Positions 1-49,550 of a DNA stretch of 49,550 nucleotides are shown here, piece after piece. Each line of letters opens with the position of its first letter. The first letter of the stretch is position 1. A model generated the notes under the pieces. It had not been told where the DNA came from and searched no databases. It saw only the letters and a list, made by a program, of their open reading frames with translations. Origin of the DNA: a virus (taxonomy: Duplodnaviria > Caudoviricetes); IMG/VR virus record IMGVR_UViG_3300025600_000024, positions 1-49,550 of that record. One strand, 5' to 3'. The position numbers and the translations under genes were made by a program.

Positions 1-133
1 TTAAAACCTCCGAATTGTATACCGGCGGGGCTGAAACCACCCACCCCGCCTGGATCGTCGATGGCGTGGAAAAGACCGAGTTTTTATTTAGCTGTTACAT
101 TAACAGCGTGATTAATGGAAAAGCTTTAAGCCT
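1..133 (+). repeat. Terminal direct repeat (left copy), circular assembly overlap
   Basis: 1-133 matches 49418-49550 except position 7 (C) vs 49424 (A). Confidence 0.95.
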
Positions 134-950
134 TCCTTTCTCCGATCCAAAGACAGGAATGAACTTTGATCAGGCGAAAGCATACGCTGAAGCGTGCGGG
201 GTTGGGTATCATTTACCGACCATTGCAGAGTCAGCAGCTATTGCGCTGTGGTGCCGGAAAAATAACCTGATGCCACGGGGTAATAACAATTATGGCAAAG
301 ATCATTCAGCACCCTACGAAAAGGGTACCGCGACTTACTTGAGCGCGGGTACTACCTGCAGAACCGCCACAGGCTCCGGCCCAATCTCCTGGAACCATAA
401 TGGTCAACCTTTTGGCATCGCTGATTTAAACGGGAATGTTTACGAATGGCAAGCCGGATATCGAACCGTGGACGGTGAGATTCAAATCATCCCTGATAAC
501 AATGCAGCTGTCACTGGAACTAACCAACTGGCAACTTCAACGCTCTGGAAGGCAATTATGCCGGACGGATCTTTGGTTACGCCTGGTACCGCTGGCACAT
601 TAAAATGGGATCATCTGGTCGCAGCTGTAGCCGGCGGCGGGTTTAGATTAAATACGGCCATTGAAAATGTAGGGGCTGACGGTGTCTATGGCGCCACATC
701 CTTTGCCGGTCTTACGGCCAAAGCCGGGGTTAATATTCCGGAGATCCTTAAAAAACTGGCAATCATGCCGGTTGATGCAGGCGATCATGGTGGGGATTCC
801 ATTTACATGGATAACCATGGTGAGCGTTTGGGTTTTCGTGGGGGCCTTTGGATCAACACTTCCAGCGCTGGGGTTTTCTACTTGGATGGCGGTTTTCCCC
901 GGTCGCTTGCTGGCGACGGCGTCGGGTTTCGCTCTGCTTTCGTAATCTGA
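3..950 (+). CDS. DGR target protein, 3' part; FGE-sulfatase/C-type-lectin (CLec) fold, Mtd-like putative receptor-binding protein. Gene starts at 49294 across the circular junction (357 aa total)
   Basis: Motifs LPTIAE, GIADLNGNVYEW, RGG.W and C-terminal GFRSA; last ~40 codons carry the VR; in frame with ATG 49294 through the terminal overlap. Confidence 0.92.
   Translation, partial: KTSELYTGGAETTHPAWIVDGVEKTEFLFSCYINSVINGKALSLPFSDPKTGMNFDQAKAYAEACGVGYHLPTIAESAAIALWCRKNNLMPRGNNNYGKDHSAPYEKGTATYLSAGTTCRTATGSGPISWNHNGQPFGIADLNGNVYEWQAGYRTVDGEIQIIPDNNAAVTGTNQLATSTLWKAIMPDGSLVTPGTAGTLKWDHLVAAVAGGGFRLNTAIENVGADGVYGATSFAGLTAKAGVNIPEILKKLAIMPVDAGDHGGDSIYMDNHGERLGFRGGLWINTSSAGVFYLDGGFPRSLAGDGVGFRSAFVI
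825..938 (+). repeat. DGR variable repeat (VR)
   Basis: Ungapped alignment to 1366-1479 with 17 mismatches, all opposite A in TR. Confidence 0.97.
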
Positions 951-951
951 C

Positions 952-974
952 GGGCGGCGCGATAGCGCCTGCCC
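952..974 (+). other. GC-rich hairpin/cruciform downstream of VR (DGR target-recognition element)
   Basis: GGGCGGCGC-GATA-GCGCC(T)GCCC: 9-bp GC stem, one bulge, 4-nt loop, right after the target stop codon. Confidence 0.8.
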
Positions 975-1000
975 CTTACTACAATTGAGAAAGGACATAA

Positions 1001-1342
1001 ATGGAAGAATTAATCATTTTAGAAAAGACAAAAGAAATGCTCAGTTATGGGAATCAGGCGCTAGTCTCTTTCCCAAAATCTGAACGGTTTTCGTTGGTTG
1101 TGGATATCAAAAATAGTATGTATGCTATTTTTAGATTGTGTATTGTAGCAAATAAAAAGTATTACAAGAAAACGACCTTACAGGATCTGGATATTGAAGT
1201 TGAAGTATTACGGGGGTTCCTGGCTTATGCCGTTTCCCCGGATGTTAAATATCTTTCAATCAGGAAATATGAGATTTGGTCTAAAAAAGTCAATGAGATT
1301 GGAAAAATCCTAGGGGGCTGGATTAAGTCTCAGAAAAAATAA
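1001..1342 (+). CDS. avd: DGR accessory variability determinant (Avd, four-helix bundle)
   Basis: 113 aa, basic; FPKSERFSL..IKNS, LQDLDIE, EIGKILGGW motifs; lies between VR and TR. Confidence 0.93.
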   Translation: MEELIILEKTKEMLSYGNQALVSFPKSERFSLVVDIKNSMYAIFRLCIVANKKYYKKTTLQDLDIEVEVLRGFLAYAVSPDVKYLSIRKYEIWSKKVNEIGKILGGWIKSQKK

Positions 1343-1365
1343 TAGCTACGGGGGATGGGTCATAT

Positions 1366-1479
1366 CGTTTGGGTTTTCGTGGGGGCAATTGGAACAACAC
1401 TTCCAACGCTGGGGTTTTCAACTTGAATGGCAATAATCCCCGGTCGAATGCTAACGACAACATCGGGTTTCGCTCTGCT
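1366..1479 (+). ncRNA. DGR template repeat (TR), part of the DGR RNA
   Basis: A-rich copy of VR with 11 AAY codon-equivalents and 25 adenines; between avd and RT. Confidence 0.95.
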
Positions 1480-1659
1480 CTGCTCTTGTTTCCAGATATT
1501 TGGTGGTTACGGCTGCTGAATCAGTGTAAAGAGATTAAAGGGATCCATCTCCCTTCTTATTTTGTTAAAGCAGCTTAAGAAAAATACGGCATTAATAGAG
1601 ATAGTTAGTAGGCTTTTTAGTCGGAGGGTATCTTTTGATTTTTAATACATAAGGACAAC

Positions 1660-2718
1660 ATGAAGAGAATTAACAATATTTATGAGAAAATCTATGATTT
1701 TGAGAACTTATATAGTGCCTACATTGAAGCACGCAGGGGCAAAAGGTATCGTCCGGACGTGCTTAAATTCAGTGCACACCTGGAAGAAAACCTGACTGAA
1801 ATACAAAATGAATTAATGTGGAAATCCTACCATGTTGGAAGTTACCGACAATTTTATGTTCATGAACCAAAGAAAAGATTGATCATGGCTTTATCATTCA
1901 AGGATCGGGTGGTCCAATGGGCCATTTACCGACAGCTTAATCCTCTGGTTGATAAACAATTCATTCATGACAGTTATGGCTGTAGGGTTGGAAAAGGTTC
2001 CCACGCCGCTACCCAGCGCCTGCAAGGATGGTTAATCGCTATAAATAAACAAGAGGATCCCTGCTTTTATTTGAAACTTGATGTATCAAAATATTTCCAC
2101 AGAGTTAATCATGAGGTTTTATTGTGGGACCTTGGAAATCGGATCAAAGATAAGGACGTGATCTGGCTGCTAAGTGAGATCATTAATAATAAAGAGGTCC
2201 CTTTTGGTTTACCATCCGGAATAAAACCGGAGGATTGCCCGGTTGAAGACCGGCTCTTTGATGTTGGTATGCCGATCGGTAATCTTACCAGTCAAATGGA
2301 GGCTAATTTATGCCTGGACAACCTGGATCAATATGCTAAACATGATCTTCAGATCAAACATTATATAAGGTACATGGATGACATCATTATCCTAGGTAAA
2401 AGTAAGAGTGAACTCTGGGAGATCAAACACAAAATTGAGGTGTTTTTAAATGATGTTTTGAAATTGGAATTGAATCATAAAACAAGGGTTGGACGTGTCA
2501 AAGATGGTATTGAGTTTGTTGGCCTCCATGTTTGGGGCCATAAACAACGGATCAAGAAACAATCCCTGAAGCGCATAAAGGCCCGGCTGAAATTTGTCCG
2601 GAGGGCGTTTGATAAGAGTGAAATTAAAGAGGATAAATTACAGGCAACAGAGGCTTCATATCGTGGGTTGCTGAAAAGTACGCACTCCACAGGGTTATTG
2701 GAAACGTTTGGATTATAG
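1660..2718 (+). CDS. DGR reverse transcriptase
   Basis: 352 aa; PKKRLI, DRVVQ, KLDVSKYF, GMPIGNLTSQ (DGR-type GxxxSQ), YIRYMDD; no maturase or endonuclease extension. Confidence 0.96.
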   Translation: MKRINNIYEKIYDFENLYSAYIEARRGKRYRPDVLKFSAHLEENLTEIQNELMWKSYHVGSYRQFYVHEPKKRLIMALSFKDRVVQWAIYRQLNPLVDKQFIHDSYGCRVGKGSHAATQRLQGWLIAINKQEDPCFYLKLDVSKYFHRVNHEVLLWDLGNRIKDKDVIWLLSEIINNKEVPFGLPSGIKPEDCPVEDRLFDVGMPIGNLTSQMEANLCLDNLDQYAKHDLQIKHYIRYMDDIIILGKSKSELWEIKHKIEVFLNDVLKLELNHKTRVGRVKDGIEFVGLHVWGHKQRIKKQSLKRIKARLKFVRRAFDKSEIKEDKLQATEASYRGLLKSTHSTGLLETFGL

Positions 2719-2739
2719 CAGCTTAACGGCTGCTTTTTT
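2717..2739 (+). terminator. Probable intrinsic terminator after RT
   Basis: AGCAGC-TTAACG-GCTGCT followed by T-run. Confidence 0.65.
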
Positions 2740-2765
2740 ATTGGGAAAAAAAGAAGGAGGTGTTT

Positions 2766-3140
2766 ATGAGTTTGGCAGATTTAATCGACATTCTATCAGA
2801 TTATGCAAGCAACATGACGACCATTATTATTTTGGCAGTATTAGTATTCAAACCGCTACGGTTGAAATTCACGGAGAGATTCATAAAACCTGAAGAAGAC
2901 CAAAACCAAAGGATGAATAAGAGTGAAGACAACCAGGACATCATAAAATTAGCCTTAGTGGCCCTGCTCCATGATCGGGTCTATAATGCCTGTGTTTTTT
3001 ACATTAATCAAACCAATATTAGTGTAGAAGATATGAAAAATCTGAAACATTTGTTTGAAGCCTATGCTGGCCTTGGGGGGAATGGCCTGTGCCATGAATT
3101 ATACACACGAGTTTTAAAATTACCACTAGCAAAAATTTAA
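2766..3140 (+). CDS. Conserved lysis-module membrane protein (holin-like)
   Basis: N-terminal TM helix, LLHDR...Y..LGGNG motif; GGAGG RBS before ATG 2766; upstream of holin and lysin. Confidence 0.6.
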   Translation: MSLADLIDILSDYASNMTTIIILAVLVFKPLRLKFTERFIKPEEDQNQRMNKSEDNQDIIKLALVALLHDRVYNACVFYINQTNISVEDMKNLKHLFEAYAGLGGNGLCHELYTRVLKLPLAKI

Positions 3141-3150
3141 AGGAGAAATT

Positions 3151-3540
3151 ATGAATAAAATTACAAGCTTTATTGAGAATTTAAAAGGTGTTCCAACCGG
3201 TACATGGGTAGTTCTGGCAACCATTGTTTTATTAATTGTTAATGCGATGCTTACGGCATTTAACATTAATCCGATTGTTTTGTCTGAAAGCGATCTTTTT
3301 AAGATTTTTTCTTACGCTGGTGCAATTGCCAGTATTGGTTACGGTATCTGGAAGAACTTTAATATTACAGATAAAGCTCAAGCAGCCGGCCAAATATTAA
3401 CATTATTAAAAGATGGTTTCGTTACCCTGAGCGCCGTATTGCAATTTATTGAAGAAATCAAAAAGAATAACGATACTACCGCTTCAAACAATATTGAAAC
3501 AGAACAAAATGCAAGCGGATTAGAAAACGGGGGTAAATAA
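3151..3540 (+). CDS. Holin (SPP1-like, 2 TM)
   Basis: Two hydrophobic helices, N..L..F.INPI and WKNF.IT..A motifs; directly upstream of endolysin. Confidence 0.8.
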   Translation: MNKITSFIENLKGVPTGTWVVLATIVLLIVNAMLTAFNINPIVLSESDLFKIFSYAGAIASIGYGIWKNFNITDKAQAAGQILTLLKDGFVTLSAVLQFIEEIKKNNDTTASNNIETEQNASGLENGGK

Positions 3541-3541
3541 T

Positions 3542-4993
3542 ATGGCTTATCCTTATCTTCCAGTCGCTCATGGAATGCAGACAAATGGAATCGGAGACCC
3601 AGGAGCCTGTTATAATGGTAGAAAAGAATCTGATATTTCTTATCGTATTGTTTCTTATGCGCTTCCTCTTCTTACCTCTGTCGGGGTCAAATTAGAGTCA
3701 GATTTCTTTGGCAATAACGACAAGAACATTATTAAGTGCGTTGAAGAGGCTAATCAACTGGGATGCGACCTCTATGTGTCTTTTCATGTAGACAGCAATA
3801 AAGATGCCGTTGGTGGGGTGATGCCCATCATTCAGGCGGGTGATGCACAAGCCAGACGGTTTGCTGAATTAGCAATCAAGAATTTAGGAGAAATTGGTTT
3901 AAAGAGAAGAACCATTTTAGAACGTGAAGACGATTATGAGAATTTAAAAACAAATATGACCTCTTGCGTTTTAGAAATGGGAACCATCAATAATGAAGAG
4001 GACTTTAATATCCTCTGGAATAAAGCCCCGCAAGTTGGAAAGCAGATTGCTTATACAATTTTAGACTACTATGGAATAACACGGCCGGTTGACTTTACCA
4101 CTGTTCCTTATGTGGATTCAAAAATCCCAACCTCTTTACCCAGTCCATTGCCCCCTGTGATTGATGGTACTCCTGTATCCGTCCCACCAGTAGAAAATCC
4201 GGCTCCTGTAGCCCCTATCATGCCACCTGTTTCTCAGGACTATCAAGTACGGTATGAAACGATAAACATTCAGTATTTCTTACACATCTGTAACTATAGT
4301 CCCGGCCTTGCTTTTGACAATGAGCCCGGACCGGTAACAAGTACTGGTGTTGGTAACGCTCAAAGAGGTTACCAGATAGCAGATGATGAACAATGGGGGC
4401 CGGTTACAGAACAGAAGGCTTCTGGACAAGTTGGTATCTATCAGACTAAGTTAAAAGAAAAAGGATTTTATAATGGCGAAATTGATGGCATTCCGGGAGA
4501 GCAAACATATCAAGCAGTGATTGATTTTCAAAATTCAGTAGGATTGAGAGCTGATGGCTGTATTGGTATGAATACATTTAATTATTTAATTAATGGCATC
4601 GCTCCATCGGATATTGTAGAAATCCCAGCACCTTCTGGGCAATCTTATGTGTACTTCACAGATGATGAATTCAAATGTGCATGTGGGTGTAGTGGTGATG
4701 TGCTTCCAGAGATCAAAGCACTTGCCGATCGAGTAAGAGCACGATACGGTTACCCTCTTATTGTAACTAGTGGATTCAGATGCCCTTACCAGAATGATTT
4801 AGACGGTGGAGTAGGGTTCAGTTTCCATATGCAGGGAATGGCAGCAGATATATATAGCCCAGGTAGAATGAGTTATGATGAAGTAGAAGTACTTGCTAAT
4901 GTAATAGTAGAATGTGGTGGCGGGGTTATCATGTATCATGCCAATCTTTTCTGTCACATGCAACTCGAAGTAACCAAATGGTCTATGAACTAA
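3542..4993 (+). CDS. Endolysin: Amidase_3 + Pro-rich linker + PG-binding domains + Peptidase_M15-like domain
   Basis: AHG..DPGA..E, SFH.D, VLEMG (amidase); IDGIPGEQT.QAV.DFQ..GL.ADG (PG-binding); EFKCACG, TSGFRC, SFH..G.AADI (M15). Confidence 0.88.
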   Translation: MAYPYLPVAHGMQTNGIGDPGACYNGRKESDISYRIVSYALPLLTSVGVKLESDFFGNNDKNIIKCVEEANQLGCDLYVSFHVDSNKDAVGGVMPIIQAGDAQARRFAELAIKNLGEIGLKRRTILEREDDYENLKTNMTSCVLEMGTINNEEDFNILWNKAPQVGKQIAYTILDYYGITRPVDFTTVPYVDSKIPTSLPSPLPPVIDGTPVSVPPVENPAPVAPIMPPVSQDYQVRYETINIQYFLHICNYSPGLAFDNEPGPVTSTGVGNAQRGYQIADDEQWGPVTEQKASGQVGIYQTKLKEKGFYNGEIDGIPGEQTYQAVIDFQNSVGLRADGCIGMNTFNYLINGIAPSDIVEIPAPSGQSYVYFTDDEFKCACGCSGDVLPEIKALADRVRARYGYPLIVTSGFRCPYQNDLDGGVGFSFHMQGMAADIYSPGRMSYDEVEVLANVIVECGGGVIMYHANLFCHMQLEVTKWSMN

Positions 4994-5006
4994 ATATAAA
5001 ACATAT

Positions 5007-5032
5007 GGCCACCTCCGGGTGGTCTTTTTTTT
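5007..5032 (+). terminator. Intrinsic terminator after lysin
   Basis: GGCCACC-TCCG-GGTGGTC then T-run. Confidence 0.8.
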
Positions 5033-5041
5033 ATTGCAAAG

Positions 5042-5063
5042 AAAAAGCCCCGGTTAAGGGGCC
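5042..5063 (-). terminator. Intrinsic terminator of leftward accessory operon
   Basis: Minus strand GCCCC-TTAACC-GGGGC-TTTTT just after the stop of 5070..5504. Confidence 0.7.
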
Positions 5064-5069
5064 TAGGGT

Positions 5070-5504
5070 TTATTTTACCAACTGTTCCAAAGCTTCTTCA
5101 ACCAGGACATTGATTGACGTTCCCTTATTTTCAGCCAATGCCCACAATTTTGATTTTAATGCGGGGTTGATTAAAATATACAAAGGTTCTTTTTCACCAT
5201 CTTCAGAGACTTTCCCGAAGATGGCTTCATAATCCTCAACATCCAGATTACTTTCAGCCCACAATTTGGCATCTTCACGTGTCATTGGCATGATCTGTTC
5301 GCCAGGTCCCCCGGTGTTGCCGTGCCATTCTCCATAACGAGAATTTCCGCCGCCTTCACCGTGTAAAAAATATTTTCCGGATTTTGTTCGATACAGGTCT
5401 TCAGAACAATATTCGAAATCGTCTGATGGGAGATCGTTGTCCCATTGTCCAATACATTTTGCAGTGTTCGTGTCATATTTTGCGCCGTTAATAATTTTTT
5501 TCAT
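5070..5504 (-). CDS. Hypothetical protein with C-terminal ribbon-helix-helix-like DNA-binding domain
   Basis: C-terminus LYILINPALKSKLWALAENKGTSINVLVEEAL fits an RHH pattern; AAAGGAG RBS. Confidence 0.7.
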   Translation of the reverse strand: MKKIINGAKYDTNTAKCIGQWDNDLPSDDFEYCSEDLYRTKSGKYFLHGEGGGNSRYGEWHGNTGGPGEQIMPMTREDAKLWAESNLDVEDYEAIFGKVSEDGEKEPLYILINPALKSKLWALAENKGTSINVLVEEALEQLVK

Positions 5505-5537
5505 TTTAGTTCTCCTTTAAATTTTTAATAGGTGGTC

Positions 5538-5555
5538 GGTCGCCACCCTGATTTT
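5538..5555 (-). repeat. 18-bp intergenic direct repeat, copy 1
   Basis: GGTCGCCACCCTGATTTT, identical at 5821-5838. Confidence 0.9.
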
Positions 5556-5788
5556 TATACTAAATATTGATGTTCGTCATAAAACTTGTCCATATTTTCG
5601 TTTTGTTCAATTCGATCGTCTAAGTATTCTTCAACTTCGGCTTCGGTTTCAAACTGTCCGGCTATTTTCCAAGTATTAAGATATTTTAGATAATATGGCC
5701 AGCCCATGTTTTTATTTGTTTCGTATATTGGATTTTGTGAAACATGCATGCCCAGTTTATAGGCTTTTTCAGTGATTGCCTTTTTCAT
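5555..5788 (-). CDS. Small hypothetical protein, acidic C-terminus
   Basis: 77 aa ORF with AAAGGA RBS, in operon. Confidence 0.75.
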   Translation of the reverse strand: MKKAITEKAYKLGMHVSQNPIYETNKNMGWPYYLKYLNTWKIAGQFETEAEVEEYLDDRIEQNENMDKFYDEHQYLV

Positions 5789-5820
5789 TTTATTTCCTTT
5801 ACCCTTTCGGGTTTGCGGAA

Positions 5821-5838
5821 GGTCGCCACCCTGATTTT
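5821..5838 (-). repeat. 18-bp intergenic direct repeat, copy 2
   Basis: Identical to 5538-5555. Confidence 0.9.
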
Positions 5839-5839
5839 A

Positions 5840-6244
5840 TTATGATGCCATTTCAAGTAGTAATTCCGATATGTCTTTGATTACACAAGAGTTTAAATCA
5901 TTTGTCGTTAGGACACTTACAAGATAATTTCCTTCAAAGTCTGTGTATCTTTCAGCTAATCCCCTTAATCTATTCTGTACTTGTTCTTGGGTAAAATCAT
6001 AACCATGTTTTGTTAAGGCTGGTATATCGCAAATAATGATAGTAAGTTTTCCGTTATCTTCACTCCGATATATTTGATCGTTATTTTTGTCATCTGCTTC
6101 ATTTACGATGTATTTTAGTATTTGTAAGGATCTCCATCGGCCGCTTACACCATTGTTTAAAAATTCTACATCCATCTTATCAGCAATTATTTGTGCTAAC
6201 CAGCTTGTTTCTTCCAGCTTTCTTACTGCTATTTTCTTTTTCAT
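5840..6244 (-). CDS. Hypothetical protein
   Basis: 134 aa, AAAGGAGG RBS, first gene behind a consensus promoter. Confidence 0.8.
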   Translation of the reverse strand: MKKKIAVRKLEETSWLAQIIADKMDVEFLNNGVSGRWRSLQILKYIVNEADDKNNDQIYRSEDNGKLTIIICDIPALTKHGYDFTQEQVQNRLRGLAERYTDFEGNYLVSVLTTNDLNSCVIKDISELLLEMAS

Positions 6245-6296
6245 GTTGCTGCCTCCTTTAGATTTTTAATTTGTTTGTTTCTATGTCTATGTCTAT

Positions 6297-6325
6297 ATTA
6301 TATATTAGACTTGATATAATGTCAA
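6297..6325 (-). promoter_or_regulatory. Perfect-consensus sigmaA promoter for the leftward accessory operon
   Basis: Minus strand TTGACA-17 nt-TATAAT; overlapped by imperfect palindrome GTCTA..TAGAC (6291-6310). Confidence 0.85.
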
Positions 6326-6644
6326 TCTTTATTTGATTAAATAGTAAGTATTTATATATTTATTTTTGCCGGATTTATGCCATATGAATATCTATATCAC
6401 GGGTTTTAGGCAAAAACAGTTTTATAAATGCTTACTTTTGCTCAAAAACACCCACTTTCTCAAATTACGCCCATATTGACGATTTAAGAGGTTTTATGGT
6501 TCGCAGGAACTAAGTGACCTTTCGTATTGGAAAATCGAGCGCGCGGGGGCAGTAAGACCGTGGGTATATTCTCTATTTTTATTTTGCAAAATCTATGGTA
6601 TGATAAGCAAAAATCAGGAAAGTAAACCCCTCCTGATTCATATA

Positions 6645-6666
6645 GTTTTCCCAAATTTTTCCCAGA
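6645..6666 (+). repeat. Putative integrase arm-type sites (left arm)
   Basis: Tandem TTTTCCCA(A/G)A at 11-bp period; similar pair at 6863-6884. Confidence 0.65.
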
Positions 6667-6766
6667 TGGGGGTAAAATTAGAATGGTTGTTTTAATGGAT
6701 TCTATTTTAAGAATCGCATTAGATAGCCATCACAGAGCAATACAGATCAATATAATCGGTATCACC

Positions 6767-6809
6767 ACGAACCAGTAGGTTGAGGGTTCGAGCCCCCCAG
6801 GGCGCACCA
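6767..6809 (+). other. attP core = 3' half of tRNA-Arg(ACG); not a full tRNA gene
   Basis: ACG-AA-CCAGT-AGGTT-GAGGG-TTCGAGC-CCCCC-AGGGCGC-A-CCA: anticodon, T-arm, acceptor 3' strand and CCA; no 5' half upstream; 35 bp from the integrase stop. Confidence 0.88.
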
Positions 6810-6820
6810 ACTATCGCATT

Positions 6821-6845
6821 AAACAGTCATTCATGGCTGTTTTTT
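6821..6845 (+). terminator. Hairpin terminator after the tRNA 3' end (possibly bidirectional, also serving int)
   Basis: AAACAGTCAT/ATGGCTGTTT inverted repeat with T-run. Confidence 0.6.
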
Positions 6846-8067
6846 ATTTTACCAATTTTAAGGTTTTCCCAGAATTTTCCCACAAGATTTGGTGCTCAGG
6901 TAATTTCACAACTTTAATGACTGGCTTTTTCTTTTTATAGAGCTGATCAATCTTACTTGCTGCCTTTTCCTTTGTGATGTCTAATACATGGGTGTATGTG
7001 GACAAAGTGACATTCACATTGCTATGCCCCAATAATGCCTGGACAGTCTTTGGTTGTTCTCCTAGCTCAAATAACCGGGTGGCGTAGGTGTGCCGGAGAT
7101 CGTGAAAATTCTTTTCTTCTATTCCCATATGCTTATAAATTGTTTTGATCCTCTTCAAAATGTTCCGGCTGTCAAATGGTTTGCCTGAGGATGTACTAAA
7201 AATAAGTGTCTTGTTATCCATTTTCAATTGTAATTTGGCGTACTTTGCCTTTTGCCTGGCATCGTGCAGTTTTAAAAATTCAGCAGTGCGTTCAGGAAGA
7301 GGAATCACCCGACTGGAACTTTTTGTTTTTGTATCAGTAAATTTCCCCACTCTATTTTTATTTTCATCAATTTTCACAAAGCGAAACGATTCATTGATGT
7401 AGATCACGCGCTTTTTATAGTCGATGTCCTCCCAGCGCAGCGCGAAGATTTCCCCCTGGCGCATTCCGGTATCCAGGGCAAGATTGAACATGACTTCGTG
7501 ATCATGCCCTTTTATTAGCTCAATAAATTTAAATTGTTGATCTAAGGTCATTGGGTTCACCCGGTCTATTTTATTCGATTTATCATCCGTATTCTGTGGG
7601 ATCTTCAGGGATGGCGCAAAATTATTGACGATCCGGCCAGTTTCGAGGGCGTACCTCAGGCATGGGGAAATGATCTTATGCATGGATCTCACGATGCTAC
7701 TGCTCTTTTTTTCTTCATAGATCAAATTATAATGTTCTTGCATGTCAGTGGCTTTTAGTTTCCCAATTTGGATTAAGCTTACTCTGTAGCTCTTTACATG
7801 ATTTTTAAAGTTTGCACTATACAACTCAACCGTGGAATCCTTTTTGTCTATTAAATGGACGGTCTTGAGCCAATTATTCATAAAATCCCCGAAGGTTATC
7901 TTGTCGTTGCTGATATTTTTAGATGCTTTTTCCTCAGCGATTGCGACCTTGGCTTTTAAATCTTTTAAAGTCGGCGCGGTCACGTCCTTTGTCTTTTGCG
8001 TCACAGGGTCATAGATCCGGTGCCTAAAATACACTTTCCCATTACGGTTCACTTTGTCATACTTCAT
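6844..8067 (-). CDS. int: Tyrosine integrase
   Basis: TGMRQGE, FHDLRHTYAT, LLGHS and TY catalytic motifs; ATG 8067 has AAGGGAG RBS (ORF track start 8085). Confidence 0.96.
   Translation of the reverse strand: MKYDKVNRNGKVYFRHRIYDPVTQKTKDVTAPTLKDLKAKVAIAEEKASKNISNDKITFGDFMNNWLKTVHLIDKKDSTVELYSANFKNHVKSYRVSLIQIGKLKATDMQEHYNLIYEEKKSSSIVRSMHKIISPCLRYALETGRIVNNFAPSLKIPQNTDDKSNKIDRVNPMTLDQQFKFIELIKGHDHEVMFNLALDTGMRQGEIFALRWEDIDYKKRVIYINESFRFVKIDENKNRVGKFTDTKTKSSSRVIPLPERTAEFLKLHDARQKAKYAKLQLKMDNKTLIFSTSSGKPFDSRNILKRIKTIYKHMGIEEKNFHDLRHTYATRLFELGEQPKTVQALLGHSNVNVTLSTYTHVLDITKEKAASKIDQLYKKKKPVIKVVKLPEHQILWENSGKTLKLVK
6863..6884 (+). repeat. Putative integrase arm-type sites (right arm)
   Basis: GTTTTCCCAGAATTTTCCCACA, matches 6645-6666. 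Confidence 0.65.
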
Positions 8068-8104
8068 TTTTAACGCTCCCTTCATATTTTGGGTACAAAA
8101 ATAC

Positions 8105-8134
8105 CCGCCTCTGTTTCAATAGAGGCGGCTTTTT
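8105..8134. terminator. Bidirectional terminator between membrane-protein gene and int
   Basis: CCGCCTCT..AGAGGCGG stem with T-runs on both strands. Confidence 0.75.
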
Positions 8135-8141
8135 ATTTATA

Positions 8142-8852
8142 TTAGTTTACTGAATAATACTTTGATGCTAATGCCGGAATAGTAATTTCGCCGCCCATCG
8201 TCGATGTATATGTGTATGTCCCAATATAATCGCCCCAAAAGGAAACAATATCCCCATCAAGAACTTGCCCCTGGTCAAAAGTTCCAGAATAACCAATGAG
8301 GACGATCTGATTGTAATCATCATGAAGTTTGAGCCGATATTGAGACTCGGTTTTTCCTTGAGATACTTGTATAATTTCACCAGTCATCACAAGCTTTTTC
8401 CCAATATTTCTATCTGGGAATCTTGCTAATTCATCATATGGAATTTCTTCACACGCTGCTTTATACTCACCAGGTGCAGCGGCCGCTTTTTCAGCCAGTA
8501 TTCTATCAGCCTCTGCTTTATCAGCTGCGGTTTTATCGGCTATTATCTTGTTGGCAGCAGCTTTGTCTGCGATAACCTTTTCTGCGGCTGCTTTTTCTGT
8601 AGGGGTTTGTTCGGCAACCGCCGCCGTCTGAGTTGGGGGTGGGGTTGTTGTTTTGGACGCACCAACACCAAAAACATTACCTAACCACAAAAATGAATAA
8701 AAACCTAAAAACACCGTTAAGACAATCCGGAGTTCCATACTCCCCTTTTTACCGACCCATAATAATGCAATACCAGCTGGCGGAACAAAGATACACACCA
8801 AAACAACAAACCACGTCTTTTGCCAAAAAGGCGCTTTTACTTTTTCTTCCAT
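8142..8852 (-). CDS. Membrane-anchored protein with Ala/Lys-rich stalk and OB-fold-like C-terminal domain; superinfection-exclusion candidate
   Basis: Two N-terminal TM segments, ADKAA repeats, Y.EL.R.PD...GK.....GEIIQV motif; between cI and int. Confidence 0.6.
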   Translation of the reverse strand: MEEKVKAPFWQKTWFVVLVCIFVPPAGIALLWVGKKGSMELRIVLTVFLGFYSFLWLGNVFGVGASKTTTPPPTQTAAVAEQTPTEKAAAEKVIADKAAANKIIADKTAADKAEADRILAEKAAAAPGEYKAACEEIPYDELARFPDRNIGKKLVMTGEIIQVSQGKTESQYRLKLHDDYNQIVLIGYSGTFDQGQVLDGDIVSFWGDYIGTYTYTSTMGGEITIPALASKYYSVN

Positions 8853-8902
8853 TCCTCTTTCCTCCTTTAAAATTTATTTATGTAAAAAGAGAATCACTTC
8901 CC

Positions 8903-9532
8903 TTAATATTTTGTTCTGCTTTCCACTACTCGACCAATAATTTCAATGGGTATATTTTCAACTTCTTCACAGGTATAAAATTTTGGTAAATACACGGGAT
9001 TAAAAGAGATAAGTGATATCCCACTTACATGCTTTATCACTCGTTTCACCGTTGCGTCACTGCCGTTAATAAATACAACCCCGATTTCACCACTTTCAAT
9101 CGTGCTTTGCTTTTTAATGACAACAATGGCTTTCTCTTTTATCTCCGGAGCCATACTATCCCCTTTAATCTCTAAGCAAAAGTAATCGCCTGTTTTTGCC
9201 ATTTCTTCAGATATTTCTTCATAACCAATAATGTTTTCGACTGCTTCGATGGCGATGCCAGCGGCAACCTTCCCCAGGACTGGAATTTGCACGCCTTTTG
9301 TTTTTAATATTTTCGTTTCATCTTCAATCAAGTCTGATTTTTCCACACCAAAATAATTGGCAAGTTTCTCAATGCTGTCTATTCTAGGGTATGTTTTTGC
9401 GTTAATCCAATCAGAAAAAGTTGTTTCTTTAAAATTTAAAAGCTTACATATTTCCGTTTGGCTTTGATTATTTTTAATTAAATACTTTTTAATGTTATTC
9501 GCCATTATAATTTTATTTCCAAGATTACTCAT
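8903..9532 (-). CDS. cI: CI-like repressor (HTH + S24 autopeptidase)
   Basis: N-terminal HTH, VAAG cleavage site, GDSM catalytic Ser, TVKR catalytic Lys. Confidence 0.94.
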   Translation of the reverse strand: MSNLGNKIIMANNIKKYLIKNNQSQTEICKLLNFKETTFSDWINAKTYPRIDSIEKLANYFGVEKSDLIEDETKILKTKGVQIPVLGKVAAGIAIEAVENIIGYEEISEEMAKTGDYFCLEIKGDSMAPEIKEKAIVVIKKQSTIESGEIGVVFINGSDATVKRVIKHVSGISLISFNPVYLPKFYTCEEVENIPIEIIGRVVESRTKY

Positions 9533-9557
9533 TTAAGAATCCTCCTTTTTTTTATTT

Positions 9558-9586
9558 ATTGTATACTTATACCGTATAAAATGCAA
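9558..9586 (-). promoter_or_regulatory. Leftward (repressor) promoter
   Basis: Minus strand TTGCAT-17-TACAAT; spacer contains operator half-site ACCGTA. Confidence 0.7.
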
Positions 9587-9614
9587 GATATATTTATAAT
9601 TCTACGGTTTTGAC

Positions 9615-9642
9615 TTGACAATTCGGATAAACCGTATATAAT
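9615..9642 (+). promoter_or_regulatory. Rightward lytic promoter with operator in the spacer
   Basis: TTGACA-16-TATAAT; spacer contains TTCGGATAAACCGTA (9622-9636). Confidence 0.8.
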
Positions 9643-9677
9643 GGGATTAGGAAAAACATTCAAGAGGAGGTGAAAAC

Positions 9678-9890
9678 ATGGCAATAACATTAAAAGCAGC
9701 TAGAGTAAATAAGAATCTTAGCCAAAAGGAAGCAGCAAAATTATTGAAGTTAAGCGAATATACGCTTTCCAACTACGAAAGGGGAATATCGTTTCCGGAC
9801 GTACCTGTGATTAAAAGGATAGAAGAAATATATGGCTTGAGTTACAACGATATTATTTTTTTATCTGATGACTACGGTTTAACCGAATGA
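9678..9890 (+). CDS. cro: Cro-like HTH protein
   Basis: 70 aa XRE HTH (LKAARVNKNLSQKEAA..YERG), divergent from cI. Confidence 0.9.
   Translation: MAITLKAARVNKNLSQKEAAKLLKLSEYTLSNYERGISFPDVPVIKRIEEIYGLSYNDIIFLSDDYGLTE
9873..9887. promoter_or_regulatory. Distal operator copy at the end of cro
   Basis: TACGGTTTAACCGAA; reverse complement is 14/15 identical to 9622-9636. Confidence 0.7.
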
Positions 9891-10050
9891 TATAGGGGGT
9901 AGAAAAATGACTCAAGGTTTTCTTCATGTGTTGAACTTAAAACTTTATCAATATCAATCATAACATTCACCTCCTTTCTGAAATTATTATACCTGAATAG
10001 AGGAAAAAGAAACACGAACAATAAGTTGATTAATTAGAAAGGAGAAATAA

Positions 10051-10236
10051 ATGCCTAACATAGTGAATAAATCACAAGCGATGAAGGTTTTCGGAATTGG
10101 CGGCGTAAAGATGTTGGCATTATTACAAGAGCCGGATTGTCCAGCAATCAAAGAAGGAAAGGGATGGCTTATAAATATAGATGCGATGTGGCCGTGGTTA
10201 ATGGAGCGAAAAAAGAAAAATCAGAAAATAAACTAG
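10051..10236 (+). CDS. Excisionase-like winged-HTH protein
   Basis: 61 aa, basic; A...FGIG...P.IK.G..WLI pattern. Confidence 0.6.
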   Translation: MPNIVNKSQAMKVFGIGGVKMLALLQEPDCPAIKEGKGWLINIDAMWPWLMERKKKNQKIN

Positions 10237-10260
10237 GAGAAGAGAAAGTGGGAAACTGAA

Positions 10261-10515
10261 TTGAACGTTGATACAAATGAATTATTTCTAAAGTGTAACA
10301 AACAGGAAATGGGCGAATTAAAGAAAAAACATGGTGAAGATCTTAAAGAGGTACCAGAGCATTTGGAAGCAGAGGCAAATATTCTTTTAGATGGTCAGGA
10401 TTATGTCAAACTGGAAGACACGGTTAAAGGCCCCTTAATAAATTGGGCAAAGAAACAAAAAAAGAAGAACAAAAGAAAGATTGCAAATAAGTCTAAAAAA
10501 GCAAATAGAAGCTAG
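10261..10515 (+). CDS. Hypothetical protein
   Basis: ORF in early operon, basic tail; TTG start uncertain. Confidence 0.6.
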   Translation: MNVDTNELFLKCNKQEMGELKKKHGEDLKEVPEHLEAEANILLDGQDYVKLEDTVKGPLINWAKKQKKKNKRKIANKSKKANRS

Positions 10516-10529
10516 GAGGCTAAAATCAA

Positions 10530-11303
10530 TTGAATAAGAAGATGATCATTGAGTTGCTGCAGGAAAAAGTGATTTTACAGGGCGTGGAGCTAAAGGGAAA
10601 AAATATCTTATTAAGCCAGGCAATAAAAAGCGGTATTGCAAACAGCATCGCAGAAACTACCAGAAATCTGCATTCACAGTCTGCCTTTGAAAATATAAAA
10701 GAACTTCTTTCAAAAGTTTGTGACACCGCCATGGACGACCGTGAGGATTTTTGGAACATCGCTAATACTCTAAAAGAAAAAGAAGTATCCGCTCAAAACG
10801 AACTAGGAGCCTTCAAGGCCAAAGTCGACAAAGCAGACAAGCAGAATGAGTTTAATGAAAATATTATTGCTGATTTAAAAAATATGAACCTTGATCTCCT
10901 GTATGAACAAAATCAACTTAAGAGTTCTGTAGTTCAAAGCAATAAAGATATGATTAATCCTAAACCTCCAATTCCTTTTGTTGGTTTGCCCCTGATATTA
11001 CCTATTGGTGAGGATCCCGAATCTGTAAGAAGGCCGCCCATTGTAGCTAAGAATCCCGAAATCAAAGAACAAATTCCGGAAAATGGTTACACCGAAATAA
11101 CCGAACAATTAAAAGATAGAAAATACAAAGTTTTGCCTTTAGGTAACGGGGTCGTCGGTAGAAAACAAGGATGCACCGCAATCGAATGTTATAAATCTAG
11201 TGCTCAAGCAGAAATTCAATTTATTGTTAACGGCGAACCAACCAGAGATCTTGAAGTAGCCCTGGAACGCAGCAGGTCAAAGAATCATAAAAAGGAGGCC
11301 TAA
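10530..11303 (+). CDS. Hypothetical coiled-coil protein
   Basis: AGGAGG RBS before TTG; 257 aa. Confidence 0.7.
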   Translation: MNKKMIIELLQEKVILQGVELKGKNILLSQAIKSGIANSIAETTRNLHSQSAFENIKELLSKVCDTAMDDREDFWNIANTLKEKEVSAQNELGAFKAKVDKADKQNEFNENIIADLKNMNLDLLYEQNQLKSSVVQSNKDMINPKPPIPFVGLPLILPIGEDPESVRRPPIVAKNPEIKEQIPENGYTEITEQLKDRKYKVLPLGNGVVGRKQGCTAIECYKSSAQAEIQFIVNGEPTRDLEVALERSRSKNHKKEA

Positions 11304-11306
11304 AAT

Positions 11307-11492
11307 ATGGAACATGAATACACGATGTTAGAGCAAGAATTAATAAACTGGTATCACAATCTTTTAGGACAACAGTCGCTTTTAACAGAGTCAGCAAACA
11401 GTTTTCCCTTTAGAAACGCCGCTTGGGGCGAAAGCAAACAGGTTGATGAGGCGGTTGCAAGATTGGAATTATTGTTAGGAGTGAAAAAATGA
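11307..11492 (+). CDS. Hypothetical protein
   Basis: AAGGAGG RBS; coupled to next gene. Confidence 0.7.
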   Translation: MEHEYTMLEQELINWYHNLLGQQSLLTESANSFPFRNAAWGESKQVDEAVARLELLLGVKK

Positions 11493-12097
11493 ACAAAGAT
11501 CTGTACATTGAATTTTTAGAAGGTAAAATTGACAGTTCAGAATATATCCAAGAAAGCTTGAAAAAAACGCTCGATGCCAGTACCGATCAGATCATTTCTA
11601 TGTCAATCAATAATAACACACTAAAAGAGCTTCAAGAACAAGTGGAAAAACTAACCGCCGACAATGATTGTCAATATAGGTATGGCCAAGAACTTGCAAG
11701 GATAGGTGCTATTCGATGCAAAAAAATCACCGAACAGAATACACACGTGATGGATCTTGAAAAACAGCATGATATAGATATCGCGCATATTTGTGAATTA
11801 GAAGGCAAAATTAAACCTCTGGCTGACATGATCTTTACTCAAAATAAATACATAAGGGGTTACAAAACCACAGAGATTGGACTTACCGCTATTATTAACC
11901 GAAAAGATCTCAGCATTGAAAAGCTTATTAATGAGACAAAATGCCTTAAGTCACAGAGTAAAGAAGCCCTTAACAACTCCAAGGAATTCAGTGAAAAACA
12001 TTGTAAGTACCTGGATGACCAAATATCGGAGCTTAATAGCGTGATTACAGGGCTAGGCCTTGCGATTGTCAAATTAACCAAAGATCAGACAAAATGA
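11489..12097 (+). CDS. Hypothetical coiled-coil protein
   Basis: ATGA overlap, AGGAG RBS. Confidence 0.7.
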   Translation: MNKDLYIEFLEGKIDSSEYIQESLKKTLDASTDQIISMSINNNTLKELQEQVEKLTADNDCQYRYGQELARIGAIRCKKITEQNTHVMDLEKQHDIDIAHICELEGKIKPLADMIFTQNKYIRGYKTTEIGLTAIINRKDLSIEKLINETKCLKSQSKEALNNSKEFSEKHCKYLDDQISELNSVITGLGLAIVKLTKDQTK

Positions 12098-12285
12098 CAA
12101 AAATCATTCTTGGCGGATCAGTTGGATGCGGATGCAGCGAAAGTTATTTAAACTGGCTGCTGAATGAAGAGGATGGAAAGAAAGAGTTTAAAAACATTGC
12201 CCAGGCTATTAACTGCTTGGAGGATCACGGCTTTAACCCCTGTGAGATTGCGTGTTTCCAATTTATAGAAATTAAGGAGAATTAA
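12094..12285 (+). CDS. Hypothetical protein
   Basis: ATGA overlap; LNWLLNEEDG.KEF motif. Confidence 0.6.
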   Translation: MTKIILGGSVGCGCSESYLNWLLNEEDGKKEFKNIAQAINCLEDHGFNPCEIACFQFIEIKEN

Positions 12286-12287
12286 TC

Positions 12288-12713
12288 ATGAAATGGACCC
12301 CTGAACAATTGGAACAACTTAAAATTATGTGCATGGCTGATGTAGGAAACAAAGAAATGGCAAAACAGTTTGACGTGCCAATCAATGAGATCCATGCCAA
12401 ACGCAGCCAGTTAGATTTAACCAAAGCCAAATGTTTGGCAATTCTGAAACAAGATGAAAAGCCGAAGACAAAAATGATAGAAACCTTTGAGGCCGTGGAT
12501 ATGACAATCAAGGCCTATATACTGCAGTGTGAAAACCCTCCGGACAAAATTGATGATGAAGACACGCCGATAGTTGGCATTTTCAATAATGGTTTTGTAA
12601 TAGTTGATATTGTCGCCGGCACAACAACCATTAAAGTAAAAGGTGGAACACCTATATGCTTTAAAGATTTTGACATTTCAATCTTTGAAAAATATGAGGT
12701 AGTTGATGACTAA
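12288..12713 (+). CDS. Hypothetical protein with N-terminal Myb/GcrA-like HTH
   Basis: MKWTPEQLEQLK...EMAKQF pattern; AAGGAG RBS. Confidence 0.65.
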   Translation: MKWTPEQLEQLKIMCMADVGNKEMAKQFDVPINEIHAKRSQLDLTKAKCLAILKQDEKPKTKMIETFEAVDMTIKAYILQCENPPDKIDDEDTPIVGIFNNGFVIVDIVAGTTTIKVKGGTPICFKDFDISIFEKYEVVDD

Positions 12714-12924
12714 ATTAGAACAAAGCACGATTTTGGAACAGCTCTGGGAGGGCGTGAACCTGAATGATTTCAGAGACGAAATAAAAAAGCTTGCCCATGC
12801 TCCTACCAAAGACATGCAAGTCAGCTTAATGGAAAAATTGATCGAAGGTTTCCCACCAAAACATGAAGACTATCAGGGATTAAAATCACAAGTTGAAAAG
12901 GCTATTGTTGATTCAAAAAAATAA
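12703..12924 (+). CDS. Hypothetical protein
   Basis: GAGG RBS; start 12703 or 12706. Confidence 0.6.
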   Translation: MMTKLEQSTILEQLWEGVNLNDFRDEIKKLAHAPTKDMQVSLMEKLIEGFPPKHEDYQGLKSQVEKAIVDSKK

Positions 12925-13011
12925 AAAATCCCCTATCGTTGGCGCGATATGTGGGGATTCAAAAAAAATACTTATTACTATTATATATCCAATTTGAAAG
13001 GATGTAAACAA

Positions 13012-13179
13012 ATGAATATCTGTGAAAGAGTCAGTTGTGGTAATTGGTCAAATAAATTTAAAAATAAATGTGATGTGATGACAGCAGTTCCTCTTTTGAA
13101 ATGTGACAGTTACATGAGCAAAGAGGCAAAGGACAAACTGGAAAAGATTATTAATAAAGCAAGAAATGAAGGAATGTAA
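13012..13179 (+). CDS. Small Cys-containing hypothetical protein
   Basis: AAAGGA RBS precedes ATG 13012 (preferred over 12949). Confidence 0.55.
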   Translation: MNICERVSCGNWSNKFKNKCDVMTAVPLLKCDSYMSKEAKDKLEKIINKARNEGM

Positions 13180-13228
13180 CTCATAAACCTATTTACTTAC
13201 TATACCACAAAAGGAGACTTTTAAACAT

Positions 13229-13480
13229 ATGGAATTAAAAAAGAGACAGCCAATAATGCATATTCCGTACAATTACAGCACCAAAAACGTAAAAGAATTA
13301 TTAAAAAAGAACAATTTCGAAATAAGACAAAGTGGTTATATGTACTACTGTAATAAGCCAGAGGCGAAGGAAATTGTTTTTCGTGAAACCTTCGAAGGAC
13401 GACACATATTTTATGTAGATAAGGATTACCGTCACACCGTAAGTCAAGCATTGCTCCTGTCTGCAGAGAAGGTGAGCTAA
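13229..13480 (+). CDS. Hypothetical protein
   Basis: AAGGAG RBS, 83 aa. Confidence 0.65.
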   Translation: MELKKRQPIMHIPYNYSTKNVKELLKKNNFEIRQSGYMYYCNKPEAKEIVFRETFEGRHIFYVDKDYRHTVSQALLLSAEKVS

Positions 13481-13825
13481 TGCCGGATGTGGTGATGATC
13501 AGAGGTGAACCATTTGTAATAAGTAACCTTGAAGATTTTGAAGGGCCTGTGATTGAACACCTGGGAATATATTCAGGCTTATGCCGGGAACGTTGAGGCT
13601 CTGGAAGAAGAGAACCAAGAATTAAGAAATTATATAGAAAGACTTGAGTGTGAAGAAAGGGTTGAGGGTTCTCAAATTAAATTTGAATGCACAAGAAATT
13701 GCCCGGAACTTGATATTGATAATGAGAAGCATTGTCAAACAAATAGTCCGTTTGAAAATATTACTTGCCCCACAGGACAAAAACCGGAGTGGGCGAAAAT
13801 TAAAAATTTAGAAATGGAGAAAATA
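13480..13825 (+). pseudogene. Possibly frameshifted small gene(s)
   Basis: Coupled ATG 13480 ORF stops at 13596 while a coiled-coil-like frame opens at ~13553 without an RBS. Confidence 0.35.
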
Positions 13826-14308
13826 ATGGATATCAATTTAAACATAACAGGATTAGACGGAATAGTGGCGGTATTAAGAGACTTTTTAGGGGCAAAACCA
13901 GTCGCACAAAATTTTACCCCTCGGGATCAGACAATAACAGCTGCAACCCTGGGAACACAATTACAGCCGGCGTCGGCTCCACCCGCACAATACAACCCTG
14001 ATACCGTAGACGCTGCCTTTCCGGTTTATGCACCTCCTGTAAACCAACAAGCACCGGCACCCCAAGGGCAGCAGGCTCCTGCACAGCAACAAGCTCCACC
14101 AGCAGTACAGCAAGGGGTACCCGTTTCAGATATTTGTTACACCTCTGAGCAATTAGCCCAGGCCGGATCACAATTATGTGATGATGGAAAAATTCAAGCT
14201 TTACAGGGACTCTTTAAAAAATATAACATCCCTTACCTGATGCAGTTACCCAAAGAACAGTATGGTGCTTTTGCCACTGATCTTAGAGCTTTAGGAGCAA
14301 AATTATGA
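13826..14308 (+). CDS. Conserved phage replication-module protein with P/Q/A-rich linker
   Basis: GGAG RBS before ATG 13826; C-terminus QLPKEQYGAFATDLRALGA typical of the gene upstream of DUF2800. Confidence 0.7.
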   Translation: MDINLNITGLDGIVAVLRDFLGAKPVAQNFTPRDQTITAATLGTQLQPASAPPAQYNPDTVDAAFPVYAPPVNQQAPAPQGQQAPAQQQAPPAVQQGVPVSDICYTSEQLAQAGSQLCDDGKIQALQGLFKKYNIPYLMQLPKEQYGAFATDLRALGAKL

Positions 14309-15459
14309 GCCATGCGTTATTAAATGCCAGTGGAGCAAGTCGGTGGCTTAATTGTCCTCCGAGTGCCCGGCTGGAAGAACAGTTCCCAGACTCCACGAGT
14401 GAGGCAGCAGCAGAGGGAACTCTTGCCCATGCCCTGGGAGAACTAAAGCTTCAAAAGTATTTTACACCGATGTCAAAGGCAATGTACACCAAACGGCACA
14501 ATAAGATTATAAAGGATCCACTCTATACCAAAGAGATGGAAAATTACACCGATGAATACCTGGACTATGTTAAGGGGGCGGTGTTGTCCTTCAAATCAGC
14601 GCCACACGTAGTCATTGAAAAGAAGGTTGACTATTCCAACTACGCCCCTGAAGGATTCGGAACCGCTGATTGTATTATCGTCGGAGAAAATACTCTTTAT
14701 GTAATTGACCTAAAATATGGTAAAGGTGTACCGGTGTACTCCAATAAAAATTTTCAAATGCGTTTATACGGCCTGGGAGCCATGAGGGAATACAGTTTGT
14801 TCTATGACATAAAAAACGTGAACATGGTCATTATCCAGCCACGCCTGGATAATGTTTCATTATCCGAAATGGAAGCCCCGGTGTTATTAAACTGGGCAAC
14901 CGCTTTTGTTAAGCCCCTGGCAGATTTAGCCTTTGCAGGCGCCGGGATATTTACCTCCGGAGATCATTGCCGTTTTTGTCGGGCGAAAGCCCAGTGTCGT
15001 GAACGATCTGAAAATAATTTGTTATTGGAAGAATTCAAAATGGCCAAACCCCCCTTGATCACGAATAAGGAAGTGGGAGAAATTTTATTAAAGGCTCGGG
15101 ATCTGGCAAAGTGGGCCAAAGATCTTGAAGACTTTGCACTTTCCGCTTGTTTACGCGGTGAGGATGTTCTGGGATGGAAGGCCGTGGAAGGAAGGTCAAA
15201 CAGATGCTTTACTGATATAGATGCCGCATTCAAGAAATTAATAGCCGATGGCGTGAAAGAAGAAATATTGTATATCAGAAAACCGATCACTTTAACCGAA
15301 ACAGAAAAATTGATTGGTAAAAAAGAATTTACTGAAAGTATGGCGGATTTTGTGATTAAACCACCAGGTAAACCAGCACTAGCCATAGCAACCGATAAAA
15401 GAGATCCAATTACACTACAAAATAATGCAAGTGAAGACTTTGCAAATATAGAAATTTAA
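14305..15459 (+). CDS. DUF2800 family Cas4-like PD-(D/E)XK exonuclease
   Basis: HALL.ASGA.RWLNCPPS, GFGTADC, IDLKYGKG, HCRFC.AK..C. Confidence 0.9.
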   Translation: MSHALLNASGASRWLNCPPSARLEEQFPDSTSEAAAEGTLAHALGELKLQKYFTPMSKAMYTKRHNKIIKDPLYTKEMENYTDEYLDYVKGAVLSFKSAPHVVIEKKVDYSNYAPEGFGTADCIIVGENTLYVIDLKYGKGVPVYSNKNFQMRLYGLGAMREYSLFYDIKNVNMVIIQPRLDNVSLSEMEAPVLLNWATAFVKPLADLAFAGAGIFTSGDHCRFCRAKAQCRERSENNLLLEEFKMAKPPLITNKEVGEILLKARDLAKWAKDLEDFALSACLRGEDVLGWKAVEGRSNRCFTDIDAAFKKLIADGVKEEILYIRKPITLTETEKLIGKKEFTESMADFVIKPPGKPALAIATDKRDPITLQNNASEDFANIEI

Positions 15460-15474
15460 GGGAGAAATAGCATT

Positions 15475-16281
15475 ATGAAACAACCAACACAAGTAGTAAC
15501 CGGCCAGGTAAGATTGACATTTCCGCATTTATTCCAACCCTATGCAAACCAACAGGGGCAAAAGGAAAAGTATTCTGTCACCATGTTGCTTCCTAAAACA
15601 GACGTGGCCACCAAAGCAAAGATGGATTTTGCTATTAATGCCGCAATCGAAGCGGGTATTTCTAAAAGTTGGAGTGGTCAACGCCCTCCAAAGATCAACA
15701 TCTCCGTCCATGATGGCGATGGCGTAAGGCCAAACGGTGAAGCGTTCGGGGCGGAATGCAAAGGGCATTGGGTGTTTACGGCTTCCAGCAACAATGCTCC
15801 GCAGGTGGTTATGTATCCTTCATTGGATCCGATCCTCAATGAATCAGATATTTACTCCGGCATCTATGCCCTTGTATCTGTTAACTTCTTTTCATACAGC
15901 TCTAACGGAAACAAAGGTATTGGTATTGGTCTTAACAACGTGGCAAAGGTTTCTGATGGCGAACCTCTGGGCGGCGGTCGAACAACAGCAGCCAACGATT
16001 TTGCGGATGTTGCGGCACAGGGACAACAGAATTATCAGCAGCAACAGCAAGCTCCACAACAGAATTACCAACAACCTCAACAACAGGCGTATCAGCAGCA
16101 AGCCCCCGCACAGGGACAACAGCCACAACAGAATTATCAGCAAGCGCCGGCACAACAAAATTATCAACAGCAAGACAGCCCAATGCCTGCTCAATTTCAA
16201 ATTGATCCAATTACCGGGCAACCACTTCAGCAGCAAATTGATCCTATCACAGGTCAACCGATGACTGTGTATGGGATATGA
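15475..16281 (+). CDS. DUF2815 family ssDNA-binding protein with Gln-rich tail
   Basis: KYSVTMLLPK, HDGDG, IYSG.YA, GNKGIG.GLNNV.K..DGEPLGG. Confidence 0.9.
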   Translation: MKQPTQVVTGQVRLTFPHLFQPYANQQGQKEKYSVTMLLPKTDVATKAKMDFAINAAIEAGISKSWSGQRPPKINISVHDGDGVRPNGEAFGAECKGHWVFTASSNNAPQVVMYPSLDPILNESDIYSGIYALVSVNFFSYSSNGNKGIGIGLNNVAKVSDGEPLGGGRTTAANDFADVAAQGQQNYQQQQQAPQQNYQQPQQQAYQQQAPAQGQQPQQNYQQAPAQQNYQQQDSPMPAQFQIDPITGQPLQQQIDPITGQPMTVYGI

Positions 16282-16811
16282 GCCAGTCATCAAAAGAAGT
16301 ATGGAAAGATATCCCGGGACACGAGAACAAATATCAAGCAAGTGATCAGGGAAATATAAGGAGCTTAACAAGGCAGATTACCCAAATTGGCCGATGGGGA
16401 AAACCATTTACAAGAACAATAAAAGGGCGTGTTTTACGCCCTGGACGTTATGCCTCATCTGGTCATATTTCAGTAGTATTAGGGCATGGGGCGAATGGAA
16501 GCCCTGTACACCAACTGGTAGCATTAACCTTCATAGGGCCCCGACCTGAAAAAGCAGACACCCGCCACCTAAACGGGATTCCGACTGATAACCGAGTAGA
16601 AAATCTTTGTTATGGTAGTCGAACGGAAAATATACTCGACCATTTCCGGCAAGGAAAAGCATGGAGAAAGCTAGATTATAATCAGATGATGGAAATTAAG
16701 GAGAAATTGAAAGCAGGTAAAACCGGACACGCTTTAGCTGTCGAATATAAAGTTTCTGATGTAGCTATTTCAAACATTAAAGTTGGGAGATATAAATCAT
16801 GCGGCATCTAG
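16278..16811 (+). CDS. NUMOD4 + HNH homing endonuclease
   Basis: EVWKDIPG.E.KYQAS..G.IRS (NUMOD4); VHQLVA..F, RHLNG...DNR.ENL (HNH). Confidence 0.92.
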   Translation: MSQSSKEVWKDIPGHENKYQASDQGNIRSLTRQITQIGRWGKPFTRTIKGRVLRPGRYASSGHISVVLGHGANGSPVHQLVALTFIGPRPEKADTRHLNGIPTDNRVENLCYGSRTENILDHFRQGKAWRKLDYNQMMEIKEKLKAGKTGHALAVEYKVSDVAISNIKVGRYKSCGI

Positions 16812-18790
16812 CAATTGATCTTGAAACCTACAGCGATGTAGATATTTCCAAATCGGGACTGTACAAATATGTACAGTCCCCAAATTTTCAAATTTTGCTT
16901 TTTGCTTACTCCCTCGATGGCGCACCGGTTGAAATCTTTGACCTTGGGCAGGGAGAATTTATCCCTGAAGGGATTACTGACGCTCTCTTTGATCCTGATA
17001 TTATCAAACATGCCTACAACGCCGCTTTCGAATGGTATTGCTTATCAAAATATTATAATTACAATATAATCGGTGATCCAATCGATTGGCTAAAACAATG
17101 GCAATGTACTATGTTTCATGGTCTTTACTGTGGGTACCCTGCAGGACTGGGTGCAGCAGGACACGCCCTGGGACTTCCAGAGGACAAACAGAAAGACACC
17201 GCCGGGAAAGCCTTGATTCGGTATTTCTGCATTCCCAGTAAACCAACTAAAACAAATGGTGGGCGACTTAGGAACCTACCCCATCATGACATTGATAAAT
17301 GGAACCTTTTCAAAGAATATTGTAAGCAGGATGTTGTGGTTGAAATGGAAATCGAAAAGAAATTATCCGGATTTCCTATCCCGGATCTTGAACAGCATTA
17401 CTGGCGACTTGATCAGAAAATGAACGTCAATGGGATTAAGGTTGATACCGAACTGATTGACAGTGCTATTTACTGTAATGATGTGATTATGGATGAATTA
17501 AAAAAAGAAGCAATTGAAATAACAGGACTGGCAAACCCTAACAGTACAGCACAATTAGGTGCCTGGTTAAATGATCAGGGTGTCGAAGTGGTTAACCTCA
17601 AAAAGGAAACCGTGGCTGATCTCATTACTAAAACAACCGGTGATGCTAAACGAATGCTTGAAATCAGACAGGAAAGCTCAAAAACAAGTGTTAAAAAGTA
17701 TCATGCTATGGTGTTTACCACCGGTGAAGAAGATCGGATCAGAGGGCTCCTGCGGTTTTATGGGGCCAACCGAACCGGACGATGGGCGGGGCGTTTTGTG
17801 CAAATGCAGAACCTCCCACGAAATTATCTGGAAACTTTGGATCATGCCCGATCCTGTGTAAAAAATAGAAAAGTGGATGCTTTGAAAATGGTTTATGGCA
17901 ATATCCCGGACACTCTTTCTCAGTTGATCCGGACGGCTTTTATTCCCTCGGAGGGTCGAACCTTCGTGGTATCTGATTTCTCAGCGATCGAAGCACGGGT
18001 TATTGCCTGGATGGCTCAGGAGGAATGGCGTCAGGAGGTGTTTGCCACTCATGGCAAGATCTATGAAGCTTCAGCCAGCGCCATGTTTGGGGTGCCCCTT
18101 GAAAAAATAGTAAAAGGAAACCCTGAATATGCTTTACGGCAAAAAGGAAAGATCGCAGAACTGGCGCTAGGATATCAAGGGTCCTCCGGGGCACTGATAA
18201 CTATGGGTGCTCTTAAAATGGGATTGTCTGAAGATGAATTACCAGACATTGTAAAAAGATGGCGCCAGGCTAATAAACGAATTGTAAACCTCTGGTATAA
18301 AATTGGTGGCGCTGCTATTGAAACCATGCAGACCGGGCAAGCAACCACCATTAATAATGTGACTATTGCCCGTGAAGGGGATTTTGAAAATGGCCAGGAC
18401 TTTTTAACCATTAAACTGCCAAACGAAAGAAAATTATTTTATGTGAAGCCCTTTTTAAGTGAAAACCGATGGGGCCATGATTCTCTGCATTATCAAGGGA
18501 TGGATCAGACAACAAAGAAATGGGTGAACCTTGAAACCTATGGCGGTAAATTGGTGGAAAACATTGTCCAGGCTATTGCCCGTGATTGTTTAGCGGTTGC
18601 TATTGATCGGCTGGATCAGGAAGGTTATCAATCGGTAATGAGTATCCATGATGAAGTGATCATTGATTGCCCAACGGATCAGGCAGACCTGAATCATATT
18701 AATGAGGTTATGGGTCAACCGCTCCCATGGGCGCCGGGGTTACTTCTAAATGCTGAAGGATTTATTACTGATTATTATAAGAAAGATTAG
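16799..18790 (+). CDS. Family A DNA polymerase with 3'-5' exonuclease
   Basis: IDLET (ExoI), RTGRWAG, DFSAIEAR (motif A), RQKGKIAELALGY (motif B), IHDE (motif C). Confidence 0.96.
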   Translation: MRHLAIDLETYSDVDISKSGLYKYVQSPNFQILLFAYSLDGAPVEIFDLGQGEFIPEGITDALFDPDIIKHAYNAAFEWYCLSKYYNYNIIGDPIDWLKQWQCTMFHGLYCGYPAGLGAAGHALGLPEDKQKDTAGKALIRYFCIPSKPTKTNGGRLRNLPHHDIDKWNLFKEYCKQDVVVEMEIEKKLSGFPIPDLEQHYWRLDQKMNVNGIKVDTELIDSAIYCNDVIMDELKKEAIEITGLANPNSTAQLGAWLNDQGVEVVNLKKETVADLITKTTGDAKRMLEIRQESSKTSVKKYHAMVFTTGEEDRIRGLLRFYGANRTGRWAGRFVQMQNLPRNYLETLDHARSCVKNRKVDALKMVYGNIPDTLSQLIRTAFIPSEGRTFVVSDFSAIEARVIAWMAQEEWRQEVFATHGKIYEASASAMFGVPLEKIVKGNPEYALRQKGKIAELALGYQGSSGALITMGALKMGLSEDELPDIVKRWRQANKRIVNLWYKIGGAAIETMQTGQATTINNVTIAREGDFENGQDFLTIKLPNERKLFYVKPFLSENRWGHDSLHYQGMDQTTKKWVNLETYGGKLVENIVQAIARDCLAVAIDRLDQEGYQSVMSIHDEVIIDCPTDQADLNHINEVMGQPLPWAPGLLLNAEGFITDYYKKD

Positions 18791-18806
18791 GAGGTTTGAA
18801 AGCAAA

Positions 18807-19022
18807 ATGATTGATTTAAGTGATGTTGAATGTATGACCACAACGATGCGAGGAGAAAAAGCCTTTACAACAAAGCACCTATCTCTGATTTTGGGTGTTG
18901 GTGTCCCAACTGTGCAAAAATGGCTTAGGAATAAAAAGATTAAATCCCACAGGATGTCCGGCAGCGAGTATTTTGTGACCGAAAGTCAGTTGCGATCGTA
19001 TTATGAAAGTAAAGGGTTTTAG
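18807..19022 (+). CDS. HTH_17/MerR-like DNA-binding protein
   Basis: FTTK.LS.ILGV...TVQKWLR..KIK; AGGAGG RBS. Confidence 0.7.
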   Translation: MIDLSDVECMTTTMRGEKAFTTKHLSLILGVGVPTVQKWLRNKKIKSHRMSGSEYFVTESQLRSYYESKGF

Positions 19023-19025
19023 ATA

Positions 19026-19256
19026 ATGGACTTGCTTAAATTAATATTGAAGCCCTGCCCTTTCTGTGGCGAGAAGCCAAGAACGAAAGGCGCTAAGTAT
19101 AACGAGATGGGATGTTACGGCGGTAAGGAAACCGAAAAACACTGGTATGGCGTTTATTGTCCTGAATGCCTTATAAATCAACCAAAGAGAACTTATTTCT
19201 CAAAGGAAGAAGCAGTTGAGAAATGGAATGAAAGGAAAAAAGTAAATGAAACTTGA
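19026..19256 (+). CDS. Lar-family restriction alleviation protein
   Basis: LKPCPFCG, V.C..C, EA.EKWNER. Confidence 0.8.
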   Translation: MDLLKLILKPCPFCGEKPRTKGAKYNEMGCYGGKETEKHWYGVYCPECLINQPKRTYFSKEEAVEKWNERKKVNET

Positions 19257-19569
19257 TTGTAGTGATCTTAGTAATTTTGTAAAAGAACGAAACCGAAGAT
19301 ATCAATCAACAGGAAATCCAACAATTGGGCCATTTATAGTGATGACAGATAAACAAATAGAAGAAGCAATTAAAGATTTGCAATCATGGTCCGACGGTCA
19401 CCCACAAAAGACATATCTGGATGATTTCAAAGAAAAATTTCCAAACGCAAGAATAGATGAAAATGGTATTCCTTATTGTTGCCTTAGAAATTTAAGAGGT
19501 AACCTTAAGTGCTTAAATCCTATAGATTGTTTTAATTGTTGGAATCAAATAATGGAGGAAAATAAATGA
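19246..19569 (+). CDS. Hypothetical phage protein, Cys-rich C-terminus
   Basis: HPQKTYLDDFKEKFPNA...C..CWN motif. Confidence 0.7.
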   Translation: MKLDCSDLSNFVKERNRRYQSTGNPTIGPFIVMTDKQIEEAIKDLQSWSDGHPQKTYLDDFKEKFPNARIDENGIPYCCLRNLRGNLKCLNPIDCFNCWNQIMEENK

Positions 19570-19958
19570 GTAGAGAAATAATCTTCCGAGGCATCCGCAT
19601 TGATAATGGTCAGTGGGTTTATGGCTATTATGTGAAAAATAAACTCAGTGGAAAATGTTATATCATCGATGCTCACAAGAACGCAGCCGATCCGGTCAAA
19701 GTTATTCCGGAAACAGTTGGGGAATATACGGGATTGGAAGATAAAAAAGGAGCCCAAATTTTTGAGGGTGATGTATTACAGGATTATGCTAAAAACGGAA
19801 AACCAATATCTCAGGTTGTTATATTTTGGAGTATCGGATTTTGGGATGGGGAACCCTTGGAGGGTTCGATTTATAGATTATGTTATGCAGGATATAAACG
19901 TGCGGAAGTAATTGGCAATATCCACCAGAACCCGGAACTCTTGGAGGCCACAAAATGA
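19566..19958 (+). CDS. YopX family protein (copy 1)
   Basis: MSREIIFRG, TVGEYTGL.DK.G..IFEGD, EVIGNIHQNPELL. Confidence 0.9.
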   Translation: MSREIIFRGIRIDNGQWVYGYYVKNKLSGKCYIIDAHKNAADPVKVIPETVGEYTGLEDKKGAQIFEGDVLQDYAKNGKPISQVVIFWSIGFWDGEPLEGSIYRLCYAGYKRAEVIGNIHQNPELLEATK

Positions 19959-20356
19959 GTAGAGAAATATTATTCCGTGGATTAGCAGGGAGTGTATGGA
20001 GATACGGCGATTATGAAACATATACCTTCAATAAAAAAGTAAGCCAGATCTGTACAAAGAAAAAAGAACATTACACTGTTGATGATACCGTAGGGCAATA
20101 TACTGGACGAAAAGACAAAATCGGAAAAAGGGTATTTGAGGGCGACCTTGTAAAATTTACACATTATGGCGATGTTCATACCGCTAAAATTGTATTTAAC
20201 GAGGGAACCTGTGGCTTTGAAATTTGGTACACGTCGGTTGTTGGAGCCTACGGCGAAAAAGCTACTCATAAAGCAAATTTTTATGATAAAGAGATTGAGG
20301 TTATCGGGAACATCCACCAGAACCCGGAGCTTTTAACCCCGTGGAGGGGTATATGA
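19955..20356 (+). CDS. YopX family protein (copy 2)
   Basis: MSREILFRG, TVGQYTG.KDK.G..VFEGD, EVIGNIHQNPELL. Confidence 0.9.
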   Translation: MSREILFRGLAGSVWRYGDYETYTFNKKVSQICTKKKEHYTVDDTVGQYTGRKDKIGKRVFEGDLVKFTHYGDVHTAKIVFNEGTCGFEIWYTSVVGAYGEKATHKANFYDKEIEVIGNIHQNPELLTPWRGI

Positions 20357-20523
20357 AAAGATTTCTGAAGCAATTATGGAATATGAAAAAAGGAAAGCCA
20401 AAGTGCTTCAGACCACAGGAGTGCAAATACCCTTTGTGCATTGGGGGAAGATACCCTCAAGAGTTTGCGGAAAATGACTGTATACACTGCAACCTGTATA
20501 AAGCTACTGAATTATATGATTAA
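20353..20523 (+). CDS. Small Cys-rich hypothetical protein
   Basis: ATGA overlap with GGAGG RBS. Confidence 0.55.
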   Translation: MKRFLKQLWNMKKGKPKCFRPQECKYPLCIGGRYPQEFAENDCIHCNLYKATELYD

Positions 20524-20550
20524 GCATAATAAGGATTAAAGGAGGATTTT

Positions 20551-23067
20551 ATGGTTCATGACAAGCAAATACAAATTTCAGCAGCCGGCAGCCGAAGAGC
20601 TACCTCCTGGCCATCGCAACGGCTGCAATGGTCAGAATTCGTTGATAAATTAAGAACACCGGTAAGGAGCACAGAGACACTACAAACTTACCTAGCCTAC
20701 CCGAAGTCGCAGCAGGATGAGTTAAAAGATGTTGGCGGTTTTGTTGGTGGTACCTTAGAGGGTAACCGCCGTAAAGCCGGGCATGTTTTAGGCCGGGACA
20801 TACTAACACTGGACATGGATAATATCCCCTCAGAGGGCGCAGAAACGATTTTAAAACGTATCGGGGGTTTAGGCTTTGCCGTGGCTGTTTACAGTACCAG
20901 GAAGCACGAAGCAATCAAACCACGGTTACGGATCACAGCACCTTTGTCCAGGACTGTGACCGCCGATGAATATGAACCGATCGCCAGAAAGCTGGCCAGT
21001 ATTTTAGGGATTGAATTTTGTGATCCTACCACCTTTGAAGCGTGCCGGTTAATGTACTGGCCATCATGCTGCAGTGACAGTCAATACCTGTTTCATGTTT
21101 GGGATAACCCTTTCATTGACGCTGATCAGATGCTTAACATGTATGGCAACTGGCATGATATCGCAGAGTGGCCAAAGGTCCCAGGAGCCGATCAAGCACA
21201 CGAACGATTATTAAAGAAACAAGAGGATCCGACACTTAAAAGGGGTGTTGTGGGCGCTTTCTGTAAGACCTATGACATTCTCACAGCCATTGAAACATTT
21301 ATCCCGGGGGAATACTCTGCTTGTGATACAGAGGGCCGTTTAACCTTCACCGGTGGATCAACAACCGGCGGGGCTTTGATCTATGACAACGGGCTTTTCC
21401 TTTACTCTCATCATGCAACCGATCCTTGTGGGGGTAAGCTGGTCAACGCTTTTGATCTGGTCCGGCTGCATAAGTTTAGCAACCAGGACGATGAAGCTGC
21501 ACCAGGGACGCCGGTTAACCGGATGCCATCCTTCACGGCCATGTGTCAGTTTGCCGTGGCTGATAAGGCCGTAACAGGACTGATGAATCAAGAGCGATAT
21601 GAACAGGCAACTGAAGAGTTCTCACAGGCAAATCTTGTGGGGGTTGTCCCAGGGGTTGTATTAGAACCGGAAAGTTTGGAGTGGATCAATCGAATGGAGG
21701 TAGCACCAACAACCGGTGTCCCCACTAAAACAATCGATAATGTCTTGATTATTTTGGAAAATGACCCACAACTAAAAGGAAAACTGGCTTTTGATGAGTT
21801 CTCAAACAGGGTACTGGCCATGGGGCCGCTGCCCTGGGACAACCGAAAAGACCGACGGATCTGGATGGATACCGACGACGCCGGAGTCATGCACTATTTA
21901 GAGTTAGTATATAAGATCCAATTAGCTGATAAACGACTCTTTGCGGCTATGACATTGTGTGCTCAAAAGAACAAATTCAACGATATTCAAAGCTATTTAC
22001 TAGGGCTTAAATGGGACGGTACCAAACGGCTTAATAATCTTTTGACCGACTATTTAGGCGCTGAAGATACGATCTACACCCAGGCGGTGATACGTAAAAG
22101 TTTAGCTGCGGCCGTTGCTAGAGCCATGACACCGGGGGCTAAATATGATTACATGCCAATCTTAGCCGGAGCCCAGGGGATTGGTAAAAGCACCTTTCTA
22201 AGGTTATTAGGGCATCGCTGGTACTCCGACAGTTTACAGACTTTTGAAGGAAAAGAAGCCTCTGAAATGATTCAAGGGACCTGGATCAATGAGTTAGGGG
22301 AACTCACAGGAATGTCCCGATCTGAGAATAATGCCGTCAAACAATTTTTAAGTCGGACCGAGGATATCTATAGAGAACCTTTTGGACGACGTACCGGGAT
22401 CTATCCGAGGCGTTGCGTGTTTTTCGGCACAACCAATGACAGTGAGTTTTTAAGAGATCATACAGGAAACAGACGGTTCTGGCCGGTTGATGTGGGGATC
22501 CAGGAGCCCACGAAAGATATTTTTAAAGAATTGTTGGATGAAGTCCCCCAAATATGGGCGGAAGCTTATGTTGCCTGGCAACTGGGAGAACCCTTGTTTT
22601 TGTCCGGAGAACTGGAACAAATGTCAAAAGACATCCAGGAAGGCCATCGTGAGATCAGCGCAAAAGAAGGAACCATTCGGGAATTTCTTGAACGCAGAAT
22701 ACCGACTACCTGGGAAAAAAGAAACCTGGGCGAACGCCGGATGTTCTGGGCTTGTGATAATAACCAAAGAGAAAAGGAGCTTGTCGAGCGTGATCGCATA
22801 TGTGCCTTGGAGGTGTGGTGCGAATGCCTGGGGGGTGATATTAAATATATTAAGAGGCAGGACACCCTTGAAATAAATCATATTCTTGAAAGTACTACAG
22901 GTTGGGAAAAGAACAGAAACGGCGCCCGTTTTGGGCAGCCTTATGGCTTTCAAAGAGGATTTTCGAGGACCGATACAAACAAAGTGATACTTTGCCAATT
23001 TTCAGCGATACATTCAGAGAATGTATCACCTGTCGCTGATACATTGATACATTCTGATACATTCTAA
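20551..23067 (+). CDS. Primase-helicase, virulence-associated protein E (VapE) family
   Basis: KDVGGFVGG, LDMD, YSTRKH, RLMYWPS (primase part); GAQGIGKST Walker A, WINELGEL, TGNRRFWP. Confidence 0.92.
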   Translation: MVHDKQIQISAAGSRRATSWPSQRLQWSEFVDKLRTPVRSTETLQTYLAYPKSQQDELKDVGGFVGGTLEGNRRKAGHVLGRDILTLDMDNIPSEGAETILKRIGGLGFAVAVYSTRKHEAIKPRLRITAPLSRTVTADEYEPIARKLASILGIEFCDPTTFEACRLMYWPSCCSDSQYLFHVWDNPFIDADQMLNMYGNWHDIAEWPKVPGADQAHERLLKKQEDPTLKRGVVGAFCKTYDILTAIETFIPGEYSACDTEGRLTFTGGSTTGGALIYDNGLFLYSHHATDPCGGKLVNAFDLVRLHKFSNQDDEAAPGTPVNRMPSFTAMCQFAVADKAVTGLMNQERYEQATEEFSQANLVGVVPGVVLEPESLEWINRMEVAPTTGVPTKTIDNVLIILENDPQLKGKLAFDEFSNRVLAMGPLPWDNRKDRRIWMDTDDAGVMHYLELVYKIQLADKRLFAAMTLCAQKNKFNDIQSYLLGLKWDGTKRLNNLLTDYLGAEDTIYTQAVIRKSLAAAVARAMTPGAKYDYMPILAGAQGIGKSTFLRLLGHRWYSDSLQTFEGKEASEMIQGTWINELGELTGMSRSENNAVKQFLSRTEDIYREPFGRRTGIYPRRCVFFGTTNDSEFLRDHTGNRRFWPVDVGIQEPTKDIFKELLDEVPQIWAEAYVAWQLGEPLFLSGELEQMSKDIQEGHREISAKEGTIREFLERRIPTTWEKRNLGERRMFWACDNNQREKELVERDRICALEVWCECLGGDIKYIKRQDTLEINHILESTTGWEKNRNGARFGQPYGFQRGFSRTDTNKVILCQFSAIHSENVSPVADTLIHSDTF

Positions 23068-23235
23068 TGTATCGCCCGAAACGCTGACAGTTAAAGGGCT
23101 AGAGGTCTACTGATACATTGATACATTAAATAGATAGTAGTAAGTAATATAGAGTAATTAGGGAGCGCGCGTGTACATATGACCTGCCTGTACACAAACA
23201 CCCGCCTACGCGCGTAAAGTTTGTCACTTTGTATC
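22972..23235. repeat. Iteron cluster, putative replication origin
   Basis: GATACATT direct at 23007, 23038, 23046, 23056, 23112, 23120 and inverted at 23020, 23066; partial copies at 22972 and 23230; adjacent AT-rich tract. Confidence 0.75.
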
Positions 23236-23260
23236 ACTACATTTTGAAAGAAGGTTTAAT

Positions 23261-23557
23261 ATGCAGGAAAAAGACGTTGAACAATATTTAAGAGACCAAG
23301 TTAAATCAATCGGCGGTAAAGCTTATAAATTTGTTAGTCCCGGCAATAGAGGTGTACCTGACAGAATGGTATGTCTTCCAGGTGGAAGAATTGTTTTTGT
23401 AGAGCTTAAGGCAACGGGTAAAACAACCTCTGATCAGCAGGATCTACAAATTGCTAAATTACAGGAATTAGGTTTTCACGTTATGTGCTTTGATAATAAA
23501 AGCATCATCGATGATTACATAGAGATCTGGAAAGAGGCAGGAAATGATAGAAACTAA
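23261..23557 (+). CDS. VRR-NUC domain nuclease
   Basis: KFVSPG..GVPDR....GG...FVELKA. Confidence 0.92.
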   Translation: MQEKDVEQYLRDQVKSIGGKAYKFVSPGNRGVPDRMVCLPGGRIVFVELKATGKTTSDQQDLQIAKLQELGFHVMCFDNKSIIDDYIEIWKEAGNDRN

Positions 23558-24017
23558 ATGCCATTGGTGTGGCAAAACTATATACAGATATAAAGGTAAA
23601 TTGACAGAACATAATTTTTGCAGTCATGATTGTCAAAATAAATGGCGATCAAAGGAGCATAATCCTGCCGGGTATTTGAAAAATAAAAATTCACCTTTCA
23701 AGTATTTGAACAAAGAGCTTAATAAAACGAAAATGACCAAAGAAGTAAAGACAAAGTTACGTCAAGCAAGATTAGGAACGGGTGAAGGTAAAGGTTATGC
23801 AAAAACCTATGGTAAACACGATCACAGAATAGCGGCTGAAAAAATGTTAGGTCGAGCTTTAAAGCCAGGCGAAGTTGTTCATCATATTGATCGTAAGAAA
23901 AGAAACAACCTACCTGAAAACTTAATGGTTTTTAGTAGCCAATCCGAACATTTTAAATGGCATAAAAAACATGATCACGAGGAGGTGATGTCAAATGTCC
24001 GTGTTCAAACCACATGA
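23544..24017 (+). CDS. Free-standing HNH endonuclease with N-terminal Cys4 zinc finger
   Basis: CHWCG..FCS..C; HR..AE..LGR.L...EVVHHID...NN.PENL. Confidence 0.9.
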   Translation: MIETKCHWCGKTIYRYKGKLTEHNFCSHDCQNKWRSKEHNPAGYLKNKNSPFKYLNKELNKTKMTKEVKTKLRQARLGTGEGKGYAKTYGKHDHRIAAEKMLGRALKPGEVVHHIDRKKRNNLPENLMVFSSQSEHFKWHKKHDHEEVMSNVRVQTT

Positions 24018-25374
24018 TTACCAGCGTTATTGTATCAACCAACTAATTATCAATAAAAATGTAGCCCTGTGGCTTGACATGGGCTGACTGGGCTTAGGCA
24101 AAACCTCCATCACCTTGACAGCTCTTAACGATTTGAAATATAACCGGTTCGCCATTAACAAAACTTTAATCATCGCCCCTAAGAAAGTGGCGCAGGGAAC
24201 CTGGACAAAAGAACAGCAAAAATGGAGTCACCTGAGCATGTTGAGATTACAGATTGTTTTAGGGTCCCAGGCAGCACGATTGAGAGCATTAAATACCCCG
24301 GCAGACATTTACATTATTAACCGGGAAAATGTTCAGTGGCTGGTGGAGCATTATGAAAATGCCTGGCCGTTTGACACCGTCGTGATCGATGAGGCATCCA
24401 GTTTTAAAAATCACCAGGCGAAACGATTTAAAGCTTTGAAAAATATCAGGCCAAAAATTAACCGGCTGTTTGAGTTAACCGGGACGCCAGCACCCAAAGG
24501 TTATATTGATTTATGGGCCCAGGTGTTTCTATTAGATCAGGGTGAACGATTAGGAAAGAATATTACCGCCTATAGAGACCATTATTTTGATCATGAAAGC
24601 TATGGTTTTGGATATAACATCAAAGCCGGAGCCGAAGAGATCATTCGGGATAAGCTGCAGGGATTGTGTATTTCCATGAAATCCGAGGATTATCTGCAGT
24701 TACCGGATGTAATCATTGATGACATCCCGGTGATCCTGGAAGGTAAGGGAAAAACATCTTACAAGGAAATGGAAAAGAAAATGATTTTAGAGGTGGATCT
24801 TGGAACCATCGTGGATGCTACCAGTGCCGCCGTGCTGTCAAATAAGCTTCAGCAATTATGTAATGGGGCAATTTACGACGAGGACCACAATGTTCATGAG
24901 ATCCATGACAGTAAGATTGAGCGGTTCCTTGAGTTAATAGAGGAGCTAAACGGAAAACCGGTGATTGTGTTTTATAGTTTCAAGCATGATCTGGATCGGA
25001 TCAAGAAAGCCCTGGCTAAAAGTAAACTAACCATAAAGACTTTCAAGACCTCCCAGGATGAAGATGACTGGAACGCTGGAAAGATTGATGTTCTGTTGGC
25101 ACATCCGGCTTCCACTGCTTATGGTCTTAATTTACAGGATGGCGGGAATCATATTATCTGGTTCGGCCTGAATTGGTCCCTGGAATTGTACCAGCAGGCA
25201 AACAAACGGCTGCACCGCCAGGGACAACAACAAAAGGTCATTATTCACCGCTTAATTGTCGAAGGTGGCCGTGATGAAGACATCGCCAATGCTTTGGAAG
25301 AAAAGAATGTCACTCAAAAAAGTCTGCTTGAAAGTCTAAAAGCTCGAATAGAAAAAATTAAAGGGGAAAACTGA
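23995..25374 (+). CDS. SNF2/DEAD-like helicase interrupted by an in-frame TGA (24085-24087) inside Walker A; recoded or pseudogene
   Basis: GAGGAGGTG RBS, then MSVFKPHDYQ...LWLDMG*LGLGKT in the same frame as ORF 24115..25374 (IDEAS, LTGTP, GLNLQ, QANKRLHRQGQ). Confidence 0.85.
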
Positions 25375-25375
25375 A

Positions 25376-25702
25376 ATGAAAAAATTAATGATTGGTGAAG
25401 TTGTGGAATTGACAACAGACGTGATGACTGAAACGGCGTTATCTGGGAATGAAAAAACATTTAAAAAAGGAACGCGGGTAACTATAAATTCTAATGATTG
25501 CGTTGTTTACCCGGACGGCGGAATGCAGAAAATCGGTTTTGAGCATGAATTAAAGGGATACGATAACCGGGCAATTGCCGAAAGAATTTTTAAATATCTT
25601 GATATAAGGTTAGAGGTAGACGAATGGCTGGAAGGATTTGAAATAACTAAAGAAAATGTTGTTGATGTAATTGAAGAAGCACTTGATGATATTTTATTCT
25701 AA
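25376..25702 (+). CDS. Hypothetical protein
   Basis: 108 aa ORF with RBS. Confidence 0.7.
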   Translation: MKKLMIGEVVELTTDVMTETALSGNEKTFKKGTRVTINSNDCVVYPDGGMQKIGFEHELKGYDNRAIAERIFKYLDIRLEVDEWLEGFEITKENVVDVIEEALDDILF

Positions 25703-25721
25703 ATTAAAGGAGAAATCTAAA

Positions 25722-26216
25722 ATGTATAACAAATCCAAACTTAAAAATTTTATTAAAGCAGCCAGAAAAGCAACGATCAGTTTCAGCAAAGAGCAAGGCT
25801 GGATCCTTGATGGCTATGCCCTGTTTACTTTAAACGACCCAATGATGTTGGAAGTTCTGAAAGAGTTTTTCTTTAAGGCTGACAAACTGTGCATTCTTCA
25901 CGGTAAAGAACAAGGGGAACCCATCGATCCTAAAAAGATTATTCAGGATACCAGAGGTGCCGAAACCTTAGAATTAACACCTTACCTTCACACAGGGCCA
26001 AAATATGAGGCAAGAATTTTATTAGATAAGGATGGATCCGAGATTTGGGTGCAACAGAAATATCTGGATATTCTTGATAAGTGTGACAATTATCAATTCA
26101 CACAAGTAACCTACCCCACCGGACCGGTATATATTATGGATAAGGAAACAATGATCGGGCTGATTTTGCCGATCAAGGTAAATGAAGAACAGGGCTACCA
26201 ATTGGTCAGGAAATGA
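25722..26216 (+). CDS. Hypothetical protein
   Basis: AAAGGAG RBS before ATG 25722. Confidence 0.7.
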   Translation: MYNKSKLKNFIKAARKATISFSKEQGWILDGYALFTLNDPMMLEVLKEFFFKADKLCILHGKEQGEPIDPKKIIQDTRGAETLELTPYLHTGPKYEARILLDKDGSEIWVQQKYLDILDKCDNYQFTQVTYPTGPVYIMDKETMIGLILPIKVNEEQGYQLVRK

Positions 26217-26410
26217 ATTACAAAACATTAATGTGTGATGTGGAAACAGAGATTTTGATTAACAGTTTCTTAAACAGCGATGATCCGGATAAAAGAACGG
26301 TCGCACTGCAGGCGGTCCTGGACAACGAAGCCCACAGTGATTTTTTAGACAATATGATTAAAGGGCATAATGGACAGTCAATCAAACGATTGTTAGAAGA
26401 AGGAGAATAA
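26213..26410 (+). CDS. Hypothetical protein
   Basis: ATGA overlap. Confidence 0.6.
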   Translation: MNYKTLMCDVETEILINSFLNSDDPDKRTVALQAVLDNEAHSDFLDNMIKGHNGQSIKRLLEEGE

Positions 26411-26413
26411 AAA

Positions 26414-26518
26414 ATGTCAACAGCAGCCTTTACTGTATATTTTGTTGTTGGTCTTATCCTTACAATTATTATTTATTATATCCTTTACAGGGATATTAAA
26501 AAACACAGAGGAGAATAG
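26414..26518 (+). CDS. Small single-TM peptide (34 aa; not in ORF track)
   Basis: AAGGAG RBS; MSTAAFTVYFVVGLILTIIIYYILYRDIKKHRGE. Confidence 0.6.
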   Translation: MSTAAFTVYFVVGLILTIIIYYILYRDIKKHRGE

Positions 26519-26519
26519 T

Positions 26520-26711
26520 ATGGTTGAATATTTTCAGATATGGGGCATGCCGCTGCTAATATTTCTTGTAAGTGGGTTTTGCCTGGGACTAGCAGCACAA
26601 GACCACCAGAAAAAGCATTATTTCCGTTTTGGGATAATGTTTGTGTGGGGACTTCTTTTATTCTTAGAGGGGGTAGCCCAGTTAGTTTTGAATTTGTGGG
26701 CGGCAAAATGA
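26520..26711 (+). CDS. Small two-TM membrane protein
   Basis: GAGGAG RBS before ATG 26520. Confidence 0.6.
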   Translation: MVEYFQIWGMPLLIFLVSGFCLGLAAQDHQKKHYFRFGIMFVWGLLLFLEGVAQLVLNLWAAK

Positions 26712-26929
26712 TGAGTTTTTACATGCGGGAGATTAATAAAGAAATAAAAAGATTGGCGGATGCTATTCTTAGAGGTTTGTTTGCAAACACTGGACGATTA
26801 AGACCAAAAAGAAAAGCAACACACTTGGACAAACCAAAATTTAAAAGTGCTTTAAAAAGTAATTTCAAACCAGACTATAAAAGAAAAATGTGCTGCACCG
26901 GGAGCAAAGGAAATTACAGGAGATATTAA
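26708..26929 (+). CDS. Basic hypothetical protein
   Basis: ATGA overlap at 26708. Confidence 0.5.
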   Translation: MMSFYMREINKEIKRLADAILRGLFANTGRLRPKRKATHLDKPKFKSALKSNFKPDYKRKMCCTGSKGNYRRY

Positions 26930-27027
26930 TGAATTTGATCTGTGAAAAATGTCCGAATTATGATGGGAATATTTATATCTGTATTTTCAAATGTTTAGCA
27001 AAAAATAAACGAAAGAAGGGTTGAAGC

Positions 27028-27171
27028 ATGGTAGATTTATTTTTCAAGGTTTTAGCATTCACTGGGATTGTGGTTTGCGCGGGAATATGCGGTGTTATGG
27101 TTATGTTAGTCGCTGGCGGGATTGTGGGTTATAAAAAATACTTGAAAGAATCAAAGGGAGATAAAAAATGA
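27028..27171 (+). CDS. Small single-TM peptide (47 aa; not in ORF track)
   Basis: MVDLFFKVLAFTGIVVCAGICGVMVMLVAGGIVGYKK...; overlaps next start (ATGA). Confidence 0.55.
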   Translation: MVDLFFKVLAFTGIVVCAGICGVMVMLVAGGIVGYKKYLKESKGDKK

Positions 27172-27719
27172 CAACATCAGAAATATTAGCACAGGATGAA
27201 CTTCTAATCATCCAAACAGTTAATCAGGCCATTAAAGAATTGAAAAAATCACGCCTGTTGAATGACGCCGCCAAGACACCTTTCCAGAAAGTGGAATATC
27301 TTTTATATAATTACAGTAATTTTGAAAAAGGCATCCAGAACAAACGGGAAAAGATCACCGACATCAAGAACCATGGCCTGGGCCAGAAGTCCAAGAGCAT
27401 TACTTCCTTTGGAGGCTTTGGGGATAACAAGACCCAGGAAGAAAAAGAGCGGGAGCAGATCCAAGATCTTAGGAAAAGTATCTCGACCACCGAAAAGTGT
27501 ATTGATCTGATTGATGAGGCTTTGAAACATATTGAGCAGGACATTTACAAGGATCTCATAAGGCTGTGGTATTTTGAGGATAAAAAAAGAGAAGATATAG
27601 CTTTGTATTTCGGAGTTGATGAATCTACCATATCCAGAAATAAATCCCGGTTGATCAATAAATTAAAGATTATATTGTTTTCGGATGAGGTTTTAAGAGA
27701 AATCTTTAATGTTTCTTAA
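27168..27719 (+). CDS. Late transcriptional regulator (sigma70 region-4 / ArpU-RinA-like)
   Basis: C-terminal LI.L.YFE....EDIA..FGVDESTISR HTH; last early gene before the packaging module. Confidence 0.8.
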   Translation: MTTSEILAQDELLIIQTVNQAIKELKKSRLLNDAAKTPFQKVEYLLYNYSNFEKGIQNKREKITDIKNHGLGQKSKSITSFGGFGDNKTQEEKEREQIQDLRKSISTTEKCIDLIDEALKHIEQDIYKDLIRLWYFEDKKREDIALYFGVDESTISRNKSRLINKLKIILFSDEVLREIFNVS

Positions 27720-27723
27720 TTTA

Positions 27724-27781
27724 CGTGCAATAACCGTGCAATATTGACGCCCTTGACTGCGCCATTATAAGATGTTAAAAT
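27724..27781 (+). promoter_or_regulatory. Putative late promoter with upstream direct repeats
   Basis: CGTGCAATA x2 (27724, 27735); TTGACT(27753)-17-TAAAAT(27776) with extended -10 TG. Confidence 0.6.
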
Positions 27782-27807
27782 GAGTACAGGTTAAATTATG
27801 AAATAAC

Positions 27808-27837
27808 AGAGGCAGCGGGAAACCGGTGTCTTTTTTT
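27808..27837 (+). terminator. Terminator-like hairpin
   Basis: AGAGGCAGCGG-GAAA-CCGGTGTCT + T-run. Confidence 0.6.
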
Positions 27838-27885
27838 AATGCCCCGGTTGAAATTGCTGATAGTTGGTAAAAAAATAAGACCTGT

Positions 27886-28053
27886 TTATTTAACAGGTCT
27901 TTTGTATTTGGCCAGCAGATCTTCAACGGCTTCATCTAAAAGTTTGGACAGCGGTATTTTTGATTCTTTCGACAATGCTTTGAATTCCAGGTGCAGATCC
28001 TTATCAATTGCATTGGAAAAAGCCGTTCTTGTTTTTAGATCTTTGTTTGACAT
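27886..28053 (-). CDS. Ribbon-helix-helix (RHH/CopG-like) regulator, 55 aa (not in ORF track)
   Basis: MSNKDLKTRTAFSNAIDKDLHLEFKALSKESKIPLSKLLDEAVEDLLAKYKRPVK; GAGGTG RBS; own terminator 27877-27901. Confidence 0.85.
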   Translation of the reverse strand: MSNKDLKTRTAFSNAIDKDLHLEFKALSKESKIPLSKLLDEAVEDLLAKYKRPVK

Positions 28054-28070
28054 ATTTATCACCTCGACTT

Positions 28071-28122
28071 ATTTTAACATATTTATAAAGTCCTTGCAAG
28101 TCCTTGGACATTATGTTATAAT
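28071..28122. promoter_or_regulatory. Divergent promoter pair sharing a palindromic -35, with tandem operator
   Basis: TTGCAA 28094-28099; +strand TATAAT 28117 and -strand TAAAAT 28076-28071, both 17-nt spacers; AAGTCCTTG x2 at 28088 and 28098. Confidence 0.7.
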
Positions 28123-28147
28123 ATTAAGTAAGAAATGAGGTGTTCCC

Positions 28148-28339
28148 ATGTCAGATAAAACAGTTAAAAAGAGCAAGGCAGATGACCAGAAAAAATCTCC
28201 GGAAATGCATAATGATGTAAATTTTATAGGCATCGTCGATGATTCGGCGGAATACACCATTGAGGATTTTGCAAGCATTATGAAGCCCGGAGAAGTATCC
28301 AAATATAAAGCGGAACCAATTAAACCAAAGAAGACCTGA
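28148..28339 (+). CDS. Hypothetical moron protein
   Basis: GAGGTG RBS, own promoter and terminator (AAGACC..GGTCTTTTTT 28331-28352). Confidence 0.6.
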   Translation: MSDKTVKKSKADDQKKSPEMHNDVNFIGIVDDSAEYTIEDFASIMKPGEVSKYKAEPIKPKKT

Positions 28340-28378
28340 GAGGGTCTTTTTTAATGCCTTGAAAGGAGGTGGCGTTAT

Positions 28379-29086
28379 TTGACAGAAAAACAGAAACGAT
28401 TCGCGGATGAATATTTGATTGATCTTAACGCCACCAGGGCGTATAAGGCAGCTTATCCCAATGTGAAGAAGAATGAGACAGCAAAGTCCGCCGGAAATAG
28501 ATTGTTGACAAATGTTGACCTAAAAAAATATGTTGATGAGCGGATCAAAGACCGTGAAAAGCGAACAGAAATAACACAGGACAATGTTTTAAAGATACTT
28601 TGGAGAATCGCAACAGCAGATCCAAATGAGATTATCAATCTGAGTCGTGTTTGCTGCAGACACTGTTACGGCATTAATTTTCATTATCAGTGGGTCAACA
28701 AACAAGAGTATGATGGTAGTATGGTTTTAAGGATTAAAGAAGATAAGCCTGAACCAATGGATATTGGGGGGTATGGATTTAATCCAAAGCGCAAACCAAA
28801 CAATGATTGCCCTTATTGTTTTGGTGACGGCCATTTATCACGGAACATCAGTGATACCAATGATTTAAGCGAACAGGGGAAGGCTCTTTATGCGGGGTTC
28901 AAAGAAACACAGGCGGGCCTTGAAATAAAGATGAAAGACCAAATGAAAGCTTTGGAGCTAGTTGGAAGGCACTTAGGCATGTTCACTGATAAGATCGAGC
29001 ATTCTGGCGGCATCACAGCAAATAACCCATTTGAAGAACTTACCAAAGAGCAGCTATTGAAATTAGCTGGTGAAGGCAGTGGATAA
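28379..29086 (+). CDS. terS: Terminase small subunit (with Cys-rich insertion)
   Basis: LTEKQKRFADEYLIDLNATRAY, KALELVGRHLGMFTDK; AAAGGAGG RBS. Confidence 0.93.
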   Translation: MTEKQKRFADEYLIDLNATRAYKAAYPNVKKNETAKSAGNRLLTNVDLKKYVDERIKDREKRTEITQDNVLKILWRIATADPNEIINLSRVCCRHCYGINFHYQWVNKQEYDGSMVLRIKEDKPEPMDIGGYGFNPKRKPNNDCPYCFGDGHLSRNISDTNDLSEQGKALYAGFKETQAGLEIKMKDQMKALELVGRHLGMFTDKIEHSGGITANNPFEELTKEQLLKLAGEGSG

Positions 29087-30461
29087 AGAAATTATCAAAC
29101 TGTTGGCTCAATGTGAGTTAGCTCGTAGAGAGTTCTTTTTTTATTGCCAGTTAAAAGCCCCCAACTTTTATAAACCGGACAGAACTTTTCTGGCCGATCT
29201 ATGTAATGACCTTCAAGAATTCATCGAATCGGATGAAGATGTTGCCATTGTAAATGAACCACCACGTCACGGGAAAAGCAGAACAGCCGGTAATTTGGTT
29301 GAGTGGGTTGTTGGGAAGAACAACCAAAATAAAGTCATGACAGGGTCCTATAATGAAACCCTATCAACCGTGTTCTCAAAAAATGTCAGGAATACCATTC
29401 AAGAAGTAAAGGCAGATCCGTTGAAGCCTGTTTTTTCGGATGTGTTCCCGGGTGTAAAAATAAAACGCGGTGACGGGGCTATGAACCTATGGAGCTTGGA
29501 AGGTGGGTATAACAATTACCTAGCCACATCCCCCGCAGGTACCGCCACTGGTTTTGGCTGTAACATCATGATCATTGATGATTTGATTAAATCATCATTG
29601 GAAGCAAATAACACGATGGTGCTGGAAAAACACTGGGAATGGTTCACGAATACAATGTTGTCGCGGTTGGAAGAAGGCGGAAAGATAATTGTCATCATGA
29701 CAAGGTGGCACAGTGAGGATTTGGCAGGAAAGATCCTTAATTGGTGCAAAGAGAGTAACAAAAAATATAGGCATATTTGTATGAAAGCGTTAGTTGATAA
29801 AGAAAAAAAAGAAATGCTTTGCCCGGAAATACTGAGCTATGAATCTTATCAAGATAAGATAAGCGCTATGGGTGAAGACATTGCCTCTGCAAACTATCAG
29901 CAGGAACCGATTAATCTTAAAGGTCGGTTGTATAATACCTTTAAAACATACAAAGGTAAATTGCCTGAATTCAAGATGATCAAGAATTACACAGATACCG
30001 CTGATACCGGTGACGATTATTTATGCAGCATCAATTATGGGGTGACCTTCGCAAATGAGGCCTATCTGCTAAGTGTCCTATACACAAAGGCCGCCATGGA
30101 AGAAACAGAACCCAGCACGGCTTTAATGCTTGAAAAAGATAAGGTCAATATAGCAGACATTGAATCCAATAACGGCGGACGTGGCTTTGCCAGGAATGTT
30201 GACCGGTTAATAAAAACAAATATAACAAAGGTCCAGTGGTTCCACCAATCTAAAAACAAGATTGCCAGGATCCTGACAAATGCCACATGGGTTATGAATC
30301 ATGTATATTACCCGGAAAATTGGAGAGATCAATGGCCAGAGTTTCACGATTCCATGATCAGATACCAAAGAGAGGGCAAAAACAAACATGATGATGCCCA
30401 GGATACAATTACCGGCATTGCAGAAAAGATAGAAAACGGTGCTGTATTCAGTTTTGACTAA
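29070..30461 (+). CDS. terL: Terminase large subunit
   Basis: PPRHGKS Walker A, IIDD, MTRWH..DL.G, DTA..G.D, HDDAQD. Confidence 0.95.
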   Translation: MKAVDKEIIKLLAQCELARREFFFYCQLKAPNFYKPDRTFLADLCNDLQEFIESDEDVAIVNEPPRHGKSRTAGNLVEWVVGKNNQNKVMTGSYNETLSTVFSKNVRNTIQEVKADPLKPVFSDVFPGVKIKRGDGAMNLWSLEGGYNNYLATSPAGTATGFGCNIMIIDDLIKSSLEANNTMVLEKHWEWFTNTMLSRLEEGGKIIVIMTRWHSEDLAGKILNWCKESNKKYRHICMKALVDKEKKEMLCPEILSYESYQDKISAMGEDIASANYQQEPINLKGRLYNTFKTYKGKLPEFKMIKNYTDTADTGDDYLCSINYGVTFANEAYLLSVLYTKAAMEETEPSTALMLEKDKVNIADIESNNGGRGFARNVDRLIKTNITKVQWFHQSKNKIARILTNATWVMNHVYYPENWRDQWPEFHDSMIRYQREGKNKHDDAQDTITGIAEKIENGAVFSFD

Positions 30462-30513
30462 AATACCTTTAGGGTGTTTTTTTTTACATTAAATTTAGAA
30501 AGGAGGCCACACC

Positions 30514-32004
30514 ATGATAATAAGTGAAACATCCCTGATTAATTCGATCATAACAGAGGGCGCGAAAAAGGTCATTAGTGACTTAAGATTCCTTGAATTA
30601 GAGATCTGTAAATGGAAAACATCCCCTACCCGATTGATGCAGATTGCCGGAGAAAAATATTATGGAAATCTGCATGATATCTTAGACCGAAAGCGAACAG
30701 TCATCGGAGCCGGTGGTATATTAACTGAAGTAACCAACCTCCCAAATAATTTAATAATCGACAATCAATATGCAAAGGTTGTGGATCAGAAAGTTAATTA
30801 CCTGGTTGGTAAACCATTTACAATTTCTAGCAAAAACAAACTCTATGATGCTATATTACAAGAGTATTTCGGAAAAGCATTCATGAGAACGGCAAAGAAT
30901 GTTGTCGAGGACTCCTTAAATCAGGGGGTCGGCTGGCTATATGTTTATTATGACGATAAGGGAAACATAGCCTTTAAATGCATTGAAGCCTATGAAATCA
31001 AACCATTCTGGTCGGACAGTGAACATAATATCCTTGAATGTGCTGTGAGGTTGTATTCGGTTGAAGTGTATAAAGAAAATGAAACCGTGGAAGTGGTTGA
31101 AAAGGTTGAGGTTTATTCTACTGGCGGCATTGATCGTTATATTCTAGAAACCGGGCGACTAATCCCGGATGTGGACAACCCCCACAGTAATTATTTTAAG
31201 GTTGGCGAAATTGATTATAACTGGGATAATATCCCGCTTATCTGCTTTAAATCAAACAGTAAAGAAATGCCGTTGATCAAACGGGTTAAGAGCTTACAGG
31301 ATGGCATTAATCTCATGTTGTCCGATTTTGAAAACCGAATGCAGGAGGATGCCAGAAACACGATCCTAGTCCTTGAGAATTACGATGGTGAAAACCTAGG
31401 TGATTTCCGGAGTAACCTTTCCCAGTATGGAGCTGTGAAAGTCCGGACCTCTGATGGTGGTAAAGGTGGCGTATCTACCCTAACCGTTGAGTTTTCATCC
31501 GAGAACTTCCAGGCTATCCTGAAACTATTTAAAAGTGCGCTCATTGAGAATGCCCGGGGTTATGATGCTAAAGATGATCGAATGTCCGGCAATCCCAACC
31601 AGATGAACATTCAAAGTATGTATTCTGATATTGACCTGGATGCAAACGGAATGGAAACGGGATTTAAAGCAGCCTTTGAAGAAATATTATCCTTTGTTAA
31701 TGCCCACTTAAAAACATCAAAAAAAGGTGATTATCTGAAAGAAGACTTTGATCTGACCTTTAACCGCAGCGCCTTAATCAATATCAGTGAGTTAATTGAT
31801 AATTGTAAGAAGTCCGTGGGCATGATCTCCACTAAAACAATCTTGAAAAACCACCCAATGGTTGAGGATGTGGAAAAAGAGATGACAACTATGGCCGCTG
31901 AAAAGAAAAAGGATCTTGAAGATTATGGGGCCTTTCCCCTAGAAGCTGCAGGAGGTGTTGGCAATGCCCCAGGAACTGGCAACGCTGCAACGACTACAGA
32001 ATAG
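30514..32004 (+). CDS. Portal protein (SPP1 gp6-like)
   Basis: 496 aa after terL; VDQKVNYLVGKP, Y.D.DL.AN motifs. Confidence 0.92.
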   Translation: MIISETSLINSIITEGAKKVISDLRFLELEICKWKTSPTRLMQIAGEKYYGNLHDILDRKRTVIGAGGILTEVTNLPNNLIIDNQYAKVVDQKVNYLVGKPFTISSKNKLYDAILQEYFGKAFMRTAKNVVEDSLNQGVGWLYVYYDDKGNIAFKCIEAYEIKPFWSDSEHNILECAVRLYSVEVYKENETVEVVEKVEVYSTGGIDRYILETGRLIPDVDNPHSNYFKVGEIDYNWDNIPLICFKSNSKEMPLIKRVKSLQDGINLMLSDFENRMQEDARNTILVLENYDGENLGDFRSNLSQYGAVKVRTSDGGKGGVSTLTVEFSSENFQAILKLFKSALIENARGYDAKDDRMSGNPNQMNIQSMYSDIDLDANGMETGFKAAFEEILSFVNAHLKTSKKGDYLKEDFDLTFNRSALINISELIDNCKKSVGMISTKTILKNHPMVEDVEKEMTTMAAEKKKDLEDYGAFPLEAAGGVGNAPGTGNAATTTE

Positions 32005-33049
32005 GAAAAAACAGGCAAAATATTGGACTAATCGATTTACCCAACTGGAAGCGGCTCAACATGCCAAAGGAATTGAGTATTATGCCACTTTGGAGAAGGA
32101 ATTCAATAAAGCGGCTATCAATGCCGATAAAGAGTTAGGGGCCTGGTATTCCCGATTTGCCAAGAATGAGGGTATCACATTTTCAGAGGCTAAGATAGCT
32201 CTTAATAAACGTGATTTAAAAGAGTTTCGAATGAATGTTGATGAGTACATTGAAAAAGGTAAAACCCTCAATTACTCCGATGAATGGAAAAAGGAATTAG
32301 AACGGGCCTCTGCCAAGTTTCACGTGACCCGGCTGGAAGCCCTGAAACTGCAAATGCAGCAGCAGGTTGAAATGGTTTATGGTTATGAACTCGATACCTT
32401 TGATTTGGTTATGGCCGATATGTATAAAAGCGGGTATTATCAAACGGCTTTTGAGATTCAGAAAGGTTTTAGTATTGGATCCGACCTCATGAGACTGGAT
32501 GATAACAAGATAGCCAAACTTTTGGCAAAGCCCTGGGCGCCCGATGGGACAAACTTTTCAAGCAAGATCTGGAAACATAAAAAGCAGCTCATGACAGAGA
32601 TGCCCACCATTCTTACCCAAGGCATGATCCGGGGCGATTCATACAAACAGATGACTGAAAAGATTATGGAGCGATTTGGAGTGAGTGAAAGAAAAGCGCA
32701 GAACCTTGTTGTCACAGAATCAGCATTCTTTAGTTCTGAATCACAGAATGATTGTTTTGCTGATTTAGGTGTTGAAAAATATGAGATCATAGCCACCCTG
32801 GATTCCAAGACAAGTCAGATTTGTAGACACCTGGACGGTGAAATCTTTGATATGAAAGACCGAAAATCCGGCATTACTGCCCCACCATTCCACGGACGAT
32901 GCAGGACCACAACAGCCCCAACGTTTGACGATGAGTTTGAAATAGGAACTATGAGAGCCGCCAGAGACAAAGATGGTAAAACGATCATGGTCCCGGCAAA
33001 TATGAAATACGAGGACTGGGAAAAGAAATTTGTGAAAGAAGGTGTGTAA
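31964..33049 (+). CDS. Minor head protein (SPP1 gp7/MuF family)
   Basis: ATLDSKTS.IC..LDG, APPFH.RCR.T, MKYEDW; GGAGG RBS before ATG 31964. Confidence 0.92.
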   Translation: MPQELATLQRLQNRKKQAKYWTNRFTQLEAAQHAKGIEYYATLEKEFNKAAINADKELGAWYSRFAKNEGITFSEAKIALNKRDLKEFRMNVDEYIEKGKTLNYSDEWKKELERASAKFHVTRLEALKLQMQQQVEMVYGYELDTFDLVMADMYKSGYYQTAFEIQKGFSIGSDLMRLDDNKIAKLLAKPWAPDGTNFSSKIWKHKKQLMTEMPTILTQGMIRGDSYKQMTEKIMERFGVSERKAQNLVVTESAFFSSESQNDCFADLGVEKYEIIATLDSKTSQICRHLDGEIFDMKDRKSGITAPPFHGRCRTTTAPTFDDEFEIGTMRAARDKDGKTIMVPANMKYEDWEKKFVKEGV

Positions 33050-33529
33050 ATGAAAATTAGTATTAAATCAAGAGCTCCTGTAACAGCAGAATTACTTATA
33101 GACGGTGTTGATTTGTCGAAACACGTAAATGAAATAAAAGTATGTGTAAAAGCCGGTGAAGCTCCGACGGTCGCTATTATTTTGTCTCCGGACGAAATCG
33201 AAATTGAGGGTAATAATTTCTATACCTATGTTCCAGAGTTAAAAGATAAAGTTGATAATTTACTAGGTCAAAGTATTAGTGAATTACATAATGATATTAT
33301 TACCCCACCTAACATGGATCCGCTTTCAACGGGTTGTCGGTGTGGAGATGGGTGCAGGCCTTACCCTGCCAAAGGAGTATCGATGGAAGGCCAGAGTAAT
33401 AGTGTTCCGGAACTAATGATAAATGTGGGAAACAATATGCTTAACCCTGATATTAAAACAATTTGTAAGAAATTAGCCGATGATTTAGAGAAAAGTATGA
33501 AATTTGAGGGGCCTGATAATGGCAAATGA
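33050..33529 (+). CDS. Hypothetical protein
   Basis: 159 aa, coupled to MuF gene. Confidence 0.6.
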   Translation: MKISIKSRAPVTAELLIDGVDLSKHVNEIKVCVKAGEAPTVAIILSPDEIEIEGNNFYTYVPELKDKVDNLLGQSISELHNDIITPPNMDPLSTGCRCGDGCRPYPAKGVSMEGQSNSVPELMINVGNNMLNPDIKTICKKLADDLEKSMKFEGPDNGK

Positions 33530-33761
33530 TATGAATGAAGCAATTATGTATGTCACAACAGATGATGGTAAAGTGGTTGAATTCAAAGGGGTTTTAAAAA
33601 TGGAAGCTCAAATAGAGCCCGATGAATCACCGAGGGTGGACTTCTATCCTCAAGGATCTCTTGAAATGTCGCTAAATCGGGCAATTGATTGGATGAAGCT
33701 ATTGATGCTCAAGAAAAAAGGAAGAAGAGCCAAAAGTTACCAAGGAAGTTTAAAAAACTAA
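33519..33761 (+). CDS. Hypothetical protein
   Basis: GAGGGG RBS before ATG 33519; terminator-like hairpin follows (33766-33787). Confidence 0.55.
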   Translation: MANDMNEAIMYVTTDDGKVVEFKGVLKMEAQIEPDESPRVDFYPQGSLEMSLNRAIDWMKLLMLKKKGRRAKSYQGSLKN

Positions 33762-33947
33762 ATCAGCACTTTAATCAGTGCTTTTTTATTACCCATTTTT
33801 AATCGAAAGGGTGTGACTATTATCTCGACCTAAACGTGTCGTTAAACCGTTTATTTTTTATATCGTCTTTTAGTATTGAGACGTTAAATCAAAGACGGAT
33901 TTCACGGACTATACCGTGTAAAAAAATGTATTTACGAAAGGGAAAAG

Positions 33948-34544
33948 ATGCCAGTTAATTATACCGAATTAGGATTAGACACGACCCAGGCAAAGGCAAC
34001 CGAAAAGGCTGTCAAGGAAATGATTGCTAAGGAGTTTATCCCCTTGGAGCGATTCAACGAGGTCAATGGAAAGCTGAAACAGGCTGAAACAGATATCACC
34101 ACCCGGGACACCCAATTAAAAGAGTTAGGTACCGCGGGGGTGGATGCTGAAACGTTAAAAACAGAGTTGGCAAAGATTAAGATTGAAAATGAAACAGCTG
34201 CTAAAAAGTACGCTGATGACATTGCAAACATCAAACGCGGAAACGCAATTGATAAAGCGGTGGAAGGCGCGAAAGCCCGAAATAGTAAAGCCGTCAAGGC
34301 CTTATTGGACATGGACAAAATTAAACTTGATGGGGAAACCGTCATAGGCCTGTCTGAACAGCTGAAAGCTTTGTCAGAGGGTGAAGATTCAAAGTTCTTA
34401 TTTGGTACCGAAGAAACCGTTGTTGTCGGCGGCACACCCGCAGGCGCTTCAGGTGGAGCAGATCCAAACCCAGGTGGTTTGAGTATTGGCCAATCTCATG
34501 CAGCAAAATACAATGCGATGTTTGAGCCAGCGGCCACAAAATAG
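33948..34544 (+). CDS. Capsid scaffolding protein (GP20 family)
   Basis: FIP.ERFNEVN, AKARN.KAVKALLD, GL.EQL..L...FLF. Confidence 0.9.
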   Translation: MPVNYTELGLDTTQAKATEKAVKEMIAKEFIPLERFNEVNGKLKQAETDITTRDTQLKELGTAGVDAETLKTELAKIKIENETAAKKYADDIANIKRGNAIDKAVEGAKARNSKAVKALLDMDKIKLDGETVIGLSEQLKALSEGEDSKFLFGTEETVVVGGTPAGASGGADPNPGGLSIGQSHAAKYNAMFEPAATK

Positions 34545-34556
34545 AAAGGAAAACAA

Positions 34557-34910
34557 ATGAGTTATACAGAAACAGAATTAACCACCACTCGACAAAATTT
34601 CTTGTCAAGTGATGTGGGATTAACACTGAAAACAATCAACGTGCCTGATACAGGTGTTGTTGCCGATGCTTATGGTTTTAAAACTGTAAAGGCCGGGACT
34701 ATATGGCCAACCAATGATATCGCTGCAGCCGGAATTATATATGAGGATGTGGATGTTACCAACGGCGCCCATGCCGGATCACTCATGATCGCAGGACGGG
34801 TATTAAATGCCAAATTGCCAACTGTTGCCGTGGCGGCCGCCATTACAACCCTGGGCAAATCAGGCATGTATTTTGACACAGAATCTGAAACAGTAAGGAG
34901 TATTGACTAA
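34557..34910 (+). CDS. Head decoration protein
   Basis: K.VKAGT..P.ND..A.GI...DVDVT.G; between scaffold and capsid genes. Confidence 0.75.
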   Translation: MSYTETELTTTRQNFLSSDVGLTLKTINVPDTGVVADAYGFKTVKAGTIWPTNDIAAAGIIYEDVDVTNGAHAGSLMIAGRVLNAKLPTVAVAAAITTLGKSGMYFDTESETVRSID

Positions 34911-35938
34911 TGCCAGATATTTTACAATTAGTATCAAAGAAAGATTTACTGGATTTTTCCCAGAATCTCACTATTAAGCGAAATTATATGGGCGATCGCC
35001 TGTTTCCGGATTTAAAAACCCAGAACCTTCAGGCAGAGTTTTACAGATTGTCGGATCCTCTTCAAATTCCTAAGATGGCCAAAGTCCATGGGTTTGATAC
35101 AGAGGCCGCTATTGGATCACGTCCTACTTTTGAACGTGTTTCTTTGGAAAAGATGCTGATTAAAGAAAAAATCAATCAGACCGAACGTGCTTCAATTCTT
35201 AGAAATCAAGGCGTCGATGAAAAAGCCCTGGTTGATTATGTCTATGATGATATGGGCCGTTTGGCTGAATCCGTTAAAACCCGTACTGAAGTAGCGAAAA
35301 TGGAGTTGATCCAGTCAGGAAAGATCAAAGTTAAAGAAAATAATCTTGATTTCACTGTTGATTATGCCGTCCCAGCGGGAAATAAAAAGGCCTATACCTG
35401 GGTACTGGATACTGTTGATATTCTGGCAAACATTCAGGAAATGGTGGATATTGCTAAAACTAATGGCCAGACCATTACTAAGGCCGTTACCTCCACTAAG
35501 ATTGTGAATCGGATCAGACAGAATAAAGCAGTTCAAACGGCTATTTATGGGACCGCCGGAATCGGCACATTCCTATCATTGCCACAAATGAACGCTTTAA
35601 TGCTGAGTATGTTTGGTTTCACACTTGAAATCAATGACGAACTATATTCCTATGAAACCGCTGCAGGCGCCATCGCTACCAAACGTTATATTGATGAAAA
35701 CAAATTCATCATGTTCTCGACTTTGGCAAATGGAACTGTTGGAGCCGGGTTATGGGGTGTAACACCTGAAGAACTGGCAACTGGACCATGGACTGCTAAG
35801 TCATCCAGTCAGTTTGTTACGATCACCCAATGGGAAACTCCCGATCCTGTTGCCACCTGGACAAAGGCGTCTGGTGTCTTCATCCCAGCAATGCCAAATT
35901 CAAGAGGCCTGATGATTGGGACTATTACATTAACTTAA
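34910..35938 (+). CDS. Major capsid protein (lambda E-like family)
   Basis: 342 aa; LFP, FD.EA.I..R, VDY.VP, T...G.TPEE, DP...WTKAS...P. Confidence 0.9.
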   Translation: MPDILQLVSKKDLLDFSQNLTIKRNYMGDRLFPDLKTQNLQAEFYRLSDPLQIPKMAKVHGFDTEAAIGSRPTFERVSLEKMLIKEKINQTERASILRNQGVDEKALVDYVYDDMGRLAESVKTRTEVAKMELIQSGKIKVKENNLDFTVDYAVPAGNKKAYTWVLDTVDILANIQEMVDIAKTNGQTITKAVTSTKIVNRIRQNKAVQTAIYGTAGIGTFLSLPQMNALMLSMFGFTLEINDELYSYETAAGAIATKRYIDENKFIMFSTLANGTVGAGLWGVTPEELATGPWTAKSSSQFVTITQWETPDPVATWTKASGVFIPAMPNSRGLMIGTITLT

Positions 35939-35940
35939 TA

Positions 35941-35974
35941 AAAATAAGGGGCAACCACTAAGCCTCTTTTATTT
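35941..35974 (+). terminator. Hairpin terminator after capsid gene
   Basis: AAAATAAGGGGC..GCCTCTTTTATTT. Confidence 0.55.
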
Positions 35975-35990
35975 GAAATGAGGTGACAAT

Positions 35991-36332
35991 GTGGAGCTTG
36001 ATAAATTAAAAGATCTGTTGGGCATTGCTCTAACAGATTTAACAAAGGATTTTGTTTTGCAATTTTGTTTAGACAATACCACTGAAACAATCCTGAATTA
36101 CTGCAACATGAACAAAATGCCGGATGCTTTAAAAAACACCGGGTACCGAATGGCCATGGATCTTTATAGGAATGAGAACATAGGCAATGAAAAAATTGCA
36201 TTGGGGGCGGTTTCTTCAATCAGTGAAGGTGATACGTCAGTCAGTTATAAAAATGTTGCTACGGATTATACTCAGTCTTTAATTAAAAACTACCAGGCGC
36301 AACTCAATAAATACCGGGTGCTGTCATGGTAG
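35991..36332 (+). CDS. Head-tail connector (gp6/gp15-like)
   Basis: ILNYCN...P..L, SISEGDTSVSY, L..YR. Confidence 0.85.
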   Translation: MELDKLKDLLGIALTDLTKDFVLQFCLDNTTETILNYCNMNKMPDALKNTGYRMAMDLYRNENIGNEKIALGAVSSISEGDTSVSYKNVATDYTQSLIKNYQAQLNKYRVLSW

Positions 36333-36691
36333 AAGGCATCAGGCAGGCCATTGAAAGCCTTTATGAAGGTAGATGTGAAGTAATTGAAAAGATGCCCATT
36401 AAAGATCCAGTAACTAGGATCACAAAATTTGGAGAGGTCACTGTTTATTCTAATCAGCTTTGCCGGTTGTCATTTGGCAATGCACCAACCACGGCTGATA
36501 GCGGTATAGGGGTGGCCATCCAAACCCAAACCGTCAAATTGTTTATAGCCCCGGAGATTTTAATCGAGCCGGGGTCCCAGTTGATTGTTACTCAAAATAA
36601 TCAGGTTGGGCGATATAAACGTTCCGGACTCCCAGCGGTTTACACCTCTCACCAGGAGGTTAATCTAACTATCTGGGATACCTGGACATAA
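36326..36691 (+). CDS. Head closure/stopper protein (XkdH-like)
   Basis: CRLS, KLFIAPE..I..GS...VT, Y.SHQE. Confidence 0.75.
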   Translation: MVEGIRQAIESLYEGRCEVIEKMPIKDPVTRITKFGEVTVYSNQLCRLSFGNAPTTADSGIGVAIQTQTVKLFIAPEILIEPGSQLIVTQNNQVGRYKRSGLPAVYTSHQEVNLTIWDTWT

Positions 36692-37164
36692 TGAGTAGGA
36701 ATGTTGATTACAGTCAGTTTAAGGCCTTTGCTAAAAAGCTCGAGAAAATAGATAAAGGCAAACAGGCTTTTATGGAAAGCTGTTGTAAAGAACTGGCTGC
36801 CCGATTATTAAGCCGGGTCATTAAAAGAACCCCTGTTGGAATCGACAATGGTGGAAACTTAAGACGTGGGTGGACTGGCGGGGTTGAAAACGTCAGTGAA
36901 AAAGGCGGCGTTATTGGGGTATCAGGTAAAACCGGATCTGCTTCAAAGATCAATGTTGTTTACCGAAATGGTGAATATCGGTGTGCTATCTTTAACCCGG
37001 TCTATTATGCCTCTTATGTTGAATTTGGGCATCGTACTCGTGGCGGGGGCGGTTGGGTAAATGGTCAGTTCTTTTTGACTATTTCCGAAAGTAAAGTTGA
37101 AGCATTAGCCCCGGCCTTATTGGAAAAAAGATTAATGGCATACCTGATGGAGGCAATGAAATGA
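36691..37164 (+). CDS. HK97 gp10-like tail component
   Basis: RTPV...G.LRRGW, N.VYYASYVEFGHR. Confidence 0.88.
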   Translation: MSRNVDYSQFKAFAKKLEKIDKGKQAFMESCCKELAARLLSRVIKRTPVGIDNGGNLRRGWTGGVENVSEKGGVIGVSGKTGSASKINVVYRNGEYRCAIFNPVYYASYVEFGHRTRGGGGWVNGQFFLTISESKVEALAPALLEKRLMAYLMEAMK

Positions 37165-37580
37165 TTGAACAAATTATCAATGCCATGGCCATTAAACTGG
37201 CCGGGCTTTTTCCGGAATATGCAATATACACAGATCCAGTTGAACAAGGCACTCAGGAGCCCTGTTTTTATTTGCACTGTATTAACATTGGCTACAAAGA
37301 AGGTATTAACAGATTTCTACAGGCTATGCCCTTTGAAGTGGTTTATTTAACACAGAATGGCCAGTCAGATATATTCTTAACCCTTGAAATATTAATCAAC
37401 TCTATGGGGCTGTTAGAGCTTCAGAATGGTGAGCAAATAAGAGGGGTTAAGATGAGCGGCCAGGAGATTGATGGAGTCGGGCATTTTATGGTTAATTATG
37501 ACCTGTCCTTAAGGATCCAGGTCGTAGCAGAGGATCCAATGGAAACATTACAAGTAAATGGAGGTATTACAAATGGCTAA
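37161..37580 (+). CDS. Tail terminator-like protein
   Basis: IY...VEQG..EPCF motif; position in neck module. Confidence 0.7.
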   Translation: MIEQIINAMAIKLAGLFPEYAIYTDPVEQGTQEPCFYLHCINIGYKEGINRFLQAMPFEVVYLTQNGQSDIFLTLEILINSMGLLELQNGEQIRGVKMSGQEIDGVGHFMVNYDLSLRIQVVAEDPMETLQVNGGITNG

Positions 37581-37755
37581 AAAAGTAGAGTCGGTTGAAG
37601 TCGAACAGACTTTTGCCAAAGAACAATTATTAAAAAGCAAGAGATATCAAGATAGCGTTGACTTAGTTGGCGCTCTTTTAGTTGATGGACAAAGTTACAC
37701 TTTGAATGAAGTGGACAATTTAGTGGATAAGTTTTTGAAAGGAAAGGTGCAATAA
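37573..37755 (+). CDS. Small conserved protein upstream of sheath
   Basis: F.KEQLL.S..Y...DL..ALL.D...YT..EV; GGAGG RBS. Confidence 0.75.
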   Translation: MAKKVESVEVEQTFAKEQLLKSKRYQDSVDLVGALLVDGQSYTLNEVDNLVDKFLKGKVQ

Positions 37756-39072
37756 ATGGCATTAGGTGGAGGGACATTTATCTCCCAGAATAAAGTTTTG
37801 CCCGGGGCATATATTAATTTTGTAAGCGCCGCCAGAGCGGGTTCAGTTATTGGAGAAAGAGGGGTTTCAGCAATGCCCTTTGAGTTGGATTGGGGCAATG
37901 AAAGTGATATTTTCACAGTGGAACGGGCAGATTTTGAAAAGAATGCTTTGACCCTGTTCGGCTATGATTATGGAAATGTGAAATTGAAAAATATTAGAGA
38001 GGTATTTAAACGGGCAAGAACTTTGCTTTGCTATCGTTTGAATGGTAGTGGTGTTAAAGCCGCTAATACTTTTGCAACGGCTAGATACTCAGGCGTTCGA
38101 GGCAATGATCTTAAAACAGTCATTTCTTCTAACGTGGATGTACCCGCAAGTTTTGACGTAAAAACATTAATTGATAATGTTGTTGTAAATTCTCAAACAG
38201 TGGTAACGGCGGCGGGGTTAAAAGATAATGACTTTGTTACATTCAAACCCGGTGCAGTGCTGGCCGTTAATGCCGGCCTTGCTTTAACCGCAGGAACCAA
38301 TGCCGCCATAGTGGCGGGGACTGCTTATGCGGCATTCTTGAGTAAAATTGAAAGTTACAGTTTTAATACATTAGGTTGTCCTACTAATGATGTGACGGTA
38401 ACGGCTTTATTCATTAATTTTACCAAACGTTTAAGAGATGAATTAGGGGTTAAATTCCAAACGGTTCTACCCGTAACAGCAACGATCCCGGATCATGAGG
38501 GTTGTATTGTGATTCCAAACACTGTCAATGATGTTGGCGCTCCGGCTCATGCGCTTGTCTATTGGACCACCGGAGCTCAGGGGGCTTGTGAAATTAACAA
38601 ATCCCTGACCAATGCTTTGTATGATGGTGAGTACACTATTAACACGGTTTACACGCAATCTCAACTGGAAGCTTTTATTGCGGCTGGTATATTTGCGTTT
38701 CACAAAGTTGGCACTGGCGTTAGAACCCTTGATGATGTCAATAGCTTTACATCCTTTACCGCTGATAAAACAGCCGATTTTGGAAGCAACCAAGCAATTC
38801 GTGTCATTGACCAAATCGCCAATGATGTTGCTTTGATTTTTAACACTAATTACCTGGGAGTTATTCCCAATGATGAAAGTGGCCGTATCAGTTTGTGGAA
38901 TGACATTGTAAAACATCACAAGGATCTGGAACAAATCAGAGCGATTGAAAACTTTGATCCTGCCCTGGTAATCATCGAAGAAGGCGACACCAAAAAATCC
39001 GTGGTTATCAGCGACGTAGTTACTGTTACAAATTGCATGACACAGTTATATATGACTGTTGTCGTAGCCTAA
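37756..39072 (+). CDS. Tail sheath protein (XkdK-like)
   Basis: MALGGGTF..QNKVLPGAYINF, N..IRV.DQIAND, N...GR. Confidence 0.95.
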   Translation: MALGGGTFISQNKVLPGAYINFVSAARAGSVIGERGVSAMPFELDWGNESDIFTVERADFEKNALTLFGYDYGNVKLKNIREVFKRARTLLCYRLNGSGVKAANTFATARYSGVRGNDLKTVISSNVDVPASFDVKTLIDNVVVNSQTVVTAAGLKDNDFVTFKPGAVLAVNAGLALTAGTNAAIVAGTAYAAFLSKIESYSFNTLGCPTNDVTVTALFINFTKRLRDELGVKFQTVLPVTATIPDHEGCIVIPNTVNDVGAPAHALVYWTTGAQGACEINKSLTNALYDGEYTINTVYTQSQLEAFIAAGIFAFHKVGTGVRTLDDVNSFTSFTADKTADFGSNQAIRVIDQIANDVALIFNTNYLGVIPNDESGRISLWNDIVKHHKDLEQIRAIENFDPALVIIEEGDTKKSVVISDVVTVTNCMTQLYMTVVVA

Positions 39073-39091
39073 AAAAGAAGGGAGATAAAAT

Positions 39092-39559
39092 ATGAGTCAA
39101 ATTATGAATGTAAGAGATACCATTTCTGGTTCACAAGGGGAATGCTACATCACGATTGCTGGCCGACGTTACAATTTTATGACGGTAATCAGCATTGATG
39201 CCACCATAGAAAAATCAAAAGAAGAAGTGGCCATCCTTGGGAAAACTGGTAAAGCCAATAAATCAGTTGGGTGGAAAGGTTCCGGGTCCATGACCTTTTA
39301 TTACAATACGTCAATTTTCCGTGAAGCAATGCTCAAGTTTAAAGATACCGGTGAGGATTTTTACTTTGATATTCAAATTACCAATGCTGATCTTAGTTCA
39401 AGCGTTGGCCGTCAAACCGTTATTCTTAAGGATTGCAACTCTGATTCGATCACCATGGCCAAACTGGATGCAGACGCCGCCTTGCTTGATGAAGATATGG
39501 ACTTCACCTTCGATGATTGTGAAATGCCTGAAAAGTTTAATGCTATTGCAGGAATGTAA
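39092..39559 (+). CDS. Tail tube protein (XkdM-like)
   Basis: K..GWKGSG, FDIQITN.D..S..GRQT, FTFDD. Confidence 0.93.
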   Translation: MSQIMNVRDTISGSQGECYITIAGRRYNFMTVISIDATIEKSKEEVAILGKTGKANKSVGWKGSGSMTFYYNTSIFREAMLKFKDTGEDFYFDIQITNADLSSSVGRQTVILKDCNSDSITMAKLDADAALLDEDMDFTFDDCEMPEKFNAIAGM

Positions 39560-39568
39560 CAAATAATT

Positions 39569-39591
39569 GGGGCGCTAAGGCGTCTCTTTTT
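39569..39591 (+). terminator. Terminator after tail tube gene
   Basis: GGGGCGC-TAAG-GCGTCTC-TTTTT. Confidence 0.6.
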
Positions 39592-39624
39592 AAATAAAAA
39601 AAATAAAAAGGATGGTACTAAAAA

Positions 39625-40071
39625 ATGAGTAAAAGTTTATCAGGATTCATGTCAGCCAACAAGATTGTTAAAGAAAATGTGTTTTACCCTGCTTCCAGAG
39701 CGTTTTTGGATGATAAGGGTGATTATTTGTTATGGGAGTTAAAATCTTTGACCTCTGAAGAGGATTCAAAAATCAGAGAATCAAGTTATTTTCAAGTTCC
39801 CGCCAAGGGCAAAAATGGGAAGGTAATCCGGGGGCAAACAGTTAAAGAGCTCAGCGGTGAAACCTACACAGCTAAATTAGCGGTGGCCTCTGTGGAGTTC
39901 CCCGACCTACAAAATGCCGAATTACAGGATTCTTATGGTGTAAAGACACCTGTGGATTTACTCAGAGCAATGTTAGATCCGGGGGAACTTGCCAACCTGA
40001 TGATCAAAGTTCAAGAGTTATGTGGTTTTGACATTGATATGGATGAACTGGTAGACGATGCAAAAAACTAA
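39625..40071 (+). CDS. Tail assembly chaperone (XkdN-like)
   Basis: PDL.NAELQDSYGV, ML.PGE, ends AKN. Confidence 0.9.
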   Translation: MSKSLSGFMSANKIVKENVFYPASRAFLDDKGDYLLWELKSLTSEEDSKIRESSYFQVPAKGKNGKVIRGQTVKELSGETYTAKLAVASVEFPDLQNAELQDSYGVKTPVDLLRAMLDPGELANLMIKVQELCGFDIDMDELVDDAKN

Positions 40072-40238
40072 TAAGTGAGGGTGAGTATGATGCGAACTAT
40101 GCATTTTACTGCCTTCACGAACTGAATTTAATGCCATCTCAATTTTTAGCACTTAGCCGTGAAGAAAAAGCTTTTGTTATTGCTTCCATCGATATAAAAG
40201 TCGAACAGGAGAAAAAAGCAAAGAAGAAGGGCAGGTGA
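40062..40238 (+). CDS. -1 frameshift extension of tail assembly chaperone (G-T-like product)
   Basis: Slippery A AAA AAC at 40062-40068 before TAA; -1 frame open to TGA 40238 (KLISEGEYDANYAFYCLHELNLMPSQF...EKAFVIASID...). Confidence 0.85.
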   Translation, partial: KKLISEGEYDANYAFYCLHELNLMPSQFLALSREEKAFVIASIDIKVEQEKKAKKKGR

Positions 40239-40242
40239 TGAA

Positions 40243-43200
40243 ATGGCCACAATTGCAAGTACACTAAAAATAAATGACGGGATGACTCCTGTTTTCAAAT
40301 CCATGATGAATTCCATGAACATGATTGTCTCGACGTTTGAGGATATGAATCGAGCCAGCGCGAACGCCATCAATGTAAAAGGTATAACAGCCGCTAGAGG
40401 TGAACTCACCAAAGCTGCCAGTGCTTTTAAACAGATTGAAGATAATATTAATAAAACAACAGGCGCGCAGGATAAACTCAACAAATCTGTTAGCGGTATG
40501 AGTGGAAGTTCAGCCGACGCAATCACAGGTATCAAAAACATTGCAGGAGCATTAGGTCTGTTATCTCTTGCAGCTGTCGGGGTAGGTTTAATAAAAGAAT
40601 CTTTAAGCAATGCTTTTGACCGCATGGACACCATGGATCGCTTTAATCGTACCATAACAACTATGACGGGCAGCACTGATATTGCAAAGGATGGGCTTAA
40701 AGATTTAACTGGCATTGTAACGGGCACAGCTTATGGGTTAAACGATGCAGCACAGGCAGCTCAAAACTTTGTGGCGCGGGGCATGGATATGAAGAGCGCA
40801 ACAAAGAGCGTAAAAGCCTGGACGGATGCAGTTAGTTTTTATGGCAAAGGAACCACCGAAGAATTTTTAAACGTGACTGATGCAATTACAAAGATGAGAA
40901 CTAAAGGCACTGTTGAGATGGACCAACTCAACAGGTTGTTCGATTCCGGGATTAACGCGGTTGGTATATACGCGCAAGCCACAGGGCAGATGTCCGGCGA
41001 CGTTCAAGATGCACTAAGCAAAGGCATGATAAGCTCGAATGACTTTTTAAACACAGTTGAAAATGCTATGGAAACTGGCGCTAATGGTGTTATAAATATT
41101 GCAGGAGCGGCACTAACGGCAGGGGATAGTTGGTCAGGAACATTTAGTAAAATGAGCCAGGCTGCAACACGTGGCATGGTTGATATTGTAAAATCAATTG
41201 ATGCTGCACTTGCCACAAACGGACTTCCTACACTCAAGCAAGATATTGCAGACGTAGGGTCTGGTTTTGAAGGAACAGCAAAGACAGTTGCTAGTGCTGT
41301 TACAGTTATGTTTGACAATAAAGACGTGCAGACATTCATAAAAAATATAAGCACTGATTTTACAGCAGGCAAAAATGAATTTAACACAGCAATGGATGAA
41401 ATACTTAAAAAAGTACAAGAGAACACACCTCAGATAGAAAAATCATTTAATAACACTAAAAATGCATGGGATAGCTTTTTCAATACAGTCATTATGAACA
41501 ATGGCCAATTACAAAACACTGACTGGAAAAGTGTAGGAGATGCGTTAGGAACAGGGTTCAGTGGAGCACTAGGCGTATTAACAAGCGTAGGCGCTATGTT
41601 ACTTAATATAGGAACATTTATAGTGACATTTCCAAAAATGATAGCAGACCTTATTATTCCGCCTAAAAATGGACTAACAGGGTTTTTAGAAGATGCGCAA
41701 ACCACTGGGATAGCAACGCAAAATGTATTTATAGATTTAGCGAATGCAATAAATGGTATATTTAATATTTTTGGAGCAAATATACCGTATATTCAAGAAG
41801 TTGGAGGGGAAGCAGCCGGAGCGCTTGCTTCCGGAATGGAAGACAGGTCATCCGAGGTGTACCAAAAAGCACAAAATATCCATGATGGCACAATGGGATT
41901 CATTAATCCCATCACAGGCGAACTACAGCAAACTGGGATAAATGGGATATTGAATCTAAGCAACGGAATGTTTTCGCAAAAACCTTTGACTGATCAAAGT
42001 GCACTGAGCGTGCATGACGGAATCCATGAAAATATTAATACACTACCAGGCGAACTAAACACTATTGGTTCAAACAGTATCATCTCCATGGGTGGGGGTA
42101 TCGACCTTTCCGCACCTATTGCCAACGCCGCCGCGCAAGGTATCTACGGTCTAATTACTGGCCAATTAAACCCATTGGGTCAATTCGGTACTGACACGGG
42201 CGGATTTTTAGCAAGTGGTTTGTCAGGTGGCATGAGTACCTGGAATGCATTCACATCTGCAACCCAGGGAATTGTCGATTTTATCAAAAATGCGTTTTTA
42301 AAAGGATTTGACATTAACTCACCATCTGGTTTCACAACCTATGTCGGGGAAATGTTAGGGCAAGGGTTAATCAATAGCTTAAGCAATACAAATCTTGGCA
42401 AGGTTGCAACGTCTTTAATGGGAACATTAAAAGAAGCATTTTTGCAAGGCAGAACAAATGCCTTAAGCATATTCGAACACATGGGCGATATGGGTTCGGC
42501 GTTATTGGCACGTATGGGAATATCGTTACCAACTTTGGGAAACTTACTATTCCCAACTGATTCACAGAATATTACAAGCGCTTTTGGTAGCAGAGAAAGC
42601 CCCGGAGGTTTCGGATCCACATATCATGAAGGGATCGATATTGGGGCGGCCTATGGCGCTGCAGTCAGAGCGACCGCAGCCGGAAAAGTTATCTTTGCCG
42701 GTGAAAATGGTGGTTACGGAAACATGGTTGAAATTGATCATGGAAACGGGTTAACCACTCTCTATGCGCATTTATCAGAGATTATGACCTCTGTTGGTGC
42801 AGCGGTATCAGCCGGGCAACAGATCGGTAAAGTCGGTTCAAGCGGAAACAGCACCGGGCCTCACCTCCATTATGGAGTGTATGAGAACGGTGTCGCCGTG
42901 GATCCAATGACAGCTGCTATTAGTGGTGGTAGTGGAGACGTGGGAGCCTGGATACAACAGGCCATGAATGCTATCGGAATAACAGGGCAGGACAATTTCA
43001 ATCATCTGGTAACTATCGCCATGAACGAAAGTGGCGGGGATCGTAACGCTCAAAACAACTGGGACAGTAACGCCATGGCGGGAACACCTAGTATGGGCCT
43101 GATGCAGATGATTCAAAGTACGTTTGACGCCTATTCATCTGGCGGCAGTATATGGGACCCTGTTTCCAATGCAATTAGTGCCATTAACTACATGATTGAC

Positions 43201-43551
43201 CGCTATGGATCAATCTTGAACACGCCTACAGGCGGTTACGCTGCAGGAACACGAAACGCAACGCGCGGGGTTCATTGGGTCGGTGAAAACGGGCCTGAAT
43301 TAATGAACTTCCGTGGTGGCGAAACCATTACAAATAACAAAGATAGCATGGAGGCTTTATCTCCTGAAAAAGCTGCTTCATTAAGGGGATCGAGTGTTTC
43401 AAATAACAGTAAAATTACCATGGCTCCTATCATTCATATTCATATGGGGGACAATATAATTAATAATGAAATGGATATTAAAAAAGTGGTCAGACTGTTA
43501 GGTGATGAATTGGAAGAACAGCTGCAGATCAGCGCAGCGGGAATTTATTAA
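40243..43551 (+). CDS. Tape measure protein with C-terminal M23 peptidase and lytic transglycosylase domains
   Basis: Tape-measure N domain; HEGIDI, GYGN.V.IDH, Y.HL, STGPHLHY (M23); IAMNESGG, SMGLMQ, AINY...RYG (SLT). Confidence 0.93.
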   Translation: MATIASTLKINDGMTPVFKSMMNSMNMIVSTFEDMNRASANAINVKGITAARGELTKAASAFKQIEDNINKTTGAQDKLNKSVSGMSGSSADAITGIKNIAGALGLLSLAAVGVGLIKESLSNAFDRMDTMDRFNRTITTMTGSTDIAKDGLKDLTGIVTGTAYGLNDAAQAAQNFVARGMDMKSATKSVKAWTDAVSFYGKGTTEEFLNVTDAITKMRTKGTVEMDQLNRLFDSGINAVGIYAQATGQMSGDVQDALSKGMISSNDFLNTVENAMETGANGVINIAGAALTAGDSWSGTFSKMSQAATRGMVDIVKSIDAALATNGLPTLKQDIADVGSGFEGTAKTVASAVTVMFDNKDVQTFIKNISTDFTAGKNEFNTAMDEILKKVQENTPQIEKSFNNTKNAWDSFFNTVIMNNGQLQNTDWKSVGDALGTGFSGALGVLTSVGAMLLNIGTFIVTFPKMIADLIIPPKNGLTGFLEDAQTTGIATQNVFIDLANAINGIFNIFGANIPYIQEVGGEAAGALASGMEDRSSEVYQKAQNIHDGTMGFINPITGELQQTGINGILNLSNGMFSQKPLTDQSALSVHDGIHENINTLPGELNTIGSNSIISMGGGIDLSAPIANAAAQGIYGLITGQLNPLGQFGTDTGGFLASGLSGGMSTWNAFTSATQGIVDFIKNAFLKGFDINSPSGFTTYVGEMLGQGLINSLSNTNLGKVATSLMGTLKEAFLQGRTNALSIFEHMGDMGSALLARMGISLPTLGNLLFPTDSQNITSAFGSRESPGGFGSTYHEGIDIGAAYGAAVRATAAGKVIFAGENGGYGNMVEIDHGNGLTTLYAHLSEIMTSVGAAVSAGQQIGKVGSSGNSTGPHLHYGVYENGVAVDPMTAAISGGSGDVGAWIQQAMNAIGITGQDNFNHLVTIAMNESGGDRNAQNNWDSNAMAGTPSMGLMQMIQSTFDAYSSGGSIWDPVSNAISAINYMIDRYGSILNTPTGGYAAGTRNATRGVHWVGENGPELMNFRGGETITNNKDSMEALSPEKAASLRGSSVSNNSKITMAPIIHIHMGDNIINNEMDIKKVVRLLGDELEEQLQISAAGIY

Positions 43552-43565
43552 GGGAGGCGTAAAGA

Positions 43566-44228
43566 ATGGCTTATATCGTTTATTTGGACAATGTGGCGTT
43601 ACCTGTTACGCCTTCGAACCTTCAAATTGTCACAACAAATAAAAATACAACCTTGGATTTAATCAATGGGTCCGAAATAAATATCTTAAAGGGTTCCGGC
43701 TTAAAAACCGTGGCCTTTGAGTGTTTAATCCCACAAACTCTTTATCCTTTTGCGATTTATCCGGAGGGATTTAAAGATGCTACTTTTTATTTAGACATCT
43801 TAGAAGCCTTGAAAAATGATAAGAAAACCTTTCAATTCATCGTTTCAAGAGAAAGCCAGTCCGGGCAACCTTTGTTTAACACTAATATTAAAGTCTCTTT
43901 AGAAGATTTTACACCGGTGGAAGACGCTGGGAGCGGAACGGATATAAAAGTATCAATTAATTTAAAAGAATTCAAGGAATATGGAACAAAATTTGTCATC
44001 ATCGAGCCGGAAATACCGCCAGTGGTGGCAGATCCACCCAGGCCAGTTGATCCAGCGCCAGAACCGGCACGGCGATTATACACCGTTGTTTCGGGGGATT
44101 GCCTTTGGGCGATTTGCAGGAGCCAACTGGGCGACGGATCCCGTTGTTGGGATGTGGCCGCTTCGAACGGCATTGCTGATGCAAACCTGATATTCCCAGG
44201 ACAAGTCATTGACTTGACAGGGTATTAA
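43566..44228 (+). CDS. LysM-domain tail protein (XkdP-like)
   Basis: LPVTPS.L, C-terminal YTVVSGDCLWAI...NLIFPGQ. Confidence 0.92.
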   Translation: MAYIVYLDNVALPVTPSNLQIVTTNKNTTLDLINGSEINILKGSGLKTVAFECLIPQTLYPFAIYPEGFKDATFYLDILEALKNDKKTFQFIVSRESQSGQPLFNTNIKVSLEDFTPVEDAGSGTDIKVSINLKEFKEYGTKFVIIEPEIPPVVADPPRPVDPAPEPARRLYTVVSGDCLWAICRSQLGDGSRCWDVAASNGIADANLIFPGQVIDLTGY

Positions 44229-44229
44229 T

Positions 44230-45234
44230 ATGATCCTGGACATTAAAACGCAAAATGGAAATACCATTTATGAGCCAGTAGTGAAAGACGGGGTAACCCT
44301 TACCAGGGAAAAGAACAAGCCCGCCGTTTTAAAATTCACTGTTTTGGCTGATGAAAATTTCAAGGTGGAAGAAGGAGACATTGTCAGTTTTCAGTCAAGT
44401 ACCCTGGATCCCACCAATGAAACACATAATTGCTTTTATGGTTATGTGTTTGGGATTGCACCAAATAAAACTAAAGAAATAACCATTACGGCCTATGATC
44501 AAATTCGGTATCTGCTAAGTTCTGATACTTACATTTATGCAGATAAAACACTAACTCAATTTTTAAGAATGCTTTGTTCGGATACGCAGATAAAAAGCGG
44601 GAATGATATCATGGAAACATTTTATGTAATCCCTAGCAGAGTGGAGGACAATCAAACCTATTTGGACATGCTTTTAACGGCCATCCAATTAACCAGGGAT
44701 AACACCGGGGTGGATTATATCCTTTGGGACAATTTTGGAGAAATTGCTTTGCACGATACAAATTTTTTCAAGATTCCTTTGAAGGTTGATAATGAAACCG
44801 CCCAGGACTTTACCTTTGAATCCTCAATCGATTCTGAAACTTTCAATCAGATTAAAGTTGTCAGAGAAAATGAGGATGGTACCCGTGAGGTTTTTATCAG
44901 AAATGATCCTAACACGATTGGGAAATGGGGGCTATTGCAGTTTTATGACACGGTTGCAAATGATGAGAATGGAGACGCCAAAGCAGATACACTATTAGCT
45001 CAAAAAAATAAGAAGACACGAACAATGAGTCTTTCCGGGGCGTTTGGTGATATACGGGTAAGAGGTGGATCCACCGTGTACGTTCAAATTGATGATGCCG
45101 TTGATATGGGGTTTAACATTGAGGGGTACACCACTGGTGCTTTTATGCAGGTCACAAAGGCAACTCATAATTTTAACAACGGTTTACACACCATGGATTT
45201 AGAAATAACAGGAGGGGGCCTGATCAATGGCTGA
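44230..45234 (+). CDS. Baseplate hub protein (XkdQ-like)
   Basis: TAYDQIRYL, SID.ETFNQIK, WGLLQ, GD.RVR.G. Confidence 0.88.
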   Translation: MILDIKTQNGNTIYEPVVKDGVTLTREKNKPAVLKFTVLADENFKVEEGDIVSFQSSTLDPTNETHNCFYGYVFGIAPNKTKEITITAYDQIRYLLSSDTYIYADKTLTQFLRMLCSDTQIKSGNDIMETFYVIPSRVEDNQTYLDMLLTAIQLTRDNTGVDYILWDNFGEIALHDTNFFKIPLKVDNETAQDFTFESSIDSETFNQIKVVRENEDGTREVFIRNDPNTIGKWGLLQFYDTVANDENGDAKADTLLAQKNKKTRTMSLSGAFGDIRVRGGSTVYVQIDDAVDMGFNIEGYTTGAFMQVTKATHNFNNGLHTMDLEITGGGLING

Positions 45235-45586
45235 TTTACTTAATACAATTAAAAAGGCAGGAGTAGGCGCCATGCAGGCTAACGCTCCGGTGGCTGTCAT
45301 GTTTGGCACCGTGACAAGTGCTGATCCTCTGGAAATTAAAATTGAACAGAAAATGACATTAACGGCGGCCTTCCTAGTCCTTACAGATGCTGTGAAAGAT
45401 CACGGGGTAACTTTTACTGTTAATGGTTCAACCGGCTCTGGCGGTGATCCTGGTCATTATCACGATTATTCAGGTGACAAACTGTATCTACAGCAAAGCA
45501 CCCTAAGATTAGGGGACACCGTGGTTTTATTACGTGTTCAAGGCGGTCAAAAATTTGTAGTGCTGGATAGGGTGTGGTCAACATGA
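45227..45586 (+). CDS. DUF2577 (XkdR-like) baseplate protein
   Basis: FGTV.S..PL.I, L..GD.V.LLR.QGGQ.FVVLDR. Confidence 0.88.
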   Translation: MADLLNTIKKAGVGAMQANAPVAVMFGTVTSADPLEIKIEQKMTLTAAFLVLTDAVKDHGVTFTVNGSTGSGGDPGHYHDYSGDKLYLQQSTLRLGDTVVLLRVQGGQKFVVLDRVWST

Positions 45587-45984
45587 TTCCCACAAGCACA
45601 AACAATCTGGCGTCTCTGGACAAAATCACACAGAAACCCAGTAAGACCTATCGGTTAGATGTTGAAAACAACCGGATCACGGGTTATTGTGACGGTTTAG
45701 AGGCTGTTAAGCAGGCCGTTTATTTAATCCTGAACACAGAACGTTTTGAGTATCTTATCTTTTCATGGAATTACGGGGTTGAAATTAGAAAACTCATCGG
45801 GAAACCTACCACTCTGATCATTCCAGAGCTGGAAAGATATATCAAGGAAGCACTCACTCAAGACGATCGTATTAATGAGGTGTCAAACTTTTCCCATGAA
45901 ATCATAAAAAGTAAAGTTCTCACAAGTTTTACAGTTGTTTCAAATGTGGGTAATTTTATAAGTGGATTGGAGGCAAATATATAA
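45583..45984 (+). CDS. DUF2634 (XkdS-like, gp25-like) baseplate protein
   Basis: DGLEAVKQA...L.TER....I.S..YG.E, I.EAL..D.RI. Confidence 0.9.
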   Translation: MIPTSTNNLASLDKITQKPSKTYRLDVENNRITGYCDGLEAVKQAVYLILNTERFEYLIFSWNYGVEIRKLIGKPTTLIIPELERYIKEALTQDDRINEVSNFSHEIIKSKVLTSFTVVSNVGNFISGLEANI

Positions 45985-47046
45985 ATGTATGAAAGTATAA
46001 CCTATGATGTGATTATGAATCGGATGCTTGCAAAGGTAATAGAAAGTAATCCGGATATTGATACAAGAGAAGGCAGTTTGATTTTTGATGCCCTAGCACC
46101 GGCGGCGGTCGAGCTTCAATTAATTTATATTGAGTTTGATGTGATATTGAATGAGACTTTTGCCGATACGGCATCAAGACCAAATCTAATTAAAAGAGCC
46201 GCGGAACGGGGCGTTATTGTATACCCTTCGACCACGGCCACCTTAAGGGGTGAATTCACACCATCGAGTATTAACATCCCTATCGGTTCCCGTTTTAGTT
46301 TGGGAGGATTGAACTATTTCACAAAATCTAAAACCTCTGATGGAAATTATCAGATGCAGTGTGAAACAGCGGGAATTATTGGAAATCAATTTTATGGGGT
46401 TCTAGTCCCTATAAATTACATTGCCGGCCTGGCAACCGCACGATTGGCTGAAGTGCTTATACCTGGGGAGGACGAAGAAGCTACAGAGGATTTAAGGGAA
46501 CGTTACTTTGCCAGTTTCGAAACAAAAGCTTTTGGTGGAAATAAAACTGATTATCTGGAAAAAACAAATGCTCTGCCTGGCGTTGGCTCAACCAAAGTTA
46601 CACCCAACTGGAATGGTGGCAGCACAGTTAAATTAACAATATTGGATTCGGATTTTAACAAAGCGTCAAGCGCCTTAATCAGCGCTGTACAGGTGGCCAT
46701 CGATCCTACACAGGATGGTCAGGGTTTGGGCATTGCTCCAATCGGACACATTGTCACCGTGAACACTCCGGCGGAAGTGGTCATTGATGTGACGGCCACA
46801 ATTACTTATGATGATGGGTACGGGACAAGCATTGCGATCACTCAGGCAGTGTCAGATTACCTGTTGGAATTAAGAACCTCCTGGGCGGATCAAGGCAGCT
46901 TGATTGTCAGAACCGCACAAATCGAAACAAAATTATTGGCCATCACCGGTATTCTCGATATTGCGAATACCAAAATAAATGGTGTGGCAAACAATCTCAC
47001 GCTCTCAGCCTTCCAGATACCGACTCTGGGGACGGTAACCGCATGA
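45985..47046 (+). CDS. Baseplate J-like wedge protein (XkdT-like)
   Basis: DTREGS.I.DALAP, G.DEE..E.LR.RY, GGN..DY, APIG..VTV. Confidence 0.94.
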   Translation: MYESITYDVIMNRMLAKVIESNPDIDTREGSLIFDALAPAAVELQLIYIEFDVILNETFADTASRPNLIKRAAERGVIVYPSTTATLRGEFTPSSINIPIGSRFSLGGLNYFTKSKTSDGNYQMQCETAGIIGNQFYGVLVPINYIAGLATARLAEVLIPGEDEEATEDLRERYFASFETKAFGGNKTDYLEKTNALPGVGSTKVTPNWNGGSTVKLTILDSDFNKASSALISAVQVAIDPTQDGQGLGIAPIGHIVTVNTPAEVVIDVTATITYDDGYGTSIAITQAVSDYLLELRTSWADQGSLIVRTAQIETKLLAITGILDIANTKINGVANNLTLSAFQIPTLGTVTA

Positions 47047-48056
47047 TTAGGAATGTAAGCTTAATCAATCAGGTGCCCCTTTATTTAGGGGGTGTTGAAG
47101 AAATTAAGCAGATCGTAAATGCTGAAAATCCAGAATTTCAAACAACCGCGGATGAAAGTGAAAATATTAAGAACAATCAGTTTGTCAACACACTAACCAT
47201 CGACGGTGCAAACCGGTGGGAAAAGATTTTAAAGATTCCCACAAACATCAATGATGTGTTAGAAGATCGGAGGTTTCGGGTTTCCGCCCGATTAAAGAGG
47301 TCATTCCCTTACACGGAAATAGCCTTAAAAAATGACTTATCGAGTTTAACAAATGGAGATTATACCTTATTTCTCGATAGTGTCAATTCGATTTTAAAAA
47401 TAAGGATCTCTGTTAATTCAAAATCAAACTTCAACGAGATTTTAAATTTATTGAATGCTGTTTGCCCGGCTAATTTAATTATCGATTTATGGTACAAATA
47501 TGATATTTTGACCAAATGCGGCGATATGCTGTGCGGTCAATATCACATCACGGGGACAATTGGAGAAATTATATCTTCAGGTATGTCTTTATCCAACCTT
47601 ACAACACGGGCAGCCTATGCTATCGAAGCATGCGGGACGTTTCCAAATATAGGGACGATCGGTGTTATTTTTAACCAGCCGATGGGAATGGACGACAACT
47701 CCACTTCAGGGTTAAGCAACGAAAACCCGTGTGGCACGCTACCAATTCCGGGAACCGTTGGTTTGATAATTGATGACCCGATTGGTACGTCATTCGTGTG
47801 TGATAGGGCACAAATTGAATATGACATTTGTAACAGGCTAATAGCTTCAGGGACAATTGGCTTGACAATCAATAATCCTCTGGGAGCCTCATGTATTGAG
47901 TCAAGTGCAGTCAATCAACAAGGGGTTTGTGGTGCTCTAATAGCAGCGGGCTCTGTGGGGTTGGCGGCGGTCATGGGTGCCATGGCCTTATCAACAATTC
48001 GGACATTTAGCCCGGTTAATTATATGCTCTGCGGGGAATTAATCTGTGGGGCATAA
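47043..48056 (+). CDS. DUF2313 (XkdU-like) baseplate protein with C-terminal 33-aa repeat extension
   Basis: RWEKIL.I, LEDRRFR, PANL; then five C(G/N)xxxxxG(T/S)(I/V)G repeats. Confidence 0.85.
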   Translation: MIRNVSLINQVPLYLGGVEEIKQIVNAENPEFQTTADESENIKNNQFVNTLTIDGANRWEKILKIPTNINDVLEDRRFRVSARLKRSFPYTEIALKNDLSSLTNGDYTLFLDSVNSILKIRISVNSKSNFNEILNLLNAVCPANLIIDLWYKYDILTKCGDMLCGQYHITGTIGEIISSGMSLSNLTTRAAYAIEACGTFPNIGTIGVIFNQPMGMDDNSTSGLSNENPCGTLPIPGTVGLIIDDPIGTSFVCDRAQIEYDICNRLIASGTIGLTINNPLGASCIESSAVNQQGVCGALIAAGSVGLAAVMGAMALSTIRTFSPVNYMLCGELICGA

Positions 48057-48071
48057 AGAAAGGAGTAAGTT

Positions 48072-48377
48072 ATGGCATTTTGGAGTACAACCTATCTGAA
48101 TAAGATTAGAAACAAAATCATGGTTGACGTGATTAAAGCAAAGTACAAAATCGGGTCCACTTACTATGACGCTGTGATCAACAGCAAAACAGTGTCCGGA
48201 GAAAATGTGGTGATCATTGTTGGTTGTCCAAACGTCCCGGCAGGGACTTTGACAATTACGGAGGTCGTTTTGTATGATAACAACGGCGATATCGTCGCTT
48301 CCAAAGTCGAGTCTGTATCAAAGACAGGCTCACAAGGCGTGTTATTTAAATTTGAATTACCTATTAAGGAGGTATAA
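48072..48377 (+). CDS. Tail-fibre-module protein (fibre N-terminal-like)
   Basis: ITEV.LYD.NG..VA motif; AAAGGAG RBS. Confidence 0.6.
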   Translation: MAFWSTTYLNKIRNKIMVDVIKAKYKIGSTYYDAVINSKTVSGENVVIIVGCPNVPAGTLTITEVVLYDNNGDIVASKVESVSKTGSQGVLFKFELPIKEV

Positions 48378-48380
48378 ATT

Positions 48381-48800
48381 ATGGCAGATCCTACCCATTA
48401 CAGTTTAACCAAATGGTTAGATGATGTTCCTGGTATACAAACCGGAACACCGTTTGACCAGATCAGAATGAATAACATTGAACAGGGCATTTTAGCAAAT
48501 AATATTCATAATGCCTTTTTAAATCAGCACGCCAATTATGCATCGCTGGAAGTTGAAAACAACCGGCCTTTACGGATTCCTGTCACTTTGGCGGGGGCAA
48601 ATGTTCCCTTGTCAGTAAACATCCCAATCCTGCGCAACCACATCAATTATAGTGTGGCTGTGGAGATCAGCACTGTAACCGGCACAGATGCAGGTGATGT
48701 CGTCATAACAAATAAACAGGCCAATGGTTTCACCATCGCTCACACGGGGGCAGCCACGGCGGTCACTGTGATCTGCATCGTTTCCGGAGGTATGATCTAA
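48381..48800 (+). CDS. Putative short tail fibre/adaptor protein
   Basis: QTGTP....MNNIEQGI N-terminus; beta-rich C-terminus (NYSV, K..NGFTI). Confidence 0.55.
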   Translation: MADPTHYSLTKWLDDVPGIQTGTPFDQIRMNNIEQGILANNIHNAFLNQHANYASLEVENNRPLRIPVTLAGANVPLSVNIPILRNHINYSVAVEISTVTGTDAGDVVITNKQANGFTIAHTGAATAVTVICIVSGGMI

Positions 48801-48967
48801 TGGCCAACATCATTATTAAATCGGATGATCGAAGAGCCAGGGAGCATAAAATCTTAAATGATTTAGGCCCTGGACGAAACGCATCAAGAAAAGATCGTGA
48901 GTATGCCGCCTGCATCGCAGAGAAAACGCATGAACAAATAACAAAAATGAAATCAAGGGAGAGATAA
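48800..48967 (+). CDS. Small basic hypothetical protein (55 aa; not in ORF track)
   Basis: TAATG coupling, GGAGG RBS; MANIIIKSDDRRAREHK... Confidence 0.65.
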   Translation: MANIIIKSDDRRAREHKILNDLGPGRNASRKDREYAACIAEKTHEQITKMKSRER

Positions 48968-48970
48968 CAA

Positions 48971-49294
48971 ATGATTGTTAATGAAAAAAACGAAGGACCA
49001 AAGTTAGTTTATAGAGTTGTCGGAACAAAGATTTATTTAGGCGTTGATGAAGATATCATGTTGAACCTGAAAAATTATGAACGTGATTTTGAGGTAACGT
49101 TGAATTGCTGCATGGATTATGATTGTGTCTTGATCACAAATTTAGCGGTTTATTATGTTGCTCAAATCACCATTCCTGCACGAGCTTATGTCAATAGTGT
49201 GGCGGTACCTTTTAGCATGGACAACTGCATTCTTGATTTATGGAGTATGGATGTTCCTGTTAACGTAGATGCCCCTGTTACAGAGGTGATTTAA
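48971..49294 (+). CDS. Hypothetical protein upstream of DGR target
   Basis: 107 aa; YVAQI.IPAR.Y...VPFSMD...L.LW; TAATG-coupled to the target gene. Confidence 0.75.
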   Translation: MIVNEKNEGPKLVYRVVGTKIYLGVDEDIMLNLKNYERDFEVTLNCCMDYDCVLITNLAVYYVAQITIPARAYVNSVAVPFSMDNCILDLWSMDVPVNVDAPVTEVI

Positions 49295-49550
49295 TGGCTA
49301 ATTTTGATGATGTAATCTTAGCGGCTAAATCATTAAGCCGTGGTAACGTGGAAGTAAAAATGATTGATGACGTGGCGGGGGTTGTTTACCCGTCTTTTAT
49401 GTTTAAAATGCCAAAGCTTAAAAACTCCGAATTGTATACCGGCGGGGCTGAAACCACCCACCCCGCCTGGATCGTCGATGGCGTGGAAAAGACCGAGTTT
49501 TTATTTAGCTGTTACATTAACAGCGTGATTAATGGAAAAGCTTTAAGCCT
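49294..49550 (+). CDS. DGR target protein, 5' part (continues to stop at 950)
   Basis: GAGGTG RBS, ATG 49294: MANFDDVILAAKSLSRGNVEVKMIDD...KNSELYTGGAETTHPAW, joining ORF 15..950. Confidence 0.9.
   Translation, partial: MANFDDVILAAKSLSRGNVEVKMIDDVAGVVYPSFMFKMPKLKNSELYTGGAETTHPAWIVDGVEKTEFLFSCYINSVINGKALS
49418..49550 (+). repeat. Terminal direct repeat (right copy)
   Basis: Matches 1-133 at 132/133 positions. Confidence 0.95.

Follow-up and report, generated by a model that had tools for sequence, protein, structure and literature searches.

The window analysed here is a stretch of 49,550 nucleotides (49.5 kb) which, judged by its gene content, is one contig of a temperate tailed phage. It carries genes for an integrase and a tail sheath, and a replication module with polA, a primase, VRR-NUC and an SNF2 helicase. 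Within this module lie the following features:

23261..23557, + strand: VRR-NUC gene, the left neighbour of the putative cassette and outside it; in HNH-less relatives it directly abuts the helicase.
23544..24017, + strand: free-standing HNH_3 endonuclease of 157 aa (Pfam HNH_3, above the cutoff, E 4e-11) with a Cys-rich N-terminal part, between VRR-NUC and the helicase; predicted mobile partner of the insert.
23980..23989, + strand: strong helicase Shine-Dalgarno sequence AGGAGGTGAT, read from the sequence, inside the HNH 3' end.
23995..24084, + strand: helicase ORF1, 30 codons ending in D-M-G; its last codon, GGC at 24082-24084, is the predicted take-off codon.
23997..24008, + strand: 5' strand of a predicted RNA helix, the end of the start codon and codons 2-5; pair probabilities 0.89-0.99 (ten pairs) and 0.51 (one), in a register common to homologues.
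24074..24084, + strand: 3' strand of the predicted RNA helix, the L-D-M-G codons including the take-off, from the predicted fold and the homologue register.
24085..24093, + strand: coding gap of 9 nt, TGA CTG GGC, made up of a stop, a spacer and the predicted landing codon (GGC, 24091-24093).
24094..25374, + strand: helicase ORF2, 426 codons resuming at L-G-K-T, with SNF2 and Helicase_C domains and no lesion.

The helicase start codon (ATG 23995) falls within the HNH reading frame (23544-24017). Positions 24079-24105 read ATG GGC TGA CTG GGC TTA GGC AAA ACC, and the helicase motif (24076-24105) is D-M-G-stop-L-G-L-G-K-T. The first-pass annotation of this sequence had described a start with a strong ribosome-binding site inside the HNH gene and, in motif I, a 9-nt stop-led insert whose stop is preceded by GGC and followed two codons on by a matching GGC; both are present, the latter at 24085-24093. 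It had also stated that exclusion of the 9 nt gives DMGLGKT in a gene with no other lesion, which agrees with our reconstruction: 30 codons plus 426 codons make a 456-aa helicase, with no further stop before 25374. A domain search assigned SNF2-rel_dom and Helicase_C to the part downstream of the insert. The protein thus has the SNF2 N-terminal and Helicase_C domains and the motif I loop of DxMGLGKT type that characterize SNF2-type phage helicases, and DMGLGKT stands at the corresponding place in 1z63, the structure of Sulfolobus SNF2/Rad54. Because TGA terminates both the HNH and the helicase genes in the window, the genetic code is standard and an alternative code is ruled out. The other genes of the window look whole.

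The insert is supported beyond one assembly, by contigs rather than reads. Contigs of three runs (X1, X2 and X3) span the insert site with zero letter differences, X1 or X2 possibly being the source of the window; the spanning contig of X3 is record 6, 23671-24158, and contig pieces of a further run (X4) end on either side of the site. The agreement of the contigs of three runs, together with the recurrence of the interrupted motif elsewhere, rules out an assembly error.

Such recurrence in related phage helicases, which had been anticipated, proved extensive. From pooled, anchored loci we obtained at least 233 distinct interrupted SNF2 helicase alleles, with inserts at five codons of motif I (D-M-G-L-G). 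Insert lengths are 1 nt (1 allele), 4 (28), 5 (80), 6 (50), 7 (31), 8 (28), 9 (9) and 10 nt (3), together with 14, 15 and 17 nt. Take-off is nearly always from one of the two Gly codons or from the Leu; the Met (1) and the Asp (2) are rare sites. Among the matches listed, 60/233 inserts are in frame and 173/233 out of frame, 73 distinct combinations of site and insert string occur, and a stop directly follows the take-off codon in about 223/233 alleles; some 10 alleles have CCA, CTA, TGG, TCG or CGG in its place. Conservation of a GGAGGTGAT-like Shine-Dalgarno context is higher among insert alleles than among intact alleles.

These alleles were reached by several routes. A 9-nt stop-led pattern found three distant helicases with differing inserts, and a motif-blind protein search yielded 80 relatives, including 5-8-nt inserts at the codon used in the window. 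Two wider pattern scans gave 78 distinct helicase-confirmed alleles, 5 being intact motifs in another frame; these apparent 10-nt inserts were left out, as were 44 non-helicase pattern matches. A scan without stop requirement revealed two further sites, one following the Leu and the other the second Gly, and its helicase-confirmed matches, among those listed, were all stop-led but one (TCG), while three pattern scans required a stop or TGG after the take-off. The second-Gly scan leads to an estimate of about 430 stored stretches; the scans for the stop-free pattern and the second-Gly site covered 14/64 and 18/64 parts, respectively, and their counts are samples. In named genomes, 15 of 41 pattern matches were confirmed, all from Bacillota (for example, Blautia, Lacrimispora, Veillonella and Gemella), and the 26 not confirmed as helicases were left out. 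Also left out were 11 rows of the HNH-first search without an N-terminal anchor, of which by eye 9 are interrupted and 2 intact. Inserts are present in the cultured phages Pd_22F and phiPaco (5 nt), Carmen17 (10 nt) and S4-5 (9 nt). Because the alleles are related, all counts and P values overstate independence.

In the window, the take-off codon is GGC, the stop UGA and the landing codon GGC. Across the family, take-off is from GGT or GGC in 77/77 first-Gly and 86/87 second-Gly alleles (GGT in 71 at each site, with L489 as the sole second-Gly allele taking off from GGA); intact genes use GGY in 10/35 at the first Gly and 26/35 at the second. Post-Gly inserts of at least 6 nt have GGN at their end in 106/110 alleles, and an earlier GGY is absent in 112/112. 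Stop-led Leu take-offs land on an identical Leu codon in six cases out of seven, and S4-5 provides an eighth Leu case, CTT to CTT. Among the matches listed, take-off and landing are identical or wobble-equivalent in 126/233 and match in the first two bases only in 47/233; about 55 landings are near-cognate (AGC, GAC, AGT, CGC and GTC), and one Met take-off lands on GCG, which barely matches. In stop-led 4-nt inserts, the single free base is C or T in 27/27. TAA occurs in 0/103 inserts of 4-5 nt versus 41/110 longer ones; since the landing triplet overlaps the stop in 4-5-nt inserts and TAA has no G to contribute to a landing codon that overlaps it, this avoidance fits. Close pairs exchange TAA, TAG and TGA yet retain a stop. 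Such codon matching is what re-pairing of a retained peptidyl-tRNA would predict.

The part of the gene beyond the insert is maintained. Of the interrupted alleles for which enough DNA was available, 190/192 have a downstream ORF of at least 370 aa. Across 32 disjoint insert pairs, each sharing one site and length, the median dN/dS is 0.05 and the maximum 0.14, and the median in 11 intact pairs is 0.03; pooled over the 24 codons before the site, dN/dS is 0.095 in insert pairs and 0.093 in intact pairs. Pairs sharing an insert class reach dS of about 2.9. The downstream frame, for which relaxed constraint had been considered, is not relaxed. The codon at which reading resumes in 94 first-Gly alleles is CTT in 34, TTA in 31 and TTG in 7, and at the second-Gly site it encodes Lys. 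Motif spacing is 81 nt in 91/92 open alleles. With intact frames, low dN/dS and a rare start codon at the resume site, decay and re-initiation fit poorly, and the interrupted helicases, now annotated as truncated or split, are probably whole in reality.

Alleles with an insert show complementarity between the opening codons of the gene and those immediately preceding the take-off. A blind register scan returned the same best register relative to the take-off at both Gly sites, which lie 6 nt apart. Mean pairing is 0.83 at the first Gly (n=75) and 0.91 at the second (n=90), and at most 0.70 in intact genes, whose pairing in the helix register is thus already about 0.7. Pairing is better with the allele's own partner than with a swapped one in 67/76 first-Gly alleles and, with a weaker signal, in 54/86 second-Gly alleles. 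At one first-Gly position, A-U (37) and G-C (23) pairs are exchanged among 75 alleles, an exchange that at codon 2 also replaces Ile by Met or the reverse. In the window, pairing of 23997-24008 with 24074-24084 in this helix is predicted at high probability, the whole fold reaching only z -2.1. This start-region helix is the predicted structure, in place of the pairing between AGCCC (24063-24067) and either GGGCT copy suggested by the first-pass annotation; AGCCC is present, with a predicted pairing probability below 0.01. No local hairpin over the take-off appears in the predicted folds, and gaps of 4-9 nt leave no room for one.

We also considered a conserved outer helix between the leader and the insert or landing codon, which was rejected because it failed the swap test (35/75 and 47/90; p 0.73 and 0.75). 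Outer pairing may hold in single alleles, such as the window (GUCA/UGAC, 0.6-0.7) and L351. A role of the start-region helix in the hop is slightly more likely than not. In T4, according to the accessible parts of two preprints, structure forming as the mRNA exits the ribosome is a proposed forward driver (bioRxiv 10.1101/2022.08.31.505936; 10.1101/2024.12.09.627546), and by analogy a forward drive of this type may apply to the helicase helix.

The alignment of the HNH family shows an invariant H-H-x-D..N-N..N-L pattern and four Cys, and the invariant His, Asp and Asn columns are present in the window HNH. In 144 of 153 HNH-family loci with enough DNA, an SNF2 helicase lies at most 450 nt downstream. 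Of 102 distinct anchored HNH-adjacent helicases, 80 are interrupted (up to 15 of them seeds, the HNH query having been built from 16 insert-adjacent HNHs), 19 have an open frame and a variant motif, and 3 carry the canonical DMGLGKT. This HNH-first set was not selected on G-K-T/S, and G-K-T/S is kept in it. Sampled from the helicase side, HNH-less helicases are interrupted in 6/96 cases (5/38 and 1/58 in the two samples) and HNH-bearing helicases in 6/7 and 0/1. The anticipated co-occurrence of insert and HNH is thus found when starting from the HNH, with 80/102 interrupted, and is incomplete when starting from the insert: no HNH lies today beside 94 of 130 pattern-found insert alleles. Loss of the endonuclease with retention of the gap has been reported for T4-type cassettes in the accessible part of one preprint (bioRxiv 10.1101/2022.08.31.505936). 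Variant motifs beside the HNH (DCGLGKS, EMGLGKS and others) were examined as an alternative form of immunity, which is not supported in general, 31 of 58 HNH-less alleles in the second sample being variant as well. One case fits: L725 has SMG with an HNH, versus DMG in HNH-less alleles that are 90-96% identical.

Comparison of close relatives points to mobility. When 226 downstream parts are placed on a tree, alleles with an insert are mixed among intact ones, with 29 parsimony changes as against 46 after shuffling. The window groups with the intact L007 (support 0.76), and its 9-nt gap is missing from the four closest intact relatives, L004-L007; L622, which groups with the intact L004 (0.95), has a different 9-nt gap and an HNH of the same lineage, 80% identical to that of the window. 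The HNH is patchy among close relatives, being absent in L004-L007, L037 and Wes44, with sharp flank edges. The 5' part of the helicase is more diverged in 28/31 insert-intact pairs, and mildly more diverged in intact-intact pairs too (19/26; 0.83 vs 0.86). The insert forms the right-hand edge of the divergent tract: L039 and the intact L037 share 72% identity up to the insert and 100% over the 72 nt that follow it. Carmen17 and Wes44 are 95% similar siphoviruses, plaque-purified on B. thuringiensis DSM-350, in which no lysogeny genes were found (PMC6430321). Carmen17 has the HNH and a 10-nt insert and Wes44 has neither; their identity is 0.73 in VRR-NUC, 0.80 before the insert and mostly 0.91-0.94 after it.

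This locus is best read as a likely case of short, programmed translational bypassing within a mobile cassette with an HNH gene, comparable in miniature to T4 mobA/gene 60. More specifically, we propose, with a probability of roughly 0.76, that the ribosome hops the 9-nt stop-led gap by short programmed bypassing and makes the 456-aa helicase. The ribosome would stall when UGA enters the A site, with peptidyl-tRNA-Gly(GCC) sitting on GGC; the tRNA would detach, the mRNA slide by 9 nt and the tRNA re-pair at the next GGC, and decoding would resume at UUA to give a 456-aa enzyme with DMGLGKT. The hop product would carry the junction peptide NVALWLDMGLGK. The helix of the first codons with the codons 5' of the take-off would zip as the latter strand leaves the ribosome and ratchet the ribosome forward. 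The gap likely travels with the adjacent HNH as a mobile cassette, whose target it would shield from cutting: in co-infecting phages with an uninterrupted motif I, the HNH would nick the DNA of that motif, and its own gene would be copied in together with the insert and a new 5' end of the helicase. The HNH would often be lost afterwards, the insert staying behind. That the insert breaks the HNH recognition site, leaves the protein unchanged and spreads with the HNH by homing is, on the comparative sequence evidence, fairly likely. The cassette of HNH and mini-bypass proposed in the first-pass annotation stands insofar as its comparative predictions held, and the single 9-nt insert it envisaged gives way to a family at five codons.

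Several alternatives to bypassing have to be weighed. The insert could be removed at the RNA level, either as a micro-intron cut by a helix-guided trans-acting enzyme or by RNA-polymerase skipping, with the normal frame then being read. A conserved helix at a fixed distance from the 5' edge of the insert agrees with such removal, which would also account for the imperfect landing codons; it is nevertheless improbable, as it leaves unexplained both the in-frame stop that starts about 223/233 alleles and the way the repeat follows tRNA decoding (take-off from GGU or GGC, Leu landing on Leu, TAA missing only from inserts of 4-5 nt), and the inserts have no common end sequence and are too short for self-splicing by the standard of group I and II introns. 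UGA readthrough in the window, or mixed frameshifts in the family, would give a 459-aa protein with three extra P-loop residues. This finds some support in the in-frame insert of the window, in UGA-C being a weak-termination context and in L638, which resembles a true +1 shift at CUU-CGG. With 173/233 homologous inserts out of frame, however, readthrough cannot be the general answer; it does not explain the matched GGC or the motif spacing fixed at 81 nt in 91/92 open alleles, and TGA ends the HNH and helicase genes under a standard code. Readthrough, which the first-pass annotation had considered, is thus excluded for the 173 out-of-frame alleles, less strictly for the in-frame window allele, and is on the whole quite improbable.

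Equally, the helicase could be dispensable and the gene dead, the insert being an imperfect duplication or an endonuclease repair scar at a hot spot. TGACTGGGC is similar to the upstream TGACATGGGC, and an HNH cut site would concentrate scars, but the intact downstream frames (190/192) and a dN/dS of 0.05 at dS up to about 2.9 largely refute decay, scars would not retain a stop while changing its identity, and the remaining window genes look whole. An inactivating imperfect duplication, the alternative offered at first, is therefore refuted as a general account by intact frames and purifying selection, and a dead gene is very improbable. The chances are similarly slim for a split enzyme, in which translation stops, re-initiates just downstream and the pieces associate. 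Some inserts are Shine-Dalgarno-like (TAAGG, TAGGA) and TTG at 24115 opens a 419-aa ORF, and the accessible part of one preprint describes split genes accompanying homing endonucleases in T4-like phages (bioRxiv 10.1101/2022.08.31.505936); against this, the resume codon is TTG in only 7/94 first-Gly alleles and Lys at the second Gly, and starts further on would leave out the lysine of G-K-T, although the HNH-first set retains G-K-T/S. Excision of the insert from DNA, for example on induction, with only intact genomes expressing the helicase, would suit a temperate phage with an integrase and an insert flanked by short direct repeats. These repeats are only 2-6 nt, the joined form is absent from the contigs of four runs (contigs drop rare variants) and the insert is present in purified Carmen17 genomic DNA, which makes excision extremely improbable.

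Known systems provide points of comparison for short bypassing, here taken from the accessible parts of the sources cited. The T4 mobA/gene 60 element has a 50-nt translational bypass (Manning and Atkins, bioRxiv 10.1101/2022.08.31.505936, citing Bonocora 2011). As in the helicases, a Gly take-off is followed by a stop and a matched or wobble-matched landing; the HNH gene overlaps the start of the target ORF, and the landing codon marks the end of the element, which carries in a 5' segment of its own; the endonuclease is often lost while the gap stays, and the site can shift by one codon; and structure 5' of the take-off is proposed to push the ribosome, the helix described here being predicted only. 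In contrast to T4, the helicase gaps are 4-17 nt rather than about 50 nt and have no room for a take-off stem-loop holding the take-off codon and gap. They occur in motif I of an SNF2 helicase in phages of Bacillota and Fusobacteriota, not in a myovirus topoisomerase, beside a 157-aa HNH_3 rather than the 269-279-aa MobA, and at five take-off codons of a helicase that is not split by the HNH, whereas the T4 topoisomerase gene is split by MobA, with CTE/NTE tails. The available part of the preprint calls such elements exclusive to Topo2L and does not mention a helicase (bioRxiv 10.1101/2022.08.31.505936).

The gene for the terminase in Streptomyces phage phiHau3 has a 10-nt bypass (Antonov et al. 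2023, PMC10732093), for which bypassing of a UAA version was shown by MS in E. coli. Here, too, short frame-breaking blocks lie between matching flanks in a phage gene. Unlike in the helicases, the phiHau3 bypass is driven by a hungry UUA codon and proposed to serve developmental regulation, while the helicase gaps are stop-led in nearly all alleles, variable in length, HNH-linked and found in other hosts; helicases, homing and HNH go unmentioned in the accessible text of that paper. Synthetic stop hops, in which 9 nt specify one amino acid, share matched codons flanking a stop; they occurred in constructs and at a low level, and no natural in-frame stop hop was known as of the 2016 review (Atkins et al. 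2016, PMC5009743), whereas the helicase inserts are natural, conserved and mostly frame-changing, the hop itself being predicted. Magnusiomyces mitochondrial byps similarly comprise many mobile inserts bypassed between matching codons (bioRxiv 10.1101/2022.08.31.505936), but they are 27-55 nt long, are triggered by an unassigned sense codon on mitochondrial ribosomes and have no adjacent HNH. Our literature search, which covered mainly openly accessible papers and the main texts of preprints, found no report of inserts in SNF2 helicase motif I.

Very few systems are known to use bypassing in nature, and the one in T4 depends on an elaborate signal of 50 nt. If short bypassing at motif I is true, hundreds of 4-17-nt gaps in a single enzyme motif, which vary naturally in take-off codon, stop, length and landing match, would form an evolutionary record from which to deduce, and then test, the minimal rules of ribosome sliding. 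Carmen17 and Wes44 form an insert-plus/insert-minus pair, growing on a laboratory host, suited to tests of both the hop and homing, and Carmen17, S4-5, Pd_22F and phiPaco are cultured. The chances are about even that short stop-hopping is a general and evolvable means by which free-standing homing endonucleases mark their targets, in which ordinary bacterial ribosomes would skip 4-17 nt at useful efficiency and require no more than weak codon pairing in the P site, a stop and a helix formed by the start region of the gene itself. The motif-I family would then be a natural library of more than 70 minimal bypass signals at five codons, and a helix covering the start codon could tie hop efficiency to initiation rate, thereby switching phage replication.

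Inserts at the motif I position also occur in more distant or larger helicases. A distant subfamily carrying E-M-G-T/C-G-K-T (loci L674-L685) has stop-led inserts of 4-9 nt here too, and is accompanied by the same HNH family as the window helicase. At L207, a 6-nt insert (GGC TAA GGC) lies in the same motif of a far larger SNF2 protein, which continues for 837 aa past the site.

The HNH family itself extends beyond interrupted SNF2 helicases. Remoter members (L679, L690, L692, L695, L699 and L701) are located 5' of other helicase-like P-loop genes, which were called by eye from the next ORF. Furthermore, in Corynebacterium phage StAB (L702) the same HNH family is found 5' of a helicase with no interruption, in which G-L-G-M-G-K-T replaces DMGLGKT. 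The window also contains a second HNH gene, unrelated to the helicase-linked one (23% identity), and no gap was seen in the adjoining DNA polymerase gene, a single 663-aa ORF. Elsewhere in the window, the stretch 15-2718 holds parts of a diversity-generating retroelement 3' of a tail-like gene, and two paralogues, both assigned to PHROG families 98 and 8684, stand side by side (19566-20356).

1001-1342: Avd of the diversity-generating retroelement
1660-2718: reverse transcriptase of the diversity-generating retroelement
16278-16811: second HNH gene, overlapping the 5' end of the DNA polymerase gene

Some insert alleles have unusual triggers or structure. CCA or CTA replaces the stop after Gly at L542, L545, L569, L611, L624, L644 and L658, and the three longest gaps (14, 15 and 17 nt) fall among these inserts. 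For two Leu-site alleles, L351 and L375, folding predicts a helix of about 20 bp spanning the Shine-Dalgarno sequence and the stop.

About 100 nt 5' of the motif: predicted helix region of the Leu-site alleles L351 and L375

Because no ATG, GTG or TTG was seen there, the start codon of these two alleles may be AUU. At L638, which adjoins an HNH gene, a single added base results in CUU-C-GGC. This arrangement resembles a shift of +1 at CUU-CGG, in which case plain frameshifting may also be used at the same helicase motif.
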